Below, one piece after another: positions 1-64,000 of a DNA stretch of 64,000 nt. This stretch comes from Acidobacteriota bacterium (GTDB taxonomy: Bacteria > Acidobacteriota > UBA890 > WLXD01): assembly GCA_965248695.1 (NCBI GenBank), contig CBDFKD010000002.1:416001-480000 (forward strand), given 5' to 3'. The notes beneath the pieces were generated by a model. The model saw nothing but the letters and a program-made list of their open reading frames with translations. It was not told the origin of the DNA and ran no database searches. A program made the position numbers and the translations under genes. Position 1 is the first letter of the stretch. The number at the start of each line of letters is the position of its first letter.

Positions 1-213
1 AGCGACATCGACCAGCGTCAACTCGAAATGGCTCTTCAGGTGCGAGGCGTTGTTACCGCCCCCGCTACCGAGCTCGAGCACGGTCCGCGGCGCCGATTCG
101 GTCGCCTCGACCAGGATATGACGGTAGATCTCCGCCTCCTCGGCGTATTCCCGTGGCGCCGATAGCAACGGCCACCACGACGCCAGCTCGTCGTACAGCT
201 TCGGCAAGCCCAT
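1..213 (-). CDS. Class I SAM-dependent methyltransferase, 5' part (runs off window start)
   Basis: Manual translation from ATG 213: MGLPKLYDELASWWPLLS...VLELGSGGGNNASHLK; motif I (LELGSGGG). Confidence 0.85.
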   Translation of the reverse strand, partial: MGLPKLYDELASWWPLLSAPREYAEEAEIYRHILVEATESAPRTVLELGSGGGNNASHLKSHFELTLVDVA

Positions 214-227
214 CGTTTTCGCTGCCA

Positions 228-284
228 CTAGCAGGCCGTGGTGGAAGTGTGGCGGGCCTGGTTGCGACGAGTTGGGGCCAGATG
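228..284. repeat. Truncated left end of the MITE at 6089-6359
   Basis: CTAG + CAGGCCGTGGTGGAAGTGTGGCGGGCCTGGTTGCGACGAGTTGG.GCCAGATGC nearly identical to 6085-6142. Confidence 0.85.
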
Positions 285-324
285 CGGTGCAGACCGAGGC
301 GCGTCGAGCCGAGGGCGCCGAGCG

Positions 325-810
325 TCAGGCACCGGGTGCGCTCATGTTCGGTAGATCGATCTCCTTGATGCAAGTTGGGCGCGAGACCGCGAGCACGCAA
401 TCCAGCACGGCCAGCAGGTCCTCCATCGGTACCGCGTCGCCACGGTCGATCGCTCCGGGGCCGAGCTCCTCGAGAACCTCCGCGGTGCCTACGTCACCCG
501 GATTGATGACCGTGACACCGATTCGCTGCGGGCGTAGCTCGGCCCGCAGCGCGTGCACCACGCCGCGCAGCCCGAACTTGGAGGCCGCATACGCGACCTC
601 ACGAAACGGCACGTTGTCCTTCGTTGTTGCCCCGGCCGCGCTCGCCACACACGCAACGCCTTCCGGGGTGGACAGGTCTGCCGGCACCCAGGTGCCATGC
701 TTCGCTTCGGTGCGCGAGACCGAGAACAGCGTGTCTACTCGAGGTTCGAGATGGGCGGCGACCGCCGCACCGATCCCCCGACTGGCGCCGGCAACGACCA
801 CGTTCCTCAT
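325..810 (-). pseudogene. SDR oxidoreductase with in-frame internal deletion
   Basis: GASRGIG and YAASK motifs present but only 161 aa; central Rossmann segment missing near 630. Confidence 0.7.
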
Positions 811-1247
811 CAGCGCTGGTTCGAGTTGTCCATATCGGAGAAAATCAGCCAGCGGCCATCTGCGCCCTTTCTGAGCGTCAGAGTGAACTTGCCGGCGTCC
901 GGATTGCCCTGCTCCTGTGTGTAGCCGCCGATGATGTAGGCGACCTCACCCGCGGCCTCGTAGGCAATGGCGCGCAACGAGAGCGGCCCACCGCCGTCTC
1001 CGTAGTACGCCGCGATCGCCGCTCGCCCGCGTACCGGCGGGCGGCCTCCGGCGAGCACGAACCCGTCTTCGGCGAACAACGGCGCCAGGGCAACACCACC
1101 GACCCGATACGCCGTCTCGTAATCCGTGAGTACCCGAGCCAACTCCGGCGGGAGCACGACGCTCGGTTGTGCGTTTGTACCTTCCTGTGTTGCTCCCGAC
1201 AATGCCAGGATCGCCAGCAAGCCTGTGGTTATCAACGGCGTCCGCAT
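810..1247 (-). CDS. Secreted NTF2-like/DUF4440 (YybH-type) protein
   Basis: Signal peptide; LFAEDG...GRAAIAAYY...GKF.LTLRK..DGRWLI. Confidence 0.75.
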   Translation of the reverse strand: MRTPLITTGLLAILALSGATQEGTNAQPSVVLPPELARVLTDYETAYRVGGVALAPLFAEDGFVLAGGRPPVRGRAAIAAYYGDGGGPLSLRAIAYEAAGEVAYIIGGYTQEQGNPDAGKFTLTLRKGADGRWLIFSDMDNSNQR

Positions 1248-1289
1248 GTTCATCTCCAACTGCGCGCGGTGGGATCCGAAGTCAGGCCA

Positions 1290-1670
1290 CTACGTCCGCT
1301 GACGTGCGGCAAGCCATCCGCCGAACAAGCCAGCGACGATACGCCCCACGTTCGACACGACGAAAATCAGCTGAAAAGCCGTCCCGCTGGCAACGAGTAT
1401 CGCGACATCAATGGCAGCAACCGCGACGCCGAGAACGGTCCCGTTCAGCATATGCGACGCTGCAAGGCCCCTCGCAACCCACCAGCCGCCCACCACGCAG
1501 GCGCCGAACCCGGCGATCGGGCCCACCCAATACCCCAGCTGTTCCGCGTACGCCTGCGCAGCGACTGCGTCGTTCGGACCGAAGATCGCCACGAGCAGCA
1601 CAAGTACCAAGACGGCGGCTATTTCGGCGACAACCGCAGCAACCAGGATTCGACCGACGCGAACGTTCAT
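1290..1670 (-). CDS. Small 4-TM membrane protein
   Basis: 126-aa hydrophobic ORF in the run of minus-strand genes. Confidence 0.7.
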   Translation of the reverse strand: MNVRVGRILVAAVVAEIAAVLVLVLLVAIFGPNDAVAAQAYAEQLGYWVGPIAGFGACVVGGWWVARGLAASHMLNGTVLGVAVAAIDVAILVASGTAFQLIFVVSNVGRIVAGLFGGWLAARQRT

Positions 1671-1813
1671 CCTAGGCTCCGCCGGTAAGCGCGTCGGCCA
1701 GCGCGCTCTCGGAAACGGCGGCGAGTATGTCGTCGATCGTGCGATCGATGTTCGAAAGGGTTGCTCGGTGTTCCGGCGTCATGACTGTCTGTCTCACTGC
1801 TCTGGAAAATCGG

Positions 1814-2164
1814 TTACTTCGGGCGCTCCAGGTACTCCTTGAGCGCGACGGCGTTGTTGTATCGAGTTTCACGCGATGCGAACACGAACGTAACTGGGCC
1901 ATCATCCAGGTGCCTCGAGATCGCATCGAGCGGGGCACGGCAATCACCCAACTCGTTGAAATAGCGACGTTTGAACTCCGGCCACTTGTCGGGATCGTGG
2001 TCGAACCAGCGCCGCAGCTCAGCCGACGGTGCCGTTTCCTTGGCCCAAAGATCAATCCTCGCATCCTCCTTGGACACCCCACGGGGCCAGAGGCGCTCGA
2101 CTAGGATCCGGAAACCATCAGATCGTGCGGCGGGCTCGTAGGCACGCTTGAGCAGGATCGCCAA
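1814..2164 (-). CDS. DUF488 (YeaO-like) protein
   Basis: KRAYEP..SDGFRILVERLWPRGVSKE...APS.ELRRWFDHDP...NNAVALKEYL. Confidence 0.9.
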   Translation of the reverse strand: MAILLKRAYEPAARSDGFRILVERLWPRGVSKEDARIDLWAKETAPSAELRRWFDHDPDKWPEFKRRYFNELGDCRAPLDAISRHLDDGPVTFVFASRETRYNNAVALKEYLERPK

Positions 2165-2204
2165 ACTCGACTCCGTTTTCGTTACCGAGGCAACGCGCCG
2201 CTAC

Positions 2205-3464
2205 TCAGCTCCACTGTCGCCACGCCATCCAGCCGAAGAAAGCAATCGCCGCGGTCAGCGCAGCGACCGTGGACCGCTGGTTGACGTGGTCACCAACCCA
2301 GTCGCGCCGCCCGTTGAGGATCAACAGAACCAGCGCCAGCATCGGGATGAACATGGCGCCGATTACCGCGTAGAGCTTCTGAATCTCCCGGAAGCTCATG
2401 AACAACCCCAGCATCGGTACGAACGCGATCGCCAATAGGTACACCCGGTAGGGGGTGGATCGGGAATCGATGGTCTGGCCCGGCTCACGCCCCGTCGCGT
2501 CGGATTCCTGGATGAACAATCGCCAGATGTCGCCGAACAGATACGGCACCGACTGCCAGACACCCAGCAAGCTGCTGAACACCGCTCCGAACGCGCCCAG
2601 GAGAAAGAACCAGCGGCCCCAGAAGCCCAACGAGGTTTCCAGGCTGTCGGCGAGCTCCACTAGAAGACCAGCCCCGGCCCCCTCGATTCGCAGCGTGGTA
2701 CCGATGATGACCATCGCGATCCCGAAAACCACGGTCATGGCGTACGCAACGCCGAGGTCGATCCGGCACGTCGCGAGATATTCGGTTCCGACCCGTCCTT
2801 TCTCTCGAATCCAGTAGCCATAGCACAGCACCGTAAGCGTCCCGCCGACGCCGCCGACCAGCGCCACGGTCCAGGTAGTCCCTTCGCCGCCGGCGTGCGG
2901 GATCGAGGGCACGAACAAACCGCGCAGCACCTCCTCGAGGCCCGGGTTCAGAAGAGCGGCGGTCACCAGGACAGTGCCGAACATCACCGCGATGCAGACG
3001 CTCATCACCTTCTCGAACAGAGCGAATCCACCGACTCCCACGAGCCCCAAGCCGACCAGACTCGACAAGATGCCGAACGCGACCTTGCCATCGGCCGCAT
3101 CCGCAAAGGCCGGGATCATGGCGTGCAACGTTACGCCGCAAGCGCTCATGAGCGCCGAGCCGACGAAGAACGTCCATAGGAAGAGGTAGGGCAGGAACAC
3201 CCAACCAACCGGACGGCCGAGCCGCCGTGTCCCTTCCAGAAGGGTCTCCCCCGTCGCCAGCTGCCAACGCGTCAGACCCTCGTTCAGAACGAACTTGAAG
3301 AACCCACCGACGACGACCGCCCAGAGCACCGCGGTACCCAGCTGGCTGCCCGTGAAGCTGGCAGTAGCGAGATCACCGGCCCCGACGCCCGTGGCTGCAA
3401 CCAGCAGCCCGGGCCCGATCACCAAGAGCGCGCGCCGCACTCTAGCGACTCCCCGAAGGCTCAT
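2205..3464 (-). CDS. Nramp-like divalent metal transporter family protein
   Basis: [16 protein letters not shown] motif, about 11 TM segments. Confidence 0.85.
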
Positions 3465-3900
3465 GCTCGAGCAGCTGCTTGAGCCGGGCCAGGTCTTTGC
3501 GGTTGGCGCGACGAATCATGAACGACATAAACGGCGCCATCCAGGCGGAGAACCCCGACGGGCGTCCGCGATTACGCAGAGACATACGCGTCGATGCTTC
3601 GTCGATGGCCTCCCACGCGTAGCTCGTCTGCATCGGAAACGGGCCCTCCGCGGTCCGCATGACGAAGCGCTCGTGCGGAACCAACTCGACAATTTCATAC
3701 GTGTACTCGAGACGGCGTCCGAGGAAGTGCGCCACGAATGCAATACGCGATCCGACCACGGCGGGCGGCGGCGTCCTCCACTCGACCGACTTGATGTTGA
3801 CGTACCACTCCGGCGCATTGTCAGGATCCGAAGCGTAGCTGGCCACATCCTCAGGTGGACAAGCGATCACGATCTCGGTAGAGACGTCAACCTCGGCCAT
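3442..3900 (-). CDS. SRPBCC/START-like (polyketide cyclase) protein
   Basis: [12 protein letters not shown]...FLGRRL.YTYE...GPFPM...KDLARLK. Confidence 0.9.
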
Positions 3901-4002
3901 CGGTCAGGTTCCGGCCTTTTCCGCCACACGGCGAACAGGCGATATGATCCGGCACGATCCATTCAGCGTCGCGAACAACAGCCTCGGCGAGGCGCAGCAC
4001 GA

Positions 4003-4082
4003 ATGCAACCGGCTCCACGCTCGGTCCCTATGAGATCCGCGAGACGGTGGACTTCCTGGACCCGGTGACGGCTCAGAACTAG
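4003..4082 (+). pseudogene. 80-bp remnant of a Ser/Thr kinase gene (start fused to end)
   Basis: GAGG RBS, ATG CAA CC- GGC then GSTLGPYEIRETVDFLDPVTAQN*; LGPYEI is a typical bacterial Hanks-kinase N-terminus. Confidence 0.55.
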
Positions 4083-4582
4083 CCGGAGGTGCCGGCCGCC
4101 GGAGCGCTCAGACGATAGCGGATGAAGCGCTCGCCCGCGATGATCGTCTCGCCGTCCTCGCGAAAACCCAGACGCAGCATCCCGGCGACGCGTGTTCTGC
4201 TCGGAGGAAGCAGCGCGATCACCGATTGCAGGCCGAGATCGCCAAAGGCGTGGTCGAGGATTCGGTGGCACAGGAATCTGCCCGCGCCCCAGTGTTCCGG
4301 ACTCAGCACGAGCCCAACGTCGGTGTCCTCACCCTCCGGCTGCAGTCCACCCCAACCGACGAATTCGTCCCCCAACATGAACGCCCAGGGCCCGTAGCCG
4401 TGCTCCTCCCACATACGTTCCTTGCTTGCGACGAACTCGTCGCAGTCCGCTGCACCGAACGTACCGTCGGCGAGTGGCAGATGCCGCCGAACCGCGGGGT
4501 CGTTCATGAGCCGGATGATGGCGCTCGACTTCACGTCGCGGAGTCGCCGGAACGCGATCCGCCGGCGATCGGGCCGGCTCAT
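4079..4582 (-). CDS. GNAT family N-acetyltransferase (RimJ/RimL type)
   Basis: HGYGPWAF...FVGWGGL...GLVL.PEHWG.G...RLGF. Confidence 0.85.
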   Translation of the reverse strand: MSRPDRRRIAFRRLRDVKSSAIIRLMNDPAVRRHLPLADGTFGAADCDEFVASKERMWEEHGYGPWAFMLGDEFVGWGGLQPEGEDTDVGLVLSPEHWGAGRFLCHRILDHAFGDLGLQSVIALLPPSRTRVAGMLRLGFREDGETIIAGERFIRYRLSAPAAGTSG

Positions 4583-4708
4583 CTTGTGGCGCCGAGCACA
4601 GTGCCGGCATACAAGGCCTCGAGAAACTGCCGAATCTTCTTATTGGTCAGGTAGAAGCCGCTCAACCGCGAATCCACCGTCCGGGACCGGCGCTACTTGA
4701 TTGGCAGG

Positions 4709-5503
4709 TCACGGCTTGTTCGCCCGGAAGTTGATACCGACGGTGCCGAACTCGCTGGCGCTCGATGCTTGTGGAGCACCGTCGAAGACCTCGGCTTTCC
4801 AGGTGATCTCGAAGTCGGTGAACCCTGCAGCGACGACCGTCGCTTCGAGCTCTGCTTCCAGCAGAGCGCCGGCGATTCAGCCGGTCCACAAATCGATCTT
4901 CTGTTTCGCAGCCTCGGACACTTCGCGGTCAACCAGAATATCGCCGATCTGCAGCCGGCCGCCGGGGCGCAGCACGCGATGCATCTCGCCCAGGGTCTTT
5001 TGCTTGTCGGGCGTCAGGTTGAGCACACCGTTGGAGATCACCACGTCGGCCCAGCCGTCGGGCACGGGAATCTCCTTCATGTAGGCCTCGCGAAACTCGA
5101 CGTTGTCGACGCCCGATTCGGCGGCAGCGGCGCGCGCCCGATCGAGCATCGCCGGGGTCATGTCGATGCCGACGACCTGGCCGCCGGGGGCGACCATGCG
5201 AGCCGCAACGAGCGCGTCGATTCCACCGCCCGATCCGACATCCACCACGTTCTCGCCGGAGGCCAGCTCGCCCATGGCAAACGGGTTGCCAGTGCCGGCA
5301 AACGATTCAACGGCCGATTCCGAAACACCTTCGAGCCACGCATCCTTGTAACCCACGATCTCGGTCAGCGGTCGGCCAGTATGGAAGTGGAAACCCTTGC
5401 CCGGATCCTCCGCGACTTCCCTGTACTCGTGCTGGATGGCCCGCCGCAGGGTTTCGGTATCGACATCGATCGCCTGCGCCACGAGTGAACGATCTGCCGG
5501 CAT
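4709..5503 (-). CDS. Arsenite methyltransferase-like SAM methyltransferase, probable selenoprotein (UGA=Sec at 4877-4879)
   Basis: SFAGTGNP, DVGSGGG, ISNGVLNL.PDK motifs; frame continues past TGA as LWTG-U-IAGALLE...NFRANKP* (stop 4709-4711); hairpin just downstream. Confidence 0.85.
4849..4867 (-). promoter_or_regulatory. Putative bacterial SECIS element
   Basis: mRNA GCUCUGCU-GGA-AGCAGAGC, perfect 8-bp stem with G-starting loop, starting 9 nt after the UGA. Confidence 0.7.
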
Positions 5504-5567
5504 ATCTCTCCCCCTTCTCTCTCCGCGCAGTGCGGCTTTCGGTCTTTCGGAATGGAGGCTCACCGAG

Positions 5568-6059
5568 CTACAGGCCTTTCGGCTCTCGAAGTCGGCCCGC
5601 GCCCCGCGTCAGCCACGTTAGGCCGAGTCCGACGAGCGCACCGGCTGCCTTCACCAAAGTCCCGTTCGGGAGACCAGCGGTATCATCAGCTCGCAGGAGA
5701 CGCCAAATCACGCCGAACTCACTTTCCCGAACCTCGGAAGCTGTGAGCGGCGACAGTGAGTCTGTTTGGACGAGATGAACCAGGCTCAAGTCACCGAGGA
5801 TGAAGAAGCCCAGCACGGCCACGACGATCCCCTTGTGCGCTGGCGCGACTACATGCGCAGTACAGAGGGCGACCCATGCGTATACGAGGCCTGAAAGGAA
5901 GGCGGACGAATAGACGAGCGCTCCACTCGAACCGCCCGCTCCCGCGGGGTACAGCGAGCCAAGCACGCCCGCTGCCAGAAACCCAGCGATCACCGAGACC
6001 GGGAAAAGAACCGTCCACCGAAGCCACCGTGGTACCTGCTCGATCACTGCTCCAGGCAT
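5568..6059 (-). CDS. Hypothetical membrane protein
   Basis: 163-aa ORF with about 4 hydrophobic segments. Confidence 0.6.
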   Translation of the reverse strand: MPGAVIEQVPRWLRWTVLFPVSVIAGFLAAGVLGSLYPAGAGGSSGALVYSSAFLSGLVYAWVALCTAHVVAPAHKGIVVAVLGFFILGDLSLVHLVQTDSLSPLTASEVRESEFGVIWRLLRADDTAGLPNGTLVKAAGALVGLGLTWLTRGAGRLREPKGL

Positions 6060-6088
6060 GCGCGCCTCGCGACGGGAAGAAGAGCTAG

Positions 6089-6359
6089 TAGGCCGTGGTG
6101 GAAGTGTGGCGGGCCTGGTTGCGACGAGTTGGTGCCAGATGCAAGGCGGCCTGACGCAGGCGATGCCCTAGCCATCGTCGAGGAGGGCCAACGCCGCAGA
6201 TGGCCCCAAATCGCCGCAACCCTTTGGGCGACAGGGGGTTGCGCGTGTATGCTGCGTCGTTCGTCGTCAACGATGGGGTAACCATCGCCTCCTCCTCTCT
6301 CCTTGCCTCCACCTCGCAAGACCCTGTCGCCAGGCCCGCCACACTTCCACCACGGCCTG
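6089..6359. mobile_element. MITE (271 bp, non-coding) with 30-bp terminal inverted repeats
   Basis: TIRs 6089-6118 and 6330-6359 match 29/30; flanked by CTAG at 6085-6088 and 6360-6363; internal inverted repeat 6117-6142 / 6196-6221. Confidence 0.85.
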
Positions 6360-7820
6360 CTAGGCAACGATCTGCGGAATCAGCTCGCCGTGGACATCCG
6401 TGAGCCGCATATCGCGACCGTTGAACCGGTAGGTCAGCTGCTCGTGGTCGAGGCCGAGCAGATGGAGCATCGTGGCGTGCAGATCGTGCACCGAGATCGG
6501 CTGCTGCTCGGCCTTGTAGCCGAACTCGTCGCTGGCGCCGATCACCTGACCACCCTGAATGCCGGCCCCGGCCATCCACATGGTCATCGTTCCCGGGTTG
6601 TGATCGCGACCCAGGCCGCGTTGCGAGATCGGCATGCGGCCAAACTCGCCGTGCCAGACGACCAGTGTCGACTCCAGCAAGCCGCGCGACTCCAGATCGG
6701 TCAGCAAACCGGCAATCGGCAAGTCAGACTCGGCGGCGTGCTGGCGGTGGTTCTCCTCCAGAAACCCGTGCGCGTCCCAGGTGTCGGTGTTCTGCTGACC
6801 GAGGCCACCGTGAAACAGCTGCACGAAGCGAACGCCGCGCTCGACCAGGCGTCGCGCCATCAGACACTGACGACCGAACGGTTCGGTCATTTGGTCGTCG
6901 AGGCCATAGAGCTTGCGGGTCGCCCTGGTCTCGGCTGAGGTGTCGATGGCCTCGGGTGCGCAGCCCTGCATCCGGTAGGCGAGCTCGTACGACGAGATGC
7001 GCGCGGCAAGCTCGGAGCTGCCCGAGTACCTCTCCATGTCGATCTCGTTGAGCTTCGCGAGCGTATCGAGCCGGGCGCGTTGCTCCTCCGCCGACATCGT
7101 CTCGGGACGCTTCAGATCGACGATCGGGTCTCCCGCCGAGCGGAAGACCGTTCCCTGATAGCTTGCCGGCATGAACCCGGCGCTCCAGTCGTTGGGCCCT
7201 CCCAACGGGCCACCTCGGTGGTCGTTCATGACCACGAAGGCGGGCAGGCTCGAGCTCTCCGACCCGAGGCCATACGTCACCCACGCGCCGACACTCGGGA
7301 ACCCCATCCGCAGCTGACCGGTCTGCAGCTCGTAGGTCGCTTGCACATGGTCGTTCGAGCGCCCGTAGACCGAGCGAAGGAACGCGATCTCATCGACCTT
7401 GGCGGCGAGGTTGGGGAATATCTCGGAGACCTCGATGCCGCTCTCGCCGTACTTCTTGAACTCGAACGGGCTCGGCATCAGCGGCCCCGGGAAGCCCTGA
7501 CGCACGATAACGTCACCGTCGATCTTGTCGTGCAACGGCTGTCCGGCGTACTTGTTGAGCGCCGGCTTCGGGTCGAAGGTGTCGACCTGGCTGACGCCGC
7601 CGCTCATGAACAGCGAGATCACCGCACGAGCCCGTGGCGCGAAGTGGGGCGCCCGTTCCGCAAACAGGTTGCCGGCCGCGGGGGCGGCACACTGCTGCGC
7701 CCCCAAGAGCCGCTCGCTTGCCAGCAGCTGGGTGAGCGCCAGCCCGGCGATGCCGCCGCCGGACTGAAAGAGAAAGTCACGACGCGACCAGAAGTTCTTC
7801 TGCTTGCCGCAGCAGCTCAT
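6360..7820 (-). CDS. DUF1501 domain protein (Tat-like RR signal)
   Basis: SRRDFL; LFMSGGVSQVDTFDPKP; ARRLVERGVRFVQL; GEFGRMP...GRDHNP; DLHATMLHLLG. Confidence 0.92.
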   Translation of the reverse strand: MSCCGKQKNFWSRRDFLFQSGGGIAGLALTQLLASERLLGAQQCAAPAAGNLFAERAPHFAPRARAVISLFMSGGVSQVDTFDPKPALNKYAGQPLHDKIDGDVIVRQGFPGPLMPSPFEFKKYGESGIEVSEIFPNLAAKVDEIAFLRSVYGRSNDHVQATYELQTGQLRMGFPSVGAWVTYGLGSESSSLPAFVVMNDHRGGPLGGPNDWSAGFMPASYQGTVFRSAGDPIVDLKRPETMSAEEQRARLDTLAKLNEIDMERYSGSSELAARISSYELAYRMQGCAPEAIDTSAETRATRKLYGLDDQMTEPFGRQCLMARRLVERGVRFVQLFHGGLGQQNTDTWDAHGFLEENHRQHAAESDLPIAGLLTDLESRGLLESTLVVWHGEFGRMPISQRGLGRDHNPGTMTMWMAGAGIQGGQVIGASDEFGYKAEQQPISVHDLHATMLHLLGLDHEQLTYRFNGRDMRLTDVHGELIPQIVA

Positions 7821-7824
7821 CCGA

Positions 7825-10447
7825 TCACCGCAGGTAGAGAAACTCGTTCAGGTTGAACATGACGTGCGCCAGATCAATGAGGGAGCCGTTGTCCACCAGC
7901 TCGAGGGCGATGGCGGACTCCGCGTCGGTGGGCGACCGGGACAGCGCGATTCGGTACGCCAGGTCGATCTGGCTTTCAGGCGTCGCAGGCGCGTGCCGCT
8001 CGATGCGCTCCGCCAGCAGCTCCGCCTGTTTGAGCACGAACGGGTTGTTCAGCAGCGTCAGCGCCTGTGTCGGCACGGTGGAGATATTGCGCGCCGCTGC
8101 GGTGACGTTCGGATCAGGAAGATCGAAGGTCTCGAAGAAGGGAAACGTCAGCGACCGGCGCCGGTAGACGTAGACGCTCCGGCGCCAGGCCGCCGGCCCG
8201 TCGGGCTGGCGTTCCCACTTGCCGTGAAACTGCGAGGCGAGGATTTCCTCGGGTACGTATGGAAATATCGGCCGCCCGCCGACGGTCAGATCGATAGCAC
8301 CGCTGGCGGACATGACGATGTCGCGCACCACTTCCGCCTCGAGGCGACGCAGCCGGAACCTCCACAGCAAGTTGTTGTCGGGATCGTTCGCCTGGTTGTC
8401 GTCGAGGGCGGTGGAATCCGGGTACGCAGACGCCATCTGGTATGCCTTCGACGTCAGCATCAACCGGTGCATCTGCTTGATGCTCCAGCCGGAGCGCACG
8501 AACCGGATCGCCAGCCAATCGAGCAGCTCGGGATGTGTCGGACGATCGCCAACCAGGCCGAAGTTGTCGAGCGTTCTGACGATCCCGCGGCCGAAGTGAT
8601 GGTGCCAGATGCGATTGACGGCGACACGAGCCGTCAACGGGTTGTCGGCCGAGGCGAGCCACCGCGCTAGCGCCAGCCGTCGAGCGGAAGTACGCCCGCT
8701 CGGACGTGGGATCTCGGTGGGCGGATCACCGTAGGTGGCAACCGTCACGAAACCGGGAGCCATTGGAGAGCCCTTGCTATGAGGGTCTCCACGGATCAGG
8801 AAGTGGCTGGGCGGGACCTGGTAGCGCCCCGGCCCTTCGTGCAGAAAACTGCCGGGCTCATCGGGTATGACACGACAGGCTGGACACGACACCGTGTCGT
8901 CGCCGGATCCGTCCGGCGCGTAGCGGTAGTCGCCGTCGGTAACGATCTCTGCCATCGGTGGTTCAGCGGGCCGTTCTTCATCGAGGGAGACGAGACGATC
9001 CGCGAGAGACTGACGCGCCGCGGAATCTTCAGCCGTCAGCGACGCTGCGAGCTCATCTCGGTCGACGCCGATTGTCAGCACCTGCGTTGCAAGGAGCTCC
9101 TCGCCTGGCGTTCGCTCGTCGGCCGACTTGAGCAATACCAGCCGAATGTCCTCGGGGAACCGCTGGAGTTGGAGCTGACGCCGATACGGCGCCTCGATCT
9201 CGCCAATCTGCGCAGTGAGCCCTGCAGCACGGGCCTCGATGTCGCCAGCCTTTCTCAGGTAGGCGGCGGCCTCCGCCGGCGGTAGCAACGGCACCTCGAT
9301 CTCGACATAGCCGAAGATCGACGCCTGCATGCGGTAGTAGTCGCGCTGCAGGATCGGGTCGAACTTGTGGTCGTGGCAACGGGCGCAGTGCACCGTGAGT
9401 CCGAGCACTCCCCTGCCGACCGTGGCGAGCACGTCGTCGAGATAATCGTACCGCCGCTCCGGATTGTCCTTCTCGCGAAACCCAACGCGCGGCCCGGCAC
9501 GCAGAAAGCCCGTGGCGACGAGCGTTTCGTTGGTCGCGTCGTCGAGCTCGTCGCCGGCAATCTGCTCTTCGAGGAACCGATCGTAGGGCTTGTCGGCGTT
9601 GAATGCGTTGATGACGTAGTCGCGGTAGCGCCAGGCGTTGGGGCGGTCTTCGTCAAACTCGAAGCCACTGGTGTCCGCGTACCGCGCCACGTCGAGCCAG
9701 TGTCGGCCCCAGCGCTCACCGTAGTGTGGCGAGGCCAAGAGCCGGTCAATCAGCTGTTCCCAGGCGTCGGGCGCCGGATCGCGGACGAACCCGGCGCGCT
9801 CCTCTGGGGTCGGCAGCAAGCCGATCAGGTCGAGGTAAGCGCGCCGCAACGAGCGTCGACCGGTCGGCCTGCGGCGCCGCCGTCAGACCGCCTGCCTGTC
9901 GCGACTGCTCGAGGAAACGATCGATCGGATTCTCGAAGTCGGGCAACTCGGGCGGCGAAACAGCGACCGGGAGCTGAAAAGCCCAGTACTGCCGGGCGTC
10001 GGGCGGTAGCTCCGAGGTTTCGAGGGCCTCCAGGGCATCGTCCGCGGCGGTGGCCCCACCAGCATCCCAGTGAGCCCCGTTGTCGATCCACTCCCGGACG
10101 GCAGCGATCTCCAGCTCGGTGAGGGAATCCCCCTCCATGGGCATCGCCGGCCCATCGAGACCGGCGATGAAGCGGTAAAGGCGACTCTCGTCGGCCTGCC
10201 CCGGCACGAGGGCCGGGCCCCGCGTCCCGCCCCGGAGCGCCGCCTCGCGGGTACGCAAGTCGAGGTCCGAGGTCTGTACGGCTGCCCCGTGGCAATTCCA
10301 GCAGCTGCGCTCCAGAATCGGCCGAATGCTCGCCGTGAAGGTCGTGCTTGGCGCACTCAGCGCCGCGGACTGCGCCTGGGCCCCGGCAACGCTCGGCAGA
10401 CCACCCAACAGGGCTGCTACCAAGGTCGCTCGGATCGTCATTCTCAT
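7825..10447 (-). pseudogene. PSD1/DUF1549/DUF1553 planctomycete cytochrome C domain protein with a +1 frameshift near 9848
   Basis: CWNCH heme motif in upstream frame; RRAYLDLIGL, YGERWGRHWLD, CARCHDHKFDP, NPLTARVAVNRIW in downstream frame; one extra base joins them (real or sequencing error). Confidence 0.85.
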
Positions 10448-10631
10448 TTCGCGACCTCCGCGGCCCATCCTAACGGTCGTGGCGGCTATTGAGAAGATAC
10501 GATGCCGATCTTCGAGTAACGCGTATCGACCGTCACGGCCAGGTCGGCCGTTGCGATCTCAATGTCGCGATATCCACCCATTGCCCGGCGACGACCACAC
10601 ACCGATTACGTCACGGAGCGCGCTCAGATCC

Positions 10632-12357
10632 TCACGAGTGGCTGGCCCCGGAGGCACTCAGGCCCGCCCACCAAAGCACTCCGATGAAGAATCCCTGCAG
10701 GGCGACGCGCGGAACGAGCGGCGTTACCGGCGCACCGCCGATCGTAGCTCCCGAGAGCGCGGCATGAACGTTCGCCGGCAGCAGGGCCACAAGCATCAGG
10801 ATCAACGCAATCGAGGCGAGACGGCGTGTCCGTGGAACGAGAAGCCCGACCGCACCGAGAATCTCGCACAACCCCGTGAGGGTAACCATGAGGCCAGGCG
10901 CCGGCACAAACGGCGGCACCATGGTGACCTGACCCCGCGGTTAGTACCATGTCTTATCTCAGTAACTCGGTGCTGACAAGAGGTTGTTGAGGCCGGCGAA
11001 GCGGAGCGCAGCCGGCTTCAACAACGTCGCTTCGGGTGCGGGCGGCCGATAGCTCAGCGAGCTGTGCGGTCGCATGCGGTTGTAGTGCTGACGCCATCTC
11101 TCGATCAGAACCTTTGCCTCCTTGAGCGTGTAGAAGATCTCTCCATCCAGCAGCTCGTCGCGTAGCTTGCCGTTGAAGCTCTCCACGTAACCGTTCTCCC
11201 ACGGCGAGCCCGGCTCGATGAACAGCGTCCCCACGCCCAACCGGCCCAGCCAGTCGCGAACCGCCTCGGCGGTGAACTCTGGTCCGTTATCCGACCGGAT
11301 GTGCTCAGGTATGCCCCGGTGTACGAACAACCTCCCGAGCTGCTCCAGCACGTCCTCAGAGTTGAGCTTCCGTGCTACATGGATCGCCAGGCTTTCTCGT
11401 GTGTACTCATCGACGATCGTCAGCAGCCTCATAGCCCGACCGTCGTGCGTCCGGTGGTGCAGGAAGTCATACGCCCAGACATGATCCCGGTGCTGTGGGC
11501 GCAGCCGGATGCAGGAGCCATCGCTCAGCCACAGCCGTGCTCGTTTGGGCTGTTTTCTCGGTACTTTCAGCCCTTCGCGCCGCCAGATACGCTGCACTCG
11601 TTTGTGGTTCACGGACCAGCCCTCCATGCGCAGCAACGCTGTCACCCTCCGATATCCGTAGCGCCCGTACTGTCGGGCTAAATCCACGATCCGCTCCGTC
11701 AAAATCTGCTCCTGTTGCGGCTCTCTTGGCACGTACCGGTGTGTCGTGCGTGGTTGTTTCAGTACCCGACACGCCCGCCTCTCCGAGACGCCCAGCCGCC
11801 CCCGTACATGTGCCACCGCCTCTCGCCGCCGAGCTGGGCTCAGAAGTTTCCCTCCGCCACTTCCTTCAGGATCGACAGGTCGAGTTCCTTTTCCGCCACC
11901 AGCCTCTTGAGCCGGGCATTCTCCTTCTCCAGTTGCTTGAGCTTTCTGGCCTGGTTGAGCTTCAGTCCGCCGTACTCTCGCCGCCACCGGTAGTAGGTGT
12001 GCTCGGTGATTGCTAGCTTGCGGCAGGCATCCTTGACCGTCGCCCCTCGAGCCAGCTCCACCTCAGCCTCCCGGAGCTTGCGTACGATCTGCTCGGCGCT
12101 GTGCCTCTTACTCGGCATTCTGACCTCCCGTTCTTGACCCAGATCGTGAGATTACATCCGGATCCGTTTTCGGGGGTCAGGTCAATGGCAATCAAGTCTG
12201 GTCGTAGGCTGTTGAAGTGGGCCGCGGCCGTAAAGCTGAACATGAACGCCAACCCCACTCGCGCCGCCATCGCCCAGTCCCGCAGCCGCGCTGGGCCGAC
12301 CTGTCCGACCAGCCGCGCCAGCGTTGTGGTCACAACGAGGACGATCAGCGGTGCCAT
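10632..12357 (-). pseudogene. DoxX-family membrane protein split by IS3 copy 1
   Basis: 12357-12185 (...TAAAHFNSLRPDLIA) rejoins 10924-10632 (MVPPFVPAP...LLPANVHAA) once the IS and one ATGG are removed. Confidence 0.9.
10925..12184 (-). mobile_element. IS3-family element (IS407-like), copy 1, 1260 bp
   Basis: TGACCTGACCCC termini; 4-bp TSD ATGG (10921-10924, 12185-12188); orfA 11840-12118; DDE orfB to 10959; GGGAAAC -1 slippery site. Confidence 0.97.
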
Positions 12358-12410
12358 GTGCTTCTCAAGCCGCGAACGCCGGGCCTCATTCTGTGCATCC
12401 AGCGAGGCTC

Positions 12411-12872
12411 CTAGTCGGCCGCCGTGCGCATCAGCGTGATCACATCCTGAGATGTGAGGGCGATGGAACGAGGATCGTCATTCCCCGGCGGGCCTGGCTC
12501 CAGGTCCATGCGCAGCGTGTCTTCGTCGACGAACTCCACGAGGCCGTACATCACGAACCCCACCAACGGCCCGGTCTCGAACCCCGAAAGATCGATGCAC
12601 AAGCGCCCGTCTCGCGCGGCGGCAGCGTAGGAGAGGTTCATGGTCTCGGGACCGGATGGGAGCTGAACGACCCAGGTTGCGGTTTGGTCAGCGGAGAACG
12701 TGAACGACATCGATCCGCGGGTGTCGTTCTGACCCTCCCACGAGCCGAGCAGACGCCCAGCTAGGTCGTTAGATGAGCCCTGTTGCGATGCGCCGTCCAC
12801 GGGCTCGTCGCCTGCACCACAGGCGATCGTCGATGCGAGCACCATCAGCGCCACAGCGGTGGTTCTGCGCAT
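12411..12872 (-). CDS. Hypothetical lipoprotein
   Basis: MRRT...TIAC lipobox; LLGSWEG beta-barrel-like start. Confidence 0.65.
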   Translation of the reverse strand: MRRTTAVALMVLASTIACGAGDEPVDGASQQGSSNDLAGRLLGSWEGQNDTRGSMSFTFSADQTATWVVQLPSGPETMNLSYAAAARDGRLCIDLSGFETGPLVGFVMYGLVEFVDEDTLRMDLEPGPPGNDDPRSIALTSQDVITLMRTAAD

Positions 12873-12977
12873 CGTCTCCAGCGGCTGTCTTGTCGTGTGC
12901 GGATGCGGCGATTCTGCCTCGTGCTCTCCCGTGCCTCAATGGGCGCTGGCGGACATCCGCCGAGCCGGCAGCGAGTC

Positions 12978-13534
12978 TCATTGCGGATCAGGCTCGGCGA
13001 TGCCCTGACGCACGATGCCACACCATAGCGCCACGGCGAGGCTAAGCAAGCAGCCAATCAAGAACCAGAGGGTCCACGTCGGCGGGAAGAAGAGGCCTCT
13101 CAACGTGCTGAACAATCCCAGTCCCGCCGCCGTCCCGACCATGTACGCGCCGCGCTCGACGATCCCGCTCAAGCGGTGTTGCGGTTGCTCGCGGTGCGCA
13201 CGCGACGAATGATCACGAAGTTGGCGATGATCCCGAAGAAAAGCAGCGCCCCCAGCGTCGCGGTTGCGGACCAGAGCACCAGCACACCCGCGAGCACCTG
13301 CACCAAACCGAGAAAGTGCCAGTAGGGACCGGATTGATACAGCGTCTCGAAGAACCCCCCGATATCCGTCGTCGGGCTCATCGTCGTGAATCGCCGACCC
13401 AGGAGCTTGACCATGCCGGTCGGGATGAAGCCCACGGCCAGCAGCACGCGGGTGCCCGGCGCGAGGCGATACAACACCGGCCGAGCGCGCACCCAACGTT
13501 GCAAGCTTGTGAGACGTTGATCTAAGTAGGACAT
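12978..13534 (-). pseudogene. DoxX-like membrane protein with internal deletion and frameshift near 13205
   Basis: TRVLLAVGFIPTG.VK...FFETLYQSGPYW N-terminus stops early; hydrophobic C-terminus is in another frame. Confidence 0.65.
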
Positions 13535-13582
13535 GCAGGTGAACCCAGCCTAGTGGAGATCGCGAGGCAGCTCACGGAGATC

Positions 13583-14218
13583 ATGCTCATGAGATTGCAT
13601 CACCGCACCCGCGCCACCCACCGTGCCGTAGCTGTAGCCTCCTTGCTCGTGCTGGCGCAGCCAAGTCCCGCACCGGTCGAAGCTCACGAGACTGCGTTAT
13701 CCCAGACGGCAACCCTGACTCTCGTGTTCCAGGCCGCGACGCCGGACGACGCGGCGGCGCGCGACGAGTACGAGGCAATCTGGCAGGCGGAAGGCGCGCA
13801 GATCGTCGCCGCGATGCGTAACTACACCGGTCTCGACTTCGAGGAGAGCGAGAACATCGTCCATGTGATCGTCGTGGAAGAGGCCAGCTCGTCGGGGTTT
13901 GGCGACAGGCCGATGCGAATCCGTTCGAGTTACCCCTCCGACACCAAGCGGGCGACCCTCATCCACGAGCTCGGCCACCGTCTCCACGGACGCTTCTTTT
14001 ATCGCGGCGACGAGGACCATCCGACGCTGTTCCTGTACATCTACGACATCTGGGTTGACCTGTACGGTCAGGAGTTCGCCGACGCGCAGGTAACCGTGGA
14101 GAGCCGGCGGCGCGGGCTGTACGACTACGAGGGCGCCTGGAGAGATGCCCTGGCGTTGTCGAAAGAGCAGCGGGCGACCCGACTTCAGGACGAGCTAGCT
14201 TCCAGAATACGCTCGTAG
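13583..14218 (+). CDS. Secreted protein with HExxH zinc-metallopeptidase motif
   Basis: Signal-like N-terminus; TLIHELGH. Confidence 0.65.
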   Translation: MLMRLHHRTRATHRAVAVASLLVLAQPSPAPVEAHETALSQTATLTLVFQAATPDDAAARDEYEAIWQAEGAQIVAAMRNYTGLDFEESENIVHVIVVEEASSSGFGDRPMRIRSSYPSDTKRATLIHELGHRLHGRFFYRGDEDHPTLFLYIYDIWVDLYGQEFADAQVTVESRRRGLYDYEGAWRDALALSKEQRATRLQDELASRIRS

Positions 14219-14247
14219 CTGGAGGCTCGCCGCCGGTAGCTAGACTC

Positions 14248-16668
14248 CTACTGCTCGCTTAATCGCGCCAGCGCCTGGTCGAGATGGCGCCGGTACTCCT
14301 CTCGGTCCTGCGGCCGCAACCATGCGTCGCGCTCGTCCACACGGCGCCAGATCTCCTCGATCACCGCCGCCAGAAACTCCGCGGAAGCGCGCGATGCGTC
14401 GTTCGGGCCGGCGTCCTCGAAGAACACCGGCGACGTGTGTGCGAACGTGTAGTTGTCGCCGGAGTAGCGAGCCTTGCCGCCCCGCGCCCGCACCGCAACC
14501 CAACGCGCATCTCGCACCGCTACGGACTCGCTGGCCCGCAGCCGGTTCTGACCCTCGGGCACCGGAATCGAGTGCGCGACGCGGCCATCGACCAGGATCT
14601 CGATCACATCCACCGGCGCGATGGTCGCCAGATCAACCGAGACCGTGGCACGCTCGCGTCCGGCAATCCGCGATCCCGGCTCGTGACCGTCCACTTTCGC
14701 GAACAGAAGCGGTCCGTTTGTGGCAACCGTGCGTTCGGCACGCACCGCCTCGACCCAGCGACGCCAGGTCAGCGCACCTTCCACGCGAGCGTAGGTGCGC
14801 GCCGTCCCCCCGGAGGGATCTCGCCAGACGTTGGAGAAGTTGTCCGTGCCTCCGGTTGCCGCCAGTTGGATGCCCACATTGAGCATGTGGTGGTACATCG
14901 CGGCGCTGGCCATCTCGTCCGAAGCGATGGACACGACATCGTAGAACTCACCACGGCGAAGAAGGAGATGGATGGGAATGTCCGACTGAGCGGCGCCGGC
15001 GACCGTGGCGACGTCCTCGACGCTACCGGTGTACGGGTGCAGGAAGCCGCTGACCCCGCCGAGGGCGTAGACCGCGTCCAGATACCCGAGCTTGAGGCCG
15101 TCGGCAGGGTACGGCGATCCACGCGTGCCGCCGATGAACGGAGTGAGGAACTCTCGCAACCCGAGCAGCGCCACATGCCCGAAGGAGCCGCGGAACTCCT
15201 GGCTGTACCGCAGGATGGTGTCGGCGGTGGACCCGGCATAGTTCTCGCCGGTCAGGTCGCTCCGCCGACCCATGATCTTGGTGCCATCCATGTGGATCAG
15301 GTCGTTGGTGACGTGAAGATCGTCGGCGCGTAGCTGATCGAAAAACTCGCTCTGCGTGAGGCCCCAACGCCCCTCGTGCAAATCGTGGACGTGCGTGTCG
15401 CCCGACACCCAACCGGATTGCCGCGGATCCGCTAGCCGCTCCATGCGTAGCTCGACCGTTACGGTCTCGCCGGAGGCGGCATCGACGGTGACGTCGGCGG
15501 GGAGCCACTCGAAGCCCCGCACAGCCTCGAGGCGCACTGCTCCCGCCGGAACGGTGACCTCGAACTCGCCGTCAGAGTGGAAGTAGTGGATCTCGTTGGC
15601 CGGGCTCACGCGGTGAAAGGCGGCGGCAGGGACGTAGCCCCGGCCGTCGGATGCCATCAGCTGGATCCGGGCAGGCACGATCGCGCCGTCGGCTCCGATC
15701 ACTCGGCCGCGCACCGTGGCGGTCTCATATCGCGGCGACAGGCGAGCCTGCTCGACCAGATCCCACGATGGGCGGCGGCCGCCGAAGCCGGACACGACGT
15801 GAAGGGCGGTGGGACCATCCTGATTGCCTACGAACGCCACGCGATGGCCGTCGGGACGCATCGCCGGTGCAAACTCGTCGAGGGGTTCGGTGGTCAACCG
15901 AACGGCGTTGCCTCCCGCGGCCGATACGGTCGCCAGGTCGTAGGACCCGGCAGCGTCGGAGGCGAACACCAGGGCAGCTCCATCCGGCGTCCACGCGGGC
16001 GCGGCGCGATAGCTGGTTTCCTCGTAGTGCACCAGTCGCGCTTCGCCGCCACTCATGGGAACAATCCAGATCCCTCCACTTCCAAGGCGCCCCCTGACCC
16101 GCGCGATAAACGCAAGCTGTGTTCCATCGGGAGATGGGGCCGGCTGGAACTGATGTCCGCTTCCGCCTACGAGGGTCTCGACTGCGCCGGTCGCCACCTC
16201 GTGGCGCAGGATGTCGAAATCCCCTTCGCGCGCCGAGGCGAAGACGACGAATCGTCCATCCGGCGTCCACGCGGGCTGAACGTCCACCGCGGCATCGGAA
16301 GTCAGGCGTCGAAACTCCGTGCCGTCGGCCCGGACTACGGCGATATCCAGATTGCCGTCAGTGTCTACGGCAAGCGCAATCCACTCACCGTCCGGGCTCC
16401 AGGCCGGCTCGAAGTGATACCCAGGACCCTGCGTGATGGCCCATGCGTGATCCGTCCCGACGATCTGAGCCCAGATATCGCCGCGCATCGAGTAGGCCAG
16501 CGTCAAGCCGTCCGGGTGCCAGCTCGGATCCAGCGGAGTGCTGGTAACCGCCGGGAGCATGTGGAGCTCCACCCGGGTGGCTAGCCCGTAGCGGGCCACC
16601 TGCGCGTCTGCCGCGGAGAGAGTAGCGATCACCACGGCGCCGGTGAGAAACAAGAGCCGACGTGTCAT
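14248..16668 (-). CDS. TolB-like beta-propeller + CehA/McbA-family (PHP-like) metallohydrolase
   Basis: Repeated PAW[S/T]PDG motifs; WVSGDTHVH; GGTD; TNGPLL; AHTSP. Confidence 0.85.
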   Translation of the reverse strand: MTRRLLFLTGAVVIATLSAADAQVARYGLATRVELHMLPAVTSTPLDPSWHPDGLTLAYSMRGDIWAQIVGTDHAWAITQGPGYHFEPAWSPDGEWIALAVDTDGNLDIAVVRADGTEFRRLTSDAAVDVQPAWTPDGRFVVFASAREGDFDILRHEVATGAVETLVGGSGHQFQPAPSPDGTQLAFIARVRGRLGSGGIWIVPMSGGEARLVHYEETSYRAAPAWTPDGAALVFASDAAGSYDLATVSAAGGNAVRLTTEPLDEFAPAMRPDGHRVAFVGNQDGPTALHVVSGFGGRRPSWDLVEQARLSPRYETATVRGRVIGADGAIVPARIQLMASDGRGYVPAAAFHRVSPANEIHYFHSDGEFEVTVPAGAVRLEAVRGFEWLPADVTVDAASGETVTVELRMERLADPRQSGWVSGDTHVHDLHEGRWGLTQSEFFDQLRADDLHVTNDLIHMDGTKIMGRRSDLTGENYAGSTADTILRYSQEFRGSFGHVALLGLREFLTPFIGGTRGSPYPADGLKLGYLDAVYALGGVSGFLHPYTGSVEDVATVAGAAQSDIPIHLLLRRGEFYDVVSIASDEMASAAMYHHMLNVGIQLAATGGTDNFSNVWRDPSGGTARTYARVEGALTWRRWVEAVRAERTVATNGPLLFAKVDGHEPGSRIAGRERATVSVDLATIAPVDVIEILVDGRVAHSIPVPEGQNRLRASESVAVRDARWVAVRARGGKARYSGDNYTFAHTSPVFFEDAGPNDASRASAEFLAAVIEEIWRRVDERDAWLRPQDREEYRRHLDQALARLSEQ

Positions 16669-16737
16669 TTCCAGACTCTCCCGCATTCGGTCTCCAGTGC
16701 GTCACCAACTTCTATCATCAGGCCGGCAAGCGAGTCT

Positions 16738-17511
16738 CTATCGGACCGCCAACTCGGCGACGGAAGCGACGATAACCTCCTGGCGCCGGACGGTCAGCTC
16801 TGCGAGCCGAACCTTGCCGGGCAGCGTGCGAATGCGAGTCCAATACTCCTGATAGTCACCGAGAGAATCGAAGCCCAGGAATCTCAGATAGTGCCAGCCA
16901 TCCGAGACCAGGAAGCGTCCGGTCGTGGATGGGATTCCGGCAGCCTCCTCCCACGCCACCACCGTCATTTCGAGGGCCTCTTCGAAGGCGTTTGCCTGTC
17001 CGGGAGCGGTCCGATACCAGACGAACGCCGTCCGACTGCGGGACGAGGCGTCTCCTGAGCCCAGCGATGGAAGCATCTCGACGAACTGGTCGGTGTGCCC
17101 CGAGATCAGGCCGCCGATCTGACCATAGAAGCTGCCGATGCCGGCGCCGGACAGATAGGCGTTGGAGATGTCCATACCGGCCATACCGCGGAAAGCGCTC
17201 ACCATGACGAGGTCGAGGGGAATGGAGCTCTCCACCTCGCGGAACGCCCGGAACGACAGCATCGCCGCGTCCGCCTCGTAGAGCGGCAGCGCGTGCTGGC
17301 GGAACACGTCGATGGCGTCGGCGGACTTTCCCGGAACGAAGGAGAACGTCACGATCTGCCGCACCTCCGCCTCAACCGGGACTTGCCCGCCAACCGCTCC
17401 AGAAGCGATACCCGTCAGTACGGCACACACCGGAGCAGCCAGGAAAACGGCCGCCAATCCAGATCGAGCTGCCATGAAACTCCGAAACGGTCGTTGACCC
17501 AAGAACCCCAT
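16738..17511 (-). CDS. Hypothetical secreted protein (two ABM/NIPSNAP-like halves)
   Basis: Signal-like segment then two similar alpha/beta units; start uncertain. Confidence 0.55.
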   Translation of the reverse strand: MGFLGQRPFRSFMAARSGLAAVFLAAPVCAVLTGIASGAVGGQVPVEAEVRQIVTFSFVPGKSADAIDVFRQHALPLYEADAAMLSFRAFREVESSIPLDLVMVSAFRGMAGMDISNAYLSGAGIGSFYGQIGGLISGHTDQFVEMLPSLGSGDASSRSRTAFVWYRTAPGQANAFEEALEMTVVAWEEAAGIPSTTGRFLVSDGWHYLRFLGFDSLGDYQEYWTRIRTLPGKVRLAELTVRRQEVIVASVAELAVR

Positions 17512-17621
17512 GGGCCATTGTCCTTCCCTTGTGGGCGCGCGGCTACCGCCACGACGATCATCGAGATCGTCAGGAGCGACAGAATCAGCAGTGCTGCCGG
17601 GAGCCAGCGCAGCGGTGCTGT

Positions 17622-18218
17622 TCAAACGGCGTTATGAGGCTTCCTGCCTGCTCCTATCAGCGGGCTCAGCGATGTGTCGTTGACGATGATGGTGAAGGCA
17701 ACGTCCACCGACAAGACTTCGAGCCCCGCCGTCTCCAGCGCATCACGAATCGCGTCCCGAGTCAGACCGTGCGCTTCCTCCTCGTCCGGATCCAGCTCCC
17801 AGTCCCACTGCACGAGTATCCCCCCGGGTCTCAACTGAGAAACCAGCCGGGCCAGCGTGCCGGGGTAGTCGGTCAGGAAGCCGCAAACCGACGAACAGAC
17901 GACAACGTCGTACAGCCGATCGTCCGTGTGTAGTTCAGCGAGCGGTCGAACGTTCTTCAGCCACCGTTGAGCAACCTTGGCCTTGAGCACATCCAGCATG
18001 CCTTCGGAGCTATCAACGGCGTCGATGCTCCCGCATTCCACCGCGAGTCGCTCGGCCAACAGTCCGGTGCCACAACCGAAATCACAGACATGAGCGCCCG
18101 CCAACTGCAGATCGCTGTCCGCTAGCAGCTTCTCCAGCGATGCGAGAGCAGCGTCGGCGTACGCCTGAGCGCCTTCGTTCTCATCCCAGGTGGCGGCGTA
18201 GTCATCCCACTCAGTCAC
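17622..18218 (-). CDS. Class I SAM-dependent methyltransferase
   Basis: WDDYAATWD; DFGCGTG; VDSS.GML; LRPGG. Confidence 0.9.
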   Translation of the reverse strand: MTEWDDYAATWDENEGAQAYADAALASLEKLLADSDLQLAGAHVCDFGCGTGLLAERLAVECGSIDAVDSSEGMLDVLKAKVAQRWLKNVRPLAELHTDDRLYDVVVCSSVCGFLTDYPGTLARLVSQLRPGGILVQWDWELDPDEEEAHGLTRDAIRDALETAGLEVLSVDVAFTIIVNDTSLSPLIGAGRKPHNAV

Positions 18219-18234
18219 GGCATTGCTACTCGAG

Positions 18235-18975
18235 CTAGCGCCCCACTTGGTGACTCAGCGACCAGCCCCGCAGCTGGTCCATTGCCGAGTAGGCGGTCCA
18301 GTCGAAGAGCAGCGGCGTAATTGTGATCATGTCGCGCATGTACGCTTCCGTATCACTCTCGTCAGGGAAGCTGGTCTCGAGACCGATTCTCGGACCGAAG
18401 CGTCGGCCATCTGGCCCGGCCTCGAGCTCCTCATAGGCGAACCGCAGATAGCTCCCTCCCATCTTCGCCACGGTGACGCCGGCAATCTCGGCTTCCGAAG
18501 CTCTGGGGATGTTGATCGACAGCACCACCCCGGGCATCGCCGGACGTTGCAGCAGATCTTCGACGAACTCGGCGACGAACCGGGCCGGGTAATCGAAGTC
18601 TGCGCTGCTCACGACGAGGTCGAAGCCGCCCTCCGGAGCGAGCGTGGTGATCGCCAGCATCACTGCCCCTGCCGGGGTCGTATCGACGCAGGTTTCAATC
18701 GCGTTGTCCCGGTGTATCGGACGCACGATGAGCTCGTCTCTCAGCGCCACCGACATGCTGCTGCCGCTGCGCTCGCCGCAGGGCGCCACCACATGGACTC
18801 GACCAACGCCCCTGAGCTTCTGAGCGAGCACCCGGATTCCCGCCGACTCGATCCCGTCATCGTTCGTCAGCAGGATGTCGTACGGATCCGTTTGCCCGTA
18901 TGCCGGCGTCACAACGAACGCGGTCAGCAAGATGAACACCGGAACGGCACCGAGACAAGCGGGTTTCTTGATCAC
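18235..18975 (-). pseudogene. surE: SurE-family 5'/3'-nucleotidase with signal peptide and in-frame internal deletion
   Basis: ILLTNDDGI, VVAP, TITPL present; conserved SGIN.G.N...YSGTV block absent (DLVVSS joined to ADFDY near 18606). Confidence 0.8.
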
Positions 18976-19138
18976 GAACCGCTCCGTTGGTAGTGCCAGA
19001 GGTGCCACTTCCGGGGGCCTGCGACACAGCGTCTGGCATTGCTTGCCTCCTGGCCAATCGAGCCGACGAGGCACCCTATCGCCACTTCCGGTGAACTCCT
19101 AGTCGCCTCTCCGCAGCAGTTCGGTCAGTGCCGCTTGG

Positions 19139-19378
19139 ATGATCGGAACGACCCTGGTGCTGACCGGTGTCGGCATGGCGCTCGACAAGGCCTTCGGCGA
19201 CCACATGATGATCGAGGCACTGCTGCACTCCACGTTCTTCATTGCCTTGACGGTCTCCAGCCGAAGCACCTTCCTGCAGCCCTATTCGCGGGCGGCGCGC
19301 AACGGCATCGTTGTTCTGGGCTGTCTCGGCTGGTACGCGTTCTTCCTGGTGATGAACGTGGTGGCGAAGTTGACGTGA
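19139..19378 (+). CDS. Small membrane protein or C-terminal fragment
   Basis: 79-aa hydrophobic ORF, no clear RBS. Confidence 0.4.
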   Translation: MIGTTLVLTGVGMALDKAFGDHMMIEALLHSTFFIALTVSSRSTFLQPYSRAARNGIVVLGCLGWYAFFLVMNVVAKLT

Positions 19379-19400
19379 GGTCGGCTCCGGTTTGACTGAT

Positions 19401-19425
19401 CGGTAAGTCTTCAGTTACGGTAAGT
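19401..19425. promoter_or_regulatory. Probable ArsR autoregulatory operator
   Basis: Imperfect palindrome GTAAGT..CAGTTAC plus direct repeat CGGTAAGTC immediately before the arsR-like ATG. Confidence 0.5.
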
Positions 19426-19426
19426 C

Positions 19427-19738
19427 ATGCCTTACGCTCAAGTTCTCACCGCCCTGGCAGACCCGACGCGCCGACACGTCCTGGAAGCGCTGCGCGAACG
19501 GCCCAAGACTGTGGGTGAGCTAGCGGCAGCGCAGCCCGTGAGCCGGCCCGCCGTGTCGCAACACCTGAAGGTCCTCGTGGCTGCGAGGCTGGTTCGAGCC
19601 GAGCCACAAGGAACTCGTCGCCTGTACTCCATCAGGCGCGATGGGCTCGACGAGCTGCGACAATATCTGGAGAGTTTCTGGTCAGACGCCTTGGCCGCTT
19701 ATGGCGCCGAGATCGCCCGGCGCATGACAGACGAATAG
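19427..19738 (+). CDS. ArsR/SmtB family transcription factor
   Basis: ALADPTRR...VGELA...SRPAVSQHLKVL...GTRRLY. Confidence 0.93.
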   Translation: MPYAQVLTALADPTRRHVLEALRERPKTVGELAAAQPVSRPAVSQHLKVLVAARLVRAEPQGTRRLYSIRRDGLDELRQYLESFWSDALAAYGAEIARRMTDE

Positions 19739-19747
19739 GACGAAGAC

Positions 19748-20203
19748 ATGCTCGATCCGATTATCAAGACCATCGAGGTTCCCTGCAGCCAGGAAGCCGC
19801 CTTCCGCGTTTTCGTGCACGAAATGGGCAGCTGGTGGCCGCTGGACCGGCGTTCGATGTCGATGCGCAGCGGCAAGCCTGCCAAGTCGTTGCGTGTCGAA
19901 CCGAATCAGGGCGGCAAGATCGTCGAGATCGGACACGACGACACCGAGCACCTGTGGGGCACGATCACGTCTTACGACCCGAACGACTCGGTCAGCATGG
20001 ACTTTCATATGGGTATGCCGCCAGATTCCGCCAGCCTGGTGGAAGTCCGGTTTGTCGCCCTCGGGGACCAACAAACCCGGGTCGAGCTCACCCAGAGCAA
20101 CTGGGAAGCGTTTGGGGACATGGCCGAGATGATGCGGAACGGGTACGGTTCCGGTTGGGTCATCATTTTCGAGGAAGCGTTCAAGTCGGCTTGTGGCGGC
20201 TGA
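19748..20203 (+). CDS. SRPBCC (AHSA1-like) protein, ArsR partner
   Basis: AFRVF...WWP...VEVRF...TRVELTQSNWE...GSGW. Confidence 0.88.
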   Translation: MLDPIIKTIEVPCSQEAAFRVFVHEMGSWWPLDRRSMSMRSGKPAKSLRVEPNQGGKIVEIGHDDTEHLWGTITSYDPNDSVSMDFHMGMPPDSASLVEVRFVALGDQQTRVELTQSNWEAFGDMAEMMRNGYGSGWVIIFEEAFKSACGG

Positions 20204-20254
20204 CCCGAGGCGCTCGCACCCGTACCCATGACTCCGCCACGCACTGGTGATTCG

Positions 20255-21169
20255 ATGAAGCTCGCATCCCTGCTTCTTGCTTGCGTCCTAGCCGGGCCCG
20301 TTGCCGCACAAGAGGTGCAATCGGAGCTTTTCCGCAACCGAATCAAGGATGTTCCCCAACTACCGATGGACCGCACCGAGCTGGTGGTCAGCCCGGCGCT
20401 GGGTTTCGAGGGAATCTCAGCGATGTCGGTCGATGAGCATGGGAATGTGTACGTGCTTCATCGGCCGACCACTGGAGATCCGTTGGTCGTGCTGGATCCG
20501 ACGGGACGCGTCCTGCGGTCCTGGGGCGCGGGCATGTTCGCCATTCCGCATGGCATTCGCATCGATCCTGCCGGCAACGTCTGGACCGTGGACTCCAACA
20601 CATCCAAGGTCTACAAGTTCACGCCGGAAGGGGCGCGGCTGCTCGAAATTCAGATCGACCTGCCTGAAACAGGAAGAGGATTCTGCGGCGCCGCCGACAT
20701 CGCTTTCGCGAGCAACGGAAACATCCTCGTCGCTGACGGGTACTGCAACGGACGCGTGGTGGTGTTCGACCCGGCCGGACACCAGGTACACGAATGGGGC
20801 ACTCGCGGCACCGATCCGGGTCAGTTCGTCGTCGCCCACTCCGTCGCCGTCGGCCCCGATGGAATCGTGTACGTCGCCGATCGCGAGAACGGCCGTCTGC
20901 AGTCGTTCGATCAGGACGGGGGGCTCCTCGACACGTGGCAGTTCGCCCGACAACTCTTCAGCGTCGCCTTCAGCCCGACCGGGGGGCTTTTCATTTGCGT
21001 GAACTTAGGCGGGGATCCGGAAGAGTCCTATCTGGTCAAGCTTGATCCGGCTACGGGCGACATGCTCGGACGCATGGACGGCTATGGCCACGAGCTGGCG
21101 TTCTCGGCAGACGGCGCTCTGTGGGCAGCCACGAACGGTAGTGAGGTGCTGGCGTTTCGACCTCGCTGA
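20255..21169 (+). CDS. Secreted NHL-repeat (PAM lyase-like) beta-propeller
   Basis: PHGIRIDP.GNVW, VADGYCNGRV, PGQF.VAHSVA, VYVADRENGR. Confidence 0.88.
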   Translation: MKLASLLLACVLAGPVAAQEVQSELFRNRIKDVPQLPMDRTELVVSPALGFEGISAMSVDEHGNVYVLHRPTTGDPLVVLDPTGRVLRSWGAGMFAIPHGIRIDPAGNVWTVDSNTSKVYKFTPEGARLLEIQIDLPETGRGFCGAADIAFASNGNILVADGYCNGRVVVFDPAGHQVHEWGTRGTDPGQFVVAHSVAVGPDGIVYVADRENGRLQSFDQDGGLLDTWQFARQLFSVAFSPTGGLFICVNLGGDPEESYLVKLDPATGDMLGRMDGYGHELAFSADGALWAATNGSEVLAFRPR

Positions 21170-21231
21170 CAAGGGCCGAGACGTCGACGAATCGGATCGT
21201 CGACCGGACAGCGCGCCGCCGACAACGCCGG

Positions 21232-21606
21232 CTACCGTTCGCCCGACACAGTAGTGATCTCAGCTGACATCCCATTCCTGGCGCGCTCCACCAGGACGAC
21301 AGCGGCCATGAGAACCGGCACAACGGAGACGAGCGCGAATGTGTTCTGCCCGGTCAAGAACAACATCACAGCGGAGGCCGAGAACGTTGTCGCCGCCACC
21401 GCCGCTCCCCAACGTCTCGTTTTTCGAAACACGAGGAAAACGCCACCGGCGACCTGAAGCAAGCCAAACACGACGACCGAATTGTCAGTGAGTCCGGCCC
21501 TTTCGAAGAACCCGATCTCCTGGGGCAATCGCATGAGCTTGGGGATTCCGGCGGTAATGCTCAGTGCGGTCACCAAGACAAAGTTGATCTTGCGTAGGGA
21601 CGTCAC
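21232..21606 (-). CDS. DoxX-like membrane protein
   Basis: GTG start; AGIPKL...E..FF...FGLLQVAGG. Confidence 0.7.
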   Translation of the reverse strand: MTSLRKINFVLVTALSITAGIPKLMRLPQEIGFFERAGLTDNSVVVFGLLQVAGGVFLVFRKTRRWGAAVAATTFSASAVMLFLTGQNTFALVSVVPVLMAAVVLVERARNGMSAEITTVSGER

Positions 21607-21961
21607 TCGCCGGCGCGCCTGACAAAGAGCGTCGCGACCCGGTGGTAATTGAGCGTGGTCATCTCTCCCATTTCTGTACCTCGACGATGTTTCCTTCGGG
21701 ATCAGCGACGTACTGAAAGATCTCGAGACTCGGCCCGTCGTCTCCGTGACCGGGCAGGCGGAGGTGGCCCCGGACAATCGTGCCCCGCTGAGGCCGGTCG
21801 CCCGATCGAGCCACTCCCCAGAGAGATTCCGTTCCGGTGGGATGGGGACGCACCCGAACACCTCTTGGTAGAAGGCCGACAGCCGCCTCCAGTCCGTGGC
21901 GATCAAGTTCGTGTGCGCGTATCTCGAGTTATTTGCAAATGTTGTGGATCGGTGGATTTGT

Positions 21962-23218
21962 TCAGGCGGCGTCTTCGCTAGCGATCAGGTGAACTCCATC
22001 GACGAATGTGGCGCCCTCGAGTACGAGGGCAGTGAGGTGAGGAGCGTTGATGCGGCGCCATCGTTGCTGTGCCATCTCCAGGAGCTTGAATGCCATCGTC
22101 AGCGCCTTGGTGCGTGAGCCGGCGCCCTTGGTGACGCGTTGTCTCAGGCGTACGGTGGCGAACGCCGACTCGATCGGGTTGGCCGTGCGCAGATGAACCC
22201 AGTGGTCGGCGGGGAAGTCGTAGAACGTCAGCAGCTTGTCGGAGTCGCGTTGCAACGACGCCACGGCCTTGGAGTACTTGGCGCCGTAGTCGGCTGCGAA
22301 CCGCGCCATGCCCTCCTGAGCATCCTCGCGCGTTGGCGCACCGATGATCTCGTGCAGCGCGCGCTTGGCTTTGGCCTGCAGCCGCCTCGGTAGCTTGTCG
22401 AGCACGTTGCCAAGCCGATGCACCCAGCATCGTTGCTCTCGAGTCTGGGGCCATACATCCCGCACCGCCGCCCAGAACCCCAGCGCCCCATCACCCACTG
22501 CCACGAGCGGCGCCCGCATGCCTCGACGCTTCAGCTCCCGGAGCACGAACGCCCAGCTCTCGGTGCTCTCTCGATACCCGTCCTCGACCGCGATGAGCTC
22601 CTTGGTTCCGTCCGGCAAAACGCCCAGGATCACCAGCGTGCACAGCCGATCATCCTCGAGTCGAATGTTGAAGTGCACACCGTCCGCCCACACGTATACG
22701 TACTGCTTGGTGGACAGATCCAGCTTCCGGAATGCCTCGTACTCCGTGCTCCAGGCGTTCGTCAGCCGGCAGATCGCCGATGCCGACAGCCCGCTGGCTT
22801 CCTGTCCCAGTAAGATCGGCAGCGCCTCCTTGAAGTCGCCCGTCGACAGGCCCCGCAGGTACAGCACCGGCAGCACCTCCGCCACCTTCGGCGAGCGCCG
22901 CATGTAGGGCGGCAGGATCCGACTGCTGAACCGCTGCCTCAGTCCCTGCTCGTCGAGCCGCTTGTCGTTGACCCGTGGCGCGGCTACTTGCACCGTCCCG
23001 CACCCCAACGTGATCTTGCGTGCGCGAGCCCGACCGTTGCGTACCACTTGCCGACGGCCGGCTTCATCCAGTTGCCCGGCGTGGCTCTGGATATACTCCT
23101 GAACCTCCCACTCCAGTGCTGTTGCCAGCATCTGCAGCGCGCCCTGCCGGGCGAGCTCATCGACGTCCAGTGTCAGCTGTCCTTCCTCCGCGTCCGATCC
23201 ACCGATAATCTTGAGCAC
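21962..23218 (-). CDS. IS256-family transposase
   Basis: LYLRGLSTGDF, YVWADG, GDGALGFW, QRCWVH, RTANPIES; native GTG start 23218. Confidence 0.95.
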   Translation of the reverse strand: MLKIIGGSDAEEGQLTLDVDELARQGALQMLATALEWEVQEYIQSHAGQLDEAGRRQVVRNGRARARKITLGCGTVQVAAPRVNDKRLDEQGLRQRFSSRILPPYMRRSPKVAEVLPVLYLRGLSTGDFKEALPILLGQEASGLSASAICRLTNAWSTEYEAFRKLDLSTKQYVYVWADGVHFNIRLEDDRLCTLVILGVLPDGTKELIAVEDGYRESTESWAFVLRELKRRGMRAPLVAVGDGALGFWAAVRDVWPQTREQRCWVHRLGNVLDKLPRRLQAKAKRALHEIIGAPTREDAQEGMARFAADYGAKYSKAVASLQRDSDKLLTFYDFPADHWVHLRTANPIESAFATVRLRQRVTKGAGSRTKALTMAFKLLEMAQQRWRRINAPHLTALVLEGATFVDGVHLIASEDAA

Positions 23219-23243
23219 GGGTGGCGTCTCCTTCCCGGCCTCC

Positions 23244-24503
23244 TGACCTGACCCCGCGGTTAGTACCATGTCTTATCTCAGTAACTCGGTGCTGACAAGA
23301 GGTTGTTGAGGCCGGCGAAGCGGAGCGCAGCCGGCTTCAACAACGTCGCTTCGGGTGCGGGCGGCCGATAGCTCAGCGAGCTGTGCGGTCGCATGCGGTT
23401 GTAGTGCTGACGCCATCTCTCGATCAGAACCTTTGCCTCCTTGAGCGTGTAGAAGATCTCTCCATCCAGCAGCTCGTCGCGTAGCTTGCCGTTGAAGCTC
23501 TCCACGTAACCGTTCTCCCACGGCGAGCCCGGCTCGATGAACAGCGTCCCCACGCCCAACCGGCCCAGCCAGTCGCGAACCGCCTCGGCGGTGAACTCTG
23601 GTCCGTTATCCGACCGGATGTGCTCAGGTATGCCCCGGTGTACGAACAACCTCCCGAGCTGCTCCAGCACGTCCTCAGAGTTGAGCTTCCGTGCTACATG
23701 GATCGCCAGGCTTTCTCGTGTGTACTCATCGACGATCGTCAGCAGCCTCATAGCCCGACCGTCGTGCGTCCGGTGGTGCAGGAAGTCATACGCCCAGACA
23801 TGATCCCGGTGCTGTGGGCGCAGCCGGATGCAGGAGCCATCGCTCAGCCACAGCCGTGCTCGTTTGGGCTGTTTTCTCGGTACTTTCAGCCCTTCGCGCC
23901 GCCAGATACGCTGCACTCGTTTGTGGTTCACGGACCAGCCCTCCATGCGCAGCAACGCTGTCACCCTCCGATATCCGTAGCGCCCGTACTGTCGGGCTAA
24001 ATCCACGATCCGCTCCGTCAAAATCTGCTCCTGTTGCGGCTCTCTTGGCACGTACCGGTGTGTCGTGCGTGGTTGTTTCAGTACCCGACACGCCCGCCTC
24101 TCCGAGACGCCCAGCCGCCCCCGTACATGTGCCACCGCCTCTCGCCGCCGAGCTGGGCTCAGAAGTTTCCCTCCGCCACTTCCTTCAGGATCGACAGGTC
24201 GAGTTCCTTTTCCGCCACCAGCCTCTTGAGCCGGGCATTCTCCTTCTCCAGTTGCTTGAGCTTTCTGGCCTGGTTGAGCTTCAGTCCGCCGTACTCTCGC
24301 CGCCACCGGTAGTAGGTGTGCTCGGTGATTGCTAGCTTGCGGCAGGCATCCTTGACCGTCGCCCCTCGAGCCAGCTCCACCTCAGCCTCCCGGAGCTTGC
24401 GTACGATCTGCTCGGCGCTGTGCCTCTTACTCGGCATTCTGACCTCCCGTTCTTGACCCAGATCGTGAGATTACATCCGGATCCGTTTTCGGGGGTCAGG
24501 TCA
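23244..24503 (-). mobile_element. IS3-family element, copy 2, nested in the IS256 leader
   Basis: Same termini and ORF translations as copy 1; flanks CTCC / CTGG, no TSD. Confidence 0.97.
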
Positions 24504-24700
24504 CTGGTTGTTGATGATCCCAGCGAAGGTTACGCCGCCTTTCTTTTTCCTCCCATCCACAACTTCCGGTTATATCTCGCGTATCTCGTCGGCATATTCG
24601 TGTTCCTTGAATCGCCAGCTGCGCCGAGCACGACGATCGATCACCGCCCCGTCGGTGCCATGGTCACTGCGATGGCCGCTTGCATGCTGTTCGTACCAGT

Positions 24701-24724
24701 TGTACCCTTAGTTCACATGGTACA
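24701..24724. promoter_or_regulatory. Probable GntR (YtrA-type) operator
   Basis: TGTACC-N12-GGTACA, about 20 bp upstream of the GntR ATG. Confidence 0.6.
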
Positions 24725-24745
24725 CACGCCGAGGGCTAACACAGC

Positions 24746-25126
24746 ATGGAAATAGTCATCGACATCGACGATTCCGCCCCGTTGTTCGCTCAGTTGATCG
24801 CTCAGATCAAGCAGGCCGTGCTCTCCGAGGACCTGGACCCAGGGGATGCCCTACCTTCGATCCGACAACTTGCCAACGACCTCGAACTCAACAACAAGAC
24901 CGTGGCGAAAGCCTACAGACTCCTGGAGCGGGACTCGGTCATCCAGACCAAGGGTTACCGCGGCACCTTCGTTCACCCGGACGCCAAGGCCAACAGCACC
25001 ATCGACTTGAACGCGTGGGTTGTCACGACGCTGCGCGAAGCGATCGAGGCACTCAGAGGGTCAGGCGCGACCGACTCCGAGATTCGAATTGCGTTCGGCG
25101 ACGTCATGAATCGCCGCGACAGTTAA
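24746..25126 (+). CDS. GntR family (YtrA subfamily) regulator
   Basis: LPSIRQLANDLELNNKTVAKAYRLLE...GTFV; short C-terminus. Confidence 0.93.
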   Translation: MEIVIDIDDSAPLFAQLIAQIKQAVLSEDLDPGDALPSIRQLANDLELNNKTVAKAYRLLERDSVIQTKGYRGTFVHPDAKANSTIDLNAWVVTTLREAIEALRGSGATDSEIRIAFGDVMNRRDS

Positions 25127-25135
25127 GGAGATGAC

Positions 25136-25984
25136 ATGTCCGCACATGCGTTGTTGTACGTCGTGTTCCTGAGTCAGGTGGTTCTCATCTCGCTCTATCT
25201 TCCAACCAAGCTACTGAACCGAATGCGATACATCGTCGGGCGGTATCCGCCATCGGAGTATCCGAAGCTCTATCCGGTTCCACTCGACGCGGTCGAGCGC
25301 ACCCAACGCAACTACCGGAACATGAACGTGTTCACGCTGCTGGTGGGTTTGGCATTGGTCCTGGTGAGCGTCCTGGTCCCGAGGGACGAAATACTCGACT
25401 GGAGCACCTCGGTGATCACGATCTACATGGCGCTCCAATGGTCGCCGCTGATCATCGCCACAACAGCCGGGTTCACCTACTTCAATCTCAAGCGACGGCC
25501 TGATCCACGTTCCACCCGCAGCGCTAACCTGCACCCGCGCCGCCTCTTCGATTTCGTTTCACCAACGTTGGTCGGCGCCGCAGCCGTGGTGTTTGCGGCC
25601 TTCGTCCTGCTCATCCTGTACGTGAACCAGTTCGATTTTCCGTGGTTCGGTGGGTATCTGAACATCGTCGCGATAGCGGCTGCCAATCTCCTGTTCGCGG
25701 CGATCATCTACAAGAGCCTGTATGGCAAGAAGAAGGACCCGTACAAGACGCACGAAGATCGGATCCGAGAGATCGAGCTCACGGTAGGAGCCCTGGTCTG
25801 GACCAGCATTGTCGCTACGTTGTTCGTGTCGATCGCGGTGCTGCTTCGCGCTGCCGGGCTACCGGATGCAATCCCGGTAGCCATGAGCCTCTACTTTCAG
25901 GTCCTGGCCGTAGTCAGCTTCCGGGCCTTTCGCATCGATCAAGTGAACTTCGAGGTCTACAAGGATGATCCGGTCGTCGCGTAG
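25136..25984 (+). CDS. Multi-pass membrane protein co-transcribed with GntR
   Basis: AAGGAG RBS; about 7 TM segments. Confidence 0.8.
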   Translation: MSAHALLYVVFLSQVVLISLYLPTKLLNRMRYIVGRYPPSEYPKLYPVPLDAVERTQRNYRNMNVFTLLVGLALVLVSVLVPRDEILDWSTSVITIYMALQWSPLIIATTAGFTYFNLKRRPDPRSTRSANLHPRRLFDFVSPTLVGAAAVVFAAFVLLILYVNQFDFPWFGGYLNIVAIAAANLLFAAIIYKSLYGKKKDPYKTHEDRIREIELTVGALVWTSIVATLFVSIAVLLRAAGLPDAIPVAMSLYFQVLAVVSFRAFRIDQVNFEVYKDDPVVA

Positions 25985-26048
25985 CTGTGACAGGATGATG
26001 GCGCTGCAGCGTCGAGGGTCGGCGGACTCCACAGCGGAGGCGGAAGCG

Positions 26049-26348
26049 ATGGAAATAGTCATCAATGTCGATGATTCCAGCCCCTTGCTGGCTCGAGTCA
26101 TCGGGCAGATCAAGGAGGCGGTGCTCAGCAATCGGTTGTGCCCTGGCGAACGCCTACCCTCGATTCGGCAGCTGGCCAACGACCTGGAGGTCAGCCACAA
26201 GACCGTGGCGACAGCTTACGGCCTGCTCGAGCGCGACTCGGTCATTCAAACCAAACCTGGTCGCGGCACGTTCGTTCATCCCCAGGCCAAGGCGAACAGC
26301 AGTCGAGTTGGCTGGAGCTGGTGCCCCTTGGCGCCGAACACCAACTGA
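26049..26348 (+). pseudogene. Second YtrA-type GntR paralog, C-terminus lost
   Basis: Collinear with GntR 1 up to KANS, then diverges. Confidence 0.7.
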
Positions 26349-27187
26349 CTGCTTTGGCGAGGAGAATCGGTGCGGCGGCGGAAGTGGCCCTGGTCCTGGC
26401 GCTGTTTCTCTATGCCAGGGACCTCCTCAGAGGCTCTGGCTTTGGTGAGTGGCAGGAATCGCTGTTCGGCGCGCCAATAATCTCCAGCTGCCTGCTCTTC
26501 TTCGCGCTGCCCTTGGCGGTGGTCTTGATCGGTGGTCGCGACCCGGGTAGCTGTGGCCTCACAACTGGGAACTTGGCGTATCACCGTCGCGTCGCGCTGA
26601 GGGCAGCCTCGATCGTCATGCCCGTGACTACCCTGTTTCCGGTCATCGGCTGGCTCGGAACAGAGCACAAGGCCTGGTTGGGCGCGTCAGTATTGGCCGT
26701 CGGATTCGCCGTCGCCGGACTGCTCGTCGCCCGCAGGAGCCGACAGCAGGCGAACTCGGCTCGAGCGGAACTCTCCTGGAGAGGCCTTCCGGTCTATGTC
26801 GCGCTGCTCGCCATTGGCGTGTTCGTCAGCTACCTGTTGCATCCTCTGTCACCGCTGGCAACACGGGTTGTCGCCGTGCTGATTTTCGTGGGCTTCCTGG
26901 AGGAGTTCTTCTTCCGTGGCTACGTTCAATCACGGCTCAATGACTGCTTTGGCAAGCCGTTCAGTTTTCAGAACGTCGATTTCGGCGCGGGCCTGCTCCT
27001 CACCGCGGCGATATTTGGCCTGTTTCATCCGCTCACTGCTACCGGTGACACACCATGGGCCTGGGCACTCTGGACTGCTTCAGGCGGCTTGGTCTTCGGT
27101 TTTCTGCGCCAGAAGACCGGCGCCGCGCTGGCCCCTGCGATGCTGCACGGTGCGATATGGCTCCCGGGAGTGTTCTTCGGCCCCTGA
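26345..27187 (+). CDS. CPBP/Abi family intramembrane metalloprotease (start uncertain)
   Basis: EEFFFRGY...FGLFH...LHG motifs. Confidence 0.85.
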   Translation: MTALARRIGAAAEVALVLALFLYARDLLRGSGFGEWQESLFGAPIISSCLLFFALPLAVVLIGGRDPGSCGLTTGNLAYHRRVALRAASIVMPVTTLFPVIGWLGTEHKAWLGASVLAVGFAVAGLLVARRSRQQANSARAELSWRGLPVYVALLAIGVFVSYLLHPLSPLATRVVAVLIFVGFLEEFFFRGYVQSRLNDCFGKPFSFQNVDFGAGLLLTAAIFGLFHPLTATGDTPWAWALWTASGGLVFGFLRQKTGAALAPAMLHGAIWLPGVFFGP

Positions 27188-27263
27188 GCCGCTCCTGTCC
27201 CCTGGTTTCGGCGGCAACCTGTAACGTGTGCCGTACGACCGCGTAGCAACGAAGCGAGGGAGC

Positions 27264-28019
27264 ATGCTCATGTCCGCCGACGACAGGGAGTCAAGTAGGG
27301 GACCTCGCCGGTTTGCCACCACTCGGTGGAGTCTGGTCGTGGCTGCCGGAGACAGTAGCTCCGAGGGTTCCGAGCGCGCCCTGGCGGAGCTGTGCGAACG
27401 GTATTGGTACCCACTCTACGCCTATGCGCGCCGCCGCGGCTACGACCCCGAGGACGCACGCGACCTGACACAAGCTTTCTTCGTCAAGTTGCTGGAAAAA
27501 CGGGACTTACGGGCCGCCGACCCGGCGCGCGGGCGGTTTCGTACGTTCCTGCTGTCTTCCATGAAGAACTTCCTGGCCGGCGAATGGCGCAAAGACCAGG
27601 CGCAAAAGCGGGGAGGGGCGGTCCGCGTCCTGTCGCTCGACTTCGACTCGGCTGAGGAGTCGTACGCGTTGGAGCCCTCGCACGAGCTGAGTCCGGAGGT
27701 GATTTACGAGCGTCGTTGGGCCCTGGGCCTGCTTGATCGGGCGGTAACCGATCTCCGGGATCGGTATGCCGAAGCCGGCAACCTCGAGATATTCGATGCA
27801 CTGAAGGGCTTTCTCGGGGGCACGGATGATGTGCTTCCCTACTCAGAGCTGTCGCGGCGTCTCGGCCACAGCGAGGGGGCGCTGCGCACGGCCGCCTCGC
27901 GTCTGCGCTCCCGCTGGCGAAAACAGCTACGCCGGCTGGTCGCCGAGACGGTTCGAGACCCGTCCGATGTCCAGGACGAGCTTCAGAGCCTGATCGACTC
28001 CGTCGACGTCGGCGTGTAA
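27264..28019 (+). CDS. ECF sigma factor of the kinase-associated type
   Basis: FATTRWSLV...LCERYWYPLYAYARRRG...DLTQAFF...GRFRTFL; sigma4-like SRLRSRW. Confidence 0.88.
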   Translation: MLMSADDRESSRGPRRFATTRWSLVVAAGDSSSEGSERALAELCERYWYPLYAYARRRGYDPEDARDLTQAFFVKLLEKRDLRAADPARGRFRTFLLSSMKNFLAGEWRKDQAQKRGGAVRVLSLDFDSAEESYALEPSHELSPEVIYERRWALGLLDRAVTDLRDRYAEAGNLEIFDALKGFLGGTDDVLPYSELSRRLGHSEGALRTAASRLRSRWRKQLRRLVAETVRDPSDVQDELQSLIDSVDVGV

Positions 28020-28529
28020 CAGTCCGGCCCCGACCGCATAGAACCAGGTATGAGCCCACCACGCATCTGTCCCAACTGTCAGACCACCGTCCCTGCCGAC
28101 GCGCCCGATGGCGTCTGCCCCGCGTGCGCGCTGCGTGCCGGATTCGACGACGGTCAAGCGACCGCTTCATCGACCCGGGCGGCCCCGATGCGGCGCTCAC
28201 AGCCGCTACCGGTTGAACAACTCGCCCGCCAGCTCCCCGAGCTCGAGCAGTTCGAGCTCATCGGCCAGGGCGGCATGGGTGCGGTCTACAGGGCACGCCA
28301 CCGGAAGCTCGATCGACCAGTTGCCGTCAAGGTGCTCGACTCGGCTCTGCGCGACACCGACTCATTTGCCGAGCGTTTTGCTCGGGAAGCACGCACTCTG
28401 GCGCAGCTCGACCACCCGAACGTCGTGCGGGTCTACGATTTCGGCCACCGAGACGATCTCTACTACCTCATCATGGAACTGGTGGACGGCGTCAACCTGC
28501 GGCAGACGATCGAGGCCGGGGGGCTGGCA

Positions 28530-29892
28530 GGATCCGGCCCGAGTCCTGTGGAAATAAAGATGGCGTAACCTCCGAGTAGGAAAAACACAAAGCCGCCACG
28601 AGCGGCAGGAGGCTACGCCGTGAAGCAGGTTAGCACGGAGGGAACCGGGCTCGTCGAGTTCCGGCAGGACGTACAGGCGCTGTTGCGCACCAGGATCCGC
28701 GAGGCGATCCAGATGACGCTTGACGAGGAGCTCACCGAGGCGCTGGGTTGCGACCGATACGAGCGCAACGGGCAGCGGCGAGGCTACCGCAACGGCAGCC
28801 AAAGGCGTCGGGTGACGACAGCCCAAGGGCTCCAGGAGCTGGACATACCGCGGGGGCGCATCGTGGGGCAAGACGGCAGCACCCGAGAGTTCCGCAGCGC
28901 GATCCTGCCACGGTACGCACGGCGAGCCCGGCAGGTGGACGAGGCGATCCTGGGAGCATACCTGGCGGGAGCCAACACCCGGCGGATCCGCAAGGCGCTC
29001 TCTCCGCTGCTGGGCAAGGCGCACCTGACCAAGAGCACGATCTCCAGGGTGGTGGGGCGCCTGAAGGCGTACTTCGAGCGCTGGAGACAGCGAGATGTGT
29101 CAGGCGAGCGGTACTGGATCCTGTATTTGGACGGGTTCCATCTGAAGGTCAGGCTGGCGAGGCGGGTCGTGTCGGCGCCGGTACTGGCGGTGCTCGGGGT
29201 CCAGCCCGACGGCCAGAAGGTGTTGGTAGCGTTGCAGTTGGCGGTCTCGGAGGCAGCGGTGCACTGGCAAGGACTGATCGAGTCGCTGGTGAGACGAGGG
29301 CTGCAGGCGCCGGAGGTGCTGATCGCCGACGGCCACAAGGGCCTGGCCAAGGCGATCGAGGTATGGCCCGATGTGTCGGTGCAGCGGTGCACACAACACA
29401 AGTGGAGCAACTTACGCGACCACTGCCCGGTTCATGCACGTGCGGAGATGAAGCGGGACTGGGATGCGATCGTCCGGGCCGATGACGGCAACCAGGCCAG
29501 AGCCGCCTACGCCGCCTTCGTACGCAAGTGGTCGACCCTCGTGCCCGCCGTGGCCCGGAGCCTGCAGGAGGCCGGCTTGAACCTGCTGACTTTCTACCAG
29601 TTCCCGAAGCCGATGTGGAAGACGCTGCGCACCACCAACGCCCTCGAGAACCTGAACCGGGAGTTCCGTCGTCGTACCAAGACGCAGGGCTCGTTCTCGA
29701 CCGAGGCCGCTGGGGTGACGTTGCTGTGGAGCCTGGTCGCCTTCGGCCAGATCCGCATGCGACGCATCGATGGCCACCGGTTCTTGGCTCAGCTCACGTG
29801 CGGCCCCGACAAACAGGCCGCCTAACCGATAGGATCATCCGTCGTCGCGGAGGAGACGCTCATCCAATTTCCACGACATTCGGGGCACATCC
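28530..29892 (+). mobile_element. IS256-family element B
   Basis: IRs GGATCCGGCCCGAGTCCTGTGGAAAT / GGATGTGCCCCGAATGTCGTGGAAAT; 8-bp TSD GGCTGGCA (28522-28529, 29893-29900). Confidence 0.95.
28620..29825 (+). CDS. IS256-family transposase
   Basis: GYRNG, LYLDG, ADGHKGL, QRCTQHK, RTTNALENLNREFRRRT. Confidence 0.95.
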   Translation: MKQVSTEGTGLVEFRQDVQALLRTRIREAIQMTLDEELTEALGCDRYERNGQRRGYRNGSQRRRVTTAQGLQELDIPRGRIVGQDGSTREFRSAILPRYARRARQVDEAILGAYLAGANTRRIRKALSPLLGKAHLTKSTISRVVGRLKAYFERWRQRDVSGERYWILYLDGFHLKVRLARRVVSAPVLAVLGVQPDGQKVLVALQLAVSEAAVHWQGLIESLVRRGLQAPEVLIADGHKGLAKAIEVWPDVSVQRCTQHKWSNLRDHCPVHARAEMKRDWDAIVRADDGNQARAAYAAFVRKWSTLVPAVARSLQEAGLNLLTFYQFPKPMWKTLRTTNALENLNREFRRRTKTQGSFSTEAAGVTLLWSLVAFGQIRMRRIDGHRFLAQLTCGPDKQAA

Positions 29893-30906
29893 GGCTGGCA
29901 CCCAGAGAGGCTCTCGCCATGGTTCCCCACATCTGCGAGGCGCTCCAGTACGCCCACGATCAGGGCGTGGTGCACCGCGACATCAAGCCCGAGAACATCC
30001 TGGTTGACCGAAACGGATCGATCAAGATCGCCGACTTCGGACTGGCGAAGCTCATCGGCGGAGAAATCGGGCGACCCTTGACGCAGACCGCGCAGATCAT
30101 GGGAACGCCCGCCTACATGGCTCCCGAACAGCTCGAGAATCCGGGCGAGGTCGACCATCGGGCCGACATCTTCGCGCTTGGCGTCGTGTTCTACGAGCTG
30201 CTGACCGGTGAGCTCCCGATCGGCAGGTTCCCTCCGCCGTCGAAGAAGGTACAGATCGACGTACGCCTCGACGACGTCGTCCTTCGCACGCTGGAGAAGG
30301 AGCCGGGGAGGCGCTACCAGCAGGCCAGCGAGCTCCGATCCGCTGTGGAGTCGCTGACGGCCGGTGGCAACGAGACGACCGCGGTGCACGAAGAGTCGGA
30401 AGAACCCGGACCGGGCCCGGAAGACCCGCGAGACTACGAGTATCGCTCCGCGGCGACCGTTTTCGGATTGCCGCTCGTGCACATCGCATCTGGGCGCGAT
30501 CCCAACGGCACGAGGATGCGCCTTGCCAGCGGCATCATCGCCATCGGCGACGCGGCGATCGGCGTCGTCGCCATCGGGGTCTTCCCCTTCGGCGGGATCA
30601 CGATCGGCCCTTTTGGCATAGGCCTCGTGAGCATCGGCGGGGTCGTGTTCGGCCTGTTCACGGCGATCGGCGGTGTCGCCGCCGGAGGTTTCGCAGTCGG
30701 CGGGATCGCGGCCGGTCTGACCGCACTCGGCGCTCTGCATTTCGAGTTCTTTGAGCCGAGTGTTGCGGTGCTCTTACCGGCGTTGCTAGTCACGGTCGGG
30801 TGTCTCGCGATCGCTGCAGGAGCTGCCGCGACCGCCTGGATCATGGCTGCCCGAGCCGAATCCCGAGCCGGGCCGCCCGGCTGAAGCATTCTCCGACTGC
30901 CGAGCG

Positions 30907-31539
30907 TCAACCGTCGAGCAGCTTGTGTTCGATCAGCCGCCGCTCGAGCTCGTCGGGTCCGCGTACGAGCTCCGCCTGAAACCCCAGCTCAACGGCTGCC
31001 TCGATGTTCTTTTCGGCGTCATCCAGGAACAGGACGGCGCTCGGATGAACCGCGAGATCCGCCAGCACGGCGTGGAAGATCGCAGGATCAGGCTTCGCGA
31101 GGCCGAGCTCGAAGGAGACGTACGACTTGTCCAAATACGGCTCGAGCCAGACACGAAACGAGTCCCAATGGAGCTCATTCGAGTTGCTCAGGCAGGCCAA
31201 TCGAAACCGCCCACGAAGCGCACCGAGAAGCGATCGGGCACCCGGGTACAACCCACGCGGCCAGCTCGCGAACGCGGTCAAGAACTCCTCCGCGGAGAGA
31301 CCGAGGTCCCATTCAGAGAGAAAACGGTCGGCGAAGACCCGCGGTGCAGTTCTACCGAGCTCGAAGTCGCGAACAGACGCAGACATGAGCCAGCGCGTCC
31401 GTATCCCGTCGGTGGTTGCGTGCCCGCGAAGTAGATCCGCGATCTCCTCGAATCCCGCAAAGTCGATCAGGACACCGCCGAGATCGAACAGAATCACTTC
31501 CGGCTCGGACCGCCGCCATCCCCTCTCGCCGCCGGACAC
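30907..31539 (-). CDS. HAD-family phosphatase (YihX-like)
   Basis: FDLGGVL, LSNSN, KPDP.IF, FLDD..KNI. Confidence 0.9.
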   Translation of the reverse strand: MSGGERGWRRSEPEVILFDLGGVLIDFAGFEEIADLLRGHATTDGIRTRWLMSASVRDFELGRTAPRVFADRFLSEWDLGLSAEEFLTAFASWPRGLYPGARSLLGALRGRFRLACLSNSNELHWDSFRVWLEPYLDKSYVSFELGLAKPDPAIFHAVLADLAVHPSAVLFLDDAEKNIEAAVELGFQAELVRGPDELERRLIEHKLLDG

Positions 31540-31557
31540 TGCCCGAGATCAGCTCAG

Positions 31558-32004
31558 CTAGTCCCTGACAAACCTGACGCTTTGGATCAGGCCGTCTCTC
31601 ACCTCGTATATCGAGACGTATTCCGTGTCGGTGTCGCCGTAGCTGACGGTCTCGTGATTCACGACGTAGGTGTCCTTGGCGATCTGATGATGAATCTCGA
31701 CGTGCACAACGCCCTCCTCGAACATCGGCTCGAAGATGCTGCGAAGGTGGTCCCTGCCCCCACCCAATGATCTGTCCGGGTAATTGAAGATCTCGATCCC
31801 GTCGGCATACAGGTCCATGAAGGCGCCCAGGTCGTGACGATTGTAGGCACTCATACGGCGGTTCACGATGTCCAGCGGAGTTGCGTCACGGTCCCCTGGA
31901 GGCGCCGATCCGCTCTGCTGCGCCGAACCGGACGATGGCGCGTCCGGCGCGCACCCAACAAGAGCGCTGGTCAACGCAGCGACAAGGAAGAGAGGCGATT
32001 TCAT
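31558..32004 (-). CDS. SnoaL/NTF2-like lipoprotein
   Basis: LVGC lipobox; AYNRHDLGAFMDLYAD...IYEVRDGLI. Confidence 0.8.
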   Translation of the reverse strand: MKSPLFLVAALTSALVGCAPDAPSSGSAQQSGSAPPGDRDATPLDIVNRRMSAYNRHDLGAFMDLYADGIEIFNYPDRSLGGGRDHLRSIFEPMFEEGVVHVEIHHQIAKDTYVVNHETVSYGDTDTEYVSIYEVRDGLIQSVRFVRD

Positions 32005-32110
32005 GACTCTGACTCCATGGTTGCGGACAGTCATCTGAGCGACGCAGTCGCGGCTCCCACGGGGGAGCGCCGGCCCCGACACCAAGAATGCACTGATTAT
32101 CGGCCCTTGG

Positions 32111-33838
32111 TCAGGCGCCCGCCAGGGACAGCCGAAACGCCGCCATTTCCTCGCGGTTGCGAACCAGCAACAGGTCACCGACCAGCACCGGATGGTTCCA
32201 GGTCTTGCCGTCGATGGCCGGGAAGCGCGCAATCTCGGTGAACTGGTCGGATGCCGCCGCGACCAGCGCCAGCTCACCCTGCTCCGTTACCACCAACAAG
32301 AGGTCCTGGGCGGGTAGCAGGAGGAGCTGACCGTGGCCATACCGTCCGCCCTTCCAGGTGCGTTCGCCGTTCTCCACGTCGATACACGCGAGGATGCTGC
32401 CGTCGAACCCGTACGCATGGCCGTCATGAACCACGAAGTCGTTGAAGTAGGGCTTCAACCGGGTCGAGCTCCAGCGCTCCTCGGTGGTCCATCCTTCGGC
32501 ACCGCGAGCCACCGCGATGCGCCTTATGCCGTGGGGTAGATCGTTCATGTCGCCGATCAGCAGATCGCCGTCCGCGGTGACAGCGGGCTGCACGATGCTG
32601 CCGCCCGAATACTCATGCTGCCATAGCACTGTGCCATCGCCCGGATCGAGGCTGATGACGCCGCCGCTGATCAAGACGACCTGCGCGACCCCGTCGAGCG
32701 TCAAGAGATGTGGTGAGCTGTAGCCCCCGCCGGCGTTCGGGCCAAACCAGCGCGGATCGCCGGTATCGAGGTCGTAAGCGACGAGCGTGCCGGCGACCGC
32801 GACGATGACCATGTCGCCGACCACCAACGGCGAGCTGGAGAAGCCCCAGTACGGGACGTTCCTGTCGGTGTCGGACGCCGCGTTACGCGACCAGACCACG
32901 GCACCGGTCGTCGCGTCGAGGGCGTTGACGATTCCGGTGCCACCGAAGGTGTAGACGCGACCGTTGCGCAAGGTCGGCGTCCCGCGCGGACCGGGACCGG
33001 CATGCGAATCCCAGAAACGCACCGCATTGCTGTGTCGCCAAACCGGTGCCCCGGTGCTCACGCTGTAGCTGGAGACGATCTCGTCGTCGCCGCGCTGCTC
33101 TTGGGTGTAGAGGAGGCCACCGCCTACCGCGAACGACGATACCCCGGGGCCGATCGGCCGGCGCCACAGCTCTACAGGCGGCACCACGGACCAATCGGTC
33201 CGTATCCGTACGCCGCGGACATGGCCGTCGCGCTCGGGGCCGCGGAACCCGGGCCAGTCGGCTTCCGCACCCGGGACTGCCGAGACGGCGGTCAGCGGCT
33301 CTTCGCTCGGCCGAGCAAGTAGCCGCTCCTCGGGCGTATTCACCCACCGCCACTGGAGCTCCAGATGGCTGTCGCCGGTTATGCCATCGATCCGAAGAAG
33401 CGTCCAGGCCCCACACGCGAGCAAGATGACTACCACCATCGTCGCGCGCCGAGATCCATCAGCGAGGTTACGGCTGGCCACTACCCCGACGACAAACGCC
33501 AGGCTCAGCACGGGGATCGCGAAGAAAAAGAACATCAGTCCCTGGCCTGCATTGGAAACCGACAGGTCGAGAAACCGATGCGTAGCCGCGACCCCTACCA
33601 CCATCAGGGCGACAGCACCCAAGCGCTCGGACCAAGCCGCGCGGCTGAAGAACACCCACCACACGACGACCGCCAACGCGCCGATCGCGCCGCCGCCAAC
33701 CCATACCAGCGGGTGGATCTCGGGAAGCACGCTCGGCACGACGAGCCAAGCCAGCCATTGCGCGACCACGGCGACCACGCCGGGCCACAGCCGAAGCGGC
33801 GTGCGAGGGGTCGATGTGTCATTCGATGTGACGGTCAT
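32111..33838 (-). CDS. Membrane-anchored PQQ-like beta-propeller protein
   Basis: N-terminal TMs; DWPGFRGP.RDG; SSPLV; KTWNHPVL. Confidence 0.88.
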   Translation of the reverse strand: MTVTSNDTSTPRTPLRLWPGVVAVVAQWLAWLVVPSVLPEIHPLVWVGGGAIGALAVVVWWVFFSRAAWSERLGAVALMVVGVAATHRFLDLSVSNAGQGLMFFFFAIPVLSLAFVVGVVASRNLADGSRRATMVVVILLACGAWTLLRIDGITGDSHLELQWRWVNTPEERLLARPSEEPLTAVSAVPGAEADWPGFRGPERDGHVRGVRIRTDWSVVPPVELWRRPIGPGVSSFAVGGGLLYTQEQRGDDEIVSSYSVSTGAPVWRHSNAVRFWDSHAGPGPRGTPTLRNGRVYTFGGTGIVNALDATTGAVVWSRNAASDTDRNVPYWGFSSSPLVVGDMVIVAVAGTLVAYDLDTGDPRWFGPNAGGGYSSPHLLTLDGVAQVVLISGGVISLDPGDGTVLWQHEYSGGSIVQPAVTADGDLLIGDMNDLPHGIRRIAVARGAEGWTTEERWSSTRLKPYFNDFVVHDGHAYGFDGSILACIDVENGERTWKGGRYGHGQLLLLPAQDLLLVVTEQGELALVAAASDQFTEIARFPAIDGKTWNHPVLVGDLLLVRNREEMAAFRLSLAGA

Positions 33839-33881
33839 GTTTCTCTCCCCCTTTCGGGAACCGGCGACGATCCGTTAGTGT

Positions 33882-33927
33882 ATTATCGATCATCGATAAT
33901 CAAACATCGATCATCGACGCTCGATAG
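33882..33927. promoter_or_regulatory. Probable PadR operator array
   Basis: Perfect palindrome ATTATCGAT-C-ATCGATAAT (33882-33900) plus further ATCGA-N3-TCGA units between divergent genes. Confidence 0.7.
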
Positions 33928-33990
33928 TGTTCCCAACGAAAACGGAAGCCAGATAGTTTCATCGAAAAGAACGCCAGAACCGGAATGGCC

Positions 33991-34347
33991 ATGAACCAGC
34001 GCAACGATCGACCGACTCGCCCACTCACGCCAGCGACGTTCCATATCCTCCTGAGCCTCAAGCACGGGCCCGCCCACGGCTATCACATCAAGCGGATGGT
34101 GGAGGAGCGCACCAACGACGCTGTCCGCCTCGGGGCCGGAACGCTGTACGCCGGCATCCAGCGGATGACCAACGACGGGCTCATCGCCGAGACCGAACCT
34201 CCGAAGGAAGCAGAGAACCTCGAGCCGAGCTCGCGCTGGCGTTTCTACGCCATAACTTCGCGCGGGAACGAAGCCCTCCAGGGCGAGATCGCCCGTCTCG
34301 AGTCCGACCTCGAAGCGGCCCGCGCCGTCGTGCGCGGGAGGGCGTAG
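33991..34347 (+). CDS. PadR family regulator
   Basis: FHILLSL..GPAHGY.I...LGAGTLY..I.RM...RFYAIT..G. Confidence 0.92.
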   Translation: MNQRNDRPTRPLTPATFHILLSLKHGPAHGYHIKRMVEERTNDAVRLGAGTLYAGIQRMTNDGLIAETEPPKEAENLEPSSRWRFYAITSRGNEALQGEIARLESDLEAARAVVRGRA

Positions 34348-34352
34348 CAACA

Positions 34353-37109
34353 ATGCCGTATCGGCTGCTTCTACGTGCATATCCGCGCTGGTTCCGGGAC
34401 GAGTTCGGCGTCCAGTTGACAAAGTACCTGGCCCACCAGCGCAACGAGTCGAAGTATGGGGAGCGCTTGGTGGGCGCCATCCGCTTCTGGTGGGACGCCG
34501 CGACCGACGCTGTGACCACCGGCCTGACGCTGCGCCTGGGCCGGGCGCGGGACCGTTGGTCGATCCTGTGGCGAGGCCGTGGAACAAGTGGTATTGGCGG
34601 GCTCGGCAATAATGCGCCTGGCCCAGAACGTGGAGACGGGATGATGCTGGATGCGATCACGCGGGACGTGCGCCACGCAATGCGGAGCCTGAAGCGGAAC
34701 CCCGGATATGCGCTTGTCTTCATCGTGACATTGGGTCTCGGGATCGGGGCGAACACGGCGATGTTCAGCGCCGTCAACGGCGTGCTCCTGCGCCCGCTCC
34801 CGCACCAGGACGGCAATCGCCTCGTCTACCTGCGGCATGCGGCGCCACTCGCGGGCATCCAGAACGCTTTGTTCTCCGTCCCAGAGATCGACGACTACCG
34901 GCGTGGATCACCGTCTCTCGAGGCGGTCGCAGAGTTCTCCGCGATGACCTTCACGATGCTCGGACTCGAGACCCCCCGCCGCGTCCGAGCCGGCATCGTA
35001 ACCGGGAACTACTTCGACGTCATGGGACTGTCGGCCACCCTCGGCCGCACCGTCGGGCGTGAGGACGACGGTGAAGCTGCCCCCGCGGTCATCGTCCTGT
35101 CCGATGCGTATTGGCGGAACGTCTTCGGCGCCGATCCCGAGATCGTCGGCAAATCGGTGGAGATGAACGGGCGGACGGCCACGTTCGTCGGCGTCGCCGA
35201 GCCGGCTCCCCCGTATCCCGAGCGTACCGACATCTACGTGAACATGGCGACGAGTCCGCACCACCTCGGCGCATCGATGGTCCATGATCGCATCCACCGG
35301 ATGACGGAGGTGTTCGCCAGACTCGCGCCCGAAGCTACGGTCGAGTCGGCCGGCAGCGAGGCGACGGCGATCACGTCCCGCATTCATACGGAGTATCCGG
35401 AGGCGTACGACGCCGGGACGGGGTTCGAGGTCACCGTCACGCCGCTCAAGAAGCAGCTGACGTCGCGCGCGCGGCCAACTCTCCTCCTTCTTCTTGCCAC
35501 GGCGTCATTCGTCCTGGTCATCGCCTGCGCCAACCTCGCGAACCTGACGCTGACGCGCGTGCTGCGGCGAGGTCACGAGCTGGCGATCCGTGTATCGCTC
35601 GGTGGGAGCCGAGCAGCGCTCCGCCGTGGCCTCCTGGTCGAGAGCCTCGTACTAGCGGCGGCGGGGGCGGCGCTCGGGCTGATCATGGCCTCCGTGAGCC
35701 TCGACCTGCTCGTCCGCTTCGCCGCGCGTTTCACCTCGCGGGCAGCAGAGATCTCGCTCGATGCCTCGGTATTCGGCTTCGCGCTCGCCGCCGCGGTTGC
35801 TGCGTCCATTTTTTTCACCATGCTGCCACCGTTACCGCACGGCGAGGGCGAAGGCGGGATTCTGACTCGAAGTGGTTCCCGTTCGACGATCGGCTCCGGA
35901 GCGCGTCGCGTCCAGCGGACGCTCGTCGTGGCACAGATCGGGATGTCGTTCGTACTACTGATCGGCGCCGGGCTACTGCTGCGAACGATGATGCACCTGA
36001 ATCAGGTGGACCCGGGGTTCGACCAGGCGCGGATCCTGACGATGAATATTCCAGCGTCCATGGAAGGGCAAACGGCGGCCCATCTTCGAACCAAGTATCT
36101 GGGCATCCTCGATGACGTGCGCGCGCTGCCGGGCGTGGACAGAGCGGCGTTGACGAGCTCGGTTCCGCTCGGCGCCACGTCGAGCTTCACGACTCAGTTG
36201 GAAATGAGCGTCGAGGGGCACGAGCCCGTCCCCGGTGCCCCGAGCCCGAGGGCGGATTTTCGCGTCGTTTCGCCCGGCTACTTCGCGACCATGGGTATCG
36301 AGCTGTCACGCGGCCGCGAGTTCATGACGACCGACCTGGAGGACTCGGCGGGAGTCGTCATCGTCAACGAGTCGTTGGCGCGGACCTATTTCGGCGACCG
36401 AGATCCTATCGGTCAACGCATCGCTTGGACCGACCCGGTCTTCAAGTTCATGGGCCTGGGACCGGAGTGGCGGACCGTCGTTGGTGTCGCCACGAACACC
36501 CGAGACGGGGGCCTCGACGCGGAGGTCGTCCATACGATCTACAACGCGTATCGGCAAATCACGCCGATGTTCACCGATGCGCTCGTTGTTCGGACGAGCA
36601 CCGACCCCGCCACCGTCGTGCCCGCCATTCGTGAGTCGATCCTCGCACACGACTCCAATCAGCCAATTACCAACGTCGCGACGATCGCCGATCTCGGCAA
36701 CGAGTCGGTCGCGCCGCGGCGACTCAACGCCATTCTGCTCGGCGCCTTCGCCCTGCTTGCCCTGGTAATCGCCGCCGTAGGAATCGCCGGGGTGCTCGCG
36801 TTCTCGGTCGGCCGCCGAACGCGCGAGTTCGGTGTCCGGAGCGCGCTCGGGGCGGCCCGGTACCAGATCTGGTGGGGTGTGCTCGTCGAGGGAGCGAAGC
36901 TGGCTACGGTCGGCGTCGTCCTGGGAGGCATCACCGCCGTGATCCTGGCGCGGTTCATTTCCGGCCTGCTGGTGGGAGTGCCCGCGCTGGATCCGCTGAC
37001 GTTCGTCGCCGTGGGTATTCTGCTGAGCGGTGTTGCAATGATCGCGGCGTGGTTGCCCGCCTGGCGTGCCGCCGAGGTGAGCCCTATGGAGGCGATGCGG
37101 GCGGAGTAG
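34353..37109 (+). CDS. ADOP-type duplicated ABC permease (MacB/FtsX domains)
   Basis: LGLGIGANTAMFS.VNGVLLRPLP; LVIACANLANL; R.REFGVR.ALGA; PAWRAA.VSPMEAMRAE. Confidence 0.93.
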   Translation: MPYRLLLRAYPRWFRDEFGVQLTKYLAHQRNESKYGERLVGAIRFWWDAATDAVTTGLTLRLGRARDRWSILWRGRGTSGIGGLGNNAPGPERGDGMMLDAITRDVRHAMRSLKRNPGYALVFIVTLGLGIGANTAMFSAVNGVLLRPLPHQDGNRLVYLRHAAPLAGIQNALFSVPEIDDYRRGSPSLEAVAEFSAMTFTMLGLETPRRVRAGIVTGNYFDVMGLSATLGRTVGREDDGEAAPAVIVLSDAYWRNVFGADPEIVGKSVEMNGRTATFVGVAEPAPPYPERTDIYVNMATSPHHLGASMVHDRIHRMTEVFARLAPEATVESAGSEATAITSRIHTEYPEAYDAGTGFEVTVTPLKKQLTSRARPTLLLLLATASFVLVIACANLANLTLTRVLRRGHELAIRVSLGGSRAALRRGLLVESLVLAAAGAALGLIMASVSLDLLVRFAARFTSRAAEISLDASVFGFALAAAVAASIFFTMLPPLPHGEGEGGILTRSGSRSTIGSGARRVQRTLVVAQIGMSFVLLIGAGLLLRTMMHLNQVDPGFDQARILTMNIPASMEGQTAAHLRTKYLGILDDVRALPGVDRAALTSSVPLGATSSFTTQLEMSVEGHEPVPGAPSPRADFRVVSPGYFATMGIELSRGREFMTTDLEDSAGVVIVNESLARTYFGDRDPIGQRIAWTDPVFKFMGLGPEWRTVVGVATNTRDGGLDAEVVHTIYNAYRQITPMFTDALVVRTSTDPATVVPAIRESILAHDSNQPITNVATIADLGNESVAPRRLNAILLGAFALLALVIAAVGIAGVLAFSVGRRTREFGVRSALGAARYQIWWGVLVEGAKLATVGVVLGGITAVILARFISGLLVGVPALDPLTFVAVGILLSGVAMIAAWLPAWRAAEVSPMEAMRAE

Positions 37110-37189
37110 CTCGAGCCCGCCTGGGTCAACTCTTGGCGGGACGGGTCGTAGGTCCACACGAACATCCCCACGTATGTAGGAACCGTGAC

Positions 37190-38170
37190 ATGGAGGCAAT
37201 CGTCTACGACACGTACGGGTCGCCGGAGGTGCTGCAACTCCGCGAGATCGACAAACCGGCCGTCACCGAAGATGACGTTCTGGTGCGAATCCGCGCTGCT
37301 TCTGCCAATCCCTACGACTGGCACTTCATGCGCGGCGAGCCATACGTCATGCGCATGATGACGGGCCTACTCACGCCGAAGTCCCGAGGTCTGGGCGCCG
37401 ATCTCGCAGGACAGATCGAGGCAGTCGGCAAGAACGTGACGCAGCTTCGGGTAGGCGATGAGGTGTTCGGGCTCATCGGCGGGTGCGCCCAGGGCAGCTT
37501 CGGCGAGTACGCCTGCGTGCCCCAGGACTGGCTGGTGCCGAAGCCCGCCAATTTGACGTTCGAGCAAGCGGCAGCCGTGCCTCTCGCCGGGCTCACGGCG
37601 TTGCAGGGCCTCCGTGACACGGGCGGTGTCGGACCGGACCAGAGGGTCCTCATCAACGGTGCGGCGGGAGGTGTGGGCACGTTCGCGGTTCAGATCGCGA
37701 AGTCGTTCGGCGCCGTTGTGACCGGCGTCTGCAGCACCAGGAACGTCGAGTTGGTCCGCTCACTCGGCGCCGACGAGGTGATCGACTATACCCGCGACGA
37801 TTTCGTCGGTGAAAGCCAGCTGTACGACCACATATTCGATGCGATCGGGAGCCGATCTCTCTCCGATTGTCGGCGAATGTTGACTGCCGACGGTACCTAC
37901 GTCCTCGTCGGATCCTTCGACGACGGGCGCTGGCTCGGACCATTGAAGCGCGGGCTCACCGTGCTCGCGACATCACGGTTCGTGCGTCAGAACCTGGTCA
38001 TGCTGATGGCGAAGAGGAACCGCGCCGACCTCCTCACTCTGAAGGAGCTTGTCGAGGCAGGGACGATTACGCCGATCATCGATAGGCGTTACGAACTGCG
38101 CGAGGTTCCCGAGGCAATTCGGTATCTCGAAGAAGGCCACGCTCGCGGAAAGGTCGTCGTCACCGTCTGA
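37190..38170 (+). CDS. NAD(P)-dependent MDR oxidoreductase (quinone oxidoreductase-like)
   Basis: YGSPEVL, ANPYDW, LINGAAGGVGTFAVQIAK, GHARGKVVV. Confidence 0.92.
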   Translation: MEAIVYDTYGSPEVLQLREIDKPAVTEDDVLVRIRAASANPYDWHFMRGEPYVMRMMTGLLTPKSRGLGADLAGQIEAVGKNVTQLRVGDEVFGLIGGCAQGSFGEYACVPQDWLVPKPANLTFEQAAAVPLAGLTALQGLRDTGGVGPDQRVLINGAAGGVGTFAVQIAKSFGAVVTGVCSTRNVELVRSLGADEVIDYTRDDFVGESQLYDHIFDAIGSRSLSDCRRMLTADGTYVLVGSFDDGRWLGPLKRGLTVLATSRFVRQNLVMLMAKRNRADLLTLKELVEAGTITPIIDRRYELREVPEAIRYLEEGHARGKVVVTV

Positions 38171-38235
38171 GCAGCGGACGGGCTGGACGCACCTCACGAC
38201 TCGCGGCAACCGCCACAAACGCAGAAGGGCGACTC

Positions 38236-38865
38236 ATGCAAGCGATGACGAAGTCAGATTGGTTCTGGGACTGGAGAGCCAGGAAGTACGACGAACAGGC
38301 GCAGGAGGATGCCGCCCATGGCCGGGCCGTTGAGCGCTTCGCGAAGTACCTGGAGGCGAAGGACATTGTCTTGGACTATGCCTGCGGAACAGGGGTCGTC
38401 GCCTACAAGATCGCCGCCGATGTCAAGAAAGTCGACGCGATTGACGCCTCCGCCGGGATGATCGACCTGGCAAACGAAAGAGCGCGCGAGCTCGGCGTCA
38501 CCAACGTGCACTGCGCACGGAAGACGATCTTCGACGAGCAGCTCGGGCGCGGCTCGTACGACGCCATCCTGGCGTTCAACATCCTGCATCTTCTGGAGGA
38601 TGCACGAAAGGCCCTGGAACGAGCATCGGAGCTACTGAAACCAAAAGGCCTGATGGTGTGCGAAACCCCCTGTCTGGGCGAAGCTGGAGTCCTGATGAAG
38701 ACCCTCGTGCCGATCATCAGCAAGGTCGGACTCCTGTCATATCTGACGCCGTTCAAGATATCCGCCGTAAGCGAGCTGATGACTGCCACCGGCTTTCAGA
38801 TCCTCGAGTCTGAGGTTCTCCAGGGATCGATTCCCAGCTCGTTCGTCGTCGCCCGGAAGCGCTAG
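38236..38865 (+). CDS. Class I SAM-dependent methyltransferase
   Basis: FWD..ARKYD; LDYACGTG; FNILHL; LKPKG. Confidence 0.9.
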   Translation: MQAMTKSDWFWDWRARKYDEQAQEDAAHGRAVERFAKYLEAKDIVLDYACGTGVVAYKIAADVKKVDAIDASAGMIDLANERARELGVTNVHCARKTIFDEQLGRGSYDAILAFNILHLLEDARKALERASELLKPKGLMVCETPCLGEAGVLMKTLVPIISKVGLLSYLTPFKISAVSELMTATGFQILESEVLQGSIPSSFVVARKR

Positions 38866-38918
38866 GCTCTGTCTGACGCTCGGCGCTGCTGTAGGCCGGG
38901 GACTCAAACGGAGGATCG

Positions 38919-39112
38919 ATGATGGTCTTGTTGGTGCGCAACCGTGTGGAGGATTTCGATCACTGGCGCCGAGTCTTCGACGCACAGACGGAAGCGTCGC
39001 GATCGTCCGGCCTGAGTCTGGCTCAGATGTGGCGAACCGTTGACGACCCGAACGAGGTCTTCTTTCTCCTCGAGGTCGAAGACCGCGGCCGAGCGGAGTC
39101 ATACATGCATGC
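38919..39112 (+). pseudogene. Small alpha/beta-barrel (cyclase-like) protein, 3' end lost
   Basis: GGAGG RBS; VEDFDHWRRVFD...DDPNEV; frame runs on antisense into the next gene. Confidence 0.6.
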
Positions 39113-40027
39113 GTCGTCGCTTTCGGACGGCTCGCATACCGTGATCTCCATTGCTGCGCCAGGCGTTGCGCCGACACGGGCAACCAGCACGAAGAGGCCG
39201 TCGGCGGCGGCGGAATCGGCGGCGGCCTCGACAGCGTCACCTGCAAGGGAAAGATGGCGCTCGACCTCGGTGAAACCGGCACGCTGCAGCGCGTCGACGT
39301 ACTCGCCGTCGGCATACGCCTGAGTGGTGTTCACGTAGCTGGCTACTTCGCCCGACCCGAGGGCGACGACGAAGTAGCGCTCGGTCGCGGCGCGGGAATC
39401 GGGATGCCAGTCGCCTTCGCGCAGGCACAGGTGTGGCTCATCGCAGAAAATGCCCTGCGACGCGCTGAACCACGTCGGCTCCTGTTGCGCCAACGACCGC
39501 ACGAGCTGCTCCGTCTGAGCTTCCACCACCAGCGCGCCGCCCGGTGAGAGCGCATGACGCGCCTTGGCCAGAATCGTCTCGGCATTGGCGGGAGGGAAGC
39601 AATTGAGCTCGCCGAACGTGAATAGCACGAGGTCGAAGCCGGAACCCAGATCGGCATCCCCCAGATCTTCGAGGCGATACTCGCAGGAAAGCGCCTCCCG
39701 CTCGGCCTCGGATCGCGCATGTTCGATGGACGCTGGCGACACGTCGATTCCGACGCACGAGTGGCCCAGTCGCGCGAAGCGTGTGGTGTAGAAGCCGGGG
39801 CCGCAGCCGAGATCCAGAATCCGCGCCGTGGTCGCCCGGAGCACGTGCTGATGGACCCAGGCGACCTGCTTGTCGATGGTCTCGAACCGCCGGCTCGCCC
39901 GGTCGTGCTCCTGCGACAAATGCGCCTGTAGCATGCGCTTGCTGAAGGCAGGCTCGTGCCAGGGAATCTTGCCGCCGGCGGCCCAGGGAACGACCTCCTC
40001 CCGGGACCCAAAGTCCGAAAGCTTCAC
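39023..40027 (-). CDS. Class I SAM-dependent methyltransferase, native stop probably lost
   Basis: IPWHEPAFSKRML..HL; LDLGCGPG; ends LFVLVAR plus read-through tail. Confidence 0.85.
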   Translation of the reverse strand: MKLSDFGSREEVVPWAAGGKIPWHEPAFSKRMLQAHLSQEHDRASRRFETIDKQVAWVHQHVLRATTARILDLGCGPGFYTTRFARLGHSCVGIDVSPASIEHARSEAEREALSCEYRLEDLGDADLGSGFDLVLFTFGELNCFPPANAETILAKARHALSPGGALVVEAQTEQLVRSLAQQEPTWFSASQGIFCDEPHLCLREGDWHPDSRAATERYFVVALGSGEVASYVNTTQAYADGEYVDALQRAGFTEVERHLSLAGDAVEAAADSAAADGLFVLVARVGATPGAAMEITVCEPSESDDACMYDSARPRSSTSRRKKTSFGSSTVRHI

Positions 40028-40172
40028 GTTCGCATCCGGTGGTCCGCGACACGCAACACCCACCGTTCCAACGGCAGCGGCTCGCGCTCGGCCACGGTTG
40101 CGGTGAACGCCTCGGGCTCACCAGCGTAGGCCTGGAGCATGAGCGCCGGGTACTCGGCAGCGTGGGATGGCT

Positions 40173-40694
40173 TCAGCCGGATGACCTGCATGGCACGAGC
40201 ATAGCGTTGACTCGATAAACCAGCCGACCCTCCTTGTCGGAGTCTGGTTCCAGAATGCCACCGATCTTCTCCACGGCCCGTTGGGACCGGATGTTCTCCG
40301 GACTGATGAAGAACACGACGGAATCCACGACACGGAACGCATGCCGCAGCATGAGCTGTTTCAGTTCCGCGTTGTACTTACCGCCCCAGTGGGACCGGGC
40401 CAAGAACGTCCAGCCGATCTCGATCTCGCTTGCCTCCTCGCGATAGCCGAAGAAGCGGGAGGAACCGATCACGCGCCGGGTGTCAGCATCGGTGACCAGC
40501 AAGGCACCGCGAGACGCGAGCGACTCGGAGAAGAAATTCCGAAAACCCGCGTCCTCGTGGCGATTCTTGTCGGCGTGTTGCTCCCAGATCAGCGGATCGG
40601 CAGCAACGGCGTAGAGCTCACGGTAGTCGTCGGGGCGAAGCGGTCTGAGGGTAACCAGTGCACCGATCAGAGTCGGTTGACTGTCGAAGGACAC
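40173..40694 (-). CDS. GNAT family N-acetyltransferase
   Basis: IGSSRF...EIGWTFLAR..WGGKYN.ELK.LML.HAF...NIRSQRAVEKIG. Confidence 0.9.
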   Translation of the reverse strand: MSFDSQPTLIGALVTLRPLRPDDYRELYAVAADPLIWEQHADKNRHEDAGFRNFFSESLASRGALLVTDADTRRVIGSSRFFGYREEASEIEIGWTFLARSHWGGKYNAELKQLMLRHAFRVVDSVVFFISPENIRSQRAVEKIGGILEPDSDKEGRLVYRVNAMLVPCRSSG

Positions 40695-40783
40695 CTACAC
40701 CGCTCCTACCAGCCCGGCCCCGGTGCGGTAACTTGAGCGCGGCAACGAGGATAAACATCCAATCCAAACCGACGGTATTGGAA

Positions 40784-41119
40784 ATGGCCTCTGATCTGAG
40801 CTTCGTCCAGTACGTGGTGGACCAACTCGCTGAGGATTGCGAGGCTACCTACAAGCATATGTTCGGTGAGTTCGGTCTCCATAGCGGCAGCAAATTCATC
40901 GGACTGATCTGCGACAACCGGCTGTTCATCAAGCCCACCGTAGGTGGCCGCGCGTTCATCGGTGACGTGGTCGAAGCTCCCCCCTACCCCGGTGCCAAAC
41001 CGAGTCTCTTGATCGAGCACCAGATCGAGGACGCAGCGTGGCTGAGTGAGCTGGTGAGAATCACCGCCACTGAGCTACCGACGCCGAAACCGAAAAAGCG
41101 GAAGAAGAAGAAGGGCTGA
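40784..41119 (+). CDS. TfoX N-terminal domain protein
   Basis: MASD..FV.YV.DQ...KHMFGEFG...LICDNRLFIKPT..GR...PPYPGAK. Confidence 0.9.
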   Translation: MASDLSFVQYVVDQLAEDCEATYKHMFGEFGLHSGSKFIGLICDNRLFIKPTVGGRAFIGDVVEAPPYPGAKPSLLIEHQIEDAAWLSELVRITATELPTPKPKKRKKKKG

Positions 41120-41128
41120 TCCGACGAG

Positions 41129-41536
41129 CTACAAGACGTAGAAAGCGACCCAACCGAGGTAGAGCCCGAAGGCAATGTTGAGCGCGCCGAGGGCCCGCAG
41201 CACTGGATTCGCGGCCGTCTCGAAGAACATCAGCGCAAAACGCTGGTAGAAGTCCGGGACAGCGATGAGCACGCCGCCCGCGAAGGCTCCGATCCAGCCC
41301 AGGCCCTCGAGCAAGATGGTTGTGTTGGCATGGTCCGGGTGGGCCTGGCGCGCCGTGACGATCAGCGGGCTGGCGACCAGAACCAGCAAAACTGCTCCAA
41401 GTATCCGGACACGCCCCAGGGTCGAGGTCATACGCCGATAACGATCGACCGTGGCGGCGGGTGCGAATAGCAACCCGCCTCGGCCCGCGATAACCAAGAC
41501 GGCCACGAATGCGGTGACGATGGCAATCGGTTCCAT
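41129..41536 (-). CDS. Hypothetical membrane protein
   Basis: GGAGG RBS; 4 TM segments. Confidence 0.7.
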   Translation of the reverse strand: MEPIAIVTAFVAVLVIAGRGGLLFAPAATVDRYRRMTSTLGRVRILGAVLLVLVASPLIVTARQAHPDHANTTILLEGLGWIGAFAGGVLIAVPDFYQRFALMFFETAANPVLRALGALNIAFGLYLGWVAFYVL

Positions 41537-41727
41537 GCGAGCCTCCCGAAGGCCCGGACCGTAAGCGGATCAGCGAACAGTCTCGACGAGCGGGTCGAGC
41601 CCTTCCAACATCGTAACCGCCTACGAGACATGAACACAGCTATCGGAAGAACCAATGCTATGCGTAGCCAGGACACGATGGGTACGGCAACGAACGCGGT
41701 GGCACGCTGCGTGCCGGGGGTCCCTCG

Positions 41728-42468
41728 CTAGGGCGAGTCCACTCGATTGCCGTCTTCCGTGAACGTTCCCCGGGTAAGGAAATACACGATCTCTTCCGCG
41801 ACGTCTCCGCGGTTCATGATGAAAGTGTGCGTGGCGGAGACGACAATGAAGTCCGCAGCTCCGTCGAGCCGTGCGCTGTCGACGCCGACCTTCCCGTCGT
41901 CCGGTCCGGGAATCAGCCAGGATCCGATCGGGTTGATGCTTCGATCCCCGGTGATGATGCCGAGGCTGAAATCGATCGGTCCGAGCTCCTGAGCGATGCC
42001 ACTCGGGTCGGTGCCGAGTCGAGCCGCAACTGGGCCCAGGAGCGATCGAAGGAGCGGTGAGTCGTTGAAAGCGTCGATGAACTCGCTGCCCTTGTTCGGC
42101 GGGCTCAGCATCACGACGCGGCCCGTGAACCCCGGTGCGCGGTCGGCGAGATAGCTTCGAACAAGCACACCGCCCAGCGAGTGGGTGACGAAGTGCGTGG
42201 TATCGGACGGGCCCCCGCAGCAACGGGCGACCGCATCGTCGAGGCTATCGACCAGATCCTCGATCTCTGCCGAGATCGACGGGTAGCCGAAGTTCACGAC
42301 CCGGAACCCTGCCACCCTGAGGCGCACACTCAACACCGACATCGAGGCGGGCGTGCGACCCAGACCGTGAACCAGGATCACAGTCGCCGCATCAGGAGAC
42401 AGCGTTGGCGCGCACGCGGACAGGAGTCCGCCTGCGACCAGCGTCGAGAGGATCACCAACCTAGCCAT
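41728..42468 (-). CDS. Alpha/beta hydrolase (lipase-like) lipoprotein
   Basis: LSAC lipobox; LVHGLGR; THSLGG; DDGKV; HTFIM. Confidence 0.9.
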   Translation of the reverse strand: MARLVILSTLVAGGLLSACAPTLSPDAATVILVHGLGRTPASMSVLSVRLRVAGFRVVNFGYPSISAEIEDLVDSLDDAVARCCGGPSDTTHFVTHSLGGVLVRSYLADRAPGFTGRVVMLSPPNKGSEFIDAFNDSPLLRSLLGPVAARLGTDPSGIAQELGPIDFSLGIITGDRSINPIGSWLIPGPDDGKVGVDSARLDGAADFIVVSATHTFIMNRGDVAEEIVYFLTRGTFTEDGNRVDSP

Positions 42469-42519
42469 CAGTCTCCTGAGCTCTGGCGCGACCACGATGC
42501 TCTTGCCGATAGCACCGCT

Positions 42520-43169
42520 TCAATCAGCCACCTCCTTCTCTGCCCGCCGCAGATCGCTGAGGTAATAGACGAAGACAGCGCCAGCGATGCCGCCAGCCGT
42601 CAGAACCTTGAGAAGGTACCGGGCGGTCACATCTTGACCGAGGATGTTGTAGACCAGATCGATGGAGATTCCGACCAGGACTGCGGCGGCGATGGCCAGC
42701 GTCAAATAGGTGAGCCAGCCGCGCACCGGAGAGGTCCGCTTCAGCGGCGACAGAGCAAGCGCACGGCTGTTGGCCCTCGCGGTGTAGAGAAACACCGGCG
42801 TCGCGACCACCAGCGTTGCGATCGATTGCCGGACGATCTCCGGTATCGCATCGATCCGGGGCTGCGACCAGAGCGGGTCCGGAAGAGCTAGGTCGATGAA
42901 CTGGAACAGCAGGCTCCCGAGGCCACCAGCGGTGAGATACAGCGTGCTGAAGAGCACCAGATACTCGAACGCCTCTCGAGCCGAAAGCGACGGCCGCGGC
43001 CCCGTGGCACGGCAATGGGAAACTCGACCGCCGCGAACGACAGGAGCGCCGCCTGCACCTCATCGTCCGACCAATCCGCTTGACGCAGAACATCTCGGAT
43101 CTCGTCTCGCGGCACACCCCGGTTCAGGGCCTCGCGGATAAACCCCGTCAGATCCTCATTGACTGCCAT
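42520..43169 (-). pseudogene. DUF5671-like membrane protein, frameshift in a G run near 43000
   Basis: Corrected frame reads ...FPIAVPRPRPSLSAREAFEYLVLF...WLTYLTL..AA. Confidence 0.75.
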
Positions 43170-43188
43170 GCGGCCTCCGTTTGCGACT

Positions 43189-43225
43189 GTCTAACGGTGT
43201 GAGCGACTCCTGCTATGCACGCATC
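43189..43225 (-). other. Integron core site GTTAGAC ahead of a cassette-like gene; possible attI remnant
   Basis: Minus strand GCATAGCAGGAGTCGCTCACACC-GTTAGAC-N10-GGAGG-N4-ATG; no attC hairpin upstream. Confidence 0.4.
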
Positions 43226-43255
43226 ATGATCAGCACTATCAGAAGAAAACACTGT

Positions 43256-43305
43256 GTTGACACCGTCAACACCTGAACATACGTGCCTATGTTGCTGATG
43301 TCAAC
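43256..43305. promoter_or_regulatory. Paired GTTGAC-N3-GTCAAC operator boxes
   Basis: Perfect box 43256-43270, degenerate box 43291-43305. Confidence 0.6.
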
Positions 43306-43315
43306 ATTCTCGTCG

Positions 43316-43519
43316 CTACCTCTCGAGGGCGGCGCGGTTCTTGACGCTGTCGTAGTAGGAGTTCACATCCCGAATCAGGCCATCCTTCACGAAGACCCAG
43401 TCGCATGCCTCGACCGTCCCCGCCGGGGTCTCCACCTCGTAGGTGATGGCCGCCCGGCCGTCGCCCGTGTCCCAGGCGCGAAGCCGAAGCCGAGCGAGGT
43501 CGGCGGGCGATTCGCTCAT
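43316..43519 (-). pseudogene. SnoaL/NTF2-like protein with in-frame internal deletion
   Basis: 67 aa: N-terminal helix (LRAWDTGD) joined to C-terminal strands (DWVFVKDGLI...YYD). Confidence 0.6.
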
Positions 43520-43526
43520 CGATTCC

Positions 43527-44006
43527 TCACGACTCGAGGGCCTGCAGAACCTGTCGGATACGCTTCCCGTCCGGCTTTGCGAGACCGAGCATCTTGCTCG
43601 CGGACTGGCCCCGTGTCTCGACGGTCACCTGGTCCCAGAAGATGCCGGAGCGATAGTCGAACCCGGCGACCTTTCTCCATGGGATCTCCTCTTCCTGTCG
43701 GCTCAGGTTGAGAACACCAGGAGTACCGATCACGATCTTCTCTTCCGTGAGACTGATCGTCTGTGGGAGGAATCGGGCCCGCTGCAGGATTGTCGGAAGG
43801 AGCCGCGCCGTGACCGCGAAGGACTTGAACTCGACGGGGCCGCGAAGCGCCTCGTACCGATGCCCGCACCACCGACACAACGTCGCCTCGGACCAGTTCC
43901 TGGCTCCGCACGCAGGGCACGGCTTGCCCTCCACCCGCTCGCCACAGGAGCGACAAAACTGAGCCTCGGTCGGAATCTCACTCAGGCAGTCTGGGCAAGT
44001 CTTCAT
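43527..44006 (-). CDS. Double zinc-ribbon + PH-like domain protein
   Basis: Four CxxC pairs, then EEIPW.KVA PH-like segment. Confidence 0.8.
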   Translation of the reverse strand: MKTCPDCLSEIPTEAQFCRSCGERVEGKPCPACGARNWSEATLCRWCGHRYEALRGPVEFKSFAVTARLLPTILQRARFLPQTISLTEEKIVIGTPGVLNLSRQEEEIPWRKVAGFDYRSGIFWDQVTVETRGQSASKMLGLAKPDGKRIRQVLQALES

Positions 44007-44059
44007 TACTCTCATTCTATACGGTTGTATGGAAAAGTACTTTGTGTTATCAAGTACCT

Positions 44060-44440
44060 ATGCGAACCCACGAGTACACCATCGTCGTGATCCAGAGCTT
44101 CTTTATCTTCCCGGCCGCTCTTTTCATGGCCGCGCTTGTTGTCCGTACGCTCCAATGGCTGCCATACGATGCGGCGATCACTGCTCAACAGATCGTTGGA
44201 TGGTACGCCGAGCGGATGTGGACTCTCTGGGTGTTGCTGCTGGCTCTGCCGGCCGCCGCGCTGGCTACCGGTGGCGCCACGCTCTTGCTGAGTTGGAAAC
44301 CGGATGCTCAGGTGCCACAAGCAGAGAGCGCACCTGCCGCGAGGAACCGGACACCCCTGGCAACGCTCCTGATCGCTGCCCCGACCGCATCGTCCGCAGG
44401 TATTCTGGCGGTGGTCGTCCTGCACATGCTAGCCAACTGA
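44060..44440 (+). CDS. Hypothetical membrane protein
   Basis: 3 TM segments; preceded by AT-rich GTACTT-N8-AAGTAC palindrome. Confidence 0.65.
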   Translation: MRTHEYTIVVIQSFFIFPAALFMAALVVRTLQWLPYDAAITAQQIVGWYAERMWTLWVLLLALPAAALATGGATLLLSWKPDAQVPQAESAPAARNRTPLATLLIAAPTASSAGILAVVVLHMLAN

Positions 44441-44470
44441 GGGCCCGCTTCTCAGGCGGCGGCGCGAGCC

Positions 44471-45443
44471 TCACGAAACCACGGTGATGACGATCTTGCC
44501 CGTGTGCCGCGCTTCTCCGAACCGCCGGATGGCCTGCGGCACTTCGTCGAGTGGGTAGGTGCCGTCGATGGACGGCACGACCTTGCCGGCGTCCAAGAGC
44601 TCGGTCATCCGGTCCAGCCCCTCGTTCGGCTTCAGACCCAGAACACGAACGTGCCGATTTCTGGTTCTGGCGATCCATCGTCGAAGCACGAGACACTGAA
44701 TGAGTCGAGGAATGGTCCCTCCGACGGTGACATAGGTTCCGCCCGGTACCAGCGCGCGCGCGTAGGCGAACGGGGAGCGGTTGGTCTTGGCGTCGAGGAT
44801 CACGTCGTAGGTCTGACCGGTCGTGGTGAAATCCACCTCGGTGTAGTCGATGACGTAGTCGAAGCCCGCCGACCGCATGAAGTCCTGCTTCGCTGCGCTA
44901 TCGACGCCGGTCACCTCGACGCCGTGGTGCTTGGCGAGCTGCACCGCCACCATGCCCACGCCGCCACCTGCCCCGTTGACGAGAAGCGTCTGCGCTTCTT
45001 GGATCCGGGCGATGCCGTGCAGAGCCTGCTGAGCGAGCATGGCGGCGTGCGGTATCGCGGCGGCCTGCTCGTAGGTGAGCGTGCGTGGCATGGGCACTAC
45101 GGCGTCTTCGCGCGCACACACGTACTCGGCGAAAGCTCCAAAACCGCTTTCGCTCAGGTCCCCGTATACGTCCGTCACCCACTGTCAGATCGGTAACGCC
45201 CTTGCTGACGGCTTCGATCCGTCCGGCCACATCGCAACCGATGATCGGAATCTTCGGCGCCTGCAGCCCGGCCAACAGGCGGACATAGACGGGTTTTCCA
45301 CGCACCAGCACCCAGTCCCAGTCGTTCACGGCGGCTGCGTGGACCTTGATCAGGACGTCACCGTCCTCTGGACAAGGCTTCGGCACCTCTCGCAGCTCGA
45401 GATCGTCGGGGGTCCCATACCGGGTCAACAGGATGGCTTTCAT
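44471..45443 (-). pseudogene. NAD(P)-dependent MDR oxidoreductase, +1 frameshift near 45177
   Basis: MKAILLTRYG..VNDWDW in one frame; NGAGGGVG...GKIVI in the next. Confidence 0.85.
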
Positions 45444-45586
45444 CGCTGCGGCGGACTGCTCCTTCGATATTTCCTCTTGATCGTCACATCTTGACAATCA
45501 AATGCTGGACTGCGAATCCGCCGCGCGGCCAGCGTAGACGCGCTCACGACGCTGAGGTCGGAATGACGACCGCGCACCGCGGTGGG

Positions 45587-45991
45587 TCATGGCTTCCTGG
45601 CGCGCAAGAGATGCTCGGCAAGATCTGAGATCGTCCACTCCTCCGCGATCAGGCCGTCACGGAACTGGCTCGTAGCCATGTCGCGCCACACGATTTTACG
45701 GCCAGAGGCGGGGAATCCCGCGAAGTTGCCCTGATGCGTGCCCTTCAGGGTCCGCTGCCACGCAACTCGGTCCTTCCCTTCCACAAGGACCTGGACCTCG
45801 ACCTGGAGATCCGTGAAGGCATTTCGCAGCATGCTCAGGAATCCACGGATCGCGTCGTGACCACGTATCTCACGATCCGTGAGGTGAGCGACGTAGTCCG
45901 GCGTGAAGAACTCGCTGATCGCTTCTACGTTTCCGTCAACGATGAGCACCGAGTTGGCTGCTCGGATCTTCGAAGCAAACGACCGGTCCAT
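45587..45991 (-). CDS. Ester cyclase (SnoaL-like)
   Basis: AFTDL...EGKDRVAW...GTHQG.F.GFPASGRK...FRDGLIAEEW. Confidence 0.9.
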   Translation of the reverse strand: MDRSFASKIRAANSVLIVDGNVEAISEFFTPDYVAHLTDREIRGHDAIRGFLSMLRNAFTDLQVEVQVLVEGKDRVAWQRTLKGTHQGNFAGFPASGRKIVWRDMATSQFRDGLIAEEWTISDLAEHLLRARKP

Positions 45992-46061
45992 TCAGGAGCC
46001 TCCTGTTGCGGTTCAGCGGCGATCGTCGTGTTGGCCTCTCTTGGTTTCTCGTATGGACCCG

Positions 46062-46493
46062 TCAACGAGGCACGCTGATCCAGCCTTTGCTCTCGGCGTA
46101 CTTCGAATACCAGACCAAGAACGCTGCCACGATCAGCGGCATTAGAAAGTACATCGAGATCTCGAAGAGACCTAGGGCGATTCCCATGCCAAGCAACGGG
46201 ATCGTCGCCACGACCACGGCAAGTAGTGACGCGACGAGTAAATAGAACGCAGCCGACTTCCTGAGCAGAAGCAAAAGGCAACCGAACGCCCCACCGACAA
46301 CGGCTAAGGCAAAAGCTCCGGTCGACCATACCGGTCGATGCTCCAGGATCGCGCGTTGCGATTCGGGCATTGCGGCCATGTCTGCTGTCATTTGCATGAC
46401 GAAATTCATCACGCCGAAGACATTCCACATCAACCCAACAGCGCTGATTACCCAGAAGCTCCAGCGAGTACCACCAACGGTCTCATCGTTCAC
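46062..46493 (-). CDS. Membrane protein, cassette-like
   Basis: GTTGGGC-N8-GGAGG-N5-GTG start; FWVIS..GLMWN. Confidence 0.75.
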   Translation of the reverse strand: MNDETVGGTRWSFWVISAVGLMWNVFGVMNFVMQMTADMAAMPESQRAILEHRPVWSTGAFALAVVGGAFGCLLLLLRKSAAFYLLVASLLAVVVATIPLLGMGIALGLFEISMYFLMPLIVAAFLVWYSKYAESKGWISVPR

Positions 46494-46511
46494 TGCGTCC
46501 TCCAGTTTCCT

Positions 46512-46535
46512 GCCCAACAGCGTAGCCGCTGAGGC
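46512..46535 (-). other. Possible collapsed attC remnant
   Basis: Minus strand GCCTCAG-N10-GTTGGGC between a stop codon and the next RBS. Confidence 0.4.
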
Positions 46536-46539
46536 CCAG

Positions 46540-46737
46540 TCACGGCGTGAGGACCACCTTTCCGTGGAGCTCGTCCTCGACGAGGTGCCGGAAAGCCGCG
46601 TGGATCTCACTCCGCGGGTAGCTGCTGTCGATGATGGGCGTGATCTTCCCGCCTTCGAGAAGCTCTCTCAAGACGGCCATGGCGCCTCTCTTACCGGTTT
46701 CGACGGGTTCCCGGATCCCAGTCGTTTTTCGAACCAC
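46540..46737 (-). pseudogene. C-terminal remnant of a third MDR oxidoreductase
   Basis: LRELLEGGKITPIIDSSY...HGKVVL matches the ends of the two paralogs in this window. Confidence 0.75.
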
Positions 46738-46781
46738 GACAGGAGCACCAGATAGAAGTAGGGTCAGCGATACCCTTCGTT

Positions 46782-47384
46782 CTACATGGAATCGCTCTCA
46801 TGACGAAACGTGCCTAGGATTTCAACGACAACGGCCTCCGCCCTACCCAGGGCCTGTCGAGGCGAGTCGTGATTGGCAACCCAAAGCGCGAGCTCGTTCA
46901 TCGCCCCGGACAGTGCAACGGCGAGAGCTTCGGCATCTTCCATCCTCAAGTGCCCGCTACGCCGCAGCTCGTCCAACCCGTCCCGGAGCGTCCGTGCTGC
47001 CGTCCGGTCATCGATTTCTTTCCACGTTCGCCACCCCAAGACCGACGGACCGTCCACAAGGACGATGCGGCGGAACGACCGATCGGTAGCAGCGGCCAAG
47101 AACGCTCGACACCCGGCCTCCAGCCCTGACCACCCGTGCCCGTGACCGCTCGAGGCCTGCTCGATTCGCACCCCAAGGCGCCCGAGCGTTCGTTCTAGAA
47201 CCGCTTCGAACAGCCCCTGCTTACTCCCGAAGTGGTGATAAAGAGCCCCCCGCGTAACTCCCAGGCGGCCGACGAGCTCTTCGAGGGGTGCCTCGCGATA
47301 GGGTCGCTCGGTGAAGAAGGCAACGCCTGCGTCGATCAGAGCGGAACGGGTCTTGGCAGCGTCTTGGGCAGTTCGCCTCGGCAC
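46782..47384 (-). CDS. TetR family regulator
   Basis: GVTRGALYHHFGSKQGLF. Confidence 0.93.
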   Translation of the reverse strand: MPRRTAQDAAKTRSALIDAGVAFFTERPYREAPLEELVGRLGVTRGALYHHFGSKQGLFEAVLERTLGRLGVRIEQASSGHGHGWSGLEAGCRAFLAAATDRSFRRIVLVDGPSVLGWRTWKEIDDRTAARTLRDGLDELRRSGHLRMEDAEALAVALSGAMNELALWVANHDSPRQALGRAEAVVVEILGTFRHESDSM

Positions 47385-47397
47385 GCGCCTAAGTTGA

Positions 47398-47416
47398 CAT
47401 ACATACAGTATGTATG
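47398..47416. promoter_or_regulatory. TetR operator
   Basis: Perfect palindrome CATACATAC-A-GTATGTATG overlapping a TTGACA at 47394-47399 between divergent genes. Confidence 0.8.
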
Positions 47417-47457
47417 CAAACTGCCGAGTACATTCACTCTGTACGTAGAGGGTGGCT

Positions 47458-47889
47458 ATGAAAGTCTCAAGCGTCTATCCGGTTCTCATCACCGATACCG
47501 TTGCCGCCACGGCAGACTTCTACCGCAGTCACTTCGACTTCGAAGACACCTTTGCGTCCGATTGGTACGTTAGCCTGCGCCACCGGACAGCCCCGGTTCA
47601 GGAGCTCGCCATCCTGCAGCTCGGACACCCTTCGATCCCGGTTGGCGATAGCACGCGGTGCCAGGGACTCGTGATCAACATCGAAGTCGAAGACGCCTCT
47701 GCCGAGTACGATCGCCTCGTGGAAGGTGCCGGCCTTCCTGTCGTCGCGCCACTTCGCGACGAGAGCTTCGGCCAACGTCACTTTATGGTTCGTGACCCCG
47801 CCGGGAACCTCGTCGATGTGATTGAGAATATCGCTGCTACAGGTGAGTTCGCAGACAGCTACGTTGATGATGGACGTGGTTCCGCCTAG
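47458..47889 (+). CDS. VOC/glyoxalase family protein
   Basis: DFY..HF.F...SDWYVSL...FGQRHF.VRDP.G.LVDVI. Confidence 0.92.
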   Translation: MKVSSVYPVLITDTVAATADFYRSHFDFEDTFASDWYVSLRHRTAPVQELAILQLGHPSIPVGDSTRCQGLVINIEVEDASAEYDRLVEGAGLPVVAPLRDESFGQRHFMVRDPAGNLVDVIENIAATGEFADSYVDDGRGSA

Positions 47890-47957
47890 CGGCTCGCGAA
47901 TCGGCTCGGGAATAGCTCGTCTTGAAGACTGCCGAGGGGCGCGCCCCGTCGGATCTG

Positions 47958-48395
47958 CTACGAGTCCCGAGGCGCGAGGACCGCGGAATCTCCGCTGCAG
48001 GCTTCTACTGCGAAGATCGCTAGCCGTTCCAAAGTCATCTCGATGTCGTCGTGGGTCACACTCGGGTGTATCGGACACAACCGCAGGACCGGCCGGTCGC
48101 CGACTATTGTCGACGTTACGACCGCGAAGCCATCGGCCAGCATTGCCTGAACAACAGCATCGACGACCTTGTCTTCTTCCTCCATGGTCAGCGCGGTATC
48201 TCCCCAGCGAAAGGTGACAACCCCGAGTTGCGCCTCGGTTACGACCTCCCAGCCTCTTCGCTTCCCTTCCTGGGCCCCGGCTCGCAGCACCGACTCAGCA
48301 AACTCCGCCATCCGAAGCCCATGCTCGACCGCGCGGGAAAAGGCATCCACGCCGAACTGCGTATTTCGGTGATGCCGATCGGTTGTTTCGGTCAT
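47958..48395 (-). pseudogene. Group II PLP-dependent decarboxylase remnant (short N-terminus + C-terminal domain)
   Basis: FGVDAF..AVEHG...AQLGVVTFR...DGFAVVTST...VLRLCPIHP; PLP-binding core absent. Confidence 0.8.
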
Positions 48396-48643
48396 CGCGA
48401 TCACTCGTTTCGGGTGATCGCGATCAGGGCATCGGAGCGAAGCGACGTTGTGTTGGGATGTTAGCGGATCACCTTGGGTGAGTCAGAAGTAGTAGTAGAG
48501 GCGGTGGAGGCTGTGGGGGACATGGCTGGGCCGCCTGGCTGGGCCATCTATGCGGCGATAACCGGGACAGCACTGGTGCTGCTGCTGCGGCAGGAACCTA
48601 CCGATAACGACGACATCGTGGATCCGGCGAGCGCCGCCAGCGT

Positions 48644-48659
48644 CTAGCAGGCCGTGGTG
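48644..48659. repeat. 12-bp stub of the MITE terminal repeat after CTAG
   Basis: CTAGCAGGCCGTGGTG identical to 228-243. Confidence 0.6.
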
Positions 48660-48662
48660 CTG

Positions 48663-49202
48663 TCAGCCTTGCGTGATCATCGACAGAAGCCGATCGACAG
48701 TTCTGTAGTTTCGACCGGTCGTTACCACGCCGAGATGCCTTTCTGCCCCCGCGGCGAGTTTGGAACGGCCAATTCCATCCGGAGCGTGAAGATAGAAGAC
48801 GCCATCCGTGAGCTCGTATCTCTCGGTCGCTGTCTTCTTGGCGTCCAGCGCCTCCGTATCGGGATCGGAGGCTGGCTCGGCGAGAAAAAGGAAATGCAGC
48901 GTCTTCGGATCAGATACAGCCTCGGGGAACGGATTCGATTCGATCGCAGCAAGCAGGTCTTCGCGGCTGAGGAAGAGGATTCGCGGTCGAAATCCGTGTC
49001 GCTCCTCGATGCGTCGACCGATGCGATTGCCGAGGGACGCAGCGGTCTTGGCTGTCGAGTCGAAAACGACGTTCCCACTTTGGATGTACGTGCGTACGTT
49101 CACCAGGTTCAGTGATTCGAGATCACTCCTGAGCTTCGCCATCGGCAGGATGTTGTTGCCGCCAACATTGATGCCGCGAAAGAGCGCAATCCACGTTTGC
49201 AT
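48663..49202 (-). CDS. DUF1697 protein
   Basis: ALFRGINVGG.N...VRTYIQSGNVVF...TGRNYRT. Confidence 0.93.
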   Translation of the reverse strand: MQTWIALFRGINVGGNNILPMAKLRSDLESLNLVNVRTYIQSGNVVFDSTAKTAASLGNRIGRRIEERHGFRPRILFLSREDLLAAIESNPFPEAVSDPKTLHFLFLAEPASDPDTEALDAKKTATERYELTDGVFYLHAPDGIGRSKLAAGAERHLGVVTTGRNYRTVDRLLSMITQG

Positions 49203-49320
49203 TGAGTTAGCGTTGGTCAAGTTGTGCTTCGTTGGCCAGGAACTCCGCTATGAGCGATTGGATGGTCTTTCGTTTTTTGCTGCCGCTCTTGTCGCGCATG
49301 TTAGTCGGACTGGGAGCCGC

Positions 49321-50094
49321 TCAGATCCCCGCGTACCACGACCACCCGCTCTGCAGGAGTCCGCGGTCGCCCATATCGTCGAAGTGGTCGGTGACGACGA
49401 TCCGTCGCAGGAACTTCATGCTCTTGTAGCCCATCTGCTTCTCCACCCGGACGCGAACCGGCGCCCCATGGGGAACGGGCAGGTCGCCGCCGTTCATCCC
49501 GTAGGCCAGGATCGTCTGTGGGTGAAGGGCATCGAGCATGTCGATACCGTCCGCAAAGGCGTCGTAGGTGTAGAACTGGACGAAGCGAGCGCTGGGAAGG
49601 ACTCCAGCAGCCTCCAGCACCGGACGCAACGGCACCCCGGTCCACTCGGCGATAGCGGACCAGCCTTCCTCGCACGTGTGCCTCGTGATCTGCGTGCGCG
49701 AGGGGAACTGCTTCAAGTCTTCGAGTGAGAACGCTCGCGGCCGTGCCACGCTGCCCTCGACCGTCAGGCGCCAGTCGGCGAAACCGCCGTGTCGCAGACG
49801 GTCGTAGATCGGCCCGCGTTCGGGGTCGAAAATGGAACGGCTAGGGTCACCCGGATTCGTCGTGCCGATGGCGGGCGACGAGGAGATGTCGGCATGGCTA
49901 TATTCCCGGGCCATCGACATGCCGGGAAGTAGCAGGCGATGCGCCTTGTAGGTCAGCACGTCGCCCATCCGCAGCAGATTGCCGTAGGTGGGGGGCAGTT
50001 CGCCCCCCGAGCAGCCCGTAAGCACCAATCCGGCGGCCGAGCTGAGTCCGGTGAGGAGGGCGCGACGGCGGGTGATGAGAGTGTCGTCTTTCAT
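49321..50094 (-). CDS. Molybdopterin-dependent oxidoreductase (sulfite oxidase/MsrP-like), Tat signal
   Basis: TRRRALL; HTCEEGWS...W.GV; AYGMNG..LP..HGAP.R...GYKS.K. Confidence 0.92.
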   Translation of the reverse strand: MKDDTLITRRRALLTGLSSAAGLVLTGCSGGELPPTYGNLLRMGDVLTYKAHRLLLPGMSMAREYSHADISSSPAIGTTNPGDPSRSIFDPERGPIYDRLRHGGFADWRLTVEGSVARPRAFSLEDLKQFPSRTQITRHTCEEGWSAIAEWTGVPLRPVLEAAGVLPSARFVQFYTYDAFADGIDMLDALHPQTILAYGMNGGDLPVPHGAPVRVRVEKQMGYKSMKFLRRIVVTDHFDDMGDRGLLQSGWSWYAGI

Positions 50095-50095
50095 G

Positions 50096-50836
50096 CTATT
50101 CCCCGATTGTCATGGCGCGAATCTGCCGGCGGAAGCCGGACAGGACGACCATCAGCACGTGGCCGACCAGAAAGAGAACGAGTGCGGCGAATAGGAAGAA
50201 GTGGATCGTGCGAGCAGACTGGAAACCCCCGAACATGCCGGACAGAAACGGGTAGGCGGCGGTAACGGCCGGCGACATCGCCAGCCCGGTGAGAACCATC
50301 AGCGGCATTCCCACCAAGACGACACCGAGATAGGCGCACTTCTGCAACAGGCCGTACTGCGGCCCGCCGGTAGCGGATCGGATCTGTCGACGCACATGGC
50401 GACCCAGGTCCTGCCACAACAGCCGCGGCGAGAGCTCGCCGGATCGGGGCACCAGGTGGCGCCTCATGTGGCCCGACACGATCCCGGCAAGAAGGTAGAC
50501 GCCGCCTGTCGCCACCAGGAACCAGGCCGCGAGGAAATGCAGGCTACGCCCCCAGCTGTTCTGGTTGAGGATCGGGTACGTCCGCTCGGCGCTGATGGGC
50601 GCATCGGCACCTTCGAAGAATGGCCGGGCGTCAGCCCAGCCACCGTGCTGGTGGTTCCTGCTGATCGGCAGTTCGAGCAGCGCCGGCGTCAGGTCGTTTC
50701 CAACCTCGCCCCAATAGAGCCGCGGATGGGTCCTCAGAATGACGAACCCGGTGAACGCCAGCGTCACGAAGCTCGCAGCAATCACCCAGTGCGTAATCCT
50801 GACCCAGCGGGTGTGGCGGTCCGAAGGCAATGGCAT
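50096..50836 (-). CDS. Cytochrome b/b6 domain membrane partner
   Basis: RITHW, SLHF, Y..LQK..Y, ARTIHF, GHV heme ligands. Confidence 0.9.
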   Translation of the reverse strand: MPLPSDRHTRWVRITHWVIAASFVTLAFTGFVILRTHPRLYWGEVGNDLTPALLELPISRNHQHGGWADARPFFEGADAPISAERTYPILNQNSWGRSLHFLAAWFLVATGGVYLLAGIVSGHMRRHLVPRSGELSPRLLWQDLGRHVRRQIRSATGGPQYGLLQKCAYLGVVLVGMPLMVLTGLAMSPAVTAAYPFLSGMFGGFQSARTIHFFLFAALVLFLVGHVLMVVLSGFRRQIRAMTIGE

Positions 50837-50953
50837 CTCCGAAATAGGCGTCGGCGGTCGCTCCCTAGCCTACTCCCTCTCGAACCACTAGAGAGCGGCG
50901 GCAGGACTCCCATCGCGGACACCCCGCGGCTAGCCATCCGACGAATCGCCGTC

Positions 50954-51688
50954 CTAGCGAGACCGGCGTATCCGCGCGTCCAACCGCCGTGCCCACGCCA
51001 AGAACAGGCTCGACGTGATCGCTACCGCGCCCGAGACGGCATTGACCAGGATGTCGTCGATGTCGTAGAAGCGGCCGGGAAGGAGCGTCTGGAGCCCCTC
51101 ATCGAGCCAGCCTAGCAGCGCGGTCGCCACCACTGCGAGAACAGCCGGCACCGGGACTAGACGGCCGTTCCGTCAACGCTCGGTGAGAGCCTGGTAGACG
51201 AGCATCGCCACCAGGCCGTATTCGAACAGGTGGGTGCGCTCCGGAATGGTCGTCCTGGCCGCCGCCATCAGACAGACGGCCGTCACTCCGAGCGCCGCGA
51301 CGATCTCGTATCGGCCTGGCCGCGTCTTCGCCCATCGCACTGCGATTGCCACCCCCGCCAGGAGCAGGACGGCGGCGCTCGACAGCCCCAGCAGATTGTT
51401 CTCGCGGAGTGTCAGCGCCAACTCCCGCGCCAGCCCCATGGTCGAGTAGATCACCATCAGGACAGCGAAAGTGCAGAGCCAAAGGCGTCGCTCTCGATCG
51501 GAGCTGAATAGAGGCCCGGAGACAGCACTGTCGGTTCCGACACCGTCGGAGCCGGGCCCGACGAGGGGCCGGTCTCGGTCCGACCGTACGCGTGCCGTGA
51601 TCCACGGCACGATCAGGAAGATGACGAAGAACCCCAGAAAGAAGAGTGCGGTTGCCCAACCGGGACCCTGTGGAGCTTGCGACTCCAT
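50954..51688 (-). pseudogene. VanZ-like membrane protein with in-frame TGA at 51173-51175
   Basis: ERTHLFEYG before and LDEGLQ..LPGR.YD..D..VN after the stop, same frame. Confidence 0.75.
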
Positions 51689-51717
51689 GGCGCGAGTCTC
51701 CCGTCGCGACCGACAAA

Positions 51718-51759
51718 GTTGACGATGTCAACTTAGAGCGCGGTGCTGACGTTGTCAAC
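51718..51759. promoter_or_regulatory. Paired GTTGAC-N3-GTCAAC operator boxes
   Basis: Perfect box 51718-51732, near-perfect box 51745-51759. Confidence 0.6.
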
Positions 51760-51778
51760 ATCCTCGGCGAGGGTTCGT

Positions 51779-51803
51779 CGTCAGCAGCAAGGGCTTGTGA
51801 GGC
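51779..51803 (-). other. Left half of an attC site
   Basis: GCCTCACAAGCCCTTGCTGCTGACG just after the metallophosphoesterase stop; 23/25 identical to 54909-54933. Confidence 0.7.
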
Positions 51804-51812
51804 CTGTCCGTC

Positions 51813-52661
51813 CTAATTCCGAGCCCGCTCAGACTCCAGGATCAGAAGGCTCACCACAGGAGGAACACGAAACCTGACAGGGAGGATGCTCGTCCCAACA
51901 CCGGTGCTCACGAAGAGATTGCGGGCCCCGTCAAGGACGTGTCCCGCCGCGTATCGCTGCCCGAACTCGGATGGGACGATTGGCCGTCCGAGTAGAGGAA
52001 GGCGCACCTGCCCTCCGTGAGTATGACCAGCGACAGTGAGCGCGACGCGTTCGGGTATGCTGGGAAAGATGTCCGGATTATGAGTAGCGGCGATCACCGG
52101 CGCTCCTTCGGGGACTCCAGAGAGAGCCTGATCCACATCGTGTGCAGCCTCCCAGTAATCGCCAATGCCTGCGACCCACAGCTGGCACGGAGTCCCGGCG
52201 AGTCGCGTCGCGAGATCCTCGAGGACAGTAATCCCTTCGGACTCGAGGGACGCTCGCACGCGAGGGGCATCAAACCACCAATCGTGATTCCCCAGAACCG
52301 CGAACACGCCGTAATGCGCCGACAGCCGGGACAGGATTCGGGCCGTCGTTTCGGGCGGCACGAAGCGGCCACCGATGACCCCCTCAATCACGAAGTCCCC
52401 GAGGAGGAGAACGAGATCCGGCTCCGCGTTTCGCGTCAACTCGACGACCCGCTCCAGGTTGGCGGGTCCGTTGAACGGGGATCCTACGTGGAGGTCGGCC
52501 AGGAGCGCGACGCGGAATCCGTCGCACGAGTCGGGCCAATTCGCAAGCGGAACTGAGTGTGTCTCGAGGCGGAGACTCGCGGGTTCCAGCCACAGCGCCC
52601 AGCACCCCAGCAGGCCAAGGAGTGTAACGACCAAACCAAACAGTGCTCGGGACTTCTTCAT
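51813..52661 (-). CDS. Metallophosphoesterase (YkuE-like)
   Basis: DLH, GD, GNHD, HNPD, GHTHGGQ. Confidence 0.93.
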   Translation of the reverse strand: MKKSRALFGLVVTLLGLLGCWALWLEPASLRLETHSVPLANWPDSCDGFRVALLADLHVGSPFNGPANLERVVELTRNAEPDLVLLLGDFVIEGVIGGRFVPPETTARILSRLSAHYGVFAVLGNHDWWFDAPRVRASLESEGITVLEDLATRLAGTPCQLWVAGIGDYWEAAHDVDQALSGVPEGAPVIAATHNPDIFPSIPERVALTVAGHTHGGQVRLPLLGRPIVPSEFGQRYAAGHVLDGARNLFVSTGVGTSILPVRFRVPPVVSLLILESERARN

Positions 52662-52730
52662 TCGCAACCGCGCGCGGTACCGAGCGCTACTCCACCTCGA
52701 GGCGCCTCTTCATATCAGTGTACGCAGCAT

Positions 52731-53990
52731 TGACCTGACCCCCGAAAACGGATCCGGATGTAATCTCACGATCTGGGTCAAGAACGGGAGGTCAGAATGC
52801 CGAGTAAGAGGCACAGCGCCGAGCAGATCGTACGCAAGCTCCGGGAGGCTGAGGTGGAGCTGGCTCGAGGGGCGACGGTCAAGGATGCCTGCCGCAAGCT
52901 AGCAATCACCGAGCACACCTACTACCGGTGGCGGCGAGAGTACGGCGGACTGAAGCTCAACCAGGCCAGAAAGCTCAAGCAACTGGAGAAGGAGAATGCC
53001 CGGCTCAAGAGGCTGGTGGCGGAAAAGGAACTCGACCTGTCGATCCTGAAGGAAGTGGCGGAGGGAAACTTCTGAGCCCAGCTCGGCGGCGAGAGGCGGT
53101 GGCACATGTACGGGGGCGGCTGGGCGTCTCGGAGAGGCGGGCGTGTCGGGTACTGAAACAACCACGCACGACACACCGGTACGTGCCAAGAGAGCCGCAA
53201 CAGGAGCAGATTTTGACGGAGCGGATCGTGGATTTAGCCCGACAGTACGGGCGCTACGGATATCGGAGGGTGACAGCGTTGCTGCGCATGGAGGGCTGGT
53301 CCGTGAACCACAAACGAGTGCAGCGTATCTGGCGGCGCGAAGGGCTGAAAGTACCGAGAAAACAGCCCAAACGAGCACGGCTGTGGCTGAGCGATGGCTC
53401 CTGCATCCGGCTGCGCCCACAGCACCGGGATCATGTCTGGGCGTATGACTTCCTGCACCACCGGACGCACGACGGTCGGGCTATGAGGCTGCTGACGATC
53501 GTCGATGAGTACACACGAGAAAGCCTGGCGATCCATGTAGCACGGAAGCTCAACTCTGAGGACGTGCTGGAGCAGCTCGGGAGGTTGTTCGTACACCGGG
53601 GCATACCTGAGCACATCCGGTCGGATAACGGACCAGAGTTCACCGCCGAGGCGGTTCGCGACTGGCTGGGCCGGTTGGGCGTGGGGACGCTGTTCATCGA
53701 GCCGGGCTCGCCGTGGGAGAACGGTTACGTGGAGAGCTTCAACGGCAAGCTACGCGACGAGCTGCTGGATGGAGAGATCTTCTACACGCTCAAGGAGGCA
53801 AAGGTTCTGATCGAGAGATGGCGTCAGCACTACAACCGCATGCGACCGCACAGCTCGCTGAGCTATCGGCCGCCCGCACCCGAAGCGACGTTGTTGAAGC
53901 CGGCTGCGCTCCGCTTCGCCGGCCTCAACAACCTCTTGTCAGCACCGAGTTACTGAGATAAGACATGGTACTAACCGCGGGGTCAGGTCA
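52731..53990 (+). mobile_element. IS3-family element, copy 3
   Basis: Same element inverted; orfA 52797-53075, GGGAAAC 53063-53069, orfB to 53956; flanks GCAT / ACGA, no TSD. Confidence 0.97.
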
Positions 53991-54316
53991 ACGAGTCCCT
54001 CGTCCAGAAACAGTCGCTCGGCAGTGATCGGGCTGTTCTCGAACCGAACACGATGACCCTTGTACTCGATCTCCCACCGCTGCCTGATTCCCGCCGTCAC
54101 TACAAGCAGGACGAGTGACGAGCCCAGGATCGCGATCGGGACGGCCCTTGGGAGCTCCGCCGCTGGATCGAGAAGCATGGTGATCGCCAACCCGACCAAG
54201 ACGCCGCAGCCCACCATCATCGCTTGTTGCAGGAGACGCGTCTTCCGGTCTGTGATGTCGAGTAGCTTCTTCAATCGAGCCTCGTGATCAAACGCGGATC
54301 GTAGGCACTTCGCCAA
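53991..54316 (-). pseudogene. Membrane protein truncated at its 3' end by IS3 copy 3
   Basis: 2 TM segments + WEIEYKGHRVRFEN..., reads into the IS end. Confidence 0.65.
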
Positions 54317-54328
54317 CGTGCATAGGCT

Positions 54329-54351
54329 GCCTAACGTGTTGGTGTTCGGGC
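54329..54351 (-). other. Collapsed attC (R'' and R' only)
   Basis: Minus strand GCCCGAAC-N8-GTTAGGC right after the DUF3995 stop. Confidence 0.55.
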
Positions 54352-54358
54352 ACCGCCG

Positions 54359-54799
54359 CTACTGAGCGCGTGGTGTCCGCGACAGCCATAGCGTGCTCAG
54401 CCCGATCACCAGACAGAGAGGTGTGTACAACCAAGTGTCCCAGAACGCGAATCTCGTGTCGGTGACCGACCTGAAGAAACCAAAGAATCGAAACTCGCCG
54501 ATTGCGCGCAAGACGAACACGCCACCGAGCGTTAGGCAGGCCAACGTGGACAACCCAGACGGTATAGAGCGCAGGATGACGTCCCCGCGGACTAGTACAA
54601 CGAGTGCCGCCAGAACCAGGGCGACGGCAACAGCCAGCCAGGAAAGGCCTGCTGGGTAGTGCGTTGGCTCCCCTGCAACAGAAGGAATCACCGCAAGCGA
54701 CTGCCAGAGTCCGAAGATCCCGATGACGTGAAAGGCGCTCAAGAAAGCGAACACCGTGGCGAGTGCCATCGCAACGGTGCCCTTCGACCCTCGAGCCAT
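54359..54799 (-). CDS. DUF3995-like membrane protein (gene cassette)
   Basis: LRAIGEFRFFGFF....DTRFAFWDTWLYTPLCL; bounded by attC-derived sites. Confidence 0.8.
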   Translation of the reverse strand: MARGSKGTVAMALATVFAFLSAFHVIGIFGLWQSLAVIPSVAGEPTHYPAGLSWLAVAVALVLAALVVLVRGDVILRSIPSGLSTLACLTLGGVFVLRAIGEFRFFGFFRSVTDTRFAFWDTWLYTPLCLVIGLSTLWLSRTPRAQ

Positions 54800-54834
54800 G
54801 CTGGATCTCCTGCCGCAGGTGAAGAGGCCATTCC

Positions 54835-54933
54835 GCCCAACGGACTAACGATTCTGCTGCGAGCATAGTAGGTGCGCGCGCGCCAAGCGCACGAAAGGAG
54901 GTCGGGTCCGTCAGCAGCAATCGCTTGTGAGGC
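54835..54933 (-). other. attC-like recombination site (99 bp)
   Basis: R'' GCCTCAC, L'' ATTGCTGC pairing with L' GCAGAAT (one extra base), R' GTTGGGC. Confidence 0.75.
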
Positions 54934-55009
54934 GGCGGGCCCCGCAGAGCACTTACCTGGCAACGAAGAGCCGAGCTCAGTGCAACCAGCTCAACACCCG
55001 GAGTGAGCC

Positions 55010-55185
55010 ATGGAGAACGTCCCGGTATTGGAGTGGATCGGCCTGATCGCGGCAATCGCCGGCTTGGTGTTCGTCGGGCTCGAGATCCGCCAAAACAACC
55101 GGCTTGCTCAAGCTGCGGCCTACCAGGAGATCGGGTTCGCCACGGCCCAGAACTGGCACACCGTGTCACAAGACCCGGAATTCAG
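55010..55185 (+). pseudogene. N-terminal fragment of a membrane-anchored protein
   Basis: EWIGLIAAIAGLVFVGLEIRQNN.LA.AAA; coding character lost after DPEF. Confidence 0.55.
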
Positions 55186-55277
55186 ATGCGAAATCGCAAA
55201 GCTGAGCGACCCCTCAGGTGAGCGAAAGGGCCGCTATCGCCATAGGCAAACCTCGAAGCTGCCGATTGGTTCGGTAC

Positions 55278-56534
55278 CTACGGGTCCGGAGTGCCAGGAT
55301 CTTGTTCAATCGATGCTTGGTGATCTTCCAACACCTTGTACAAAGGAAAATCTACCCAGGTGTCGTTGAGATAGTTGAGTTCGGGTACCTCTTCTTTCGG
55401 ATCTACTAGCAGATTGTAGATTGTCGGATAAGCCATGTTTCTGATCGCATAACTATCTGGATCGATTTCCTTGAGAAGCAACTTCCAATTGCGCCATTTC
55501 ACACCGAATAGCTCGTTGCCAATGTAGATGATGACGGACTCTCGAGCTGAGTTCTTCGTCTTTCCCATCAGGAAATCGGATTGGTCAACACCATCCATTA
55601 TTCGATCTTCCGGAACATCGGCTCCTACGAAACTAGCCAGCGTGGGAAACAAATCTATCTGATGGACAATTTCGTTTGATACTTGTTTTGTGGGGATTTT
55701 CCCAGGCCAGCGGATCAGAAAAGGAACGCGCAACGATCCTTCATAGGGAGAAAACATGCTCCCTCGCCAAGGGCCGGTGAATCCAAACGATCTCGGCACG
55801 CCTTCGCGGCCATTGTCTGATGTAAAGACAAATATGGTGTTTTCTCTCAGTCCTAGCTTGTCGATCGTATCCAGGAGCTCACCTACGTAGGCATCCGTCT
55901 GTGCCAGAACGTCAGCAAAGCTCCCGTTTCCAGTCTTGCCGTTGTAGTCAGGATGAGGGTCGACCGGTTCATGGGTTTGCGTATAGGGGAGATAGGCGAA
56001 AAATGGCTGCTTGGCCTCGGCCTTGCGTTTGATGAAATCGATCGCCTGGTCGGTGATTTCGCGATCCATCGTCGTGCGCTTGGCGCGGTCAAATACGTCC
56101 AGTTCCTTGGGCTTTTGACCTCGCGCCGCCGACATGACGTGGGTGAACACGGCACTTGGGTGGCTGCCAGGCGTGAAGCTATTGCTATCCGGTCAGAAGG
56201 CTCGATCTGACGATCTGGGGATTCCGATCCATTCATCGAAACCCTGGTCCGTGGGGTAACGTCCCTCCGTGTCTCCCAAATGCCATTTTCCGAAGATGCC
56301 TGTCGCGTAACCGGCATCCGACAGCATCTCAGCCAACGTGATCTCCCACCTGGTAATCCCGTACCAAACACCCCGAGGCGGACCGTCTTGCCGCTGTCGA
56401 GTACGAATCCCATAACGCCCCGTCATCAACGCAGAGCGCGACGGTGTGCACTCTGCTTCGACATTGAAGTTAGTTAGCTGGACTCCTGCTGCAGCAATGC
56501 CGTCAATGTTGGGCGTCGCGGCCCCGCGCAAGAC
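55278..56534 (-). pseudogene. Arylsulfatase, 5'-truncated by IS3, nonsense TGA at 56193-56195
   Basis: TPNID, CTPSRSALMTGR, GKWHLG, FTSDNG, EGSLRVP; AT-richer than flanks. Confidence 0.9.
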
Positions 56535-57900
56535 TGGAGTTGACCCGGTTTCGTGGACACCTTATGGCTAAGGCCAAAGGAGTCTGCGATGGGAAGAACA
56601 CGACTACCGTATCCGCCTGAGTTTCGCCGGCAGATCGTCGAGCTAGCGCGGGCAGGACGCAGCGTGCAGGAGCTCGCCGAGGAGTTCGAGCCCTCGTACT
56701 GGACGATCCGTACATGGATCAAGCAGGCGGATCGAGATGACGGGCTTAGCGCGGCTGGCCTGAGTAGCCAGGACAAGGAAGAACTACGGCGGCTACGCCG
56801 GGAAAACCGCCAGTTGAAGACGGAGCGGGAGATCCTGGCAAAAGCCGCGGCCTGGTTCGCTCGGGAGACCGGCTCAGTTCCCAAGAAGTCTTCGGGTTCG
56901 TGAGAGCTCACCAGGCCTGCTATCCGATCGCCACGATGTGCCGAGTGCTGGAGGTCTCCACCAGCGGCTACTACGCGTGGCGACAACGCCCTAGCAGTAT
57001 GCGAGCATGACAGGATGCGCAGCTGCGTGAGCAGATCGAGACGATCCATCGACAAAGCCGTGCAACCTATGGCGTGCCTCGGGTACACGCGGAGCTGGCC
57101 GCCGACGGCGTTCGGGTGGGGCGCAAGCGTGTGGCTCGGCTGATGAGCCAAGCGGGGCTGGAGGGTGTCAGCCGCCGCCGTCGGCTCCGCACGACGCGCC
57201 GCGGCACTGACGCGCAGCCAGTGCCCGATCTGGTGAAGCGTGACTTCGCGGTCGGTGCACCCGATCGCTTGTGGGTTGCCGACATCACGTACGTCTCTAC
57301 GTGGTCGGGGTTCTTGTACCTGGCGGTGGTGATGGATGCCTTCAGCCGGCGGGTGGTGGGCTGGTCGATGGCCAACCACCTGCGTACCGAACTGGTGCTT
57401 GAGGCGCTCAACATGGCGATCTGGCAACGGCGACCTGAGAGCGTGATCCACCACTCTGATCAGGGCACGCAGTACACCTCGATCGCCTTCGGCCACCGCT
57501 GCAAGCAGCTCGGTGTACGTCCCTCGACCGGATCAGCTCGCGACTGCTACGACAACGCCATGGCCGAGAGCTTCTTCGCGACGCTAGAGACGGAGCTGCT
57601 ATGGCGGCAGAGCTTCAAGAGCCAGGTCGAAGCCCGCATGGCCGTGTTCGAGTTCATCGAGGGGTTCTACAACCCACGACGGCGCCACTCGGCGCTCGGA
57701 AACCAATCCCCAATCGCCTACGAGAGGAGCTACTCCGAGACCCCGTCACCGACTGTGGAAACTGCCGTGGCCATGCAGATCGCGCCACGATCCGCACCGC
57801 CACTTGGAAGCCGCTCTGCGGCTCCCACAAGTTCCCACAGCACTCCGACTACGGCCTCAAATCCAAGCGTTCAACTGTCCACCGAAACGGGGTAACTCCA
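56535..57900 (+). mobile_element. Second IS3-family element, probably inactive
   Basis: IRs TGGAGTTGACCCGGTTTCGTGGACA / TGTCCACCGAAACGGGGTAACTCCA; orfA ~56589-56903; orfB WVADITY..HHSDQG..DNAMAESFF with in-frame TGA 57008-57010; no TSD. Confidence 0.93.
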
Positions 57901-58509
57901 CCAGCGTTCAGAACGTGGGTGTAGATCATCATCGTCTTGAGATGACGGTGTCCGAGCAGTTCCTGGACGGTGCGGATGTCGTACCCAGCCTGCAGCAGAT
58001 GCGTGGCGAACGAATGGCGGAGGGTATGGCAGCTGGTCTTCTTGGCGATTCCGGATCCGACGACGTCCTTGCGCATCGCTCGCTGGATCACCGATTCGCG
58101 CAGGTGGTGACGGCGACGCTGTCCGGTAACGCGGTCGGTGTAGGTTCGCGTTGCGGCGAAGATCCCCTGCCATTTCCATTCTCGACTCGCGCCAGGCATC
58201 TTGGCGGAAGGGTGCCCCGGCAGCTCGACGTGTCCGCGGCCGTGGGCGAGGTCTTCCTCGTGGAGCTCCTTCCGAATCGCCAGATGCACCCGCAGCCGTC
58301 TCACCGCGGTCGCGGCCAAGACGGTTCGCCGGTCGCGCTTGCTCTTGCCGTCGTGGATCACGATCTGTTGAGTCGCCAGATCAACGTCCTTGATACGTAG
58401 ACGCAGCGTCTCCAGCAAGCGGAGACCAGATCCGTACAGCAGCATGGCCACCAGGCGGGATCGGTCGTCGAGCCTCGCCAACACGCCGCGCACCTCTTCG
58501 CCCGTTAGG
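57901..58509 (-). pseudogene. intI: Integron integrase remnant (catalytic domain only)
   Basis: [28 protein letters not shown], integron-specific insert (...REWKWQ..F...RRRHHL), [25 protein letters not shown]...IYTHVLN. Confidence 0.92.
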
Positions 58510-58559
58510 ATTCGTCCGTGCTGGGCGTCTCGACCGCCCCCGCGTCCTCGAGCTCGGCG

Positions 58560-58844
58560 TCATCCGGCAGCCTTCGGCCGGCCGTGCCGTACGGTCAAGA
58601 TAAGCACTCGTTCGACCTCGACACGGTAGACGATGCGGTATTCCCCATGCAGGAGCTCTCGCACGTCTTCGCGGGCCAGCTCCGGTAGCACGCTGCCGCT
58701 GTTGGGGAACGCCTCCAACCGAGCGACCACATCGAACACGCTCTCGGTCCAGCGTGCCGCGGCGTCGGGATTGTCCAGCGCGATGAAGTCTGCCGCCTCG
58801 CCCACTCTCTCCACGGCGAGCGGCGACCAGACGACCGCGGTCAC
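58560..58844 (-). CDS. RelE/ParE family toxin (possible +1 frameshift near 58577 shortening the tail)
   Basis: WSPLA...FIALDNP.AA...L..FP.SG..LPE...RE...GEYRIVY...ILTVRHG. Confidence 0.88.
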   Translation of the reverse strand: MTAVVWSPLAVERVGEAADFIALDNPDAAARWTESVFDVVARLEAFPNSGSVLPELAREDVRELLHGEYRIVYRVEVERVLILTVRHGRPKAAG

Positions 58845-59122
58845 GAATCGAGGCGATCCAGAACCTGGGCACGCGCGTCGTCGTGCGCGATGCCGTCACC
58901 CGCTGCTATCTGCTGCTCCGCCTGATGGATGTCGCGCAGCAGCTCGATTTCCTCGAGCATGCGCTCGTATTGACCTACGTCCAGCACGACGGCGGTGCTA
59001 TGTCCGCGCTGGGTCAACACGAGCGATCGCTGGGATTCGCGGACGCGGCGCAACATCGCGGCAGCATTGGCGCGGAACTCGGAAAGCGGCTGGATGTCTT
59101 CGCGCAGGTTGATCCGTCTCAA
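58841..59122 (-). CDS. Phd/YefM family antitoxin
   Basis: DIQPLSEFRAN...LVLTQRG...AVVLDV..YE; overlaps the toxin start (GTGA). Confidence 0.9.
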   Translation of the reverse strand: MRRINLREDIQPLSEFRANAAAMLRRVRESQRSLVLTQRGHSTAVVLDVGQYERMLEEIELLRDIHQAEQQIAAGDGIAHDDARAQVLDRLDS

Positions 59123-59219
59123 GAAGACCTCCTGATAGTACGTCTGACGATATCATAGAACGTACGTTCAGCAGGCGCAGGCCAGCTCCCTCGAATCGCC
59201 CCAGGTCGAGTCGAGGCGC

Positions 59220-59576
59220 TCAGCCGCTGTACGACAGCGACAGCACGAGACGAAGGCCCGCGTCGATTTCTGCTAGAGCAGCGTTGGACAGCTTGCCCAC
59301 GCGCTCGGTCAAGAACCGTCGATCGACGGTCAGGATCTGGGACACGTTGACCACGGACGGCTTCGCGAGCCTCACCTGACGAGCCGTCAGGCGGACATTG
59401 CCCGGAGCGTCGCTCAGACTGAGGTTCGAGGTGATCGCCGCGACGACCACTGTGCGGATGCTGCTTCGGTTGTACGCGTCCGACTGTACGACGAGGACGG
59501 GACGCCGATAGCCGGGACCGGAGCCGCGGGGAGCTCCCAGGGTCGCCCACCAGATCTCGCCCCGGAGGATCACCAC
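59220..59576 (-). CDS. mazF: PemK/MazF family toxin
   Basis: RGEIWWA.L..PRGS.PGYRRPVLVVQSD.YN...AITSN...SQILTVDR. Confidence 0.93.
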   Translation of the reverse strand: MVILRGEIWWATLGAPRGSGPGYRRPVLVVQSDAYNRSSIRTVVVAAITSNLSLSDAPGNVRLTARQVRLAKPSVVNVSQILTVDRRFLTERVGKLSNAALAEIDAGLRLVLSLSYSG

Positions 59577-59812
59577 TCTTCATCTGGAAGGCTTACGCGC
59601 TGCAGCTCGGCAAGGACGGGATCCAGTGTCGACCCGTCGGGACGGTCGGCGTAAACCGCGTCGAGTGCCTCGGTGACGGACCGGACATCGTGCTCGTCCA
59701 GGAACTCGCGCAACGCACTCCTGTACAGCTCACTGCGGCTCATGCCCAGGCGCTCCGCCGCCTGCTCGGCGGCGGCAAACAGCTCATCGGGGATGGAGAT
59801 CGCCGTTTTCAT
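59570..59812 (-). CDS. Ribbon-helix-helix antitoxin (ChpI/MazE-like)
   Basis: MKTAISIPDELF..AE..A.RLGMSRSELY..AL. Confidence 0.9.
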   Translation of the reverse strand: MKTAISIPDELFAAAEQAAERLGMSRSELYRSALREFLDEHDVRSVTEALDAVYADRPDGSTLDPVLAELQRVSLPDEEW

Positions 59813-59820
59813 ACACGTGA

Positions 59821-59838
59821 GTATAACTTTAGTTATAC
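59821..59838. promoter_or_regulatory. TA autoregulatory operator
   Basis: Perfect palindrome GTATAACT-TT-AGTTATAC 8 bp upstream of the antitoxin ATG. Confidence 0.8.
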
Positions 59839-61967
59839 CCACGATCCAGGTCTTCTGATCTACGCCGCGCGTGGTGCGCTAGTCCCTCCTCCCCCGCCGT
59901 CTCCGTCATCTCCGCCCTTGCCCGCTGCATCTGCTTCGGCAGCGCATCCTCCGTCATGTACCTCTCGAACCACTTCCTCAAATACATCTGCGTACGCAAG
60001 AAGTTCGACGGCTTCGATGAGGTGCCGTGCCACTCGTCGTTGAACCGGATCATCGCAGTGGGCACGCGCAGCACCTTGAGTGCGGCGTAGAACTCCTCGG
60101 TCTGCGCGATGGGGGTGCGCAGGTCGTTGACGCCGGTCATGAGCATGGTCGGGGTGGTGACGTTGCCGACGTACATGAGGGGTGAGCGGCGCAGGTGCTC
60201 GCTGGGGTCGTCCCAGGGAAGCTCGTCGAAGTTGCGGTACCAGCCGATGCCGTCGGTGGTGCCGACGAAAGACAGCCAGTTGATGACCGGGCAGTTGGAC
60301 GAGGCGGCGGCAAAGCGGTCGGTGTGACCCACGACCCAGGCAGTGAGCACGCCGCCGCCGGAGCAGCCGTAGACGTACATGTTGCGCTCGTCGATGGAGC
60401 CCTCGGCAATGACGGTGTCGACGCCGGACATGAGGTCGTCGAAGTCCTTGTCGGGGTAGGCGCGGTTGATAGCGTTGCCGAAATCGGTGCCGTAACCGGA
60501 GGAGCCGCGCGGGTTGGTGTAGACGACGACGTAGCCGTTGGCGGCGTGGTTCTGCCAGCCGAAGTTGAAGCCGACGTTGTACATGCCGTGCGGGCCGCCA
60601 TGGATGGCGAGCACGAGCGGGTAGCTACGCGTCGGGTCGAAGTCGGGCGGCTTGATGACCCAGCCCTGGATGTCGAGATCGCCGGTGGACTTGTAGTTGA
60701 TCTCCTCCACGTCGCCTAGCTGGATGCCGGCCAGCAGGTTCTCGTTGACGTTGGTGAGGCGGTGCATGTCGCCGGGATTGTCGACGTCGAAGGCGTAGAC
60801 GTCGCCGGGCTCGTGGAAGCTGCTCATGGTGGCCACGGCCACGCCGGTGTCGCTGATGTTCGACACCGACAGCATCTGGTTGCCGTCGGTCACCTTCACC
60901 GGTGGCTCGGAAGCGTCGGCGGGGGCGAAGTAGAGGTTGCGGGTGCCGTGGTCGTTGGCGGTGAAGTGGACGCCGGAGGAGTCGGCGCGCCACCGCAGGT
61001 TAGACGGCGATCGATCGAGCTCCGGCGTGACAGTGCGCACCGTGGAGCCGTCGGAGCGCATGACGTAGAGCTGCCGCTCGATGTACGTCTGGTCGACGTG
61101 GTCATTGCCGATGAACGCGATCATGCTGCCGTCGGGCGACACCACCGGGCCAGAGTCGGGCCCCTTCCGATCGGTGAGCTGGATGGTCATGCCGGTGGCC
61201 ACGTCGAGGGCGTAGATCTCGCTCTCGCGCCAGTGGTACTCGGCGTCCGGCAGGAGCAGACCGGAGAAGTACATGGTCTCGCCATCGGGCGCCCACATCG
61301 GCGAGCCGTGATCGTAGTCGCCACGCGTTACCTGGCGCACCGGGCCGCCATCAGCCGGCACCACGAAGATGTGCTCGTAGCCGGGGTCGATGAAGCCGCG
61401 CCGGTCGCGCTTGTAGTTGGCGCGCTCGACGATGCGCGGCGTCTTGGTCCACTCGGCGCCCTCGGGACGACCCGGCAGGCTGATGCCCCAGTTGCTGTCG
61501 GCGTCCACACGGGTGCGGAAGGCGATGCGGCTGCCGTCGGGTGACCAGGAGATATCGCGCGGCGGCTCGGTGGCGTGGGTGATCTGGCTGGCGGCGCCCT
61601 CGGCGTCCATCCAGCGTACCCAGATCTGGTTGCCGCGCGGCTCGCCCTCGGCGAGATAGGCGATGCGCGAGCCGTCGGGCGACCAGATCGCCGAGCCACC
61701 TTCCACCAGCTTGCGCTTGCGCGAGCCGTCGGCGTTCATCAGCCACAGCTCGGACTCGCGGCCATCGTTCACCGCGTCCATCCAGCCGCGGGTATAAACA
61801 ACGTGCTGGCCGTCGGGCGAGATCTGCGGACCGCCGACCGACTGCATCTGTAGATACGTGTCGAGCGTCAGCTTGCTCGGGACAACTTCTTGGGCGGCCG
61901 CGATGCCGGCGAAGGCGGCAGCAACGGCCGCGAGAGACAGAGATATGGAGGTGGTTCGATTGCGCAT
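59829..61967 (-). CDS. S9 family peptidase (dipeptidyl aminopeptidase/acylaminoacyl peptidase), secreted
   Basis: SPDG propeller repeats; IHGGPH; NPRGSSGYG; GCSGGG; D.RTP; EWHG. Confidence 0.95.
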   Translation of the reverse strand: MRNRTTSISLSLAAVAAAFAGIAAAQEVVPSKLTLDTYLQMQSVGGPQISPDGQHVVYTRGWMDAVNDGRESELWLMNADGSRKRKLVEGGSAIWSPDGSRIAYLAEGEPRGNQIWVRWMDAEGAASQITHATEPPRDISWSPDGSRIAFRTRVDADSNWGISLPGRPEGAEWTKTPRIVERANYKRDRRGFIDPGYEHIFVVPADGGPVRQVTRGDYDHGSPMWAPDGETMYFSGLLLPDAEYHWRESEIYALDVATGMTIQLTDRKGPDSGPVVSPDGSMIAFIGNDHVDQTYIERQLYVMRSDGSTVRTVTPELDRSPSNLRWRADSSGVHFTANDHGTRNLYFAPADASEPPVKVTDGNQMLSVSNISDTGVAVATMSSFHEPGDVYAFDVDNPGDMHRLTNVNENLLAGIQLGDVEEINYKSTGDLDIQGWVIKPPDFDPTRSYPLVLAIHGGPHGMYNVGFNFGWQNHAANGYVVVYTNPRGSSGYGTDFGNAINRAYPDKDFDDLMSGVDTVIAEGSIDERNMYVYGCSGGGVLTAWVVGHTDRFAAASSNCPVINWLSFVGTTDGIGWYRNFDELPWDDPSEHLRRSPLMYVGNVTTPTMLMTGVNDLRTPIAQTEEFYAALKVLRVPTAMIRFNDEWHGTSSKPSNFLRTQMYLRKWFERYMTEDALPKQMQRARAEMTETAGEEGLAHHARRRSEDLDRGYN

Positions 61968-62105
61968 GGCGTTCCTCACGAGCGGAAAGACTGGGCGATC
62001 ACGCTGAAGACGGTTACTCCTGGAAACGGAAGTAGCACGTCCGAGCGAGCGTTTCCACTGAATCGACCGGCCGTTTCTCACGCGTGGCCGTCTCAACCGG
62101 CTGCC

Positions 62106-62447
62106 ATGAAGCTGCCTGCGGGGGACCACGCCAAAGTCAGCGATGCGAAGATCCTGGACTATCTGCTCTCTGATACTCACCCCGACGGTGGGTCCAAGGC
62201 TAGATTCTTCCGACAGCTCGGCTATGAGCGTGCCTCCTGGCAGCAACTCAGGGACGATCTGACGGGTTCCCTGTCCGAGGCGAGCGTCGTTGCGCTAGAG
62301 CCCGACGAGCATGGCCAGAAGTACGTGGCACGCGCGATACTGAAGGGGCCGAATGGCGCGTCGGCCAGGATACGCTCAATTTGGATCGTAGAACCGGAGC
62401 AAACCATACCTCGCCTCGTGACCGCCTATCCCGGAGAAGAGACTTGA
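62106..62447 (+). CDS. DUF6883-like protein
   Basis: KILDYLL...HPDG.SKARFF..LGY...G.KY...GPNG....SIW......PRLVTAYP. Confidence 0.85.
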   Translation: MKLPAGDHAKVSDAKILDYLLSDTHPDGGSKARFFRQLGYERASWQQLRDDLTGSLSEASVVALEPDEHGQKYVARAILKGPNGASARIRSIWIVEPEQTIPRLVTAYPGEET

Positions 62448-62665
62448 GCTACACATTGCTGGACCCCGTAGTGCTCGCTCGGGACCTGCCGGAACACGGT
62501 CTACGGAAGGGCGATCTCGGCACGGTCGTGGAACTCTACGAGTCGAACGGCATGGAAATCGAGTTCGTCACGCCCTCGGGCAGAACTCAAGCGTTGTTGA
62601 CACTCCGGCCTACGGACGTCCGCCCGGTGACCGAAGCCGACCTACTTGCGGTGCGCCAGGAGTAA
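62444..62665 (+). CDS. DUF4926 protein
   Basis: VVL.RDLPEHGL.KGDLGTVVE.Y....EIEF....GRT.AL; TTGA overlap with upstream gene. Confidence 0.88.
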   Translation: MSYTLLDPVVLARDLPEHGLRKGDLGTVVELYESNGMEIEFVTPSGRTQALLTLRPTDVRPVTEADLLAVRQE

Positions 62666-62913
62666 CCCTCGACACTCCTCTGAGCATGCCCCGGCAGGGC
62701 GTGGTTCTTGTCTAGTGCAACGGCAGTGACGAGACGGAGGCTCGATTCCCACGCGGTCGATGATTTACACCCCGCCGCCTCGATGGCGGTGGTAGTTGCC
62801 AGCCACGCGGGTTCAGGCGTTTAACCGGGTTGACAGCACCCAGCGACTGAGGACCACTAGCCAGACTACCGACCCCGCGTAGCCGCCCTGCCGCCAACAC
62901 CCTGGAGTCCCCG

Positions 62914-64000
62914 ATGCGCCGTCCAAGAGTTCCCGCTTTCGGATTCTGTGCCACGTTGCTGGCGGCCATTGTTTCGCTGGCCAGCCCTTCGCACGCTACC
63001 CTGGCAGGCTCCCAGTCAGAGACCAAGCGCTACCTCTATCTGAGCACCCCCGACGGCGCTCAGCGCGTCGGGCGCGCCGACGGTGCCGGCATCCTGATCT
63101 ACGACATCGACGACGGCCACAAGTTAGTGCGGCGCATCGACATCCCGGTCTTCGAGGAAGGTCTGCGTGGCTTCGCCGTTAACCTGATCAACCACGCGGC
63201 GTACTACTCCACCACGCACCGGCGCGTCGGCGCTTTCGATCTGGAGAGCGAGGAGATCCTCTGGGAGCACGCCTATCCGAACGGGGCCGACCGCTCGTCG
63301 ATCACGATGGACGGCAGCAAGATCTACGTGCCGACGGGGTGGTGGTACGTCGGCCCCGACAGCGGGATGCTTGTGCTCGACGCGCGCGACGGCAAGATGG
63401 TCAACCGGATCTCCGACACTCCGCGGGCGCACAACAGTGTCGTCAGCCTCGATGGACGGCGACTGTATCTCGGCAGCGAGACCACGCTGAGCGTCTACGA
63501 CACGGCCGACGACAGCCGGTTGATGCAGATCAAAGACGTCGGCGAGGCGGCGATCTTCCCGTTCACGATTAACTCGGCTCAGACGATTGCCTACGTCTGC
63601 CTGTTCGATCACATCGGCTTCGACGTGGTCGATCTCACGACGGGAAAGAAGATCCACACGGTCTTCACCAACGACGGGACCATCCTTCATCGCACCCACG
63701 GCGTCGCGCTGACGCCCGACGAGACCGAGCTTTGGATCAGCGACCAGGAGGGCAACAAGCTCTTCTACTATGACGCCACCGTGATGCCGCCGGTGCAGAA
63801 GGGTGAGCTCGAGCTCACCCAGGGCGGCCACGGCTGGGTCACCTTCAGCCTCGACGGAAAGTACGCCTGGACCCACACGCCGGACGTGTTCGACGTCGAC
63901 ACCAAGAAGAAGGTCGCCACCCTGCGCGACGAGAACGGCAAGCCGGTCAGCGGCTCGAAGTTCTTCGAGGTTCACTTCCGCGACGGCAGGGTTGTGACGG
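62914..64000 (+). CDS. Secreted YncE-like beta-propeller (runs off window end)
   Basis: Manual translation: GGAG RBS, signal peptide, RYLYLSTPDG...AHNSVVSLDG...HGVALTPDE...GWVTFSLDGKY. Confidence 0.85.
   Translation, partial: MRRPRVPAFGFCATLLAAIVSLASPSHATLAGSQSETKRYLYLSTPDGAQRVGRADGAGILIYDIDDGHKLVRRIDIPVFEEGLRGFAVNLINHAAYYSTTHRRVGAFDLESEEILWEHAYPNGADRSSITMDGSKIYVPTGWWYVGPDSGMLVLDARDGKMVNRISDTPRAHNSVVSLDGRRLYLGSETTLSVYDTADDSRLMQIKDVGEAAIFPFTINSAQTIAYVCLFDHIGFDVVDLTTGKKIHTVFTNDGTILHRTHGVALTPDETELWISDQEGNKLFYYDATVMPPVQKGELELTQGGHGWVTFSLDGKYAWTHTPDVFDVDTKKKVATLRDENGKPVSGSKFFEVHFRDGRVVT

Follow-up and report, generated by a model that had tools for sequence, protein, structure and literature searches.

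Gene and protein at the locus

The window, a 64,000-nt stretch of an Acidobacteriota genome, carries on its minus strand a gene for an ArsM-like class I SAM-dependent methyltransferase (Table 1). The frame opens with ATG at 5503-5501, closes with TGA at 4711-4709 and contains a single internal TGA at 4879-4877, around which the translation reads ...LWTG*IAGALLEAEL...AAGFTDF...FRANKP*. An earlier note on this DNA had described an open reading frame that stops at LWTG* and a frame that runs 55 codons further, and the translation bears this out exactly, the strand, absent from the note, being minus. The 264-residue translation also agrees with the note that the protein has no cysteine at all and that GTGNP (T71) and SNGV (G159) replace cysteine motifs. 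The database version of the protein ends at 208 residues, and products of that length make up 102 of the 120 top database matches.

Table 1 Features of the methyltransferase gene in the window.
Feature	Position	Strand	Basis or remark
ArsM-like class I SAM-dependent methyltransferase gene	4709..5503	-	264 aa with internal UGA as predicted Sec; no Cys
Purine-rich, ribosome-binding-like stretch before ATG	5506..5517	-	sequence; homologs begin at same residue
Clade-specific FHFHTGR motif, residues 38-44	5372..5392	-	H39 in 76/81, H41 in 75/81 (best 80 of 552 loci plus the window's copy)
Thr71, place of CmArsM Cys72	5291..5293	-	alignment; T or V in 81/81 (best 80 of 552 loci plus the window's copy)
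SAM-binding motif I, residues 86-94	5222..5248	-	D88, G92, G94 invariant
Gly159, place of CmArsM Cys174	5027..5029	-	alignment; G in 81/81 (best 80 of 552 loci plus the window's copy)
In-frame UGA, codon 209, predicted to be read as selenocysteine	4877..4879	-	aligns with CmArsM Cys224
55 read-through codons	4712..4876	-	missed by gene callers; dN/dS; database entry ends at 208 aa
SECIS hairpin, 8-bp stem, GGA loop	4849..4867	-	loop begins 17 nt past UGA

Profile matches, alignment and a protein model all indicate a class I SAM methyltransferase fold, with ArsM as the nearest family. Residues 39-264 of the model align structurally with residues 42-280 of 6CX6, and the range ends of this alignment suggest that the FHFHTGR motif probably lies near the place of CmArsM Cys44. 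As modelled, a single helix and the final two strands of the protein fall in the tail after the UGA.

Neither promoter-like nor terminator-like sites turned up in 4500-5700, and Rfam gave no match up to E 1 for 4300-6100 of the window. The RNA-labelled sequencing runs listed contained small shares only, and contigs from three of them were pieces of relatives, not of the window's copy. One unlabelled run also gave matches; among the near-identical pieces listed, none bridges the UGA.

Downstream of the gene lie genes for a GNAT acetyltransferase, an SRPBCC protein, an Nramp transporter and a DUF488 protein, and upstream those for a membrane protein and a DUF1501 protein; no arsenic or sulfur gene is found among these neighbours. 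Elsewhere in the window, what appears by eye to be an IS3-like transposase pair at 10959-12118 (minus strand) seems to split a small membrane-protein gene (pieces 12013-12357 and 10632-10922). A short-chain dehydrogenase gene at 325-810 (minus strand) encodes only 161 aa and matches its models in separate pieces, possibly as a result of internal deletion.

Decoding of the internal UGA

The earlier note had proposed a search of the genome for selA, selB, selC and selD. In the host genome (5.89 Mb, 96% complete) all four are present: selA, selB and selD each score above the curated cut-off, and ARAGORN called two tRNA-Sec genes, only one of which (C2:5559422-5559519) has a complete acceptor stem. 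The other call, G000:C2:4678307-4678404, is identical to the intact selC in its 3' part and differs at its 5' end, resembling the attachment-site copy that an integrated element leaves behind. The host SelD (G000:C2:1557914-1558828, minus strand) is encoded within a 794-aa open frame, and its active-site residue is Cys instead of Sec. A small rhodanese gene (G000:C2:794658-794891, minus strand) with a signal-peptide-like start has an in-frame TGA at the place of the catalytic Cys and is likely a second selenoprotein gene of the host. In an actinobacterial genome (L108:3001-6751), the Sec methyltransferase gene directly adjoins selB and selA.

Homologs were compared in a set of 81, made up of the best 80 of 552 confirmed loci, obtained by scanning species genomes from many phyla, and the window's copy. 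The UGA sits at the conserved ArsM cysteine, as the earlier note had stated, and the alternation between Cys and UGA that it had suggested looking for is present, with TGA in 77 and a Cys codon in 4 of the 81 (best 80 of 552 plus the window's copy). Across a set of 105 loci, which takes in 9 canonical arsM loci and some duplicates, the codon is TGA, TGC or TGT only, with no TAA, TAG or TGG. The gene occurs with one TGA in 16 of 41 related genomes. A selA match is found in 15 of the 16, and the remaining genome is 69% complete. Against 14 close homologs, dN/dS falls from 0.108 ahead of the UGA to 0.038 over codons 222-264. The Cys forms P0027, P0033, P0039, P0071 and P0104 carry an additional Cys eight residues ahead of the catalytic one, which may compensate for the lost Sec.

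The perfect 8-bp stem with a GGA loop that the earlier note placed 9 nt past the UGA was found at 4867-4849, where positions 4867-4860 pair with 4856-4849 without a mismatch after a 9-nt spacer. Its fit to a SECIS element was judged against published criteria. The bacterial model given in PMC13188914 calls for a loop of 3-9 nt, a stem of 4-16 bp, a G among the first two loop nucleotides, a UGA-to-loop distance of 16-37 nt and a minimum free energy of at most -7.5; the hairpin fits it with a loop of 3 (GGA), a stem of 8, a spacing of 17 and -15.4 kcal/mol. Taken alone, the hairpin is modestly stable (z about -2.1 to -2.2 in folds of 32-45 nt and -0.5 in a 100-nt fold). A perfect 8-bp Watson-Crick stem at the same register accompanies only 7 of the 137,607 TGA trinucleotides in the genome, the window's site included.

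Conservation of the hairpin was assessed across 71 distinct sequences, in which 97% of cells are paired and five of the eight pairs show two-sided changes. The pairing exceeds that of 500 out of 500 shuffles and of every slid register, although relatedness can inflate the shuffle test. At least seven of the eight pairs form at 90 of 92 TGA loci, compared with none of 13 Cys loci (duplicates included). Two stem codons are fixed at rare choices, GCT for Ala213 and GCA for Ala217 (97% each), each of which is used at 11% elsewhere in the genes, and synonymous change halves inside the hairpin codons.

Because the host has the machinery, Sec and Cys alternate among homologs, the hairpin fits the published SECIS model and the sequence past the UGA is under purifying selection, the Sec reading is strongly supported, and the internal UGA very likely encodes selenocysteine. 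It is very improbable that the codon is a true stop, either a nonsense mutation or the natural end of a 208-residue protein, or that it specifies Trp under another code. Such a reading would account for the many 208-residue database products and for the W at this place in two JGI proteins (P0023 and P0045), yet it sits poorly with a codon that is only TGA, TGC or TGT across the 105 loci, with a gene whose own Trp codons are TGG and whose terminal stop is TGA, with a tail that is under selection and would complete the modelled fold, and with the absence of the SECIS from Cys forms. A plain nonsense mutation and UGA as Trp were rejected on the 105-locus codon pattern, the selection on the tail and the restriction of the SECIS to TGA loci. 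The earlier note had tied a plain nonsense mutation to a host without Sec machinery and to homologs that all carry Cys codons and keep no hairpin; what was found is a host with the machinery, TGA in most homologs and a covarying hairpin. The Trp in P0023 and P0045 is probably UGA translated by the gene caller under the wrong genetic code. The gene is well supported as a selenoprotein gene and is mis-annotated as encoding a 208-residue protein.

Relationship to canonical ArsM

Although ArsM is the nearest family, the window's protein scores 222.7 bits against the ArsM model NF008823, under the curated cut-off of 263. In a quick, midpoint-rooted tree, from which seven duplicate or near-duplicate loci and two partial genes (L027 and L102) were left out, its clade is set apart from canonical ArsM with an SH-aLRT of 100. 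Since this tree and the one described below are both quick and midpoint-rooted, no order of events is claimed. Cys72 and Cys174 are absent from all 81 clade members (best 80 of 552 loci plus the window's copy). According to PMC5552862, membership in ArsM calls for at least three of four conserved cysteines (44, 72, 174 and 224 in CmArsM); the window's protein fails this rule, keeping only the 224 place, as Sec. Arsenic in CmArsM is reported to be bound by a Cys pair that is absent from the window's protein (PMC6138428). Compared with ArsM and AS3MT of known structure (CmArsM 4FR0, 6CX6 and 4KW7; CrArsM 5EVJ; human 8XT7), to which it is about 31-34% identical, the protein is without Cys44, Cys72 and Cys174 and has Sec for Cys224, and the ars operon is absent at its locus. 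By the defining tests of the family, the predicted protein is not an ArsM; it is ArsM-like in fold and probably also in chemistry.

The host genome yielded no canonical arsM and no Acr3 match. At three loci (L026 in G034, L065 and G136:C2:548202-550636), the Sec gene adjoins a second ArsM-like paralog, and at L026 and L065 an ECF sigma factor gene is close to it. Because some sources name the clade 'arsenite methyltransferase' despite its missing As-binding cysteines and ars neighbours, it can inflate environmental arsM counts.

Gene neighbourhoods and fusions

Neighbourhoods were compared between the best 80 of 552 clade loci (mean flank 5.1 kb) and a control of 30 arsM loci of the canonical three-Cys type in the host's phylum (mean flank 3.1 kb). 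The tblastn comparison covered all 80 loci whole, with queries drawn from within each group; the Pfam scan of neighbours covered all but 39 representatives of the 268 neighbour clusters. By tblastn, ArsC, Acr3, ArsA, ArsD or ArsP adjoins none of these best 80 clade loci, compared with 19 of 30 canonical loci (18 of 30 with ars genes by Pfam). One ArsA-like ATPase lies near L108, the locus beside selB and selA.

A rhodanese, MBL-fold, DsrE, TusA, SQR-like or YeeE gene, by contrast, adjoins 18 of the best 80 clade loci, in several phyla, and none of the 30 canonical ones (tblastn), although the clade loci are not independent counts, since six of the positive ones are related Gemmatimonadaceae. 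With an OsmC-like gene added, the count of sulfur-handling neighbourhoods rises to 23 of the same 80, the other 57 having no sulfur neighbour. In the Pfam scan a rhodanese, DsrE or TusA was found at 14 of the best 80 loci (13 of them within 1.5 kb) versus none of 30 canonical loci; TauE and an OsmC protein are each found at a single canonical arsM locus. As a chance baseline, the roughly six rhodanese/TusA genes of the host would touch a random flank of equal size less than 1% of the time. The commonest clade neighbours are an ArsR-rhodanese regulator, a persulfide dioxygenase-like MBL-fold protein, an MFS transporter, DsrE, TusA, an SQR-like oxidoreductase, YeeE and an OsmC-like protein. Of the 20 closest named loci (L037-L056, among the best 80 of 552), only 2 have sulfur neighbours, and the host genome has neither a DsrE match nor homologs of the ArsR-rhodanese, SQR-like, YeeE or OsmC-like genes that lie beside relatives. 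Flanks are clearly common on both sides to only one same-genus genome (L013).

Fusions were also observed. The top 120 database matches include 14 full-length Cys forms, 6 of which carry a fused TusA domain with its own Cys retained, and TusA fusions recur in three more distant relatives. The wider group includes a DsbA-like fusion (P0152), MerC-like fusions in two distant relatives of another sub-branch (P0135 and P0165, weak at E 5e-7 and 2e-5) and DUF2652 fusions in 7 of the 22 proteins scanned; AhpD fusions occur in a sister clade. The DUF2652 domain is N-terminal each time (P0127, P0130, P0144, P0146, P0148, P0161 and P0191), and six of these seven database entries stop at the place of the Sec codon.

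Proposed function

The protein is very likely a Sec209 selenoprotein with an ArsM fold. Given the missing arsenic-binding cysteines and the sulfur-carrier genes beside relatives, its substrate is likely to be reactive sulfur or selenium and not arsenite. We put the probability that a sulfur or selenium species is the substrate at roughly 50%; sulfane sulfur or selenium would be the likeliest acceptor because of the neighbours and fusions. The earlier note had suspected a substrate or mechanism unlike that of canonical ArsM, a view for which both the structure of the clade and the gene neighbourhoods speak.

In the proposed mechanism Sec209, the only thiol or selenol of the protein, would adjoin the SAM methyl group as Cys224 does in CmArsM. 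Sulfane sulfur (or selenium) would be handed to it by a persulfide or polysulfide, or by one of the carriers, for instance rhodanese, TusA or DsrE. SAM would then methylate the terminal atom of this acceptor, held at one point by Sec209. A cellular thiol or thioredoxin-type reductant would finally free methanethiol (or methylselenol), resulting in detoxification. Sulfur transfer is the activity described for rhodanese, DsrE and TusA (PMC11094781, PMC9163753), and a precedent is given by mammalian TPMT, which is reported to methylate persulfides and polysulfides (PMC13089183). In its most specific form, in which the clade is a selenium-dependent persulfide methyltransferase whose single Sec is loaded by TusA, DsrE or rhodanese and from which SAM releases methanethiol, the proposal is tentative.

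Two other kinds of substrate have to be weighed for the selenoprotein. It might methylate arsenicals with its one selenol, either converting DMAs(III) to trimethylarsine or acting on MAs(III) with additional ligands from glutathione or His39/His41, which appears improbable. DMAs(III) requires just one thiol, and His39 and His41 are conserved in the clade. TtArsM of Thermus is reported to be active with one Cys and two His (bioRxiv 10.1101/2021.07.12.452139), although its Cys77 sits in the N-terminal part, away from the Cys224 place, and an arsenical role agrees poorly with the absence of ars neighbours from the best 80 of 552 clade loci and of Acr3 from the 96% complete host genome. Methylation of some other soft electrophile or thiol (Hg, Sb, Bi, Te, small organic thiols or protein cysteine, possibly through a methyl-Sec relay) is rather unlikely. 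The recurrent neighbours of the clade are sulfur carriers, and the MerC matches are weak and from a different sub-branch; the DsbA-like, DUF2652 and AhpD fusions of the wider group and sister clade, together with the MerC-like ones and the varied neighbourhoods of most loci, speak for this wider range of substrates.

If methylation of sulfur or selenium is correct, a named selenoprotein family would gain a different function, and a widespread added route to methanethiol, DMS or methylselenides would exist. If the clade is indeed a persulfide methyltransferase, it would provide a reductive exit for reactive sulfur (or selenium). Soils and sediments would then hold a source of volatile methyl-sulfur and methyl-selenium that has gone unrecognised, spread over at least eight phyla and at present concealed by gene truncation or wrongly counted as arsM. 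With the natural Cys forms that are fused to TusA, the function could be tested directly without expressing a selenoprotein.

Comparison with known selenoproteins and methyltransferases

As the earlier note stated, Sec forms of the family have been reported. PMC13188914 catalogues an 'arsenite methyltransferase' selenoprotein in its Table 1 (NF008823/PRK11873, one Sec in a UxxG motif) and cites Fomenko 2007 for it; the same family is listed without the motif in PMC9312934 and also appears in the ocean survey PMC2398784. The window's protein shares with it the U-x-x-G motif (here U-I-A-G), a single Sec and an ArsM-like domain. It differs in scoring under the NF008823 cut-off and in lacking Cys72 and Cys174, the catalogued representative WP_011987699.1 standing outside this comparison. 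The main text of BSepDB does not mention the one-Sec 'arsenite methyltransferase' family.

Double selenoproteins with related domains are also listed as NCBIfam families (with Haft and Tolstoy 2025 as the citation), namely NF041537 (ArsM/AhpD), NF041536 (ArsM/DUF2284) and NF047649 (methyltransferase/UXPK-star). NF041537 is the top NCBIfam model for the window's protein, although none of the cut-offs is reached (226.9 bits against 510 for NF041537, 205.9 against 575 for NF041536 and 204.6 against 460 for NF047649). These families carry a second Sec-bearing domain or tail, whereas the window's protein stands alone: its gene ends 55 codons past the UGA without a second Sec domain, and the GNAT gene is the next one downstream. 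In two NF041537 members that exceed the cut-off, Sec likewise occupies the Cys224 place, V and G stand where CmArsM has Cys72 and Cys174, and the UGA is followed by a hairpin. The NF041537 type nevertheless forms a separate clade (SH-aLRT 98 in a quick, midpoint-rooted tree) with 35-44% identity over the 15 loci examined, and its members keep a Cys two residues before the Cys72 place, where the window's protein has none. Since Sec forms are catalogued and NF041537 members lack both cysteines, neither Sec in an ArsM fold nor the loss of Cys72 and Cys174 is new.

Within the titles and abstract openings covered, with few subscription journals among them, no stand-alone, Cys-poor or Cys-free ArsM-like clade tied to sulfur carriers was found. 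The main text of PMC12904073 contains none of the terms 'ArsM', 'arsenite' and 'selen'. The known H2S/methanethiol S-methyltransferases MddA, MddH and MddM1/2, and TPMT, belong to other families as described (membrane, UbiE, UbiG and TPMT types). What they share with the predicted selenoprotein is the proposed chemistry, since SAM-dependent methylation of sulfide or reactive sulfur is described for them as a means of detoxification (PMC11445057, PMC12904073, PMC13089183).
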